Assembly: GCF_963921235.1 (NCBI RefSeq)
Contig: NC_086097.1
Span: 79,672,001 to 79,736,000 of the forward strand
Direction: 5' to 3'
Source of the DNA: Mobula hypostoma
Taxonomy: Eukaryota
DNA: 64,000 nt
The notes beneath the pieces are model-generated. The model was not told where the DNA came from and did no database searches. It saw only the letters and a list, made by a program, of their open reading frames with translations. A program made the position numbers and the translations under genes. Shown piece after piece: positions 1 to 64,000 of the stretch. Every line of letters begins with the position of its first letter. Positions within the stretch are counted from its first letter, which is position 1.

Positions 1-1460
1 ACACATGTGAAACAGTGGCTTGGACTTCCACAATGCTCAAGTCCTGTTGGACTATATGGGAACGGCAAATTAGAATTACCAATTGCAAGTCTTGTGGAAG
101 AATTCAAATGCACCAAAGCAAGGTTGGTCATGCCCCTCACTGAATCTGAAGATACTGTTATTTGAACAGTGGCCCCTGGTGTGGCAATGGGGAGGAAGTG
201 GACCCCATCTGAAGCCGTTCAGAGTGCTAAGTCTGCTCTTCGCTTCAGGGACGTGGTTGGCCAAGTCCAACTTGGGAGAGCCGGGCTTGGGCTCGTCCCA
301 AAGGCTCCTCAATGGCACAAGGCAACATAAATGCAGAAGAGATGACTCGTGGTGGAGGAGGTGAGAACACAGGAGGAGGCAGAGCGACACGCCAGGGCCG
401 TCTCAAAGGCCAAGCAGGGCCAATGAACTATTTGGGAGAGCCTGGAAAAGAGGAAACTCAGCTGGCATGACATCTGGGAGACGGAGGGATCTTGGCTAAG
501 TTTTGTCATCAGAGGCACTTATGACCTCCTGTCCACACCCCAGAACCTGAACCAGTGGTGGGGAGAAGACCCCGCTTGCTCTCTTTGTCAAGCACCTGGA
601 TCACTAAGGCACATTTTAACAGGATGCACCACGAGCCTCAGCCATGGGCGGTACACTTGGCAGCATAACCAAGTTCTCAGACAGCTGGCATCAATCTTGG
701 AACAGAGGCGAATCACCACAAATGCTCTCTCACAAATATCGGCAAGAAATGTTCACATCACACGACTTGTACCAGCAGGCCAACCTCCAGAGCACCACAT
801 AACATCAAAAGAGGTAAGCATTCTGCAGGTTGCTCGGGATTGGAAAATGGATGTGGACTTGGGGAAAAAGGCTTGTGTTTCCCCCAGACATTGTGGCTAC
901 AACACTCCGGCCAGACATGGTCCTGTGGTCCACAACAGCCAAGTTGGCATATGTTGTGGAATTGACAGTACCATGGGAAGATAGTGTTGAAGAAGCTTAT
1001 GAGAAGGAAAAGACCAAGTACTCTGAACTGGCAACTGAAGCTGCTCAGAATGGCTGGAAGACCAAGATTTTCCCTGTAGAAGTGGGCTACACCTATGACC
1101 AGTCTATTGAAAAAGATGGGGGTTGGGGTTACTCACTCCAACAAGCAATCAAGTCCTTGTCAAATGCAGCAGAAGAAAGTCGTAACTGGATTTGGATTAA
1201 AAGGGAAGACAACAACTGGGCTGCAAGATGAAGACAAGAGGGTATGGAACTGAGGGGGGTGTATCTGGGATGCCAGGTAACACCGTTGAGCCCTCTGGAG
1301 ATGTCGTGGGCTTATCAATGAAATGTCAAAGAAGGAGAGTGCCCACCTGACGACCCCGATGAGGTACCTACCCTCCTTGACACCACTCCAAGGCCACTGC
1401 CAACATCAAGAGTGCCCACTTATCATAGGGATTGAAACATCAAGTCCTATTAGCTCTACA
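1..1460 (+). mobile_element. Decayed 3' part of an RLE-type non-LTR retrotransposon (HERO-like)
   Basis: CCHC knuckle (CSLC...HILTGC), RYTWQHNQVL and a PD-(D/E)xK-type RPDMVLW...VVELTVPWE...KY motif, with stops and frameshifts. ORF ends at 1231, followed by a 3' UTR. Confidence 0.8.
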
Positions 1461-3029
1461 ATCTACTAATCTATTTTTAATATATACTTCTTGTTGTTGT
1501 TTATAATTTTTATTACTACGTATTCCAATGTGCCGCTGTTGCAAAACAACAAATTTCACAACATGTGCTGGTGATATTAAACCTGATTCTAATTCTGATA
1601 ACTATTCTTTCCAGAAACCTGATTGGATGAGGACTAACCAATCTTCATTTCCTCATTTGGGATGGATAAGGGGGGCATAAATTCCACTGGATGATGCCCA
1701 AGCATCATCCCTAATGAAGATGGCAGAATTTGTCATCAAAATGTTGGTTAAAATTGATACCTGCACTCAGTTGTAAGCCCAAGAATTTATTTCTTATATA
1801 TGCCAGGAAAGCACTAGATCCTTTATTGGGAACTGTACATATTTTAACAATACCAGTAAAAGCAACAGCAATCTGCTTTCAACTGCAATACAATCAAAAT
1901 ATCAGAAAACTTGGCATTTAGAAAAACGTTAAGAACCAGATGTTAACTGTCTACATTTAAATACCTACAACAACATGATTAAATTATTTAAATTTTAAGT
2001 GTCAAGGCTACAACAGAATTAAGAATGTGCTGTGCATCCAATTTGCTATTTCTGTTACACCGAGAGATTTACGAAGCATGTCAGACAAAACCAACCCGAA
2101 AACCTGATTTAATAAGTGAGCCACAAATGCATAATATTGACAAGATTACTTAAACAAATTTGAACCTGAAATTGTTAAAACATATAACACTTGCTTGTTT
2201 TTTCTGACAAATGTAGCCATAGATGGAAGTGGTAGATTCTTGCACCCTTAAAAGTAAATCACAGTTTTTTTTGTAGAAGGAAGAGAATTCACTGATGAGA
2301 GGTTCACTTCTGCATGATTACAGTAACAGATTTCAAAACAATATTGCCTGAAGCTGCAAAATGTGAAACAGATCTATGACTACATTTAAAAAGCAAAGGT
2401 GTGAAAGTACTTTGGAGAAACAAAAAGATGTACAAGACTAGCAAAAAAAAATCAGAAATGTCTGAATTGTTCTATATCTAACATATCTAATGTTTTTGAA
2501 CTTTAACATTTTTGAGATACATGCCTAGAGCCTAATGCTCACAATCAAATAACAACAGAATTTTGTAAGGCCAAATGAATCTCTTTGACCAATAAAGAAG
2601 TTGGCGTTCACAAACTCGACTTTATTGAATGCAGAACAACAGAAAAAAAAAACAAAATGCTGAAAACACTCAGCAGGTCAAGCGGCAGCTGTAGGGAGAG
2701 AAACAGAGTCTATGCTTCACATGAGAGACCCTTCATCACAATGGAAAAGAAGACAAAAGTATCTTACAAAGCTGCTTAGAAGATGGGGAAAGGTTATTTC
2801 TGATACACTGAAAACACCATGACCATGCAGTTAAATTAAAAAAAAGATTTTATTAAAAGCACAGAAGAGATTTCTTTCTCAAAAATTGTTTTCAGAATTT
2901 TGAAATTTTTACTTCTCTAGCCTTGGTAAAAAATTTACATTTCAGAGATTTTCAAAGGTAAATAATTCTCTCTCAAAAATCACTCTTACATTCTCACAGT
3001 TCTCTACTGCCTTTTTGGTTCCATTTGTA

Positions 3030-3270
3030 GGAAAGTCCAAAATCGGAGGGCACAGCAATTTCTTCACCCTGCTGGTGGTGAATCCATGAAATCTGTTACC
3101 ATGGAGCGCTGTGGAAGTTGTTCAGTGTACTTAGGGCAGATATCAATGGGTTTTTGATTGGTAAGAGGGTTAAAGAGAGTAGGTGGGAGAATGGGGTTGA
3201 AAAAAATCAGTTATGATTGAATGGCTGAGCAGACTGAATCAGCAGAATGGTCTAATTCTGCTTCTATAAC
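3030..3270 (+). mobile_element. CR1 LINE 3' fragment
   Basis: Similar to the CR1 3' end at 56820-56950 and 58571-58745 (...gaatggtctaattctgct). Confidence 0.6.
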
Positions 3271-6200
3271 TATGTAGGTGAGTGGTAAAATCTAGAGAGG
3301 TTGATGGAAATGTGGGAAAATAAAACAGCATTAATATAAATGGATGCTTGATGGTCAGCGTTGTTTCATTAAGTCAGACAGCCTGTTTCTAAGGTGTATG
3401 ATTCTAATGGTAATATGCCATGGCTATTGAAAATCTGAAATTAAAACAAAATTGTTAAGATTTCGGGTGATCGTTTTCCATTAATTCTGATAAAAGGGTA
3501 TTGATATGTTATTATTTCTGATTCTCACTCTATAGACGCTGCCAAACCTGCCAAGTATTCCTAGCATTTTCTCTTCTATTACCCATCTTATCTGTTAACT
3601 GCATCACATTTGGCAGCAGTCCTGTCTGGGGAAGAAGGGGAAGTTCTCATTTCAGAGGCAATCACAAAATCTAGGATGATGGTGACATTCAGAACAGATG
3701 TTAATGTGAAGTACTATTATTCTAAGGTTAACTGAAAAGGTGAAGTAGAACAGCAGAATTATACAGTATCTTGACTAATACTCATCCGCCAACCATCATC
3801 CATAAAAAAGTGAACATAATTTGGTTGTTATCAGATCTCTGTTAGTGGGAGTATATGCAAATTGGCTGTCATGTTTCTAACACATACTCTAAAGCAATGA
3901 GTCGTGTTAGGTCTTTCAGGTCAGTAAATGTATTTTCAGATTCCTCTTGATTCGATTGCTGTCTTTGTTTTTTCTAAATTTCCATCTGTACAGCTGTAAG
4001 CTTATTTTAGCTGACATAGATAATGTCTTGCTTAACTTTTCCACATATATCAGATCTCACTTTGTTCAATCATTTTGTAGCTTAGTTGTTATTTTACAGT
4101 CAGTTGTGCCCTGGTAACTGAAACACACTGCCAATTGTTCATTTGCTTACAATTGATATAATTCCACAATTAGCGGTGTCAAACACAATCACCGAAAAAA
4201 TATCACCTGCTGCCTTTGCCTCTTTCCAGGAGCTACTTCTTAGCACATCTTTCCAATCTGTGCATTTAAAACTTATGTTCATAGAGTGGAGAAATTAGAA
4301 TTGATTGCATTGATTTTATTGCAATGACAAGAGTTTGTGCAAGGTTGAAGCTGAGTGTAAATACCTGTGCTACCCATCGCATCTGATAAAACATTGGCCG
4401 GTAATAGGTGGCGACTGAATGTCAAGTGATATTTTGCAGCTCAAAGCTCCAGCTAACAAACTACCTTAATCCTGCATGTTAGAACATGCAATATAAATAA
4501 CAAGAAGTTCCACTCATCAATATTATTTAAAGGGATTACTGACGATTTACTAGTTATTTTCACTGATTTCTTCCTTATATTTGATGCATGCTTGAGTTGA
4601 TTCAGCTTGCATTATGTTGTGTCACAGTAAACGTTGTTATCTGATATGGATTATTAGCAGGCCTACCACTTACAGTAAAACGTGACCATGTTAATACTTT
4701 TGGCTTGAGAAGTAAGACAAGTTAATAAGCGAGAAGGATGCGAAGATGGGCTTTCAACAGGCGACTGTAATTACAGAACTGTTCAGGGAACAAAGTGGTT
4801 ATAGAAGAGGCTACCTCTTAAGTGGAATGCCACTTACAATGATAAACAAATTCCAACAAGCAGTAAAATATTAAACCCCTTCACTTCACCTAAAATCAAC
4901 TTCTTTACCCAAAATCATAAATGAAATTAATCTATAATCTAAACAAATATTAATTTCTCATTCCCCTGGACATTATCTTTAGGGAGTTTTCACTCTGCTG
5001 GAGCCACTCTATTGGCAACAATATGACTGCTAGAGGCAGCCAAATTTCATTGGTGGTTCCAGAACCACTGTAGTGCTGGCCATCATTTCTGTACTGGTCA
5101 GGACGGGATCAAAGCTCTGCATATTGTCCTTATCCAAGTTCATGAATGACTCCTTCCTTGCTTCTTGAATTTCAAAACACCAAACATTTCATTGTGCACA
5201 CTCATTAGTGCTTTTCTAACACCTCATCCTTTTGAAGACCTCACTTGAGTCCTCCACACTGAGACTTACATATAACCTCATCCTCTTCAGATCTGGCTCT
5301 TGAGTAAGCTCCAACTGCAACAATTAACTATATTATTTTCTTGAAAACTACACATCTTTTTCATATCTCAGGTTGTGGGTGGAGGTTTGAAACTGAGTGG
5401 TAATGTACCTTTGTGTTCACTGACATTTTTCTCTTCCTGTACTTCCTGGCTAGTTCATAAGTATTTGAAATGAAAAAGGGAAAGTGTTATGGATGAGGTG
5501 TATATGGAAGGGGAAGCAGCTAACTTTTGTCACCTGCAGCCCAGAGGTTTCAACAGAATGGGGCTGAGTGCAGGGAGGACGTAGTAAACATGGTTAGATA
5601 TGTGGAAAAGGGTTCAGTCCTGTCACTGACCACAGTCCAGCAGCAGTCTTTCCAATGATGGATGAACCATCACCTCACCTCTGGGGAAAAAATAAGGGAC
5701 AGGTAAGTGCTTCTCCAATTAGTTGCTGTTGCCATGTCTTGAAAGAGAGAGAAGTGTATCAGTGAGAGTCAGATGCATTAGTGAAAGCGAAATGTGCCTG
5801 TGGCAGGGAAACATGTCATGGAAACTCGTTTTATGTCCGCACTCTGTTCAACGGCCATATCTTAAATCTGTACCATGATTCATGTTCGTATTTTTTTTGG
5901 TGAGGGGCCATTGTTAAACTCAACCTTGTGCAGTTAGTAAATGTTCGGATTTTTTAAAAATGCCCATGATTTTCAGACTACCTTAATGATTTACAGAAAT
6001 TCATTAATGTACTACAAACATTTCTCAGTCAGAATGCATGGCAGTTTCTCCCTCGGCTACTTCAAACCTGCAACTCCTGTCACCAAGGACAAAGGCAGCT
6101 GATGAATGGAAACACCGCGACTTAGAGATTTATCTTTCTTATTTGGAATTATATAACAAGTTTTATGCCAACTCTGCTTCTAAACCCTAGAGTTTCCTAC

Positions 6201-7789
6201 CCTATAGCACTGTGGGAATAGCTTCGCTAGAAGGACCTCTGCAATTTAAGAAGGCAGCACCATTATGTTTTTAAGAATAGTTAAGATGGGTAGTAAATTC
6301 TGGCCTTGCCAGTGTCACTCTACTTTCAAAAACGAATAAAAAAATTTACAGGAGCTTTCTATTTGGCTTAATTAACCAAAATTCTTTTACAGAAAAACGG
6401 GGTACTTTAAACAATGGTTCATACTTATTATTTTCCTCTCTTCATGGCATCCACCATCAAGGGCTGAAAGACTAGTGGGCCCTCTTTCATAAGACTAGTT
6501 GCTTAGGAGTGCAAACTCTGGTTGAGTATTCCTGTGGATTTCATCATATGTGGATTTCTGAATTTGATTACCCTTGCTGTCCATCCTTATGACACTCCCT
6601 TCTGCAATATTTTAATAGCTAGGAATGAGAAAACTGTTCAAAGAAAATGCCATATTTTAATTCTCATCTGCTTTGTCTTTATTACTTCAGCAATGATCTG
6701 AAGACCAAAGATTATTTCAAAGTCCATCCCAGTCTTGGAAGGCTGGCAAACCGATACATTTACATGCGCAAGAAATGCTTCTGACTTGCCCTGTGTGAAA
6801 GATTCTAACTCCCTCTTGGCCTCTCCACAAATGGCATGACTGACTCAAACAGCATAATGCTGGATACAAAATTCTGTCTATGAGGATTAACATCCTTTAG
6901 TTTTGAGTATTAATGAACCACAGTGGTTCATTTGCCAGAGTGCCTAATTTATAAGAAGCCTGGCTTGAGGGGTTAAACTATTTGTAATGTTTGTTCTGTC
7001 TTTCTTGGATGGTTCACTTTTGCCTCTACTCACCTGCACTCCATTTGCTGTTACTTCCTCCAGTAACTTTCCTTTCATTCTCCATTCCATTTCACTCCCT
7101 CTCACATTTTAGACTCAGAAATATTGCAATAGCTTAGTCAGCATAATTCCAGTTGCTGAAGATAAGACCAGAGGAAGTGATCTGACTGGAGTCACTAAGG
7201 AAATAACTCAGAGACAGCAACATTCTAGACCATCTCTTAATTTTCAAAGTTCACTATTCAATGAGTAGCCTTTCCCAATGCTTTCATGCTCAAACAGCCT
7301 TAAAGTGCTTCCAAATCCTTTGCAAACTAACACAAAGATGGCAAATGGGCAGGTGTTTAAGGGTCAGATTGAAGGTGAAAGTCTGCTGATGATGCACAGA
7401 TTATTATGTGCATTTCATAGTTTTTAAAATATTCTGTTTCCTTGCATAAACTGCAAAGATCCTATTTTTACCATAAAATACACTTTTATCACTTTAGAAC
7501 CAATTCTGTCAGGAAGTTTGAGAATTTTGTAAGTTACAGTATGAAAACAACTCCTAAGATTTCAAGAAAACACCCCTACTCAATATACAATCATCAACAT
7601 ACCTTGCAAACAGCTATATTAAACCTAATATGTCATCAGCTAACTTAGTTGAAAGAAAAGATTGATTACAGTACAGACAGTACACTATTATCACTGTTTT
7701 TTAATATGGTGGAGTATCTCACTACCGATACACGATTGCAAAATAGAAGAATTCTTAAAAACCACCCAGTTCAAGTTTAACATCGTGTA

Positions 7790-8140
7790 TAAATAATAGA
7801 CCTGATAGAGATATATAAGATGACAAGAAGCATTGACAGAATGGATAGGTAGTGCCTTTTTGCAGGCACGAAAGCTAATATGAGAGGGCATAATTTTAAG
7901 ATGATTGGAGGAAAGTTAGGGGGGAAATACAGCCATTTATACAGATCGGTAAGTGCATGGAAGGCATTGCAAGGGATGGTGGTAGAGATAGGTATATTAG
8001 AGATGTTTAAGAGACTATTAAATAGGCACTTATATGAAAGAAAAATGGAGGGAAGGATTAATTGATCTTGGAGTAGATTAAAAGACTGGCACAACATCGT
8101 GGGTTGAACAGCCTGCACTGTGCTATACTGTTCTATGTTC
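7790..8140 (+). mobile_element. CR1 LINE 3' fragment
   Basis: RGHNFK...WKAL..VVE...FKRLL CR1 ORF2 C-terminal motif, ending in a (TTCTATG)-like tail. Confidence 0.7.
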
Positions 8141-10091
8141 TGACACAGCTGTTTTTGGAGTTTGCATATACACCTGTTCTAATTTAAAGTTTAATCCATA
8201 GATTGGCAGCTAGCTTCATTAAATTAATTGAACTTTGGGCACATGAAGAAGTTATGATGCAAAACCAGAACAGGTTAAGTTCAAGGCACCAGCAAAGCTC
8301 GTTGAAAGCTGCTTCAAAATTTGATTCAGTATTTCCTGAGCCACCTGTAAGGATTCACATTGACATTAAGGATTCATATTGATTCATTTTCATGTTTACA
8401 TCAGCAAATGTACCTTTGAGAAGTAAAAGACTGCCATTTTTTTGTAGAGGAGATAAAGAAAAGTTGCAATATAAATCAATTCAATTCACATATTCCTGCA
8501 GATTTTTCTATTATCTTCTTGCCCCTTGCACAAAAATGAAACCGAAGGCATATTTTGAAATGATAACCATAACTACAGCATGATTTAACACAAGTATGAT
8601 CAAAGCCTACACCTACTAATTTTTTGAATATAAGCAATTGGCACACCATCATTTATTTAATAGCCATTTAGGCATAGAAGTGTTTTTCATCTTTATGTTC
8701 ATACTGTATATTCTATATGAGTCTATATTTCTCTTGAATCAATGTTCAAAGAATCATATTTTATGTTCATGTCATGGTTAGTCACACAATAGAATCCATT
8801 TGTAACTCAATGAAGGGTGACACAATTAATTAAATGTTACTGAGAACTCCTGTAAGGTTAGGTTATTATTAGTGCAATTTGCCTAAAGAATTGTACCTCT
8901 AGATTAATTCTCCTTCACTGAAACTGAAAATACAAATGACACACAATAACTAAAGTTCAACAACGAGACAGCCAGCTAAACAAGTCAATACTTCAAGTAA
9001 AATTTAAAAGCAGGGGAGTTTGTTACTCAGATTATTGCAAAATGGAAAATCAAGGTAGTTAAATTAAAACAATGAAGTTATCAATTTGTAAAACTAACAG
9101 AATTTTGATAGAATAATTAGACTATGACTTAATGAGTCATTATTAGGCCTTGTTTTGCAAATCTCTGAAGAGTTTTAAATCTACACAGTGAACACAATCG
9201 GCAATTAGATAATCAACCAAGTTAGTCAACTTCAAATGATGTCCTTGGTCAACTATAAGAATGTAATTAAGATTATCCACTCATTTATTTTTTTAAAAAA
9301 AGCAGTCTGTGGTACAATCTCTGGCCTCCCAACTTACTCCAGTGAAACACACTTAAGCAAATGAGAGAGTGACCAATTGCAATGATTTATCACAATATTG
9401 GAAAAGTTCATAAAGGAAAGACGTCCCTCAACACCCTCCCCCTCAACAGTTGCCAGAACTGTTCTGGCAGGCAGGATTTTCTCAATCTCCTCATTAATAA
9501 TGCAAAATTGCATACATGAACCCCATGAATCCTGTGCCCTAGTTTGTTAGGTTTTTTAAAATCAGACTTTACCAGCCAAATGTTTAGGGATTTATTGTAA
9601 ATAATTCTGTTGTACACTACAGCTGAATCAAATATATATGGCATCTGGTAAGCTGAAGTAAAGAAAACTTTTGTATAATCTCAAAACATTTACTGTATTC
9701 TAAACTTGGAATTCAAAGACACTGATTTACTTTAAATGATAATGGAAGTGAGCACTACATTTTGTCATGTAAAACATGTAGGATCATCGTTGTTAGAAAA
9801 GCTTGCTTATGACTCATTACCAATTACCATCAAAATCATGAAAATTTCAAGTACAACATATTTTGTCTTCACTAAAGATATAGATTAATTTCTGCACCCT
9901 TATCAAGATGTTAAAAATCAGTCAACAACATTATGTAATTTTTAAAACAAAAGTTTCAGTTTAGTTACCAAGAATTATATCTCTACTTTTGAGGTAATCC
10001 TCATCACTCTCAAATTTCAGGAGCAGATGATCTCTTATCAATTAACTAACCAAACTGAAGATTTCTAAGAGTGCTTCTAGTAACAACTTAC

Positions 10092-10226
10092 TTTTGGTGT
10101 GGGGCAAGAAGCTGTGGATAGCCGTGATGTAGCTTGAGCTCGTGGTGATTCGGATGGAGTCGTGCTCAGCGATGCATTGTCTCGTGGAAGGACTTGAACA
10201 CCACGAGAAATAATCGAATCTGGGAT
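10092..10226 (-). CDS. gphn: Gephyrin coding exon, 135 nt, [45 protein letters not shown]
   Basis: Lies within ORF 10077..10286. Acceptor tactttcAG, donor GTaagt. Confidence 0.97.
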
Positions 10227-11966
10227 CTGAAAGTATAATAAATGCTGAAGATAATAAATTACAACAACTATTCTTTTACTGCTCAATTCAACTTTACATG
10301 AACTATTTGAAAACTAAATACTTTAAATTCATTTCCCTTTCAGGTTTGATTTCACTTCACTTCATAAAATGTTCAAATAGCAAATTTGAATCTAAAGGTG
10401 AAATATTTCTTAATTTATTATTCTTTATGCTTCCAAGACTTGATACATTTACGTTGTTTGCCAATTCTAAACTTGTAAAAGTGAAAGTAATATAAGCCGT
10501 AAAGTGGCAAAACATTTTTAAAGCAATTCTTTGTTACAATTATGAAACTACAAATCTACATGATTGAGCAAAATGCTGATAACCTGTAGTACCAGTATTA
10601 CAAATTTGGAGATTTCTTGGTTTTATCAACAAGCTTAATATGTAGTACCAAACATTTATTCCAGGACTAATATTAATAAGCAACAATCTTAATAATTTTA
10701 TACATTACATTAATCATAAATTATATTACTTAAATGTAAGAAAATGCACCAAACATTTCATTTACAATCATTACACTTATGGAAATTGATCACTTGCACT
10801 AATATGGCAGGAGCGATCACTTCTGCAAAGTATGGTTTCCCAATGTTATTTTTTGTAGAAAGGTGTGTATCAATCTTAAGTTGGATCTACTAATTAAAAA
10901 TCTTTTGTATAAATTATAAAGGAAAAATAAAAAATGTAGTGCAAACTGTATTTTTTTTAAAGAAACTTCTAAAATTGGGTATCCACTGGGAGTCTGCAAG
11001 TTTATAAATGTGACAACAATCAATGCAGGAATGATACAGCTATTAAAAAGATTCTGTGATTAATTTGGCTTACTTCAATTTCTCTAGGTAGGCTAGATTC
11101 TACAGCAGCAAGAATAATCCCTTTGAACTAACCTTTAATGCCTTTTTTTGTTTATTGTGTTCATGTTTTTAACCCATTGATTTAGTGTCCCTTGTCGAAG
11201 GGGAATCTGCTCCCTTCTCCATTTTCCATGGTCGTAGTCCAGCTTTTGAAGTAAAGCTTATGTACATTTTAGAAAACAGTTCTGGGAATCTTGATAGCCA
11301 ATTTTAAAATGAAACTTAAACATAACTCATACCTTTATCACCTGCTATGCAAAGTACACAGCAACACTGGTTGAGTACCTAAACATCCTACAGATTTATT
11401 TGAACATTTGTTTTGTTTTTAAGAGCCTACAATGATTTTCAATATAAATCCAGATGTACTTACAATTATTATAATTAAAAACAGATATAATCTTCAATCT
11501 ATAAACAAACTTTACATTAGTGGGATCTGACAGTAACAACAACTGCACCAATTATGCTGCTTGTCACTGAGATATTCTTAAGGCTACATCTGCTTTATTC
11601 TAATTTAATAATATTAGTTCTCAATCTTTAATCCCACAAATTGTTCTAAAGGGAAGGTATTTAGTCATTTAATCAAACAGATAAAAAAGTACAAGGACAT
11701 TTTATTATCTAGTGCTTCATGACAAATGAACGAAATGATTAATGAATGAGTCACATGAAGTCAATGACATAAATGAAAAAAAACAAATCACAATTATGAA
11801 GATACATAATTTAGTGAGAATTTAACAGGATGAACATGTTGAAAAGGATAACCTAAATGGCTAAAATTTAATTGAAAGAATAAAATCAGTGCAAGTGGTT
11901 CATTTCCTCATGAAGGACAACATAGTGCCAGGTGTTTACTTTTAATGCCTCTTTGCTGTCTCTTAC

Positions 11967-12074
11967 CGGCTCTCCTGCACTGATGGCAGTATGAGAGTGA
12001 TGACCAATGAAACCAGGGACAGGTTTACCACCTTTAGCCATGACAGGAGCGGGACTGTGTACAAGTTGGAAGTT
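11967..12074 (-). CDS. gphn: Gephyrin alternatively spliced C3 cassette exon, 108 nt, [36 protein letters not shown]
   Basis: 36 codons, phase 0/0, acceptor catcAG and donor GTaaga. Sits between ...AAK and IPDS... and resembles mammalian C3 (SPAV.MA..G.P.PG.I..SH). Confidence 0.9.
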
Positions 12075-12221
12075 CTGATGTACAACACAACTATCAGCAC
12101 TATGACAGGAAAACACAGGCAACTGGAGAAAAACAAGCAAAAATGATTTGATGGGTAACAATGAAATAGGTAGGTTTGATTCTACATGTATGAAATCCCT
12201 ATTGTGCGGGAAGTTTCTTAC

Positions 12222-12494
12222 CTTGGCTGCTATGGCTGCTGCAGTGATATGTGAGGATGAGCTCTCTTCAGTTGAAGCCACTCCACTGTCTTTCTTCTCT
12301 TCCTCCTCATCTTCACACTGAACACCTTTGTCTTCTGTCTGTTTGTGTGGGCTGGTGGTAGGAGGAGGGGACAATGGTGGTGGAGGTGATGGAAGGTCTT
12401 CCAATTCATCATGAACTTCTTTCACTTTCACAACTGCATCCCTCAACAAGTCAATAGCATGAGGTAGGGCAGGTAATATAAACTGGAAGCATTC
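12222..12494 (-). CDS. gphn: Gephyrin coding exon, 273 nt, [19 protein letters not shown]...[11 protein letters not shown] (end of G domain, start of linker)
   Basis: Lies within ORF 11886..12509 and includes the Pro-rich [11 protein letters not shown] segment. Acceptor acccAG, donor GTaaga. Confidence 0.97.
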
Positions 12495-13535
12495 CTGGGT
12501 ACAATTCAAAAGTCAAATTAAAAGCATTTAAGAAATATATAGTTGTAATTTAATACTCAATTGCAGATAGCATTTATTATTATGTCAACCAAATTCAATA
12601 AAGTAATAAATACAAAGTAAACCATTCAAGAGGGATTACTTTTTCTACAAACTGGATGACTTCATAAACAAAGCAAGAATCAATCAATTAATCAAACCAC
12701 AGGGACTGTTTCAAGGATTTTCTCCTCATTGTTTATAGTTACACTACTCAAATAATGGTTGCAGTTTTTTTGTAAAGGGTACTCTGTAGATTTAATTTTT
12801 GCTTAATTACTTGTGCTGGATGCATGAAAGCAAACATTTTTCTCTGTAAACTTCTGGTATCTATTCTGTACATCCTGTTCTGAACAACATGATCCAATTA
12901 AAATATAGCTTCGTAAGTCATCTTGACATAACGTTGGATATGGTGAAATTGTGATCCAGAGGTTCTTTGGGAGTCAAGAATAAGGCATAAACTTGGTGGT
13001 TTTGGCCATTTATTTGGTATTACAAGTTCAAAGAATGTTCTTTTAATCTTTTTCTATTCAAAGAACATCCTTTACTAAAAGCTAGCTCAGACTAGAGAGA
13101 TAACAAGAAATTCTGATAAGAAATAACCTACAAAATAGGTTCAGTGTTGTGACATAGGTTGTAGAGAAACTTCTAAAAAATACAGAATCAGCTATATTAC
13201 AATCACACACATACAGATGATCAAATAAAAGTTATAAGCAAGCATAGGAAAGTTAAACTACAAGAAAAATACAAGATAAATAGCAATTCTACAATCAAAC
13301 CCAACAATAGCAAAACAGATATGTAACAAAATAGCTAATTTTATGTGTCAAAACCATTGGGAAATATACACTCAGTGGCCACTTTATTAGGTACAGGAGG
13401 TGTACAAAGATACTGCATTTTTCCTGGGACAGGAAAGTGGGTAGTCAGAAAAGAAAGCAGAGCAACAATTAATTAATTACTATATTAACTAATTAAAAGG
13501 AATTTTGATCAACTTGTGTATCAAGTACTTGTCTA

Positions 13536-13751
<216 letters not shown>

Positions 13752-13921
13752 TCAAGACTCAAATGAACTAGATCCCTTCTATGCATTATGTTAAAATGTT
13801 CTTTACTAAAATAATTGTAGAACTACAGATTATTGCTTAATTTAACTGAGTAAAGCTCCAATAGTCAGTTATCTTTGGGACTTTGGTGATGTTGGGATGG
13901 GAGATTTTATATACTATTTGG

Positions 13922-14120
13922 TGCTCAAGATGGCTGTGGCTCAAAAGAGGGGAGCCATGGAGTCATAAGTAGCTAGCCATCTGGACACAGGCTGGGGTCT
14001 GATCAGCCCTGGCTGGGTCACCTGGAGGAGGTTGTATGATGTTGAAAGACCCGAAACAGCTGATAATTCCAGGAACATCACTGAAGATGTGTCCAGAAGC
14101 ATCAATAGATGTATGTACAC
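13922..14120 (+). mobile_element. Short 5'-truncated HERO-like LINE 3' end (second subfamily)
   Basis: Encodes SRWLWLKRGEPWSHK*, comparable to the C-terminus SRNWIWIKREDNNW of the element at 1-1460, followed by a 3' UTR. Confidence 0.55.
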
Positions 14121-15065
14121 AGTATTAATACTTCAACTACTTTTAATTTTTTTTTCAAAAAGTATATGCCATGCTTCAGTATACTAAGTCTTTCAGTTAA
14201 GTTGTGTACAAAAGGAGCAGCACAGAAAAGAAAACCTGATGAATTTTAAAGTAGTGTGGAAACAGAGCCATGTGATTTTAAAGAAACGTGGAAATGATTT
14301 TGCAACGAGTTTAAAATGAATGTGAGGACAGTGCTCCAATGAATTTAAAAGAAGCATGAAAACAAGGCTCAGGCGAAGTTATATGAAAAATAGGAATATG
14401 CCCTCAATGAGTATAAAAGATGAGTGGGAACAAGGATTGAGTGAGTTTTTAAGGATTGTGAAAATGAAGCATTGGTGAGTTTAAGGAGTGTGTAGTAACA
14501 GAGCCTCCAGTAAGTTAATAATAAGTGCTTGATATAGGGTTGATTAGGAGCATGTGAGAAGGTGACCCAAGTTTAAAGAGAGCATGGAAAACATCATTCA
14601 GTGAGCCAAATGCCAAAACACCTAGATTTCTGAATAATCATACAACAGATTATCATGGTTTAATCAGGCAAGAAGAAAGATTTTTAATTTATGCAGTGAG
14701 TTTTGCAATCTAACAATGTTCTCTGTAGCCAGTGAACTAATTCTATGGGGGCAGTCAATATGCACACATCAGGATCCTATATGCAGAAATGTGATTAAGA
14801 ACAAATAATTTGCATTAATGAAACTGGTTACAAAATGGAAATGCAAAAAAATAATAATTCTGCAGCAATATTTTGAAGTATTCTTCTGCCATATGAGGGT
14901 GTTCTTGCAAATGCTGCCATCCCTAATTGTTCCTAACCTGAGGAAGTTATCAAGCACATTTGTAGATCTCACAGAGACCAAATTGGGTAAGGATGTGAAA
15001 TTTTCCTTCCTGAAGGGCACATGAATTTAAACAATGATCCGGTGGCTTCAGAGTTAGCATTACAT

Positions 15066-15402
15066 TGAATTGAATTGACTTTATTACTTACATCCTTCAT
15101 ATACATGAGCAGTAAAAATCTTTACATTATGTCTCCCTCTAAATGCGGAATGTGCAATTTATAGTAAATAGCATGTACAACAGTACAGTCAATATAGCAT
15201 AGAAATACAGTTGTGTCAGCATGAATTAAGCAGTTTGATGGCCTGGTGGGAGAAGCTGTCCTGGAGCCTGTTGATCCTGGCTTTTATGCTGCGGTACCGT
15301 TTCCTAGATGGTAGCAGCTGGAACAATTTGTGGTTGGGGTGACTCGGGTCCCCAATGATCCTTTGGGCCCTTTTTACACACCTGTCTTTGTAAATGTCCT
15401 GA
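15066..15402 (-). mobile_element. Rex1/Babar-like LINE 3' fragment
   Basis: Minus strand encodes IIGDPSHPNHKLFQLLPSRKRYRSIKARINRL, with a short (ATTCA)n tail at 15066-15080. Confidence 0.7.
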
Positions 15403-15575
15403 CTAGTATGCCAGCTTTTTAAAATACTATATTTAATTAATCATTTAAAATTCTCCAGCTATCAAAACCTATGTCTCTGGGTTAATAGTACTGACATCTG
15501 GTTTCTAATCTAGTAATGTGCTGAATGTGAAGAATAGCACAGAGTACTGAATCCCAATACACTGCATCATTGAAC

Positions 15576-15901
15576 TGTGGCTAGCATTTGGTCCACGATG
15601 ACAGACGAGGAAGCTCATTGAACTCAACGACCATTTTATTGTGATAAACACAAAACAGACCAGGCACCATGACCCGGAGAGTGAACCCAACCAGTCTTAC
15701 CAGATGGGGGAGGTGACCATCACACACCTCGGTTACAGTCAGAGTGACCCACAAATACACAAGCGAATAACTGTATAATCCAAGCTAAAATATAACAATA
15801 AATCAACTGGAACTTCCCACCATAATCCCACAAAAGCATTTTAACACAAGAACAATAAACACTACTGGTCATTAGACCACGCCCCTCCCCAGAGTGTCAC
15901 A
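15576..15901 (-). mobile_element. Possible small solo LTR
   Basis: TGTGGC...GTCACA termini, near-TSD GAAC/GGAC, and AATAAA on the minus strand near 15635. Confidence 0.4.
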
Positions 15902-16451
15902 GGACAAAGGATACAAGATACTCTCCAAGTCCTTAGTCTTAATTGTGGTAGTTATGTATCATGATGGACAACGTGCTCAAATAAAGGAAATGAGAGAGTA
16001 TCTTAAAGCTTGAGCTCTTTCAATCACCTTCAAGCTGCTACTTTAATCAGGTGGAAGCTTGGGTGTTTAATCTTTTGACAAGTTTTTAATAATATTAAGC
16101 CGAAGCTTAAAAAATGTAAATACACTATTGTGGAAACACAAAGACAAAAAGTGAAGTCATCTAGGTTAGTCACTAAGTCATTTGTGCTTAACATTACAAC
16201 CCAAAACCTTGAGACATCATTTAATTTCTCAATTAATCAATTAGATTGCTCAGTTAAATTTCCCAGAGGAAATAACTGTCTTTTCATTTGCTTTGTGAGG
16301 AAAGGGTATAAAGCCCAAATACAAACTTGAGTCCATAACATAAGAAGTCTTTGGAATTTTCCATCCTTGCCTGATCTGTTGTTATTCACATTTGCATGAT
16401 TATTATTTGCAGAGAACTATAGTCAAATTAAATATGACATATGCTATCTTA

Positions 16452-16547
<96 letters not shown>

Positions 16548-19500
16548 CTAAAATTAGAAAAAAGTACAAAAATATCAAAAATCGATATCAAATTAAGCTT
16601 TTGATTGCAAAGAGCTATTCTCCCCCACTATCATCTACTATCCTCAACAAATTTAATATTCACTTTCCATTCAGTAAACCTTATTTTATATACACAAAGT
16701 GAAAAGATTGCTCATCTGAAAAAGACAAAATACTGTGATTGCAGAGGATCTGAAACACAAACAGAACAAAGTGGAAACAGTCAGCAAGTCAGGGCGCATC
16801 TGTGAAGAGAACAGACAAATTGAAAGCAGGAAAATGTCATCAGTGATAAGATGTTAAACAGGAACAAAATACGGGGAAGATAGCATGCCCTAAAAATGCT
16901 AATCAACAAACCCATCAGCATAACCAAGACCATCACAGAAACATCCTCTTCTATTAATTCTTTAGTCTTTTGGGATTAAAAACTACATTATTCTTAAAAA
17001 AATTAATGTAAATTTGATATCAGCTTGACATTTTAATTGTCCAATATTCTAACCAACTTTCTATTTCTGTTGTTAAATTCAGTTTATTTGACAAAAAGTG
17101 CAAGCTTGAAGTATCAATTTGTCTGTTCTCCCTGAAGATGTAAGTCATGGCAAGTGTGTAGTGTTAGCAAAAAGTACAAGCAAAAAAGCATGCAGAGCCA
17201 AAAAGCACATATAGACTTGTGTCCAAATGTTTCCAGCATTTTCTGATTTGGTGCAAAACAGAAAAATATTAAAGAAGTATATCATTAAGATCAGGCTTAT
17301 ACAAGTTCAAACTGAAACCAAATGTATCTATTAAATGCTGGGTTCCAACCTATACTAATGGAACTCTGCCATAAATCTTCAGCGCTCCTCAAAGCTGTGC
17401 ACAATTAGGCATACAAAATCAAAATACCCAACTTTGAAACTGATAGTTGATGTGTAATATGTGTTATAAAGTCTGTGTTTATAAAGAAAGATATGAAATT
17501 CATTTTGTACCTAACTATGCTGCACAAACCAAGGATGTTTGCCTAATGTGTGCCTAAAGGAAATCACCAGCATTCATCATCTTGGTGAAGTCAAATCAAT
17601 TCATTCCTGTACACACAAAAAAGATGTACCATACTGAAAGCAAAATGTTTTCAGCCACAGATATAATAATAACTATAGAAAAATAGACTATGAATTATTA
17701 GTTGGTAATAGCAGTTAATTAGCTACAGAAAAGTGCTTTTACAAAATGCACAAATTCAAAAATAGATATGAAGTTTCAAATGAAATTCTCAAGATTAAAC
17801 TTGGAGTAGATATACTTCTTTGCAGAGGAATTGCTCTCCATTTGTAATTCACTTTCACACTGAATTGTAGGAGAAACTCTTTACTTCCATTGTGGTGGTG
17901 CCAAATCCATTGACTATCACTCCAAAATAAATATCAATAAATCCAATCAGGAATTCAGCTGAACCTTCATGGAGGTGCAATTGTGAAATGCATTATAACA
18001 TGGAATGTCCATGATGAATAGGTATATTTAAAGGGAAGAAACGAAAGTACATAAATGAGGAGAAGAAAGAATTGTGCATGGGGTGAAAAGAAAACAAGTT
18101 AGGTGAAAGCTCATGAAGAGCATTAACACTACTACACAGCTTGGTTGAATGCTTGTATCCATACTGTGAAAATATTATGAAATCCTCAGAAATAAAAGCA
18201 GAATGAAAATACACAGTGGAATTATAAAATGGATGTTTATCGAGGACATCAGCAAGGCACAATTTCTCTGCTATCATGCTTTAAAAGTTTAAATTTGAAT
18301 CTGTAAATTTCACAAGGATTTTCATTCTGTAATATGCATACACCCACCACCACAAGGGGATATCCAGAAAAAGACTGCAGGTGCCATACAGCAGCTAAAG
18401 TTCTAATTCTACAAAAGATTAAAAATTAAAATGAACTACAGTACAAAAGCCCATTTTAGCCCCAAAGCCAAAAAAAAATTAAAGGAAAGGGATGAAACTC
18501 AATGGCCAATGATGTCATTATGTAGCATATTGTGCTTTTGTTCATAATTTTAAGCATATCCTTGATACTGGAAAGGAAGCAAATGAAATGTCCTTGAGGG
18601 AATGAAAGATAAGAGCCTTTTCAAAATGGAGAGTGAAAATAGGAGTGATTAATATGTTTAAAGTAATTCTGCTATATTTAAGATAAAAAAGCTACACTTT
18701 TTTCCCAAATATGTGTAAATTGTACCTGTAAAAGCTGAACCTTTGTTTGAAAATACAGGGCAAGATGCTCTCTTCTTTGTTTTGTAACTGTGCTGGTTGT
18801 CTAGTTCATTTGAGAGGAATGAAATAAGTAAGTTTGACTGTGTTGCACGTCATACACAGTGGAAATTTGAACATTTATTTAAAGATGTTCATTAAGAAAG
18901 AGCAAATACGTCTTGTGTTTAAGAAATCAGATTTCAACTGAGGTTGTACAAACCATCCTCATATTTTGTATTACACAAACCCAACTCGTGCTGCACAATG
19001 GCTATAAGAATTACAAACAATAATTAGTAACATACTAACATCTCATCCTGTGGTGTAACAAATCTGTCTACCCACTTTACGTTGTACATGCTAAATTCCA
19101 GATATCTAGGAAAGGTGTCAAAGAGAGTTAAGTGAGGTGAAACTTTTAAGAAGCAGGAAATTGTTTATTGCTGCTCTTATGCACATGGCTAGTGAATTAT
19201 CCATGCTAAAACAAAATGGAAGAAAGAAATTAAAGTAGATCAAAGGAAGCAAAAGAGTTAATGATCTTTGCCCCTCAAGCTGCATTTCTGATTAACTTGT
19301 CATAGGGATTTAAATGGCTCAATTTTTCAAATTTATTAACTTCTTTTGAAAATAACATCTGAAATCTACTGTAATAAACTTGTATATTGACCTTTTGTGA
19401 GTAATTGAATAGCACAAGTAATTCAATAACATCAGCGTCCCTAGAGAAAATTCGCTGTTAAACACCCAAATACCTATCCACAGGAGACAAGAGACTGCAG

Positions 19501-22205
19501 ATGTTGAACCTGAAGCAACACCTAATATGCTGGACCAACTCAGATGGTCAAGCAGTATCTGTGGGGAGTGTAATTGTCAATGTTTTAGAATCTGATACAG
19601 GGTTCCAACCTAAATCTGAACAACTCTGTTTCCCTTTATATGCTGCTCCAATCCTTCAGCAGATTGTTTGTGGTTCTAAATCTTTATCCACACTGTTACA
19701 TTTACAACCTCATGATTCCTATCAAGTTTCAGAAAATTCAACTTTTTAAAAAAAATAGTCCTTACATTTGTGTGTAGGCAGCACTATCTGCCACAACTCA
19801 CTTCATATAAAAAACATTTTTAATCACATTGTCTTCCTTTACCCACGATGAACTGCCCTAATATGGCAGTCATACCTGCTTAATTCCTTGCTGCCGGTAA
19901 GACATTAGATACTGGATGTGCCAGAATTTTTACAGTTGAACACTGAGAAACCTGAAACCACCTGTTCCCACTCTGGTTACTCAGTAATGCTGTATCAGGA
20001 AGGAGAAGCAAGAGACAATTTTTTCCTTCATTCCATTCAAGATTTAGCATGACTTGCTGTGTTCCTCTTGCAGATTGTTTGTTAAGACAGGGAGGAGACT
20101 GGATTTTATACAGGGAAGCATATTCCATAAAATAATCCTCGGAAGCATGGGCTGAGACTATCACAATTATGTTTTCCAGAGAACCTAGAATGGGAAACAC
20201 AGAACAATGTACAGAATACCAGCGAAAAATGAGTGAAGTTGACATACTGAAAAGGGATTCAAGTTTAAGATAAAAGAGGGTTCAGTTTGGAGCAGGAATA
20301 AAAAAGGCTGAGCACCCAGAAAAACAATGACACTTGAGAATATGGAGCCAAGATAAAGGAATCAATTGCAGCATGGAATTCATGGGAGTTTTAGTAGGAC
20401 ATCAAAGAATTATGGAGACAAGGATCAGGAGGGCCTTGTTATAACAGAGACTAATTCATTAGCACATCAAATCAACACATTATTTTAGCTTACATGCCCA
20501 ACAGCAACAAGCTAAAAATCTATTACTTTAGAACTTAGGTAAATGAGTATATCAAAGTGTCTCCCTAGTCATCATAACTGTTAGCCAGAATGTGTTACTC
20601 AATCCTTTTGTTAAATGAATTTAAATCATGCTTAATAATATGTTAAGTTCAGTGTACTACTATTGAAAAGCAAAAATGTTAAATTACATAGGCCCAAAAA
20701 CAGGCATAAAGCTTGTGACACCATCGCCTGTTATTTCCAAAGCAAGCAACAAGCTTCTTAGTCATGCACATTATTGTTACTTGCAACCAGTCAAATTGTA
20801 CTATTCAATGACTTGTTGTCGTAATAAGGACCTAATTTTGTGGGTGGCTGGCATCACTTGAAGCTCACCACCACTAATTAAAAACAGCCTGTATGGTGGC
20901 TACGGTGGTGTTGATAGACAATCTGGAATTCATTCAAATCTGTGGGATTTTTCAAGATGATTCAATACATTTCTCGCACGATACTGGATGCTTTGGTGGA
21001 GGAGGTACAGAGTAGGCGAAATGCCTGATTCCTCCCCCCACCACCCCCATGAGTCAGGAGGTCCCCCTGATAATTATTGCAAAGGCAGAGAGGGCAGAAA
21101 GTAGTGGAACTCAACGCCTGAACACACAAATTCAGTGCTGCATAATATTCAAAGGTTTCATGTGTCTCATGGCCAGTGAATGCATCTTCCAGTCTATTTT
21201 CTAATTATGGAATTAGCCTTATGTACTGCACCTTATCTCCAACTACTAGATAACCAGAATTGTACCTAAAATTTATAGCCTCCACTACACTATCACTTTT
21301 CACTGTAGCCAGTCTCACATCAACATCTCATATATTGCCAACCATCCAATTACATCAAATATCTCATTGAATCCACCAGAACTATAGATACTATTTTGGT
21401 CTTTACATCAAATAGCAGACAGGTAAATACAGTAAACACATTGAAAGTATTCCATCATAAACATTACCTAAAAAGACCCACAGGCACAAATCTAAACCAC
21501 GGAAGACCTAAAGTTTAATTTTCTGCTTTGGTCGAATTCAAATTGTACCATAAACATTCTGTGGCACCTCATGGATATTACAGGAACTTCAGCGAACCTT
21601 TGCTTTAAAAATGCAACTGAGAGCGTTCGTATAAGGAACAGCTAAAGAGACAACAAATCATGTTAAGAGTGGAATGGGGTCATAATGGAGAATATAAAAA
21701 CAAACTTCTGGAAACACTCCGCTGGTCAGGCAAGATCTGTGAAAAGAGAAACAGTTAAAGTTTCAGTTTCAAGACTCTTCGTCAATGAGGCAGAGAGATG
21801 CAGATGGCCAGTACTGAGACACAGAGCAGATAAAAAGGTGGCTTGAAAGAGCAGGAGGCAGGAGACAGCAAGAGCAGAACAACAAAATGATGGATGGTAC
21901 TGAGACAGTGGGAAACAGGGAGAGTTGGGTTAAATGGAGTTGTACAAGGATTAAGAGGGAGAGGGAGAAAGAGAAGAGGGTGAGAAAGAGAGAGGGGGAA
22001 AGATTAGACAGTGAAGTTTGTGTTGAAAGATGTAGCCATAAAATATAAAGACTGTGAAGAGATAAAAGTTAAGACTTGGAAAAAGGACGAGGCAGCAATA
22101 GCAAGAAGAACAGTTTAGGTTAGAAAATGTTTGACTGAAAATTGAAAAAAAAGTTTGACAGAAAATAACATATCAGTTTAGCTAAAGAACAGGAAAACAC
22201 AGTGC

Positions 22206-23789
22206 TGTCATGGTCCGGATCGGGGTCCCCTTAAATTTACCTTGTTTATGTTACGATCCGGACCGTTGATTCCCTGTTTTCCCGTGTCCCTCGGCTTTGG
22301 TGATTAGAGGCAATTAACGCTCGGCTGAACCGGTAGTTTATAGTCTCCGGCTTTCAGCCGTTTGGGGGGGGATCGTCTGCAAAATCATCAAAGGTACGGT
22401 GTGCCGATGTCATCTGGCCGAAGCAAGCCTAGTCTCTGCCGAAGCCAGTGCTAGTAATGTGCCCTTCCTCACTGGAGCAACCCTGTCCAGTTACCTCGCC
22501 GAAGCTTCCTCATCAAGGTGGGTCCGTCAGTTAACCCGCCGGAGAGAATCAGGAGCCGCTGTCTACTGTTCCTGGGCCGAGTCTAGAGCTCGCCACTACC
22601 CGGAGGTTCCAAGTACCACGTCCTGGCTCTGGTGGCATCCAAGTACTACGTCCAAGTCAAGTCCTGGCCCTGGCGGCATCCGACTACCAAGTCAAGTCCT
22701 GGCCCTGGCGGTCTGTGATTCCTGTCCTACCTCCCTGTCTGAATCCCTTCTCTGCCCCTCTCGCCTCTAGCCCTCGTCTGTAGCCCTCGCCTGCACCTCG
22801 GCCTAGTTCTATCGCTGGAGCTAGATAGGAACTGTGTTGTTCTTTGGTGTTTGTCTTGTCTTGTCCTCGCCTCCATGGGGTAAGTCAGGCCGTCTTGCCA
22901 TTGCCCCACGGAGGGGGGGGGGTCATGTCTTGTCTGGTCCTCGTCTCCGTGGGGTAAGTCTGGCCGTCCTGCCGTTGCCCCGCAGGGGGTCATGTCTTGT
23001 CTTGTCTTGTCCTCGCCTCCGTGGGGTAAGTCTGTCCGTCCTGCCGTTGCCCCGCGGGGGGTCATGTCTTGTCTTGTCCTGTCCTCGCCTCCGTAGGGTA
23101 AGTCTGGCCGTCTTGCCATTGCCCCGTGGGGGGTCATGTCTTGTCTTGTCTGGTCCTCACCTCCGTGGGGTAAGTCTGGCTGTCTTGCCGTTGTCCCGCG
23201 GGGGTCATATCTTGTCTTGTCTTGTCCTCGCCTCCGTGGGGTAAGTCAGGCCATCTTGCCGTTGCCTCGTGGAGGGTCATGGGTCCCGGCCCTATGTCCT
23301 GTACCCAAGGAGGGGTCCCGGCTCTCTGTTCTGTGTGTGAGTCCTGGCCCTATGTCCTGTTCCCAAGGAGGGGTCCCGGCTTTGTATTCTGTGTATGTGT
23401 CCATGGTTACATGTACCTGCTCTCCCGAGACCGAGGCTCTGTGTTCCCATGTTCCCCCTCTCCCTCGCCCATGTCATGTCCTTACCTGGTTCTGGGGTCC
23501 GAGCCAGAGGCAAGACCCAGGTACTGGGTCCTTGCTGAGTCTCTGGCTCGGAGTCCATACCCTAGCCTCTTCACGTCTCCTCTAGTTCTGGGATCCAATT
23601 CCGAGTCCTAGCCCAGCCCCCTAGTCCCAGCCTAGTAGTAGTCCTGAGTCCTCGTCCAGTTCGCTACCCCTGCTCCTGCCTAGCTCACCTGGTATCGAAC
23701 AATAAACTAAGTCTAAGTAACCCTACAAGATACAAGATGTGTCTTGCATTTGGGTCCACCCTTGCTCCCAATGCCCCACCATTGTGACA
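22206..23789 (+). mobile_element. Solo LTR (1584 bp) of an LTR retrotransposon
   Basis: TGTCA...TGACA termini and a perfect 5-bp TSD AGTGC (22201-22205 and 23790-23794). TATA-like motif near 22338, AATAAA at 23701; GC-rich relative to the flanks. Confidence 0.85.
22850..23280 (+). repeat. Tandem array of six units of about 72 bp inside the solo LTR
   Basis: Unit is approximately gtcatgtcttgtcttgtcttgtcctcgcctccgtggggtaagtctggccgtcctgccgttgccccgcggggg; it produces the repetitive ORFs on both strands. Confidence 0.95.
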
Positions 23790-24228
23790 AGTGCACTTTA
23801 TATCATGTGGTTGTTTGAGTTACTGTCACTTTCCTATAAGCTTGACCAGTGTGGTCAGCCTCCTCTGATTTCTCTCAATAACAAGGCATTTTCACCCACA
23901 GATCTGCCACTTACTGACTGTTTTTTACTTTTTGAACCATTCTCTATAAACTTTAGAGATTGCTGTGAATGAAAATCCTAGGAGATCAGCAGTTTCTGAA
24001 ACACTCAAAGTACCTGTATTCTATCTGTTACCAACAATTATTCCATGGTCAAAGTCACTTAGATCACGTTTTTCCCATTCTGATGTTTTGTCTGAACAAT
24101 AACTGAACCTCATGATATGTCTGCATGTTTTTATACATTGGAGTTGCTGCCACGATTGACTGATTAGATATTTGCATTAAAGAACAGGTGTACAGGTATA
24201 CTTAATAAAGTAAGCACAGAGTGCATAT
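23790..24228. mobile_element. Degenerate non-autonomous Tc1-like element whose left end is split by the solo LTR
   Basis: Reads cacagtgc|actttat at the left and taataaagtaagcacagagtg at the right. Both resemble the TIR fragment cactcagtggccactttattaggtaca at 13369-13395. Confidence 0.5.
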
Positions 24229-25009
24229 ATTCTAGAGAAACAAGTTAAAACAAAACAAATATCAGATGACCAAGAATTTTATTAAAAAGTAGAAATAAAA
24301 TGTACAAATGAAAAAAATTTGAAAGGAATGGCACAACTGGTAGTGCAGTATGTGGGCATCAGTGGAGACCAATGTGATCCCAAACAATCACATCTACTGT
24401 TTGCATCCGCATCTTTAGAAACTTGAATCAATAATGCTCAGCTGAATAACTAACTTTTGGCACTGCAATAAAACAGAGGGGAAGAGTTAACAAGACATCT
24501 TGATCTAAGAGGCAATCACATCCTCTAGATGTGATCAGTTATCATTAACAGGAAGATATGAATGTGAGTCAGGTAGAAGTAGAGATCCAGAATGAAATTA
24601 TGTAGCTTTAATTTTTAGCATCCAATATATATGTGGTCCTTGCTGTCTGTAGGGAGAGGAACATTGATTATGCAGATGATAGCAATGTGCTAAAAGAAAC
24701 CATTTGTACATGTGTGAGTTGTGTGTGCCGTGTATTGGACTGGGACAAAGGATAGAGGGTGAAAGAAACAAGTAAATAATAGTTGTTAGATTATGTCTAA
24801 TCAACAGGATAGATCCAATATGGTTCTATAGCAGGCTGTGTTGCCTGTTTACTGCCAGAGTTAAAGAAACTACCATATGGATGGAATAGAACTTGTGAAG
24901 TAAGGAACTTGTCGGGATCCAAACATTAACAAACACCACAAAATTAGAAATGAGATTCTGCTGAGTGTCTAAAGATTGGTGGATGAAAATAAAATCAAAC
25001 CTTGCTTTC

Positions 25010-25400
25010 TCTCTTTTCTTATGCAGCCTGTGTCAAAGTGTTTCTTTCTCCACTCATGCAGTTTGCCCTGCATTGTTTCTCTTTTCACTGATGCAGCCTG
25101 TCCTGCATTGCTTCTCTCCACTTATGTGGCCTGCATTTGCACAGTTTGTTGTTCATTGATCCTGTTTACAATCACCGTTCTATTGATTTGTCAAGTATGC
25201 CTGCAGGATAAAGAATCTCAGGGTTGTATCAACTCTGATAATAATTTTTACTTTGAACTGTCCTGTACTGATTCTCCTTTCACTGATACAGCCTCTCCTG
25301 CATTGTTTCTTTCTCCTCTCACGTAGCCTGTCCTGCACTATTCTCTCCATTTATGCAACTTAATATGGCCTAATTCCCTTTTTATTCATGCAGCCAGACG
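25010..25400 (+). repeat. Degenerate tandem repeat of about 33 bp, interrupted at about 25140-25260
   Basis: Recurring tgcagcctgtcctgcattgtttctctccact(g/c)a units. Confidence 0.7.
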
Positions 25401-26559
25401 TAAAATGTTCTAATCTTTTCTGATGCTAAGCTATTCCCAGAGATTTCTGTTCACATTTGAAATTTATTAGTCCCATCCACTGAAATTCAGGAGATCTATG
25501 AGATATAAAAGTGAGAATAAGATAGTTTCCATTGAAGTATCTAAATCATAGTTTTAAATCCCTTTTTGCTTCCATCTTTTAAATGTTACTGATATTCATG
25601 GGAATCTTAGTTAGAAATTAAACTGTCATATTTCAATACAGAGAAACTGCAGAACCATTCACAATTCTTGTCTGTGAATGATGTTGACCAACCTCAGGCT
25701 TATGTCAGGATCCTATGGAAAATCCTGGCAATTCTGGACAATGTTTCTCACCGTCTGCATGTTACCTTGGCTGAACAGAAGAGCACTTGTAGTAATAGAA
25801 TAAAACTGCGTTGCTCCAAAGAGTGTTATATGAGGTCATTCTTACCTTCGACTACTAGGCTCTATAATGAGTCAACCTATAGCTGGAGAAGTGATGATCC
25901 CTCCTATTAGACTGTTTGAGGTAACCTATTTTTTTCTTTCTTACTTCTCTTCTAATATTTGTATATCTGTGAACTTGGAATGCTTCTGTGACACTAATTT
26001 TCTTTGGGATCAATGAAGTATCTATCTACCTTATGTAATGGAATTTATACAGTATGCTTTCATGTTCTTTCCCACCGCATTCCCTCATAATTATTCCAAG
26101 AACTATTTTGCTCTAATTTGAATAAAATTATCAATTCAAGATTGGTAACCACTGTGCTAGAAAATTGGAGCAACATTGATGTTGATGAACACTTAAAATT
26201 ACTAAGATTTTTCCAACTTCCTGTAAGATCATAGATCAATCACTTTACTTCATTTTCTTAGTTAATCAGAAGTTGGGGTCTTTATTATTACAATTGATTC
26301 TAGTCTGGCACAAAACATAACAAAAGTTCTAGGTACTAAAGATGGAATAATTTAGGTTTTTTTCAACAGGTTTGCACTGGAGTTTCCAAGGTTTTTTTTA
26401 TGGCGCAGGGACATGTTCAGGAGTTCAGGTTGACAAGTTCAATCATGCTGGTAGCCAACCTGTTAGAAATTATATTCTAAGGAACAGTAACAGGTATTGG
26501 AGAAGTTCAAGGCAAATAGTGCAAGTCAAACGCAATGGATTTTTTTCAATGAGAGAAGA

Positions 26560-27000
26560 TAACAAATTGATAAAATAAGTGCAGTAGATCCTTATATGGA
26601 TTTTCAGAAGACATTTCACAAAGTCCTACATAAAAGGCTGAAGCCCACAGAACAAATGGAGTGGTAAGAGGCTGAAACAAAAATAGCTGATGTCAAGGTG
26701 AACATATGAGTTTCAGAGTGGATGATGGTAGTGTGGGGTTGTCCATGGCGCAGTGCTAAAACTTAGGCTTTTTTAAATTAGGATATGGATACGGAGGATA
26801 AAATTCCAAATTTTGTACACTACCCTGTGTTCAATGGTCTGGTTACAGTGAGGAAGAAATAATGGAATTCAAAGGAGCATAAGCAGCTGGAAGAATGGGG
26901 ACAGGCAAGTGGCAAATTAAATTTTGTATGGAGCTAGTTTCGCAGACAAAGGAGAGAGAATCTTATGTTCACCAAAGGTGTAGAAGAATAGAAGAACCAA
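26560..27000 (+). mobile_element. Highly degenerate CR1 RT fragment
   Basis: Contains tatatggattttcagaagacatttcacaaagt (YMDFQK.F.KV), matching the YLDFQKAFDK motif of the other CR1 copies. Confidence 0.5.
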
Positions 27001-27299
27001 AGTACGTGTGTGCATAAATATATAAAAGCATGATGACTTAATGGAGGAGCAGAATAGGAACTTAATAAGAAGACACAGAAGATTTCAATGCTGGCATTTG
27101 AAGCAACAAACGATCATTTGAAGGAACTCAATGTGTCTAGTAACCCTGCACTGGAACTGAGAACGGAGAGGGTAAGTATGGGGGCGGGGGGGGGGGCGGC
27201 ATGCTTGATTCATGAAGTTCCTCTAGCAGATTGTTAGGAATTAAATAAGGCACTAATTCAGCCACAACTGCAGTGTCTTGTCAACTTATTCGAAACAAA

Positions 27300-28167
27300 C
27301 TATAAGGATGAAAGGTCTTAGAGAGGCTAACCAGCTGGCTGAAGTTCTGACAGGTACTTACAACCTTTTGCTGTACCAGGCTATGGTTCTGGCATGCTTC
27401 GAAGCAGCAAATGTCATACCAATCCTGAAAACATTAGCTTTAACATGTCTTAATAACTACAGACCGGTGGCACTCACTCTCATAGTTGCCTAGTACTTGG
27501 AAAGATTGGTCATGCCCCACATCAAGGACGTAATCCTAGCTACCTCGGACCAGCACCAGTTTGCCTAAAGTTGAATAGATCAACTGAAGACGCCATTTCT
27601 ATTATCCTTCATATCTTGGAACACCTGGAGCACAAAGACACCTACATAAGGACACTTTTCATTGATTACAGCTCGGCTTTTAACCCCATACTACCAAACT
27701 AGCTGACTGCCAAGCTCCACAATATAGTTCTTGGCACATCAACCTATAATTGGATCTTGGACTTCTTCACTAATCATATCCAGACAGTGAAACTAGGCAA
27801 AAGCTCATTAACCCCCTCCCCCAACAACCCTCAACTCTCATGCCCCACAGGGATGTGTACTGAACTCAATTCTCTATTCACCCTTCACCTCTGACTGAAC
27901 TCCTGCTCATGCTACAAACTTCATCATCAAATTTTCACATGACACAACTGTGATTGGCCTAATCACAAAACAATAATGAATTTGCATATAGAGAGGAGGC
28001 GCTGAAACTGTCTGATTGGTACAGGAACCACAACCTATCATTCAACATCAAGAAGACAAAAGAAATGATTATTGACTTCAGGAAGGCAAGAGGTCCCAAA
28101 GAAGCACCACTATTTATAAATAGTGTAGTGGAAAGGGTCTCCAGTTTTAAGTTTTTGGGGATGAACA
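27300..28167 (+). mobile_element. Decayed Rex1/Babar-like LINE RT fragment
   Basis: LNNYRPVALT, LFIDYSSAF, PQGCVL and KTKEMIIDFRK motifs with stops. Confidence 0.75.
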
Positions 28168-29165
28168 TCACTGGGGGGGACGAATGGACGATATATTATT
28201 CTCCGTAACTTCCGCCACCTCCAACGGGATCCCACCACTAAGCACATCTTTCCCTCCCCCCCCCCGCTTTCCGCAGGGATCGCTCCCTACGCGACTCCCT
28301 TGTCCATTCGTCCCCCCCATCCCTCCCCACTGATCTCCCTCCTGGCACTTATCCTTGTAAGCGGAACAAGGGCTACACATGCCCTTACACTTCCTCCCTT
28401 ACCACCATTCAGGGCCCCAGACAGTCCTTCCAGGTGAGGCGACACTTCACCTGTGAGTCGGCTGGGGTGATATACTGCGTCGGGTGCTCCCGATGTGGCC
28501 TTCTATATATTGGCGAGACCCGACGCAGACTGGGAGATCATTTTGCTGAACACCTATGCTCTGTCCGCCAGAGAAAGCAGGATCTCCCAGTGGTCACACA
28601 TTTTAATTCCACATCTCATTCCCATTCTGATATGTCTATCCATGGCCTCCTCTACTGTAAAGATGAAGCCACACTCAGGTTGGAGGAACAACACCTTCTA
28701 TTCCATCTGGGTAGCCTCCAACCTGATGGCATGAACATTGACTTCTCTAACTTCCGCTAATGCCCCACCTCCCCCTCGTACCCCATCCGTTATTTATTCA
28801 TATACACACATTCTTTCTCTCTCTCTCCTTTTTCTCCCTCTGTCCCTCTGACTATACCCCTTGCCCATGCTCTGGGTTTTTCCCCCCCTCCCCCTTTTCC
28901 TTCTCCCTGGGCCTCCTGTCCCATGATCCTCTCATATCCCTTTTGCCAATCACCCGTCCAGCTCTTGGCTCCATCCCCCCCCCCCCCCCCCCGTCTTCTC
29001 CTATCATTTTGGATCTCCCCCTCCCCCTCCCACTTTCAAATCTCTTACTAGCTCTTCCTTCAGTTAGTCCTGACGAAGGGTCTCGGCCCGAAACGTTGAC
29101 TGTACCTCTTCCTAGAGATGCTGCCTGGCCTGCTGCGTTCACCAGCAACTTTGATGTGTGTTGTA
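28168..29165 (+). mobile_element. Penelope-like element 3' part: GIY-YIG endonuclease plus pLTR with a hammerhead motif
   Basis: ORF 28434..28760 reads FTC...VIYC..C..C...YIGET.RRL..HF.EH (GIY-YIG). It is followed by a pyrimidine-rich tract and CTGACGA...GAAAC. Confidence 0.9.
29066..29101 (+). ncRNA. Minimal type I hammerhead ribozyme of the Penelope-like element
   Basis: AGTC-CTGACGA-AGGGtctcggCCC-GAAA-CGTT-GACT: intact CUGANGA and GAAA core boxes, stem I AGTC/GACT, stem II GGG/CCC, palindromic AACGTT. Confidence 0.75.
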
Positions 29166-30283
29166 TGTCTGTTAGTGCCCGCAGCTGGCTTCTTTCTTAG
29201 TGTCAGTGACCACTAACATGAGAATACCCGTTAATGACTGAATGTCTATTCCATCACTTTGAGAGCCAGGTTGATGGATTCTTTCTTAGTGTCTGTCAAA
29301 CTGGCTTGATGGATACTTTTTCGGATTCGGGCTTATTGCTTATGTAATGTTCTGGTTAAAATTTCTACTGCTATGCTGTGAGGTATTTTTATTTTAGCAG
29401 TTTTCTGCAAAAGCAATGTTAGTAATAGTGTTTTGGCTTAAGCTAAAGATAAGGAACCATGTTGTCCACCTTAGAAATGTTGTTTCAGCTGATTGAAACT
29501 GACTGCCCAGTGAAAGATTCGGGAGAGCTGGGCGAGATCAAATTTTTGAAGGACGGTAGTTTGTTTTGGGGTCTTTTGGTGGACACTGCTGAGCAGGGTA
29601 CAAGGGAAGATGCCACAGAATGCCATTTGAAGGCGAACCCCATTGTAAGAAGTGCTTTGTGCAGATGAATGGCTCCAAGGGGGAAGTGCTAATACTCCTG
29701 AGAGAGCTGCTGCATTCGAGGGAGGTTCGAACTGTGGTTGGTGTCCTTCACAGAATGTGGGTTCAGTGTGTGAGTAAAGTGATACACCTGACTTCTCCAG
29801 AAATGAGCTCCAATGTTTACGTGCATATTGGACTGGTTTAACTGTAATGGGCCCTTTTATTTTTCTTTTCTTATTTCTGTAACTGTAAATTTGATAGATA
29901 CATTTCTTTATAATTTTATACCAGCGTACAATCTGTTAATTTTCTGGCCAATGATAATGTTGCATGGACCAGTATTTACTAAGCATTCACTACAATCAAT
30001 GTTCCTTAATCGGAACATCCCAACTTTCCTGTTTCATTGAATTCCAAATCATTCTGACCCTAGACATATATTGTTTATGAACAGTGGCCTTCTCACCGCT
30101 GAGTCACATGGCTATTAGCTAATGTGTCAGACTTGTATACGAACCTGGTGAGAGGGTTACACTTACTACATATGTAATATTAATACTCTTTTTCAACTAA
30201 AGGAATGTTAGGTCCAAAATATTGGTGGAATGATGGGTAAGGAGTGACTATTAAAGTGTCTGATTGATTTATAAGGATATAAA

Positions 30284-31390
30284 TTGCACTCCGTTTTCAA
30301 AGAAAGGGGCTTTCCTTCCTCCACCATCAATGCTGCCCTCAACCACAGTTCTTCCATTTTACGCATGTCTGCTCTTACTACAGCTTCCTGCCACCCTGCC
30401 AGGGATAGGGTTCCTTTTGTCCTCACCTACCACCCCATCAGCCTCCATCTCCAGCAAATAATTCTCCAAAACTTCTGCCACCTCCAACCGGATCCCACCA
30501 CCAAGCACATCTTTCCCTCTCCCCCATTTTCTGCTTTTCACAGGGATCACTTCCTATGCAATTCCCTTGTCCATTCATCCCTCCCCACAGATCTCCCTCC
30601 TGGCACTTATCCTTGCAAGCAGAACAAGTGCTACGTCTACCCCTATACCTCCTCCCTCACTACCATTCAGGGCCCAAAACAGTCCTTCCAAGTGAGGCAA
30701 CACTTCACCTGTGAGTCTGTTGGGGTTATTTACTGTGCTCAGTTCTCCAGGTGTGGTGTGGTCTGTATATCAGCGAAACCCGACATAGATTGGGAGGTCG
30801 CTTCGCTGAGCATCTACGCTTTGTCTGCTAGAACAAATGGACCTCCCAGTGGCCGCCCATTTTAATTTCACTTTCCATTCACATTCCGATATGTCCATCC
30901 ATGGCCTCCTCCACTATTGTGATGAGGCCACACTTAGGTTGGAGGAACAACACCTTATATACCACTTGGGTGGCCTTCAACCTGATGGCATGAACACTGA
31001 TTCTTAAACTTCTGGTAATGCCCCCCACACCTCCTTCACCATACCCTTTTCCCTCTCTCATCACGTCTCCTTGCCTGCCTACCGCCTCCCTCTGGTGCTC
31101 CCCACCTTTTTCTTTCTTCCATGGCCTTCTGTCTCTTTTACCAGTCAACTCCCCAGCTCTTTACTTCACCCCTCACCCTCCAGGTTTCACCTATCACCGG
31201 TGTTTCTCTCTTTCCTCCCCCCACCTTTTAAATGTACTCCTCAGCTTTTTTTTCCTCCAGTCCTGCTGAAGGGTTTCAGCCCGAAATGCCAACTGTATAT
31301 TTTTCCGTAGGTGCTGCCTGGCCTGCTGAGTTCCTCCAGCACTTTGTGTGTGTTGCTCGGATTTCCAGCATGCGCAGATTTTCTCTCGTA
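30284..31390 (+). mobile_element. Older Penelope-like element 3' part
   Basis: ORF 30284..30865 reads RVPFVLTYHP...FTCESVGVIYC and is homologous to the 28168 copy. The hammerhead at 31258-31295 is degenerate (CTGCTGA). Confidence 0.85.
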
Positions 31391-31816
31391 TATGATTTTG
31401 ATTATTCTATTTAATATTTTTGTAAATCGTTCTCCCCTAAGAACAAGTTTGGCTTCACCAATCCTTCTGCTAGCTCCAAACAATGAACCACATTCAGTTA
31501 GAATATGAGTACATCTCTTCTGCAACATCTCCAAGAATTGAAATAATCTAAAACATGAGATTAAGAACAGAAACCAGAGTATACTGCATAGTCCTATGCA
31601 TTTACTCTAATATTCAGTAAGATCATGGTTGATCTTATACCTCAATTCATTTTTATCATCCTATTCCTGTGTCCTTAACATCTTAAAGGAGATGCAGGAC
31701 ATAGGTTTGTTAATTTATTCCTCTCGAGTTCCTGATTTTACTTGTCTTGTTTAATGGTTGATCAGATACTGAAATTTTTACGAAACGTGAATGGAAATTT
31801 GAGATCTCAAATCTAC

Positions 31817-34010
31817 ATAAGACATACCTCAGAGCAGAATTAGGCTATTTGGCCCATTGAGTCTGCTCTGCCATTCTACCATGGCTGACTTATTATCCCC
31901 TTCAACCCATTTCTTCTGTCTTCCCATAATCTTTGATGCCCTGACAAATCCAGAACCTATCAACCTCGGATTCAAATATACTCAATGAATTGGCCTCCAC
32001 AGCCAACCATGGTAATAAATTCCACAGGTTCACCACCTACTGTGTAAAGAAAATTTCTCCTCACCACTGTTCTAAATGGACACCCCTCTATTTGGAGGCT
32101 GTGACCTCTGGTCCTAGACTCTCCCACTATCAGAAACATCCTTTCCACATCGGCCTTTCAATATTTGATAAATTCCAATGAGACCCCCCCTCCCACCTTC
32201 ATTCTTCTAAACTCCAGCGAGTAAAGGCTCAGAGCCATCAAATGCTCCTCACATGTTAACCCTTTCATTCCTGGAATCATTCTCGATCAACCTCCTCTGG
32301 ACGCTCTCTCAACGTCAGCAATCTTAGATAAGGGGGCCCAAGACTGTTCACAATTCTCCATGTGTGATCTGACCAATGTCTTATGAAGTCTCAGCAATGC
32401 CCTCTTGCTCTTATATTAATACCATTAGACATAGGAGCAGAATTAGGCCATTCGGTCCATTGAGTCTGCTCCACCATTCCATCATGGCTGATTTGGATCC
32501 CACTTAACCCTATACGCCTGCCTTCTCGCCCTGACCAATCAGGAAACTATCAATTTTCACTTTAACCTCGGCCTCCACAGCTGTCTGTGGCAGAGGTTCA
32601 CTACTCTCTGGCTAAAGTATTCCTCCTTACTTCTGTTCTAAAGGGTTGCCCTTCAATTCTGAGGCTGTGCCCTCTGGTTCTGGACACTCCCACCGTAGGA
32701 AACATCCTCTCCACATCTATCTTACCTAGTCCTTTCAACACTCAGTAGATTTCAATGAGATCCCCCCGTAATCTTCTAAATTCCAGTGAGTACAGGCCCA
32801 AAGCTGCCAAATGCTTCTCATATGTAAACGCCTTCATTCCCAGAATCATCCTTGTGAACCTCCTCTGGACTCTCTCCAATGACAACACATCATTTCTAAG
32901 ATATGGGCCCAAAACTGTTGATAATACTCCAAGTGCGGCCTGATTAGCAGCTTATAAAGCCTCAGCATTATCTCCTTGCTTTTATATTCTATTCCCGTTG
33001 AAATGAATGCTAACATTGCATTTGCCTTCTTTACCACAGACTCAACCCGTAAATTAACCTTCTGGGAATCTTGCACGAGGATTCCTAAGTCCCTTTACAC
33101 CTCTGATATTTGAACTTTCTCCCCATTTAGGTAATAGTCTGCACATTTGTTCCTTTTATCAAAATGCATTATCATACATTTCCCAACCTGTATTCCGCCT
33201 ACCACTTTTTTGCACATTCTTCCAATTTGTCTTTGTCCTTCTGCAATCACATTGCTTCCTCAGCACCACCTACCCCTCCACCTATCATCGCATCATCTGC
33301 AAATTTTGCCATAAGGCCAACAATTCCATTATCTAAATCACTGAAAAACAATGTGAAAAGTAGCAGTCCCAATACTGACCCCCTGAGAAACACATCTAGT
33401 TACTGGCAGCTAAACAGAAATGGCCCCTTTTATTCCCATTCACTGCCACCTGCCTGTCAGTTATTCTGCTATCCATGCTAGTATCTTTCCTGTAATGCCA
33501 TGGGATTTTATCTTGTTAAACAGCCACATGTGTAGCACCTTATCAAAAGCCTTCTGAAAATCCAAGTAAATGATATTTACTGCCTCTCTTTTGTCCACAC
33601 TGCTTGTTATTTCCTTGAAGAACTCTAAGAGATTTGTCAAGCAAGATTTTCCTAGACAGAAATCATGCTGACTTTGACTTATTTTATCATTAGTCTCCAA
33701 GTACCCAAGTATTGTAATCCCCTTGAAATGAATGCTAATATTGCATTTACCTTCCTTACCACTGACCCAACCTGAAAATTAACCTTTAGGGAATCCTGCA
33801 CAAGGACTCCCAAGTTGTTTCGCTCTTCTGATTTAGAATTTTCTCCCCATGTAGAAAATAATCTTATTCTTTCTACCAAAGTGTATGACCATATACTTCC
33901 CTCCACTGTATTCCATCTTCCACTTCTTTGCCCATTCTCCAAATTTGTCTAAGTCCTTCTGCAGACTTCTGGCTTCCTCAACACTACCTGCCCTTCCACC
34001 TATCTTCACA
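31817..34010 (-). mobile_element. Stack of CR1 LINE 3' fragments (at least three pieces)
   Basis: VKKANAMLAFI and KSCLTNLLEFF..YLDFQKAFDKV motifs. Separate 3' tails at about 31817 and 32422. Confidence 0.85.
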
Positions 34011-34153
34011 TTGTGATAGCCTCAGTTTTCTGACAACGTCAAATAATTTCCATATAAGTAAGCAGATTTTACTACCTGGTTTAACTACAATGTCTTACTC
34101 AAACATTATAGTTATCTGTTTACAATTAAATTACAAAACACGTTTTACTAAAT

Positions 34154-34985
34154 AGAATCAGAATCAGGTTTATTATCACCAGTATATACCGTGAAATTTG
34201 TTAACTTAGCTGCAGCACTTCAATGCAATACACAATATAGAAGAAAAAAAACAATAAAAATAAATAAATTAATTACAGTATATGTATATTGAATAGATTA
34301 AAATAGTGCAAAAACAGAAATAATATATATTGAAAAAGCTAGGTAGTGTTCATGGGTTCAATGTCCATTTGGGAATCAGATGGCAGAGGGGAAGAAGCTG
34401 TTCCTGAATTGCTGAGTGTGTGCCTTCAGGCTTCTGTACCTCCTACCTGATGGTAACAGTGAGAAAAGGGCATGCCCTGGGTGCTGGGGGTCCTTAATAA
34501 TGCCTCTGAGACACCGCTCCTTGAAGGCGTCCTGGGTATTTTGTAGGCTAGTACCCAAGATGGAGCCGACAAAATTTACAATCCTCTGCAGCTTCTTTCA
34601 GTCCTGTGCAGTAGCCCCCCCCCCAGCCCCCCCTGCATACCAGAGAATGATGCAGCCTGTCAGAATGCTCTCCATGGTACATCTATTGAAGTTTGAGTGT
34701 ATTTGTTGACATACCAAATCTTTTCAAATTCCTAATGAAGTATAGTCACTGTCTTGCCTCCTCTATAGCTGCATCGATATGTTGGGACCAGGTTACGTCC
34801 TCAGAGATCTTGACACACAGGAACTTGAAACTGCTCACTCTCTCCACTTCTGATTCCTCTATGAGGATTGATAGGTGTTCCTTTGTCTTACCCTTCCTGA
34901 AGTCCACAATCAGCTCTTTTGTCTTACTGACGTTGAGTGTAAGCTTGTTGCTGCGACACCACTCCACTAGTTGGTATATCTTTCA
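34154..34985 (-). mobile_element. Rex1/Babar-like LINE 3' fragment
   Basis: WC..N.LTLNVSKTKELIVDFRK and HPGHALFSLLPSGRRYRSL motifs, with a (GATTCT)n tail. Confidence 0.85.
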
Positions 34986-37900
34986 TTATTAAAATAAAAC
35001 TGCTAGAGAACCACTTTTTCACTAACGCAAACAGGTGGACTCCTTCCTCCCACCCACCTTCACCTCAAGTACATGAGATTCAGGCTGAAATATCATATTT
35101 AAAAATATTAATAAGAAAAGCATTGGAAAATCAATAGAGCTTGCGACTGGAATTAAGAAGTCTGGAATCACATTGATTATTTTGAATTGAAATATTAATC
35201 ACTTGAAAGAATGTGCAATATCTCAGAGCTTAAGATAGTTACTTACATGCAAATATAAAAATCAAAAATTTGTCATCAGATGAAGATTTGCAAGGCATTA
35301 TGTAGTGTTATACATTGTGTGCAGTAATGGGGAAAAGATGAAGTCTTTCATTCTGTTTCTCAGATGAAGCCTTCTTTTTCAGCATTCTACTAAAATCCTC
35401 AGGAACATGACATCTCTCTCTGGTAAGATTTTTTTTATGAAGGTTACAATGAAATGATCAATGTAAAGAATGAAAATACCCTGATAGCTCTGAATCAATA
35501 CTAATCAAAAATCTGTTTTGGAAATCAGAGATTTAATCAGATGTCTTCAGATTTTTCTTGGATCATTAATCCCACTGCCAATAGAACTCTAATCAATCTC
35601 TGATTTAATTTACGTTAATGATCTTCATTATGCCATCAGTGAGTCACCAACTTAATCAAGGCTTAGAAAGATCAGCGGTAAATACATCTATAGGGAGCAG
35701 AAGAATTAATTCTGTTAGCAATTCTTAATTGACTTTCAAAGTACATTTTTCACCCACAACTGCTCACTGCCTGTCAAGTTTTTGATAATTCCACTGAGGC
35801 AGACATTAGGAAAAATATGTCACCAAATTGCTGCTACTTTATTCTCACTGCTCCGCCAATGATACAATGTATTTTCTCTGGTATGGAGTATTACAATAAA
35901 ACCAATAAGGAAAACACTGAAACAAGGGGATTGAGATGTGTTATTACTGTGATGGGAATGTGCACTGATAATTCAACATCAAACATTCTTTCATAAATAG
36001 ACAAAGAAGTTGTTTTGACTTCTTTGAATCATTTAATTGGATAGAAAATGAATGCAACGGAAATCCAAAGCTAAAAATTTATCTTTGTAAAAATAGCATT
36101 TGATCTGGAAATGAACTATATTTGTCAATCAAATGTGGAAAATGACCTTTTAAAACTCTCAGCCAGAAAGGACCATTCCTTTCGCCCCATCTTCAGAAAG
36201 ATATACTTCTCTCCCAAGTTTGTCGTCAGCTCTGGACAAACAAGCAAAATCAAACTGCTATTTTGTAATCCTCCAAAGTATTGAAAAAAATTCTCAAAGG
36301 TCGACATTTTTGGTTAAAAGTTGAAACTCAAAAAGACATAATATGATTAAACACATTGTTGCTGAATCATGTATGTCACCATTTAAGATGAATGAACTGT
36401 GTCAGTTCTATGTTCAAACTGCATTTTTATATTAAATCAGACTATCCCACTATTTTGCCATCCACCTGAAGGATCAGCGCTCTTTTTCAGTGTTATAAAT
36501 TGTTAATCACAATTCACTCAAGATTAGTGTTCTCTCAATTTCAAGCTACAGCAATATAAAAGGTTGACTGGAGCAGAGGGAATTCAGTATACATTTAAGC
36601 AGTGCAACCAAATAATGATAAAAAGAAAACTGAATTCTGGTTTGGAATTTGAAGTTATAGGACACAGGTATTGGGGTGGGGGGGGTTGCGTGGGAGGTGA
36701 TATGAAATGTGTACATAATTTAACTCTAGTCTTGATGAGTTGTGGAAAGGCATTTTAACAAAAGGCAGATTTTATTAGAAATGTTCTTCTAAAAACCCAT
36801 GGAGTGAAAGGTGAAGAATGTAAAATAAACGTAAAGATACAGTTAATCAAATATGAACAGAAAAAGCAGCAGAATAAATTTGTAGAAAAATTGCAAAGCT
36901 TTAAGGTCATAAGAGAACAATAATGTGTGTATGCGTGCGTGTGCGTGCATGTGCATATATACCACAACTTTAATGAATGGCAAACATTTGCTTGATCTTT
37001 GACAGTGGTGGTATGGGAAGTGTGGGGACGAGGAACATCAGGTGAAAAGCAATCAACAAGAAAAAAAGGACTGCAAAATGGCAAGCTGGTTGTGGGAGAG
37101 TTGGTTGTCATTGGGTTATTTCAAACAGCAGCTCTTGAAAATTGTGTAGCATAAATAAGAGAGTAGTAAAAACATGCTTTTATTCACTCAAAAGTAAACC
37201 AGAAATTTATGGCTGGGTTAAAATTCTATTAATGATTATTTATTCATTCATTTTCTTTGGCAAATCTGTTTATTTTTGCTCATCCCTTATTACAACCTTC
37301 TTGAACTGATTTAGACCAAGTGATGATAGAGATTTGGCAATATACAATATTTCCAAATCAGAATTGTGTGCAACTAGGAAGGGAACATGCAGGCAGTGTA
37401 TTTCTATATATTTACTCTCCTTGCTATTCTTGGTAGGTTTGGGAGGTGCTGATGCAGTAACACAGATGAGTGACCGCAGTGAAATTTGCAGATGGCATAC
37501 ATGGCAGTTACAGTAGCATTACGGTAAAAGTAATGGATGTTCAGGAAAGTGGAAGGGATGCCAGTTAAGAATACTGCATTGCCTTGGATACTGACAAACG
37601 TCTTGAGTGTTGCTGGGGCTTCAAGTGGCAAGTATTTCATCCTGACCTGTCCCTTGTAGATGGCGGTAAGGGTTTTTTTTGTCAGGAAATCAATCACACC
37701 GTAAGGTACCCAGCTTCTGACCAGCTCTTCTTGCCACAGTATTTAACTTGCTGGTTCAGGTGAGTTTTACATCTATTGTACTAGTTAACGTCAAGAATAA
37801 ATAGAGATGGCAAATGCCTGATACTGCATCCCAAAGTGGACCCCTACAAAACATTGCTCATCATACTTTTCCATAAATGAAAAAGTTTTTCTTTTTATCT

Positions 37901-38456
37901 CATTCTTGAAGATTTACCCTCCTCTGTGATGAGCTGCCTCAAAACTCCAGTAATTTGGGTCTGATTGTAACCTTGGATGCTTTACTCCTATTGTGTGTGA
38001 TGATGGGGGGAGGGGTGGTTGAGAGGGTATTTGTTGAGTACATGAGAAAGAATAGATTACAGGAAATAAATGGGGGAACTGGATTAATGAAAATCCTCTG
38101 AGAGCTGGCATGGACTCAATAGGCTGAATGGCCTTTATGACAAAGTAAGAGTAATCATGTTGTTACCCACATGACCAGCTTTACCTAAATTTTGTGCACC
38201 AGGACCTTCACTACTAGCCTCCTAATTGCTACCTTGTCAAATACCTCACCATTTTCCTTCTTTTACTGTTTGCTGCTTTCATAAAGAATTTCATAACCTC
38301 TTTCTGTGAAATTGGTATTCATGATATGATGATGTTGGAATAATAAGATAAAGAAAATAAAAGGTGTATTAAAAGCATTATTTTATGAATGAGACCCAGA
38401 ATAATCAAAAACTTCAGCAAGTATTATTACTGGCATACTTATTCGGAAATACTCAC

Positions 38457-38549
38457 CTCTGGAGTTACATCTCTTGGGGCAAACCCAGTTCCCCCAGTGG
38501 TTAAAATAAGATTCAATTCCTTATCATCACACCATTCTATGAGTGTTTC
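38457..38549 (-). CDS. gphn: Gephyrin coding exon (G/MogA-like domain), 93 nt, [31 protein letters not shown]
   Basis: Manual translation gives the MogA-family TTGGTG..RDVTPE motif. Acceptor ttttctAG and donor GTgagt; phase 0/0. Confidence 0.97.
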
Positions 38550-38624
38550 CTAGAAAATAACATACAATAATATAAGTCAATGTAAGGTAGTTTTGATTGG
38601 AAGCAAAACAAAATCATGATAAAG

Positions 38625-38641
38625 CACGCGCGTGTGTGTAT

Positions 38642-38685
<44 letters not shown>

Positions 38686-38697
38686 GCACACACACAC
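38625..38697. repeat. (CA)n microsatellite
   Basis: Direct inspection. Confidence 0.95.
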
Positions 38698-39257
38698 TAA
38701 TTTAGAAGTCCAACAAAACAAACTTCCTTTGTATCAGCTGATGAGAAAATGATCAAAATGTCAATGGTTAGTTATATGTGTTATAACTCCCAGATGTAGG
38801 ACTATTAAGCATCACTCACAGTCCTACATTAGGTTATGCCAGAACTTCAAGTTCCTGTGGATTGTAAATGTTTCTTCCAACTGTTGTCACTATTATTGAG
38901 AATGGATGTGAAGAGATACAAATGAGTCTGGAATTTGAGTTCATATTTAATAGAAAATAATTCCTGTTTGCCAAAGTTGTACTAACAATGCATTTAAAAA
39001 CTATTTTAAAAGTGAGCTTCTGAAGTTGTTATGCAAATCACACCATATCTTTATGGATTTAGTTAATAGGTCACAATTCTTTGATTAAACAACAGTCATG
39101 CCATTTACATGTAACTCTTTTCACATTCAGATCTTTGACTTCAATTTCACCTAATGTGCATTGTCCAAGAATCACATTTTGCTTTGCTCCCTTATGCAAC
39201 ATCACAAAGGATATTGATCTCAATGGTAGTATATGAAAAGGAATAATACAGAATATA

Positions 39258-40877
39258 CAGTGGTGTGCAAAAGTTTGGGCACCCTTGGTCAAAATTTCTG
39301 TTACTGTGAATAGCTAAGCAAGTAAAAGATGAACTGATTTCCAAAAGGCATTAAGTTAAAGATGACACATTTCTTTAATATTTTAAGCAAGATTACTTTT
39401 TTTAGTTCCATCTTTTACAGTTTCAAAATAACAAAAAAGGAAAAGGGCCTGAAGCAAAACTTTGGGCACCCTGCATGGTCAGTACTTAGTAACACCCCCT
39501 TTGGCAAGTATCACAGCTTGTAAATGCTTTTTGTAGCCAGCTAAGAGTCTTTCAATTCTTGTTTGGGGGATTTTCGTCCATTCTTCCTTGCAAAAGTCTT
39601 CTAGTTCTGTGAGGTTCTGGGGCCATCTTGCATGCATTGCTTTTTAAGGTCTATCCACAGATTTTCAATGATGTTTAGGTTGGGGAACTGTGAGGGCCAT
39701 GGCAAAACCTTCAGCTTGTGCCTCTTGAGGTAGTCCATTAAGATTTTGAGATGTGTTTAGGATCATTATCCTGTTGTAGAAGCCATCCTCTTTTCATCTT
39801 CAGCGTTTTTACAGATGGTGTGATGTTTGTTTCCAGAATTTACTGGTATTTAATTGAATTCATTCTTCTCTCTACTAGTTAAATGTTCCCTGTGCCACTG
39901 GCTGCAACACAAGCCCAAAGCATAATCGGTCCACCCCCGTGCTTAACAGCTGGAGAGGTGTTCTTTTCATGAAATTCTGCACCTTTTTTCTCCAAACATA
40001 CCTTTGCTCATTGCGGCCAAAAAGTTCTATTTTAACTTCATCAGTCCACAGGACTTGTTTCCAAAATACAGCAGGCTTGTTTAGATGTTCCTTTCCAAAC
40101 TTCTGACGCTGGATTTTGTAATGAGGATGCAGGAAAGGTTTTCTTCTGATGACTCTTCCATGAAGGTCATATTTATGCAGGTGTCACTGCACAGTAGAAC
40201 AGTGCACCACCACTCCAGAGTCTGCTCAATCTTCCTGAAGGTCTTTTGCAGTCAAACAGGGGTTTTGATGTGCCTTTCTAGCAATCCCACTAGCAGTTCT
40301 CTCGGAAAGTTTTCTTGGTCTTCCAGACCTCAACTTGACCTCCACCGTTCCTGTTAATTGCCATTTCTTAATTACATTATGAACTGAGGAAACGGCTACC
40401 TGAAAACACTTGGCTATCTTCTTATAGCCTTCTTCTGCTTTGTGGGCATCATTTATTTTAATTTTCAGAGTGTTAGGCAGCTGCTGAGAGGAGCCCATGG
40501 CTGCCAATTGTTGGGACAAGGTTTGAGGAGTCAGGGTATTTATAAAGCTTTGAAATTTGCATCACCTGGCCTTTCCTAACGATGACTGTGAACAAGCCAT
40601 AGCTCTAACAAGCTAATTAACGTCTGAGACCTTGGTAAAAGTTACCTGAGAACTCAAATCTCTTGGAGTGCCCAAACTTTTGCATGGTGCTCCTTTCCTT
40701 TTTTTCACTCTAAAATTGTACAAAACAAAAATAATACACTAATCTTACTTAAAATGTTGAAAAGAATGTTTCATCTTTAACTTTACGACTTTTGGAGATC
40801 GGTTCATCTTCTACTCACTTAACTATTCACAGTAACAGAAATTTTGACAGGGGTGCCCAAACCTTTGCATGCCACTG
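39258..40877 (-). mobile_element. Full-length Tc1-family DNA transposon (IR/DR type), transposase pseudogenised
   Basis: Flanked by TA. CAGTG...CACTG long TIRs with an internal direct repeat (tttgggcaccc). Transposase fragment GYKKIAK...GRPRKLSERT on the minus strand. Confidence 0.95.
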
Positions 40878-41496
40878 TATCTCTACTGTAGTATTGCTTG
40901 GCAGGCTGCTACAGAACTCCATACTAAAACAGCAAAATATTATTGACACCTTACAATAATGGAATAGACAGTTGATCTCTCCCACTTTCTTTGATTATTT
41001 GTTTTGTAGTGAGGAAAATCATAACATCAACAAAAGCAGATTTCGACTACTGCTATGAGGTCAAGAAAAATACTGCTGTTACATGTCAACATTGACCCAA
41101 TATTCTATACGTCTATTTGTTTATGTGCTGCTGCATTTATTCCTTTATGATTGAGAATCTTGCTCAGCAAAAGAGATAATCATCTAACACATCTCCACAG
41201 TATTCTATGTGGGCATATTTTTTATCCACAGCTGTTGAGTTTGTTTTGGGAAAAGTGAGGATTGAAAGCTTTGTAAGACATTTTGTGTGCTGGCTTTGCC
41301 ATTATAAACAAAAAAAAAGATCTTTTGATATTCTACTAATTTCTTTGAACAGCAAGCAAGCAATCTTAAAGGACCTCATGATCTACAGCTGCTCTTATCT
41401 CTTATGTCTGGTCATAAATTACAGCTCACCTCAGCAGATAAAGACATTTGAGATATGTTTGGCCATGTAGTATATTAGTTTAAGAAAGGCTTTCAA

Positions 41497-44400
41497 GACT
41501 TCCGGTGATGGCATGATTCAGTATTGACCTGCCTCGCATTTCCTCCCATGAAACTCGAGGAATAATAGCTGTTAAGTTACTGCTGACCATCTATGAAAGA
41601 TATTTTTGCTAAGTAAAGAGTAGAGGAACACGAGTATGGCGTCTTGGACTTCAAAACACACTGGAAAACAAGAAATACAAAGAGAAAGCAAAGACAAAAA
41701 GATACAGCATGCGCCAGAATAGGCTGAAGCTAGCAAAGATGACGAGAAGAAAGATATGGCCATGAAACTACGTGAGTTGAAAGAGCTGAGAAAAGAAAAT
41801 CAGGAGTCATTTCCAGACACCAAGGCATCCCTATCTAAACTGGAGACTTCGGTGACAGACCTGAAGGAACGACTGGAGCTTCTTGAGCAGAAATCTACCG
41901 AGTCTCAGGTCCCAGAATTAGTGCTAACGAGGACGCACGTTTCTGGCATGAGAGAGCACTTAAGTACCTGTTGAAGCAAGAAGCCACTCTTACCGCGGCT
42001 TGCGATGATCTCCAGAACCACTTACGAAGAAATAACCTAAGAATTTATCAGACACCTGAGGGTAGTGAGAAAGGAGGGATGGTGGGGTTTGTCAAACAGT
42101 TAATTAAAATGATGCTTCGGCTGCCAGAGGACTTAAATATACACATTGAGAGAGCCCACTGATCCCTAATGACAGAGCTGGGGCCCTCTGCACCACCACG
42201 CTCCGTCATTGTGCACTTCTTGGATTATACAGTAAAAGAGGCAGTACTGCGTCAAGCATGGGCTCAAAAACAAGTTACGTTTTAAGGCAGAGTCATCTAT
42301 TTTGATCAGGACTACTCTCCTGAGGTCCAGAAAAGAAGAGCAAAAGTCCGTGCCGTGATCAGACAGCTAAAGGAGAAAGGTGTGCAAGCAAGTTGTCGCT
42401 TCCCAGCGCAGCTGAGAATAAACTTGGATGTTGGAGTGAAGATCTTTCCTTCCTTGATTGAAGTTTTACCTACACTGAACAACCTGGGCATCTCCGTGCC
42501 AGTGAGTGGGAGGGAGAAGCTGGAGCAGCGACTCATCAGCGAGGTATGGCAGGTGCAGCGGAGGGGGGGGAAGAGGAGGGAGCGCTGCGCTGTTGGAGGC
42601 AGACATGAGAGCTTTCCTGACATAAGAGGAGGACGATTATATTTTTTCTTTCAAAGAAGGAGGTATTAAGAATGGTGTCTTCTTTGGACTGATTAAAAAT
42701 TCCTGGTTGTGAGTAACATTTAACTGTCTTCGCCAACATGTACAGCTAGCTAGCAGCGTAACTGACATATTTTGATATACAATGCAGTTTTGTGGGGTGG
42801 GCCGAGACAGAAAAGGAAAAGGAATCACCAAGGGAGGGTAACAACTCAACCAGGGGGATATGTTTTCTCCGTGGTTTGTAGCTGTGATAGCACTGTGTGC
42901 GTGTTCCCCAGAGAGAAGCAGGTGTCATTACTCTCTGCCTAATTATTATCAGGGGTTGGTCTTGATAAGAGAAAAAGCAGTTATAATAATTTGTTTTATC
43001 AGGAATTTCAAAAGACCAACTGGGTTTCTGGAAGTCTTGTTTGGTTTTGTTGTGTTTTGAGAGTTATATTCTTTTGTAGATAGTTCTCTAGTCATTGGCA
43101 GGTCATCACAAGTTTTTCAGTTATTATACTATAAAAATGCCAGGTTTGGTTGAAGGTGGGAGGGGGGTGGTGATGTAGTAAGTGATATATTGTATCTTTC
43201 TTTCTTTTTAAATCTTTTTATTGAATAAGTATACAAAAAGGTAAGCCATATAGGCACTAATACACTGTTAGAATATAATAAAATTACAGGAGATATTAAT
43301 ACAGAAAAAAAAGTGATACAAACAATGTAATTTAAACATAACATACTAAGGTAACATAATAGTATACTTATTTTTATATACATATATATCAATAGAGAAA
43401 AGGAAAAAAAAAACCCCAAAAAACCCACTGTGCAACTAACTAAAAGCAAAGCAAAGCAATGGGCTAACTTGGAACCAAGTAGAGTTAAAGAACTTAAAAT
43501 CATGTCCTCAAACCCGACCTCCATTAAAAACAGTAATAAAAAAACAAGAAGGGTATATAAATATGGAGCAAAAAAGAGAATTAAAAAAATTACATTAAAT
43601 GAAAATATTGAATAAAAGATCTCCAGGTCTGTTCAAATTTAAGTGAGGAATCATAAAGATTGCTTCTAATTTTCTCCAAATTCAAGCATAATATCGTCTG
43701 AGAAAACCAAAAAAAGGTGGTTGGAGGATTAAGCTCTTTCCAATGTTGTAAGATACAGCTTTTCGCCATTAAAGTAAGAAATGCAATCATTCTACAGGCT
43801 GAAGGAGAAAGATTACTGGAAATTTTAGGTAGTCCAAAGATGAGGAGAGATAATCTATATTCAATACCTTTGAGATAATATTAAAAATGTCTCTCCAAAA
43901 AGTTTCCAGAGTAGGACAAGACCAAAACATATGAGTTAAAGAGGCTATCTGCCCTGGACATCTATCACAAAAAGGATTAATATGAGAATAAAAGCGAGCT
44001 AATTTATCTTTGGACATATGTGCTCTATGAACAACTTTAAATTGAATTAGGGAATGTTTAGCACAGATAGAGGAAGTATTGACTAATTGTAAAATCTGCC
44101 CCCAATCATCCACGGAAATGATAGACCCCAATTCCTGTTCCCAATCTACCCTAATCTTATCAAATGGAGTTTTCCTAAGTTTCATAATAATATTATAAAT
44201 CATAGCCGATGCACCTTTCTGACATGGATTAAGGTTAATTATAGTATCTAAAATGTATGTAGGAGGAAGCATTGGAAAAGAAGAAAGTATAGTACTTAGG
44301 AAATTTCTAACTTGTAGATATCTAAAAAAATGTATTCTTGATAAATTATATTTATTAGATAATTGTTCAAAAGACATAAGGGAACCATCTAAAAATAAAT

Positions 44401-47400
44401 CCAAAAACCGTGAAATACCCTTAGTCTTCCAAATTTGAAAAGCACGATCCGTAAAAGAGGGAGGAAAAAATGTTACCTAAAATAGGAATCGCTAGCCCAA
44501 ATTGGTTAAGATCAAAAAATTTTCTGAATTGAAACCAAATACGTAAGGTATATTTTAACTATCGGGTTAGAAACCTGTTTGAGGCGTTTCAAATCAAAAG
44601 GAAGAGAGGAACCTAAAATAGAGCCAAGTGTATAGCCCTGAACAGATTGTAATTCCAATGCTACCCATTTAGGAATGGATAGTATATCCTGGTCAAGTAA
44701 CCAAAATTTCATATGTCGAATATTAATTGCCCAATAATAGAATCTAAAGTTAGGTAATGCTAAACCTCCATCTCTTTTAGCTTTCTGTAAATGTATTTTA
44801 CCCAGTCTCGGGTTTTTATTTTGCCAAATAAATGAAGAAATTTTTGAGTCAACTTTATCAAAAAAAGATTTTGGAACAAAAATCGGTAATGCCTGAAATA
44901 TATATAGAAATTTTGGCAGAAAAAAACATCTTAACTGCATTAATACGACCAATCAAAGTTAAATAGAAAGGAAACCATTTAGATGAAAGTTGAATAATAT
45001 GGTCAATTAAGGGTAAAAAGTTAATCTTAAATAAATCTTTGTATTTACAAGTAATTGTAATCCCAAGATATGAAAAATAATTATTAATCAATTTAAACGG
45101 AAAGTTATGATATAAGGGAAGTTGTTTATTAATCGGGAAAAGCTCACTCTTACTAAGATTTAATTTATAACCTGAAAAGAGACTAAATTGTGCTAATAAC
45201 TCTAAAACAGCAGGGATGGATTTTTGAGGATTAGAAATATATAAAAGTAAGTCATCAGCATAGAGTGATATTTTATGGGACTTTAAGCCCCGAGTTACCC
45301 CAGTAATATTTGGAGATTCTCGAATGGCAATTGCAAGAGGTTCTAATGCAATATCAAATAATAAAGGACTAAGAGGACAACCTTGTCGAGTACCTCGAAA
45401 AAGACGAAAAAAAGGTGAGCTTAGAGAGTTAGTACAGACCGAGGCCACAGGAGAATGATATAACAGTTTAATCCAGGATATAAATTTCGAGCTAAAATTA
45501 AACATTTCAAGCACCTTAAATAAGTAAGGCCACTCTACTCTATCAAAAGGTTTCTCAGCATCTAAAGAGATAACACACTCAGGAACATTTTGTGAGGGGG
45601 TATAAACAATATTTAACAGTGTGCGAATGTTATAAAAAGAGTAACGACCTTTAATAAAACCCGTTTGGTCTTCTGAAATAATAAAAGGAAGTACTTTTTC
45701 TAATCTGTTTGCTAATAACTTAGAAAAAATTTTAGAGTCAACATTTAGTAAAGACATTGGTCTATAAGATGCACATTGAGCAGGACCTTTATCCTTCTTT
45801 AATATTTGAGAGATTGACGCTCTATTGAAAGATTCGGGAAGTTTACCAAGTTTTAATGAAGCCTCAAAAACCCTACAGAGCCAAGGGATTAATGAAGGTG
45901 CAAAACATTTATAAAATTCTACGGTAAACCCATCAGGGCCAGGAGCTTTCCCCAAGTTCATAGAGGAAATAACATTCTTAATCTCATCAGTGGTAATGGG
46001 AGTATCTAGCATAGAAGACATATCCTGTGAAATCTCAGGGAAATCTAGGTTATCTAAAAAATCATTCATATATTTAGAGTCTCGAGGAGACTCTGATTGA
46101 TATAAGGAAGAATAAAAATCAAAGGTGGTTTGATTAACCCCCGCATGATCAAGTATCAGTTGGTCATTTTGATTATAAATCTGATTAATTTGAGATTTAG
46201 CATAATTAGACTTCAATTGGTTAGCCAACAGTTTGCCAATTTTGTCACTGTGTACATAAAATTCACTTCTTGTTTTCTTTAATTGGTTTACAATCAAGGA
46301 CGAAAGTAATAAACTGTGTTCCATTTGAAGTTCAGTTCTTTGTTTATATAACTCCTCAGAGGGAGCTGTAACATATTTCTTATCAATTTCCTTAATCTTG
46401 TCCACAATTACCAACTCCTCCTGCTTCAGCTTCTTCCTCAAAGCAGCAGAATACGAAATAATCTGACCACGAATATAAGCTTTAAAAGTATCCCAAAGAA
46501 TGTTCACAGAAATATCCTCTGTATAGTTGATTGTAAAAAAAAAGATCAATCTGTTCATTCATAAAGTTAACAAAGTCCGAGTCCTGAAGCAACAGTGAAT
46601 TAAAATGCCATTGTCTATTATTTTGTGTATTGGCCTGAATTTTAATAGAAAGCTTAAGTGGAGCATGATCCGAAATGGTTATAGAGTCATAATCACATTT
46701 AATCACTGAAGAAATAAGACGAGAGTCAATAAAGAAATAATCAATTCTTGAATAGGAATGATGAACATGTGAAAAAAAAGAAAAATCTTTTTCCTGAGGA
46801 TGCAAAAAACGCCAAATGTCCGTCGACCCAGAATCAGAGAGGAGTGAATTAATCAAAGTTGCAGATTTATTAGGTAAGGTCCGTAGAGGAGCCGAATGGT
46901 CCAAAGCTGGAGATAAACAGGTATTAAGATCTCTGCCCGAGATCAATGAAAACTCATTCAAATTCAGGAACTGATTGAATAATGATTTATAAAATTCCGG
47001 ACAGTCCATATTGGGAGCATAAACATTAACCAAAACTACCTTTTTATTAAATAGTAGACCACTAACCAGTAGAAATCTACCATTCGGATCAGAGATAATA
47101 TCATGTTGTATAAAAGTAACTGAGGAGTCTATAAAAATAGAGACGCCTCGAATCTTAGCGTTAGAGTTCGAATGAAACTGTTTTCACTTCCAGAACTTAA
47201 AAAAACGTAATCTGTCCCCCCTCCGCACATGGGTCTCTTGTAAAAATAAAATTTGTGCTTTAAGTCTCCGGAACACTTTAAAAATTTTTTTCCTTTTAAT
47301 AGGATGGTTAAGACCATTAGTATTCCAGGAGACAAAATTAATAATAGACTCCATAAACCCTAAAGTTAACCCGCAACAAGGAGGATTGACGATAGGCTCA

Positions 47401-50400
47401 ACCCATGAACCCGGAAAGGGAACAGAACAAATAAGGAGAACGCAACCAATACTTCAATAGTATACATAGCCCAAGAAGAAAAAAACTAAAACGTGAAGCC
47501 TCTCCCACCACCCCCCACCCCATGACCTCAAGGCTAAATCTAACACAGACCAGCCAGAAAGAAGCAAGCACTAAAACTATCCCCATGACTTCCAATAGAC
47601 GCTCCCTAAAAAAAAGTGTAAATATAAAAAAGATCAGCTAGTTATAAAACAGTAAAAGAATAAAAAAAGTAAATCAATTAAAACAAACACTTAATATAAC
47701 AGAGAAAAAGCCAGAAAATATTAAAAAAACCGCAACAAACCCCAGAACCTATGAATAAACAAAAAAAGAAATTAAATTATTAACATAAACTAGTTATGAA
47801 AACCTACAAAAAAAAGTAGATTTAAAAACTACAAAATTTAAGGCCTCAAAGGAAATACGTAGAATGACGCTGAGGGAATAACCACCCAGAATCCCCTGGG
47901 AAAAAGAAAGGAATGATGCAGATAGAAAGAAAGTTTAGCAACCATATTAATTAATCAAAAATAAACTTTTCTGCCCATATAAGGCAAAAAAAAATTAAGG
48001 CCGACAAATTCACAACCTCCGATCAAACGTAGATAGTTAAAAATTACGATTAAGACGTTGAAGGTGAAAATTGATCCAGATAACTCTGGGCATCCAATGG
48101 AGATTCAAAAAACGGAGGGCTCCATCCAACGTACGAATCCTTAGACGTGCTGGGTAAAGCAGCGCTGGTTTTAAATCCATCTTGTAGAGTTCCAACATCA
48201 CAGATCTGTAACGAACCCGCTGATCCCGAATTGGTTTGCTGAAATCCTCCACGAATCGGAACTTAAGATCCAAAAAATCAATGTAACCTTTAGATCAAAC
48301 GTAACGAAACAGTTTCTCCTTGTCTTGAAAGTAATGAAAACGTAAGATGACATGTCGAGGTTTATCTGACTTAGACGAGTATGATGGAACTCTGTAAACA
48401 CGATCCAGTAACGGTGGTTGGTCAGGAAATACAGTAGGAAATGCATCTTTTAAAAGTTGAGAAAAATACTTCATAGGGTTATCAGATTCAACAGCTTCAC
48501 GCATCCCGATCATTCGAAGATTCTGCCGTCGCATTCTGGATTCTAAGTCAGAGTTTTTAAAGGTCAGAAAGTCAAGTTTCTTCTTCATTACATTAATTGT
48601 TTCTTTGATTTTCTCCATCTTGAGTTCATTTTGTTGCGTGGATTTTTGAAGATCAGATATAGCCGACTGATGTTCTGTAATAGATGTTTGTATCTTATCG
48701 ATTGAATGGGCAATTTTCTGGAAATTAATTGAAATTTCCGCACGAATCAGCTCCGTAATAGAGGTTGAAATTTCCCTTTGAATTAGATCCAATATAGCTT
48801 TCAAAGTCACCGGTGGTTCAGTCGGACGAAAATCGGTACCTTTCGGTCTAACCTGAGGTTTGCCGTCCTCCCTGTTTTTTCCATTCTTAGACATAGCAGA
48901 CCTTAAAAGCATCCGATTATCAAAGAGCCCAATTTATTTCAAAATATTGTAAAAGTCGATGCCTTAATGGTTGATTAAAATATAGCCGATCATAAGAAGA
49001 AAAACTCAGAGGTAATGGAGCGAGTCAAGAACACAACTTCACTCCATAAGCTTTACCGGAAGTCCCCGTGATATATTGTATCATGGCCACTTTGAACATA
49101 ATTAGTTATAATATTAATGGAATCAATCACCCCAATAAAAGGAAAAAAGTATTGGCTCAGTTGAAAAAACTTAATTGCTCTATAGCTCTAGTACAAGAAA
49201 AACGTTTAGGAGACATGGAACACAAAAGATTAAAAAGAGACTGGGTAGATCAAGTCTATTATTCATATTGTCCTAAAAGTAGAAAGAGAGGAGTTGCAAT
49301 ATTAGTTAACAGATCAGTTTACCTCGTAGTGGAAAAAGAGGTTAAAGACAAGCAGGGTAGATATGTGTTAGCTATGGGCTCGATGGGAGGTGAAGAGTTT
49401 ACTATCATGAGCATCTATGCACCGAATGAAGATAACCCCACCTTTTTTAAAGAAGTAGCTTTATTACTTGCCAGGGAAGCTAGAGGTACTGTTATAGTTG
49501 GAGGAGACTTTAACTGTATTCTTAATAGGAGTTTGGATAAATTACCTGGGAATGGGGAACCCCTGCGCAAGAAGTCTAAAGCAGTAAAAATTATGTTGGA
49601 TGAGCTTGGACTAGCTGATAGCTGGAGAACATTGACTCCAGGTGCCAGGGTTTTTAGTCATATATCAAAAGCCCATCGCTCATATTCAAGAATTGACCTT
49701 ATTTGCATCCCAAAGAAGAATCTACATCAGGTGAAGGAATGTGTTCTTGAACCCATTACATTGTCAGATCATGCTCCTGTTAGACTTGTACTGAAAGTAG
49801 GCTCTGAGTGGCATTTCAAATATTGGAGGCTCAATGTTTCCACGTTGATGGACCCCTCTTCCTTTAATCAACTAAAACAATGCACTGACGAATATTTTGT
49901 GTCAAATGACAATGGGGAGGTTTCCCCCTTGATACTGTGGGAAGGTGCAAAAGCTGTGATTAGGGGAAAATGTATTGATTTGGCTGTTCAAATGAAAAAA
50001 AAATCCCGAAACGAAAATATAATCAGTTACAAAGTGAAATAAAAAGATTAGAACAAAGGCACAAATTAACACTGAGCAAGGATGATTGGAAAAACCTCCA
50101 AAAGTGTAGGGATGCCTTGAATGAGTTGCTCACATATAAAGCAGAAGGAGCACTTAGAGACACAAATCAAAAAGTATTATGAGATGGGGAACCAGGCCAG
50201 CTGTCTGTTAGCATTTCAGTTGAGAAAGGCACAATCTAACAGAGTTGTACCGAAAATTAGACATCCTTTAACTCTCTCCAAGGTTTCGAACCCAAACGAT
50301 GTAGCAGAGGCACTTCGGGCCTTCTATAAAGATCTATATGATTCGTTGGATCCACCACAAAATAAAGGCAAGCTGGACGAAATTTTTAGAGATATCTGTA

Positions 50401-51933
50401 TAAACAAACTTTCTGAAAGTGAGATTGTTTCACTGACACAACCAATCTCAGAACTAGAGATAAAAGAAGTTATTAAAACATTAAAAAAATAATAAATCTC
50501 CAGGTATGGATGGATTTCTGGGTGAATTCTATAAGATATTTACAACAGAACTTACTCCAGCTTTATGTAAAGTTTTTATTTATGCTCTGAATGAACATGA
50601 CCCCCCAGAAAGCTGGTCAGAGGCAATCATATCAGTAATCCACAAGGATGGAAAGGACCCTATAGCATGTAGTTCATATACACCAATCAGCCTGCTTGGT
50701 ACTGATGTGAAGATTCTTTGTTCTCTTTTAGCAAAGAGACTACAGAAATATATAGGAAAATTGATTAATCCAGATCAAAATGGATTTATTCCAGGCCACC
50801 AGGGAGCAAACAATGTTAGAAGAGCTTTCAATATCCAGCCTTTAGCACAGAGATCCATCCACCCTTCAATGCTTCTTAGCCGAGAAGGCATTTGATAGGG
50901 TGAGCTGATATACTTAAGACTATACCTTAGAAAAAATGGGCTTTAATGCAATATTTCGAAGTTAGATGAAGACACTGAATAGAGATCCAATTTCCAGCGT
51001 TAGAGTAAATGGATACTGTTCCAATTTCTTCAGCTCAAAAGGCGAACTACACAGGGGGGTCCCCTATCCCCGATATTATTTGCCTTAAGCATTGAACCAC
51101 TGGCTGAGTTAATAAGACAAAATGAACAAATTGAGGGTATAACAGATAAAGGAGGTATAACCCATAAGACAGCTTTATTTGCAGAGGACATTCTTCTCTT
51201 TATAAAGAACCCTCTTTCATCAGTTCCCCCGCTTATGCAATGTTTGAGAAGCTATGGAGAGGTCTCTGGATACAAAATTAACGAAGCGAAATCTGAAGCT
51301 ATGATGATTACAGGGACGTGGCCAAATTATCTGGATGGTGAAATGATTTTTCGTTGGCCTAAACAGGGCTTTAGATATTTGGGGGTTAGTTTACCTCATA
51401 GTTCCTCCCAACTCTTTGCAGCCAATTATGTTAAACTTATTAACCAAGTGAGGAGAGACCTTGAACATTGGGAGATGCTTCCTTTATCACTGATAGTTGA
51501 AGTGATCAGGATGAATATATTGCCTAGGTTTCTTTTTTTTTTCTAGTGCTCTACCCATAATAGTTCCTATATCTACTTTTAAAATGTCGGATAGACTTAT
51601 CAGTAGGTTTATATGGCAGAAAAAGAAGCCCAGGGTGAGACTAAAAGTGTTATACCCAGATAAAAAACAGGGAGGTTTAGCTTTACCTCATTTAAATATC
51701 TATTATTGGGCTGCCCAATTAAGAGCAATTGTGTCATGGATCAGAGAAGACGTGGATTCAAGATGGGTTCACATAGAACAAAATTCAATTGGTGAGTTAT
51801 CTTTAGCAGCTCTTCCTTTTTAAAATCCAAACGTGTGGAAGAATGTTGAGACTCAGAATGAATGGGTTAACTATACACTGAAAGTATAGGATAGAATTAG
51901 GAAAAAAATTAGATCTTCCAAGGACTATATCAA
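41497..51933 (+). mobile_element. Outer L1-clade LINE, split by a nested L1 and 3'-truncated
   Basis: ORF1 pieces at 41637-42600 (RRNNLRI, IERAH). ORF2 starts at ATG 49083 with APE endonuclease (SYNING, GGDFN, SDH) and RT fragments. Contiguity is restored by removing 43197-49082. Confidence 0.9.
43197..49067 (-). mobile_element. Full-length L1-clade LINE (about 5.9 kb) with a 15-bp TSD
   Basis: TSD GTGATATATTGTATC at 43182-43196 and 49068-49082. ORF1 at about 48895-48037; ORF2 at 47354-43590 with SDH, RQGCPLSP, YADD and a CCHC knuckle. AATAAA and A-rich tail; several frameshifts. Confidence 0.96.
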
Positions 51934-52554
51934 GGGCCCGAAGCAAAAGTTTGGGCACCCTGCATGGCCAGTACTTAGTAACACCCCCTTTGGCAAGTAT
52001 CACAGCTTGTAAACGCTTTTCGTAGCCAGCTAAGAGTCTTTCAATTCTTGTTTGGGGGATTTTCACCCATTCTTCCTTGCAAAAGGCTTCTAGTTCTGTG
52101 AGATTCTTGGGCCATCTTGCATGCACTGCTCTTTTGAGGTCTATCCACAGATTCTCGATGATACTTAGGTTAGGGGACAGCGAGGGCCATGGCAAAACCT
52201 TCAGCTTGTGCCTCTTGAGGTAGTCCATCATGGATTTTTTCAAACGGTGTGATGTTTGCTTCCAGAATTTGCTGGTATTTAATTGAATTCATTCTTCCCT
52301 CTAACAGTAAATGTTCCTCGTGCCACTGGCTGCAACCAACACAAGCCCAAAGCATGACTGATCCACCCCCGTACTTAACAGTTGGAGAGGTGTTCTTTTC
52401 ATGAAATTCTGCACCTTTTTTCTCCAAACATACCTTTGCTCATTGCGGCCAAAATTCAGTATCAGAAGTTTGCAAAGGAACATCTAAACAAGCCTGATGC
52501 ATTTTGAAACAAGTCCTGTGGACTGATAAAGTTAAAATGGAACTTTTTGGCCGC
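51934..52554 (-). mobile_element. Rearranged internal fragment of the same Tc1 family
   Basis: WPSLSPNLSIIENLW and VKYGGGSVMLWAC motifs. The last part (about 52463-52554) is inverted. Confidence 0.9.
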
Positions 52555-53741
52555 TCTGTCCCGACGTTTGTTCACAACATCCCTAGTCTTGAGCAGCTTG
52601 GTCCAATCCTTGATGTTATCCAGCCACGTTGTTCTTTTCCTTCCTCTTCCTTTCCATATAGCAAGTCTGACAAGATGTTATCTCTCCGCGTAACGTGTCC
52701 ACAATAAGCAACTTTTAACTTCATTATCTTCTCCAGCAGTATCCATGGTCTATCAACTTCGGACAAAACCCTCTCATTTGAAACTTTCTCTACCCAGATG
52801 ATCTTCAACATTCGTCGAGAGCACCACATTTCAAAAGCATTAATTCGTTTCATGTCATCCTTCTTCAGGGTCCATGTTTCTGATCCATACCTCAGCACTG
52901 ACCACACGCAACACTCGAGGAAGCAGATCCTACTTTGGATGTCTACCTTCCTTTTGCATAGTAGATCTTTTAGCTTCATTAACTGGGTCTTAGCCATACC
53001 TATTCTCCTTCTGATCGCAACTTCACATCTTCCGTTATCTGTCAGACAACTGCCAAGATAATCAAACGTTCGCACCTGTTCAATGTCTTGTCCATTCACT
53101 TGTAATGATACCATCATGAATGAGTCTGTAGTGCTTGTTTTGCTTACCACCATCGATTTTGTTTTCTTAGGGTTGATTTTTAGTCCATATTCAAGGCTTT
53201 TCTCATTCACTTTATTCAGCATAATTTGCAGTTCGCATTCGCTGTGAGCTAACAACGCGGTGTCATCCGCATACCTGATGTTATCCACCTTCCGGCCTCC
53301 AATTGGAATACCTGTCTCCTGATGGTCGCATTCCCGAAAAATCCATTCTCCGTGGAGGTTGAACAAATCCAGCGAGCCGACACAGCCTTGCCCGACGCCG
53401 CGTTTAATACATGCCCATGGTGATAGCTCATTTTCTACCCTGACTGCCGCTTTCTGTTTCCAATACAAGTTCCTTATTATTTGCACATTCTCCTGTCCCA
53501 GATCATACTTGTTCAGCACCTCTATTACTTTCTCGTGTCTTACTTTATCAAAAGCCTTTTCATAGTCAATAAAGCATAAGTAGATGGGCTTTTGTGCCTC
53601 AATGCATCTCTCCATGATGTTTCACAACGCAAATATTCCTTCCTTTGTTCCTGAACCTCTTCGAAAACCAAACTGTGTTTCTCCAGTTTCATCACTGATT
53701 GTACCTTTCATTCTGCTGAACACTATTTTCAACAATAATTT
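52555..53741 (-). mobile_element. RTE-clade LINE reverse transcriptase fragment
   Basis: ORF 52572..53615 has CFIDYEKAFDKV, G.GQGC, IRYADD, YLGS and YGSETW motifs. Confidence 0.85.
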
Positions 53742-56700
53742 GAGGGAAGGGTGGAGAAGAGAAATGCTGCGGTGATTAGGGATTCGTCAGCTAGGGGAAG
53801 GGGCAGGAGGTTCTGTCGGCGAGAACAAGATTCCTGATGGTATGTTGCCTCGCGGTTGCCGAAGTCCGGGATATCTCGAATTGAGTCCTCAACTTTCTTA
53901 AGTGGGAGGGTGAACAGTTAGAAGTTGTGGTCCATGTAGGTACCAATGACATGGGTAGGACGAACGTCGAGGTTCTGCATAGGGAGTTTGATGCTTAAAG
54001 GGTAGGACCTCCAGAGTTGTGATCTCAGGACTGCTACTAGTGACACGTGCTAGTAAGGCCAGAATTAGGAAGATTATACAGTTTAATATGTGGCTAAGGA
54101 GTTCATATAAGAGGGAGGGCATAAGATTTTTGGATTATTGGGCTCTCTTCCAGGGAAGGTGGAATGAGATGGTTTGCACCTGAATTGGAGGGGGACTAAT
54201 ATCTTAGCAGGAGGGTTTGTTAATGCTGCATGGTGGGGTTTAAACTAGAGTTGCACGGGGATGGGAGCCAGAGTGCCAGGACAGTTAGTGGAGAGGTTGT
54301 GGAGGCAGAAGTTGGTAAGACCTCAAACACAGTTAAGAATCAAAAGATGAGCATGGTGTGACTAGTGTCCTGAGCAGCATATATTTCAATGCAAGAAATA
54401 GCGTAGGAAAGATGGGTGATAATGCTGAAGATAAGGCAGCTGGTTTACAAACAGAAGCAATGTGTGGTGAGAAGAGGCTGTTCGATAGGGCAGAATTGCA
54501 GTCAACTTGCAACATAAGAAGCGGGCAAAATTAAAAAGGATGAATACAGGTCTGAAGGTGTTATATTTGAATGCGTGCAATGCACAGAATAAGGTAGATG
54601 AACTTGTAGCACAGTTGCAGACTGGCATGTATGATGTTGTTGGCATCACTGAATCATGGCTGAAAAGCAGGGAGCTTAATGTCCATGGATATACATTGTA
54701 TCGAAAGGATAGGCAGGAAGGGAGAGGGGATGGCATTGCTGTGTTGGTAAAAAATGAAATCAAATCATTGGAAAGAAGTGAGATAGGGTCAAAAATATAG
54801 AATCATTGTGGATAGAGCTAAGGAACTGCAAGAGTAAAATGACCCTGAGGGCAGTTGTATGTGGATCCCCAAGCAGTAGTAAGGATGTGGTCTACAAATT
54901 ATAACAGGAGATAGAAAATGCATGCCAAAAGGGTAATGTTTCAATAGTCATGGGGGATTTTAATATACAGGTATATTGGGAAAATCAGGTTTCTTGCTGG
55001 ATTCCAAGAGGGGGAATTCTTGAGTACTATGAGAAGGCTTTTATAGAGTAGCTCATGGTTAAGCCCACGAGGGGATCAGCTATTCTGTATTGGGCGATTG
55101 AGTGTTGTGCAATGAACCGGAATTGATTAGAGAGAGTTTAAGGTAAAAGGATCCCTAGGGATAAGTGGACATAATATGATTGAATTTATCCTGAACTTCG
55201 AAAAGGCAAAGCTAAAGTCAGATGTATCAGTATTACAGTGGAGTAAAGGGAATTTTAGAGGCATGAGAGAGGAGTTGGCCAGAATTAATTGGAAAAGAAC
55301 ACAGGCAGGGATGATAGCAGAGCAGCAATGGCTGGAATTTCTGGAAGCGATTCGGAAGGGCACAGGATATACATCCCAAGGAGGAAGAAGTATTCTAAAG
55401 GGAAGATGACACAACCATGGCTAACAAGAGAAGTCAAAGCCAACATAAAAGCCAAAGACAGAACATATAACAGTGCAAAAATTGTGGGAAATTATAGGAT
55501 TGGGAAGCTTTTAAAAACCAATAGGTGGCAACTAAAAAGTCATCAAGAAATTAAAGATGGAATATGAAAGTATGCGAGCCAATAATATTAAAGTGGATAT
55601 CAAAAGTTTCTTCAGAATCATACAATATAAAAGAGAGGTGAGAGTGGATATCGGACCACAGGTAAATGATGCTGGAGAGGACGTAATGGGGGACAAGGAA
55701 ATGGCGGATGAACTGAATAAGTATTTCGCATCAGTCTTCACTGTGGAAGACACTAGCAGTATGGTGGAAGGTCCCGGTTCAGAGGTCATGAAGTATATGA
55801 AGTTACCATTACTAGAGAGAAGGTTCTTGGGAAACTGAAAGGTCTGAGGGTAAATAAGTCACTTGGACCAGATGGTGTATATCCCAGGGTTCTGAAAGAG
55901 ATCGTGAAGGAATTAGTTATGATCTTTCAAGAATTACTACATTCTGGAATGGTTCCGGAAGACTGGAAAATTGCAAATGTCACTCCAATCTTCAAGAAGG
56001 AAGAGAGACAGAAGAAAGGAAACGAAAGGCTAGTTCGTCTGACCTCAGTGGTTGGGAAAACATTGGAGTCGATTACATGATAAAATAGGCTGTATGGTTT
56101 CCTCAAGGAAAGATCTTGCCTAACAAATCTACTGGAATTCTTTGAAGAATTAACAAGCAAGATAGACAAAGGCAAATTGGTTGATGTTGTGTACTTGGAT
56201 TTTCAGAAGGCCTTTGACAAGCTGCTTAACAACCTATGAGTCCGTGGTATTACAGGAAAGATTCTAGCACGGATAAAGCCATGTCTGATTGGAAGGAGGC
56301 AAAAAGTGGGAATAAAGGGAGCTTTTTCTGGTTGGCTGCTGGTGACTAGTGGTGTTCCACAGGGACCGATTCCTTTTATGTTAGATGTCAATAATTTGGA
56401 TAATGGCATTGATGGCTTTGCTGCAAAGTTTATAGACGATATGAAGATTGGTAGAGAGGCAGGTAGTTTTGAGGAAGTAGAGTGACTACAGAAGGCCAGA
56501 CAAATCAGAATGGCAAAGAAATGGCAGATGGAATACAATGTCAGGAAGTGTATGGTCATGCACTTTGGTAGAATAAATGAAAGGGTTGATTATTTTCTAG
56601 ATGGAGAGAAAATATAAGAAACTGAGGTGCAAAGAGATTTGGGAGTCCTTGTGCAGGATTTCCTAAAGGTAAATTTGTCATATGAAGAGTGTTTGATGGC

Positions 56701-58745
56701 TCTGGGACAGTATTCACTAGAATTCAGAAGAATTAAGGGTGACCACATTGAAACCTATTGAATGGTGAAAGGCCTTGTTAGAGTGGATGTGGAGAGGACA
56801 TTTCCACCGATGGGAGAGTCTAAGACCAGAGGACACAGCCTCAGAACAGATGGAGTCCTTTTAGAATGAAGTGGAGGAGAAATTTCTTTAGCCACGAAGT
56901 GGTGAATCTGTGGAATTTTTTGCCACAGGCAGCTGTGGAGGTCAAGCTTTACACAGTGGCATACAAAAGTTTGGGAACCCTGGTCAAAATTTCTGTTACT
57001 CTGAATAGCTAAGCAAGTAAAACATGACCTGATTTCCAAAAGGCATTAAGTTAAAGATGACACATTTCTTTAATATTTTAAGCAAGATTACTTTTTTAGT
57101 TCCATCTTTTACAGTTTCAAAATAACAGAAAAGGAAAAGGGCCCGAAGCAACATGTTTTGGCACTCTGCATGGTCAGTACTTACTAACACCCCCTTTGGC
57201 AAGTATCACAGTTTATAAATGCTTTTTGTAGCCAGCTAAGAGTCCTTCAATTCTTGTTTGGGGGATTTTTGTCCATTCTTCCTTGCAAAAGTCTTCTAGT
57301 TCTGTGAGGTTCTTGGGCCATCTTGCATGCATTGCTCTTTTAAGGTCTATCCACAGATGTTCAATGATGTTTAGGTTGGGGAACTGTGAGGGCATGGCAA
57401 AACCTTCAGCTTGTGCCTCTTGAGGTAGTCCATTAAGATTTTGAGGTGTGTTTAGGATCATTATCTTGTTGTAGAAGCCATCCTCTTTTCATCTTCAGCT
57501 TTTTTACAGATGGTGTGATGTTTGTTTCCAGAATTTACTGGTATTTAATTGAATTCATTCTTCCCTCTACTAGTGAAATGTTCCCTGTGCCACTGGCTGC
57601 AACACAAGCCCAAAGCATAATCGATCCACTCCTGTGCTTAACAGCTGGAGAGGTGTTCTTTTCATGAAATTCTGCACCCTTTTTTCTCCAAACATACCTT
57701 TGCTCATTGCAGCCAAAAAGTTCTATTTTAACTTCATCAGGACTTGTTTCCAAAATGCAGCAGGCTTGTTCAGATGTTCCTTTCCAAACTTCTGACGCTG
57801 AATTTTGTAATGAGGATGCAGGAAAGGTTTTCTTCTGATGATTCTTCCATGAAGGTCATATTTATGCAGGTGTCACTGCACAGTAGAACAGTGCACCACC
57901 ACTCCAGAGTCTGCTCAATCTTCCTGAAGGTCTTTTACAGTCAAACAGGGGTTTTGATTTGCCTTTCTAGCAATCCTACGAGCAGTTCTCTCAGAAAGTT
58001 TTCTTGGTCTTCTAGACCTCAACTTGACCTCCACCATTCCTGTTAATTGCCATTTCTTAATTATATTACGAACTGAGGAAACGGCTACCTGAAAACGCTT
58101 GGCTATCTTCTTATAGCCTTCTCCTACTTAGTGAGCATCATTTATTTTAATTTTCAGAGTGCTAGGCAGCTGCTGAGAGGAGACTATGGCTGCTGATTGT
58201 CGGGACAAGGTTTGAGAAGTCAGGGCATTTATAAAGCTTTGAAATTTGCATGACCCTGGCCTTTCCTAACGATGACTGTGGACAAGTCATAGCTCTAACA
58301 TGCTAATTAAGGTCTGAGACCTTGGTAAAAGTTATCTGAGAGCTCAGATGTCTTGGGGTGCCCAAACTTTTGCACGGTGCTCCTTTCCTTTTTTTTCCAC
58401 TCTAAAATTGTACAAAACAAAAATAATACACTACTCTTGCTTAAAATGTTGAAAAGAATATTTCATCTTTAACTTTATGACTTTTGGAGATCAGTTCATC
58501 TTCTACTCACTTAACTATTCACAGTAACAGAAATTTTGACTAGGGGTGCCCAAACTTTTGCATGCCAGTGTATGCATCAAAGGCAGAGATTGATAAGATT
58601 CTTGACTGGTCAGGGCATGACGGGATACGGGTAAAAGGCAGGAGAGTGGGGCTGAGAGGAAAATTGGATCAGCCATGTTGAAACGGCAGCACAGACCCAA
58701 TGGGCCAAATGGTCTAATTCTACTCTGATACCTTATGGTCTTATG
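53742..58745 (+). mobile_element. CR1 LINE (ORF1 SGNH-esterase remnant, APE and RT ORF2, 3' tail) interrupted by a Tc1
   Basis: VVVHVGTND, YDVVGITESWL, MGDFN, ELNKYFASVFT and YLDFQKAFDK motifs. The 3' end resumes at 58571 and finishes in (TCTTATGG)-like repeats. Confidence 0.88.
56954..58570 (-). mobile_element. Second full-length Tc1 IR/DR transposon copy, inactive
   Basis: Colinear with and highly similar to 39258-40877, with TIRs at both ends; inserted in the CR1 3' region. Confidence 0.93.
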
Positions 58746-59922
58746 TCTAATTCAAGCGACAGAAAGCTGAAACTCAGCCAGCTCCATAATTGTCACTAAC
58801 CTCCACAGCAATTAGGACATTTTGAAAAGGTGATGCCTCAAAAAGGCGGCATCCAACATTAAGGACACCCATCAATCTTCTCATTGATAACATCAAAAAG
58901 GAGGTACAGGAGCCTGAAGACACACAATCAGCATTTCAGGAACAGCTCCTTTCCATTCCACTATCAGATTTCTAAATTGATAGTGAACCCCCATACACTA
59001 CTTCACTCTTTTTAAAAATTTGATTCTGATTCTATCAATCTGCTGTAAATCCTGAATTGTACATAATTCCTATTTTACAATTAATGGGTGCCAAGTTAAA
59101 AAAAAACTTATTTCCCTCCTAAACATCAGGCAAGCATTTTAAATGAATTATTCACCTTCTACCAAGTCCTACAAGATGCAATTCAATTCCTAATCTGGTA
59201 TTTTTTTTAAAACTATTATCTCCACTATTTATTCACATTCACAGGATAGTTTGAGGTGTAGAACACAACACTGTAACTGGCTTTGCCTTTAAATTAACTT
59301 GACTAACCATATTTTACAGAATCTGAAGGAAGGATAAAACATTCAGAAACTATTAAGGGTTGCTTGAAAGGTTCATACAGAATAAGCAATATTGATCATG
59401 ATTGTGAAAATATCATATGACTTAACAGTCAGCAGTATTTTTCTATGAACAATATTATCATATTATAAAGGTCAATCATCTTGTATATTCTATTTAGGAT
59501 CCAACAGAATGCATTGAATATCTGATAAAACCAACATTATCTGCAGATACAGAGGTATAAATTTCACGAGAAAATCAGTAAGCACTTTACTGTTTTGAAA
59601 TATATATAATAGAAACTACAAGTTAGCAAAGAATTTTAAAAAAAAACTCAAGATTGATAAAAATGGCTATTTAGAGGAGAAATTAACTAGATGATATTAC
59701 AAGCACAGTGATACTTATAACCAGATTTTCTTTTGGTGAAACAGATGTAGTAACAAGAGATATTTTTCCAAATCTGTTTTAAAACTGCAAGATTTGAATA
59801 AACACTGCTGCACATGTTTCTACCCATGAAGCAGTAAGCTTCAAAAATATTGTTGTAGATTACAGCAACTCAACAATTAGTTTTGCTCGACCCTTTATAT
59901 GAGAATTTCTAACAGTTTTAAC

Positions 59923-60712
59923 ATTCAAGATTCAAGATTCAAAGAACTTTATTGTCATTCTAACCATACATCAGCTCTGCAGGGCAGAATGAGACAGCGT
60001 TTCTCAGGGGCAGTGCAAGCATAACATAACAAACGCAACACTAAATAATAAACATAACAATAAATAGTAAAACACAACAGCCACATGTCAGTTAAAATCA
60101 GTTATAAGTGTCTAGTGCAAGTTAAAAGTGTCCAAAGCAGAGTCAGGTGGAGCAGCTATTTAGCAGTCTGACTGCCTGTGGGAGGAAGCTGTTTAGTAGC
60201 CTCGTGGTTTTAGTTTTGATGCTCCTGTAACGTTTGCCTGATGGCAGAAGAACAAACAGTTCATGGAGAGGGTGTGAGGGGTCTTTAATGATGCACCGTG
60301 TCTTCTGGAGGCATCGACTCTGAAAGAGGTCTTGGACAGAAGGTAGGGAGACCCCAATAACCTTCTCTGCTACCCTAACCACCCTCTGCAAGGCCTTTTT
60401 GTCGACAGCACTGCAGCTGGAGTACCAGGTTGTGATGCAAAAGGTCAGCACACTCTCAACCACGCCTCTGTAGAATGTAGTTAAGATGTTAGTGGGGAGT
60501 GATGCTTGTTTAAGCTTCCTCAGAAAGTGCAATCTCTGCTGGGCCCGTTTCACAATCCCAGTGGTGTTCCTGGACCAGGTGAGATTGTCCGAGATCTGCA
60601 CCCCAAGAAACTTGATGTTTTCCACTCTCTCCACTGTGGAGCCGCTGATGCTGAGGGTGTGTGCTCAGGCTGAGACTGTCTGAAATCGACGATCATCTCC
60701 TTGGTTTTGGTG
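59923..60712 (-). mobile_element. Rex1/Babar-like LINE 3' fragment
   Basis: ORF 60143..60634 (KFLGV.I..NLTWS.NT...KRAQQRLHFLRKL...LPSGKRYRSI), with a (TCTTGAA)n tail. Confidence 0.88.
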
Positions 60713-60819
60713 AAACATGGTGAGGAAACATAATGAAGATGGCCACCTAATGCCAACTGCTCTGAGTACAGTTCAGGTTCCAGCAAGAAAGAACAAGGAT
60801 GGCAAGGTGCAGAAACTTT

Positions 60820-61038
60820 GAATGTAGAGAGTCATAGTAAATTTAGTCAAGAAGGAAAAGCAGCCATATGTACGGCTTAGGAAGCCAAAATCAAAAGGAG
60901 CTGGAAAAGAACTCACAAAGAAAATTAGGAGTGCCAGAATGGGCCATGAAAATTCCTTGGCAGGCAGGATAAAAGAGAATCCTAAGGCATTCTATACATA
61001 CATTGATAGCAAGAGGATAACTAGTGAGAGAGCAGGAT
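60820..61038 (+). mobile_element. CR1 ORF2 fragment truncated by the ERV insertion
   Basis: LAGRIKENPKAFYTYI motif, ending abruptly at the LTR terminus. Confidence 0.75.
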
Positions 61039-61705
61039 TGTAAACTTAAATTTGCCAGACCAATAACGACACCACAAACAGTTCTTTACTTTAACCTTTT
61101 TCACCAGTTTATTTGTTTGAACTCAGCCGGCGAGAGGCACAGATTCAGAACACCAGAGGGACAGAATTCCTCTCCCCCGGGGGCTCGTATCGAACCTCTG
61201 TCTAACATGCAGACACGTTACAATTTATAAAACTCGACAGACACAGAGCACTTAGTTCAACTGTCATTCCCACCAAGTCTGTTGGAGCAAAACTTAATTA
61301 CTTAGATAAGAGAGTCCACTAAATCAAGGTTTTAATTACAAATGGATGTATTGTCCAGCCCTTATCAGTTATTCCTTTTGCTAGGCCCTGACTTAATTAC
61401 AGACAGATGTTCACTCCTGTCCTTAACAGTGAGTCCTCCCTTTCCCTAAACAAAGAGGGAACTTAGCTCAATAAGTGCGAAACCATAAGTCAGGATGTGT
61501 GAGAACCATGAGAACTCAACCCCCATTACAGTCTTTGAGTCATTAATCTAAACAAACTGCAGGCAGATTCCTCAGTGAAGGACAAACAGAAATTTGTGCA
61601 CTATCCAGAACAGAGCACACATAAGTTTGCACTTAATTTTAACCCGTTATTTACAAGAGTCCAAGAATCATTTCTTAAATCCCCAATACCCTTAAGACTT
61701 CATCA
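61039..61705 (-). mobile_element. 3' LTR of an endogenous retrovirus (667 bp)
   Basis: TG...CA termini on the minus strand, preceded by the polypurine tract AAAAAGGAGGGAT (61706-61718). TATAAA at 61224-61229 and AATAAA at 61108-61113 lie in U3-R order. Confidence 0.85.
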
Positions 61706-61872
61706 ATCCCTCCTTTTTATCATTACATGATAAACTTTTACAATCGATCGTCCTCTCTACAACAGGATACAAAACATGGACAAAGGCACTGTAGGATACA
61801 GACAATAATCAAAATTAATACAATCACAGACTTTCGAAATGCAAAAACAACCCCCAGAAGTCCCCAAATATA

Positions 61873-63536
61873 TTAAAGGTCCAGGGCCATCCCCCTTTCA
61901 CAATTCTTAAATCGCTCAGTCACTACAGCCCCGTGCATACACCGGATACCACTCACAACACTAGTCCTAGAAATAAGATGATCAGGATTTATGATCATGT
62001 ACCCGACATCTCTTCCTATTATCCAGGTGTCCAAGGGTTTCTCTCCTTGAAGATGAGTTATGTCCCCAGCTTTGATTTCAGTGGTGTCCCAAACATCCCT
62101 CAGAATACATCGCTCTGTGCTGTTGTTACTCAGAGTACCTGGCTGGTTCACTGTAATGGTCAAACGTATTTCAGGATCGCCACAGGAACTAAGAATGCTA
62201 TTCACCGTCACAACTTCGAACTGACCCTTGTGAAAGCTTATACCATCATCTGAACACTTCCTCCTTGGGCAGCTCATTTTTGCTGCTCTGTCGAAACCTT
62301 GTAGCTTGATCCCCATCTTCGTTTCTTGTGAGTTTTCTGATAATGTAACTTCTGCAAGCATTGTTTTGTTTAATATTTTGGAATGTAGTTCATGCTGATA
62401 TGTTTCTGTCTCCAAAAGTGTGACAGCCGTTTCTTTGTTGCCTGTATAATCAGCCTGTGTCTCTTCATAGTTTTTACGTTTTGAATTTATGCAGTGAGGT
62501 ATAGTATTCCCTTTGCACAGTTCTCATTGATGTTTTGCAGGTATGTCAGGAGTTTTCAGGAGATCCAGCTTTGAGGGTGTTTGCAGCTTCTGTAGCCAAA
62601 CTTTATTCACTGGCATTGTGGACTGAATCCATTCGCTCTCCCTTTTACTGTAGCCATCATATTGTGTTTTAGTTACTCAAGTCAATGCAGAATCACAACT
62701 TTTATTCTGTATATGTATATATTGTTTTGTATCTAATCTCTGAAAAGGATTCCTTAATGGATTTATATGCGTGGGCAATTGTATGTTCCCCATATTGTTC
62801 TTTCTAGTCAAACAAAACTTTGCATCTGTCTGTACAGTAGCTGGAGATGGGAACACCTTCAAAGTACTATTTATACACTGTCTTGTCTTCATATTTTTCA
62901 GCTTCCCATTCTCAGCTCTCTTCACAGCGCTGCATAGCTGAAACCCAGAAACAGTCTGCTTAATAGCCGTTAGACACTCTTCTAGAAGACTATCGGAGGA
63001 AGCCTCTGTGTTTGCAATGTGTTAAACCTTTCTCTTTAACCAGGGTTCCTCTCCATTTCTTTGACTTCAGTGCCCCATTGGGACTAGTAAATCTTTTCCC
63101 AGGCAGCTTAATGGAACAAAGTGTCTCACAATCTTTCAATAGACTTTGCCTCTTTTTGTTCTCAGTAAACTTATATTGTGGAACCGGTTTCTCATTTTCT
63201 ATATCTGAACAGCTCAAAAAAATGCTGAGATTCAGCTATTATATTTTCCTTTGATTGGCTAAAACTATAACGGCGGACTGGTATCATAGTGGGTACTGCA
63301 ATCTCATTCATTTGTGTTTCAGGAACAGTAAAAATTTCTACATTATTCACTGGACATTCAGGGACTGCTTCACTGACATCGGAAGTGTCTGGAATACTTG
63401 ATTTCAGAAAATTCTCTTCATTGCTGCTTTCCAATTGACTTAAGTCCACGGGGAAAGTTTTTATCCCTTTTGTTTCATCAATTCCATGTACAAATGAAAT
63501 TTCCTCGGTTTCTTTTCCACCAATGATGAATTTCCT
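61873..63536 (-). pseudogene. dna2: Intronless decayed DNA2-derived reading frame inside the ERV; recognisable DNA2 N-terminal OB/pre-nuclease segment at about 61890-62230
   Basis: RLTIT...CILRDVWDTTEIKAGDITHLQG...DTWII..DVGYMIINPDHLIS.TSVVSGIRCM..AVV.ERFK matches vertebrate DNA2 as I recall it (CILRNDW...GDIIHLEG...DTWII..[30 protein letters not shown]). The upstream low-complexity frame is broken by two TGA stops and two frameshifts. Confidence 0.85.
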
Positions 63537-63555
63537 TTAATTCCAGAGAGTCCGT

Positions 63556-64000
63556 CTACTCAGTTCCTTCAGTAACACGTTTGCAGTCTGTTTGATGTAT
63601 CCACCGAGATTGCCCCCTCAGTTTCACAGCTGCGGGAGTGGTCAGTAACACCTGATACAGTCCTCTCCACCGAGGTCAGAGTTTCCCTCGATCCCAGTTC
63701 TTGATCAGGGCAAAATTTCCAGGCTCAACTGTGGAATAGTCACCTTTGGGGTGGGTTTTGTTTTCCCAATAGGCCTGCCGCACCCGTGAATGCAAGCTTT
63801 GGAGAGTTTTAGTTAACTTGCAGAAGTATTTTCCCATCTCCTCCCCCAAGGTATGCATATCTAATTTTGCAGGTAAGCTCTCAGGGAGGAGCGGCAAACA
63901 AGGTCGGGGTCCCCATGGGGTTCCAAAGGCTTCCTGTAGATAATTTCTGCAGGTGAAAACCCCGTCTTACTTGATGGCGTGATTCTCATATGGAATAGGG
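63556..64000 (-). pseudogene. pol: Retroviral pol, integrase C-terminus (class I ERV-like), disrupted
   Basis: MRITPSSKTGFSPAEIIY ... [20 protein letters not shown]...WIHQTDCK, the typical (G)PY/WIH integrase C-terminal signature. Terminal TAG at 63556-63558. Confidence 0.88.

Follow-up and report, generated by a model that had tools for sequence, protein, structure and literature searches.

The locus raises the question of how the first part of a host dna2 gene came to lie directly in front of an env-like tail in an endogenous retrovirus (ERV) of a ray, and whether the two had once been translated together as a membrane-anchored protein, as an earlier note on this DNA had suggested. The window, by which we mean the whole stretch of 64,000 nucleotides of Mobula hypostoma DNA that was analysed, was searched for the features listed in Table 1, and public contigs from 4 of 23 listed runs were aligned to positions 61560-64000 at 80% likeness. 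Runs X1 and X5 came from organism A, X6 from organism B and X12 from organism C, representing three species; X1 and X6 are DNA runs, and X5 was guessed to be RNA.

Table 1. Features of the chimeric provirus, in the order in which they are read on the minus strand
Feature	Position	Strand	Basis
pol 3' end (integrase C-terminus)	63553..64000, continues past the window edge	minus	Pfam MLVIN_C match
pol-env spacer up to the 5' junction	63531..63552	minus	Loose contig ends; frames in the window
Intron-free 5' piece of host dna2 mRNA	61890..63530	minus	tblastn, Pfam and mouse DNA2 matches
3' switch zone, dna2 to env remnant (putative)	61889..61902	minus	End of host-like X5 contig; family depth
Trp-rich membrane-proximal segment, likely env remnant (presumed true env phase)	61827..61892	minus	Codon map, phase
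Frame break, window copy versus related copies	61825..61827	unstranded	Length-difference table of contigs
Hydrophobic helix and short Cys-rich tail to the stop (likely env anchor and cytoplasmic tail)	61738..61824	minus	KD19 3.05; multicopy depth
Polypurine tract (PPT)	61707..61718	minus	12-nt purine run, 19 nt past the tail stop
3' LTR, TG...CA, about 667 nt	61039..61705	minus	AATAAA at 61113

The pol end matched the Pfam family MLVIN_C with an E value of 3e-11 and 43.2 bits against a cut-off of 29.2 when a stop was read as X. The reading is damaged by frame changes and an in-frame stop, and it ends with a stop at 63555-63553. Because an MLV-type integrase C-terminal domain, a Class I trait, lies at the terminus of pol upstream of the dna2 piece, the carrier reads as a Class I-like (gamma/epsilon-like) provirus on the minus strand. 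As is usual for retroviruses, a TG...CA LTR containing a poly(A) signal comes after the polypurine tract. The 5' edge of the LTR (61705) was marked by loose contig ends in X6 (n=3) and X12 (n=4), and the edge at 61039 was taken from the window sequence alone. The 5' LTR, gag and RT of the provirus fall beyond the 64-kb window. No relative of the pol end was found in viral contigs or in a set of 5.8 billion proteins (116 candidates, none of which passed), and a metagenome match (one of 191 candidates) was discarded as a bacterial-looking contig that matched over 17 residues only. Epsilon-like ERVs are present in a chimaera, according to the part of the source considered here (PMC4422223). Loose contig ends at 61733 and 61695-61705 indicated other families or subfamilies that have the same polypurine tract and LTR and differ just upstream.

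The provirus is embedded in a LINE-like fragment on the plus strand (60828-61038), whose reading (…KENPKAFYTYIDSKRITSERAG) halts at the LTR edge and which, we assume, resembles CR1. Elsewhere in the window, terminal inverted repeats and readings that resemble a transposase mark an element at 56953-58573 and 39255-40878 (near-full) and at 51949-52509 (partial), with copies that were 90-97% alike; it is presumably Tc1-like. Tandem repeats rich in G+C, with units of about 72 nt and then two of 58 nt, occupy 22851-23395. Decayed non-LTR retrotransposons, in which endonuclease and RT motifs were recognized by eye, lie on both strands at 49050-51823, 52572-53621, 54489-56920 and 60143-60664.

The dna2 piece matched residues 13-554 of Hypanus sabinus DNA2 by tblastn in three frames, with 73%, 82% and 83% identity, and 57-66% identity was found with Pristis DNA2, which suggests a ray as the host. 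By eye the piece starts at host residue 10, giving a span of about residues 10-554 of 1461. It also matched positions 4-81 of the 204 positions of the Pfam Dna2 profile and residues 49-151 of mouse DNA2. The piece contains the long N-terminal extension and the beginning of the Dna2 domain, without the nuclease or the helicase core. Ray DNA2 (1461 and 1459 aa) has an N-terminal extension of about 400 residues compared to mouse DNA2 (1056 aa), and this extension, at 63530-62220 in the window, makes up most of the captured piece. The piece is collinear with the host coding sequence and, with 1640 nt where the host has 1635 nt, too close to it in length to hold an intron. It is 5'-complete and 3'-truncated within the coding sequence, and its 3' end has neither poly(A) nor a target-site duplication. 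Two stops, both within 63012-61891, interrupt it, as do at least two frame changes and what looks like a third near 63510. Between the upstream stop and the 5' junction of the window copy there is no ATG in the dna2 frame.

The related contigs revealed what the dna2 piece had replaced. Summed depth, which is not a copy number, was 224-312 in X1, 134-154 in X6 and 76-135 in X12 over the tail (61724-61887), compared to 23-88, 8-63 and 3-23, respectively, over the dna2 piece. This step in depth places the tail in a multicopy family mostly free of dna2 and, since the tail is several times deeper than the dna2 piece, shows that the tail (61889-61738) is retroviral-family sequence and viral in origin. 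In all four runs, loose contig ends lay before 63531 (3, 3, 6 and 4 contigs), where a start codon followed by hydrophobic codons was seen by eye. This env-like start in the relatives lies 22 nt after the pol stop, at the point where the window continues with dna2 instead. Thus, dna2 replaces env from its start codon, lost at 63531, to about 50 codons before its stop, and it does not interrupt env. The piece accordingly has two marks of a retrocopy, being an intron-free piece of host mRNA and standing in place of an internal viral ORF without poly(A). Two joints, 61788-63545 and 61826-63534, each in a single contig with short sides, hint that env-deleted relatives exist alongside.

At the 3' junction, the earlier note had placed the end of DNA2 similarity in a run of G, and the end was found at 61891, which corresponds to Hypanus sabinus G554, within five G at 61895-61891. 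A host-like X5 contig with an aligned range of 61890-61967 stopped exactly at 61890; the contig-end figure used for this range reproduced the printed ends in all 3 records checked. The letter at 61890 is A, with which every Thr codon begins, and the host residue after G554 is Thr. Rough depth arithmetic placed the end of the family similarity about 7-15 nt above 61887, which is about 61894-61902. The host-like match reaches down to 61890 and the family match up to about 61894-61902, so that the two seem to share a short G/A-rich overlap that begins at 61890, the kind of trace expected of template switching. The recombination breakpoint that had been proposed at the start of the tail is thereby located at about 61893-61890. 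In each of the two DNA runs, the cover of one host-like contig ceased between 61923 and 61904, with depth falling from 38 to 25.8 in X1 and from 34.2 to 21.7 in X6, where chimeric contigs continued. This contig ends here as at the end of an exon, so the captured piece appears to cross a host exon junction shortly before the 3' switch. We take the boundary between exons 3 and 4 of human DNA2 to fall directly after the ETFR motif.

Past the junction, two frames of the minus strand have to be told apart. The adjoining frame reads GWPWTFNIFGDFWGLFLHFESL, as had been noted, and stops at 61826-61824. The DNA2 frame continues with MALDL to a TAA at 61875-61873, then reads YIWG...EDDRL for 44 codons, and terminates with a TAA at 61740-61738; the purine run starts 19 nt past this stop, in agreement with the earlier estimate of about 20 nt. 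Contigs of related copies had a frame-shifting length difference at 61825 (three contigs in X1, two in X6 and three in X12) or at 61827 (one contig in X1). The site is the end of the Trp-rich frame and the start of the helix, and the size of the difference equals the offset between the two frames. It follows that the Trp-rich segment, the helix and the tail stand in a single phase in the related copies, and that DNA2 is out of phase with all of them. The reading of the DNA2 frame past its single TAA is present in the window as the earlier note had it, but its residues up to about 61827 (YIWGLLGVVFAFRKS) are most likely off-frame and not part of env.

The chimera seems to be present at more than one locus. 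Contigs that spanned the junction differed from the window by 11.5% in X1, 11.8% in X6 and 6.2% in X12, and four other pieces in X6 differed by 1.0-2.8%. From the distance of 11.5-11.8% on the one hand and of 1.0-2.8% on the other, organisms A and B each appear to have the window locus plus one or more further chimeric loci, and C one or more. The difference of 11.5% excluded the second chimeric type as an allele of the window locus. The copy number of the chimera is low: apart from the host-like type, there were two to three types of sequence. At 62640-62891, X1 held four sequence types, namely that of the window and three others that differed from it by about 9% and had 1, 8 and 12 gap letters. 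Of these three, one is probably the host exon, and the others probably one or two more chimeric loci. X5 contigs at 62396-63109 and 63336-63479 showed zero difference from the dna2 piece of the window, and a host-like contig was 9% away. X5 was without cover at 61827, and no bearing on expression was drawn from this run.

The reading that we consider very probable brings these observations together as follows. A Class I (gamma/epsilon-like) ERV of a ray would have acquired the 5' third of a spliced host dna2 mRNA during reverse transcription, by two template switches between the viral RNA and a co-packaged dna2 mRNA, one at the env start codon and the other about 50 codons short of the env stop. 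This would have cost the virus SU and almost the whole of TM, and only the Trp-rich segment, the membrane helix and the Cys-rich tail would have persisted, passively, ahead of the polypurine tract. As the 3' switch would have been out of phase, the dna2 frame would end five codons into env at an off-frame TAA. The env-less chimera would then have been copied to a limited extent, at least one more time, and would have been present before the three species split. Later, a frame-shifting change at 61825-61827 on the lineage of the window copy would have brought the helix into the dna2 frame by accident, and the window copy would now be decaying neutrally as a pseudogene. The template switches and the order of these events are inferred.

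The reduced piece could still have been useful to the virus at an earlier time. An ancestral chimera might have translated a soluble, truncated DNA2, consisting of the N-terminal extension and the OB/RPA-contact region, from the env mRNA, with a benefit, and later copies would then have decayed. The env start codon is the exact site of the 5' junction, which lies one codon after an in-frame Met (M9) of Hypanus DNA2, and the copying of the chimera at least once and its occurrence in three species would fit such a benefit. In crocodilian ERVs, ORFs of nectin3 and KIT ligand are described as being under purifying selection in the part of the source that we consulted (PMC4299795). Against this stand the absence of a start codon at the junction of the window copy, its early frame change near 63510 and its further frame changes and stops, the low copy number, and the fact that the other chimeric copies had no printed contig across the 5' junction.

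The substitutions in the dna2 piece of the window copy also look neutral. Among the best-supported 40 of 514 differences, 27 fell in the long dna2 frame; 4 of these, at three adjacent bases, were dropped and 23 were scored. Non-synonymous changes made up 20 of the 23 in this support-ranked subset and synonymous ones 3, where a share of 0.74 would be expected under neutrality; the other copies carried the Hypanus residue in 16 of the 20. The test gave P 0.96 for no deficit of non-synonymous changes and P 5e-6 against a share of 0.40. These values fit neutral decay of the dna2 piece on the lineage of the window copy only, the branch right after the capture being outside this subset, and the window copy is most likely a decaying pseudogene, presumably without function. 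That the 5' switch placed host DNA2 behind the env start codon, and that an ancestral ray retrovirus thereby once made a DNA2 N-terminal fragment of 550 residues, a possible decoy for RPA or for the partners of DNA2 in end resection and gap repair during integration, is unlikely in our judgement. If it were true, a retrovirus would have appropriated a gene for DNA repair.

The capture by template switching, to which we return, holds that the tail is the end of env. The tail cannot be dna2 sequence, which was excluded as host DNA2 continues with TKQMLVG after G554. It is the final ORF segment between pol and the polypurine tract, consists of viral-family sequence and stops 19 nt before the tract, all as expected of the end of an env TM subunit. 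It also has the anatomy of one, with an aromatic-rich segment followed by a membrane-spanning helix and a short tail, in a single phase in related copies. The best 19-residue Kyte-Doolittle mean (KD19) of the helix was 3.05. Among 836 non-overlapping tiles of 153 nt, taken from both strands of the window, one attained this value, and that one may be the tail itself; of 5000 base shuffles of 61741-61893, 20 did. The hydrophobic helix exceeds chance. From position and anatomy, the tail is likely a remnant of env. The part of an env ORF in which a furin site, fusion peptide, ISD and CX6CC would lie is replaced by dna2 in the window copy.

A tail that is viral but not env, either a small accessory ORF or a non-coding 3' region that reads hydrophobic by chance, is very unlikely. 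It would agree with the outcome of the protein searches, in which no homologue of the tail was found in Pfam, in the PDB (7 chance matches, E>=2.5) or in the ESM Atlas, with a query of 44 residues of which about a third is off-frame. With the same short query, the longer proteins of the set of 5.8 billion gave 2 candidates and none at E<=10, and 1.84 billion representative proteins gave none at E<=0.001. The query is so short that the absence of matches carries little weight. The exact pattern of the tail had no match in viral contigs. It would also agree with the Cys codon at 61782-61780, which most related contigs read differently (149 of 166 by depth in X1, and all of X5, X6 and X12), so the window copy overstates the Cys count of the family. 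However, the tail lies between pol and the polypurine tract in a family with an env-like start at 63531, and its Trp-rich segment is in phase with the 19-residue helix. Fish Env clades bear Cys motifs in the TM region, as far as the source was available (PMC12813294), and the tail is alike in kind, a comparison that involved no test of homology. None of five short motifs occurred in the supplement of the same source (PMC12813294). The description of the tail as an env C-terminus therefore stands with regard to its viral-family sequence and its position, and gained no homology match in five database searches.

Returning to the out-of-phase join that the template-switch reading contains, we consider it highly improbable that the ancestral chimera encoded a membrane-anchored DNA2-Env fusion in which the TAA arose later in the window copy. 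The window does present a strong helix in the dna2 frame past one stop. The helix, however, enters this frame only through the difference at 61825-61827, which is absent from related copies in three species, and the stop is met five codons past the junction. The TAA at 61875-61873 straddles a Phe and an Asn codon of the Trp-rich frame, and for this reason it reads as an off-frame triplet within the Trp-rich reading rather than as a lesion in a fusion gene. Its presence in other copies was not directly displayed, which leaves the fusion some room; positions 61873-61875 are absent from the 40 best-supported of the 514 differences, among which 61780 and 61904 are found, and this hints that the TAA is common to the other copies. 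Two other chimeric copies bear on the phase itself. Record 10 of X12 runs from 61803 to 62177 across both the junction and the break and has a net shortfall of the size of the frame offset, at a location within the record that was not printed. Record 1 of X1 runs from 62086 over the junction, and its alignment ends at 61827 with 10 letters remaining. Both copies probably stand in the family phase and lack the state of the window at 61825-61827. Since these contigs fit the family phase, the appearance of a DNA2 frame with one stop and then a helix is most likely a late accident on the lineage of the window copy. At the other end, the env start and a signal-like stretch were replaced, and the window copy offers neither a start codon in the dna2 frame nor purifying selection on the host part. 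The ancestral fusion protein that the earlier note had raised as a possibility is thus not supported by the phase of the relatives.

An origin without viral capture, through an L1-type processed pseudogene of dna2 that inserted into a provirus already in place or through DNA-level repair of an env deletion with dna2 cDNA, followed in either case by segmental duplication, is extremely improbable even though LINEs are abundant in the window and env-deleted relatives seem to exist, because the piece is 5'-complete, 3'-truncated in coding sequence and free of poly(A) or a target-site duplication, and because env was replaced and not interrupted, which is the pattern of LTR-mediated retrocopies in the consulted part of PMC5131818.

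Under the preferred reading, two template switches into a co-packaged mRNA, the dna2 piece is most likely a new gene taken by a known mechanism, a decayed env-replacing mRNA capture like that of nectin3 in CrocERV31. In CrocERV31, nectin3 stands in place of env, which was called the more typical form of capture in the portion of the paper considered (Chong et al. 2014, PMC4299795). Both elements have a piece of host mRNA for env, few copies and a capture that predates a species split; env-intact and deleted relatives occur alongside CrocERV31 and seem to occur alongside the ray element. The nectin3 ORF is near full length and under purifying selection (PMC4299795, same portion), whereas the ray dna2 is a 5' third, broken and neutral-looking; the ray element also differs in having taken a nuclear DNA-repair gene and in having left a 50-codon env end behind. 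LTR-mediated retrocopies, as far as that source was consulted, are partial, replace internal ORFs and are recopied at times; 25 of 29 junctions in Drosophila show microsimilarity, and a human case, FAM8A1, is cited as well (Tan et al. 2016, PMC5131818). The dna2 capture shares with them a partial, intron-free mRNA piece for an internal ORF without poly(A), a chimera that was probably recopied and a likely short overlap at the switch. The text of PMC5131818 has no mention of dna2, and its species list has no cartilaginous fish, the group in which an env-bearing, Class I-like retrovirus carries dna2 here. Amphibian ERVs with a gamma-type Env captured OGFr, according to the part of the preprint at hand (bioRxiv 10.1101/2021.11.23.469661), and again an intron-free piece of a host gene lies in an anamniote ERV; unlike dna2, OGFr sits in the pol ORF with env kept and in thousands of copies. 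Within open-licence PMC and bioRxiv, no earlier report of a dna2 capture was found.

Acutely transforming retroviruses provide a further comparison, with env-onc fusions such as v-mpl, v-sis and v-sea in which host cDNA lies in the env region and env is lost. Such fusions keep the 5' end of env in frame with the host gene and are expressed. The ray element, by contrast, has dna2 where env would start, joins the two out of phase at the 3' end, and carries the host piece in broken form.

The finding adds one more env-replacing capture of a host mRNA, in cartilaginous fish and with a DNA-repair gene. It also serves as a warning that the appearance of being one stop away from a fusion can stem from a late frame change. 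Greater weight would come to it only if other chimeric copies showed an open and selected DNA2 frame. As it stands, the dna2 chimera is a shared and datable marker over three species.
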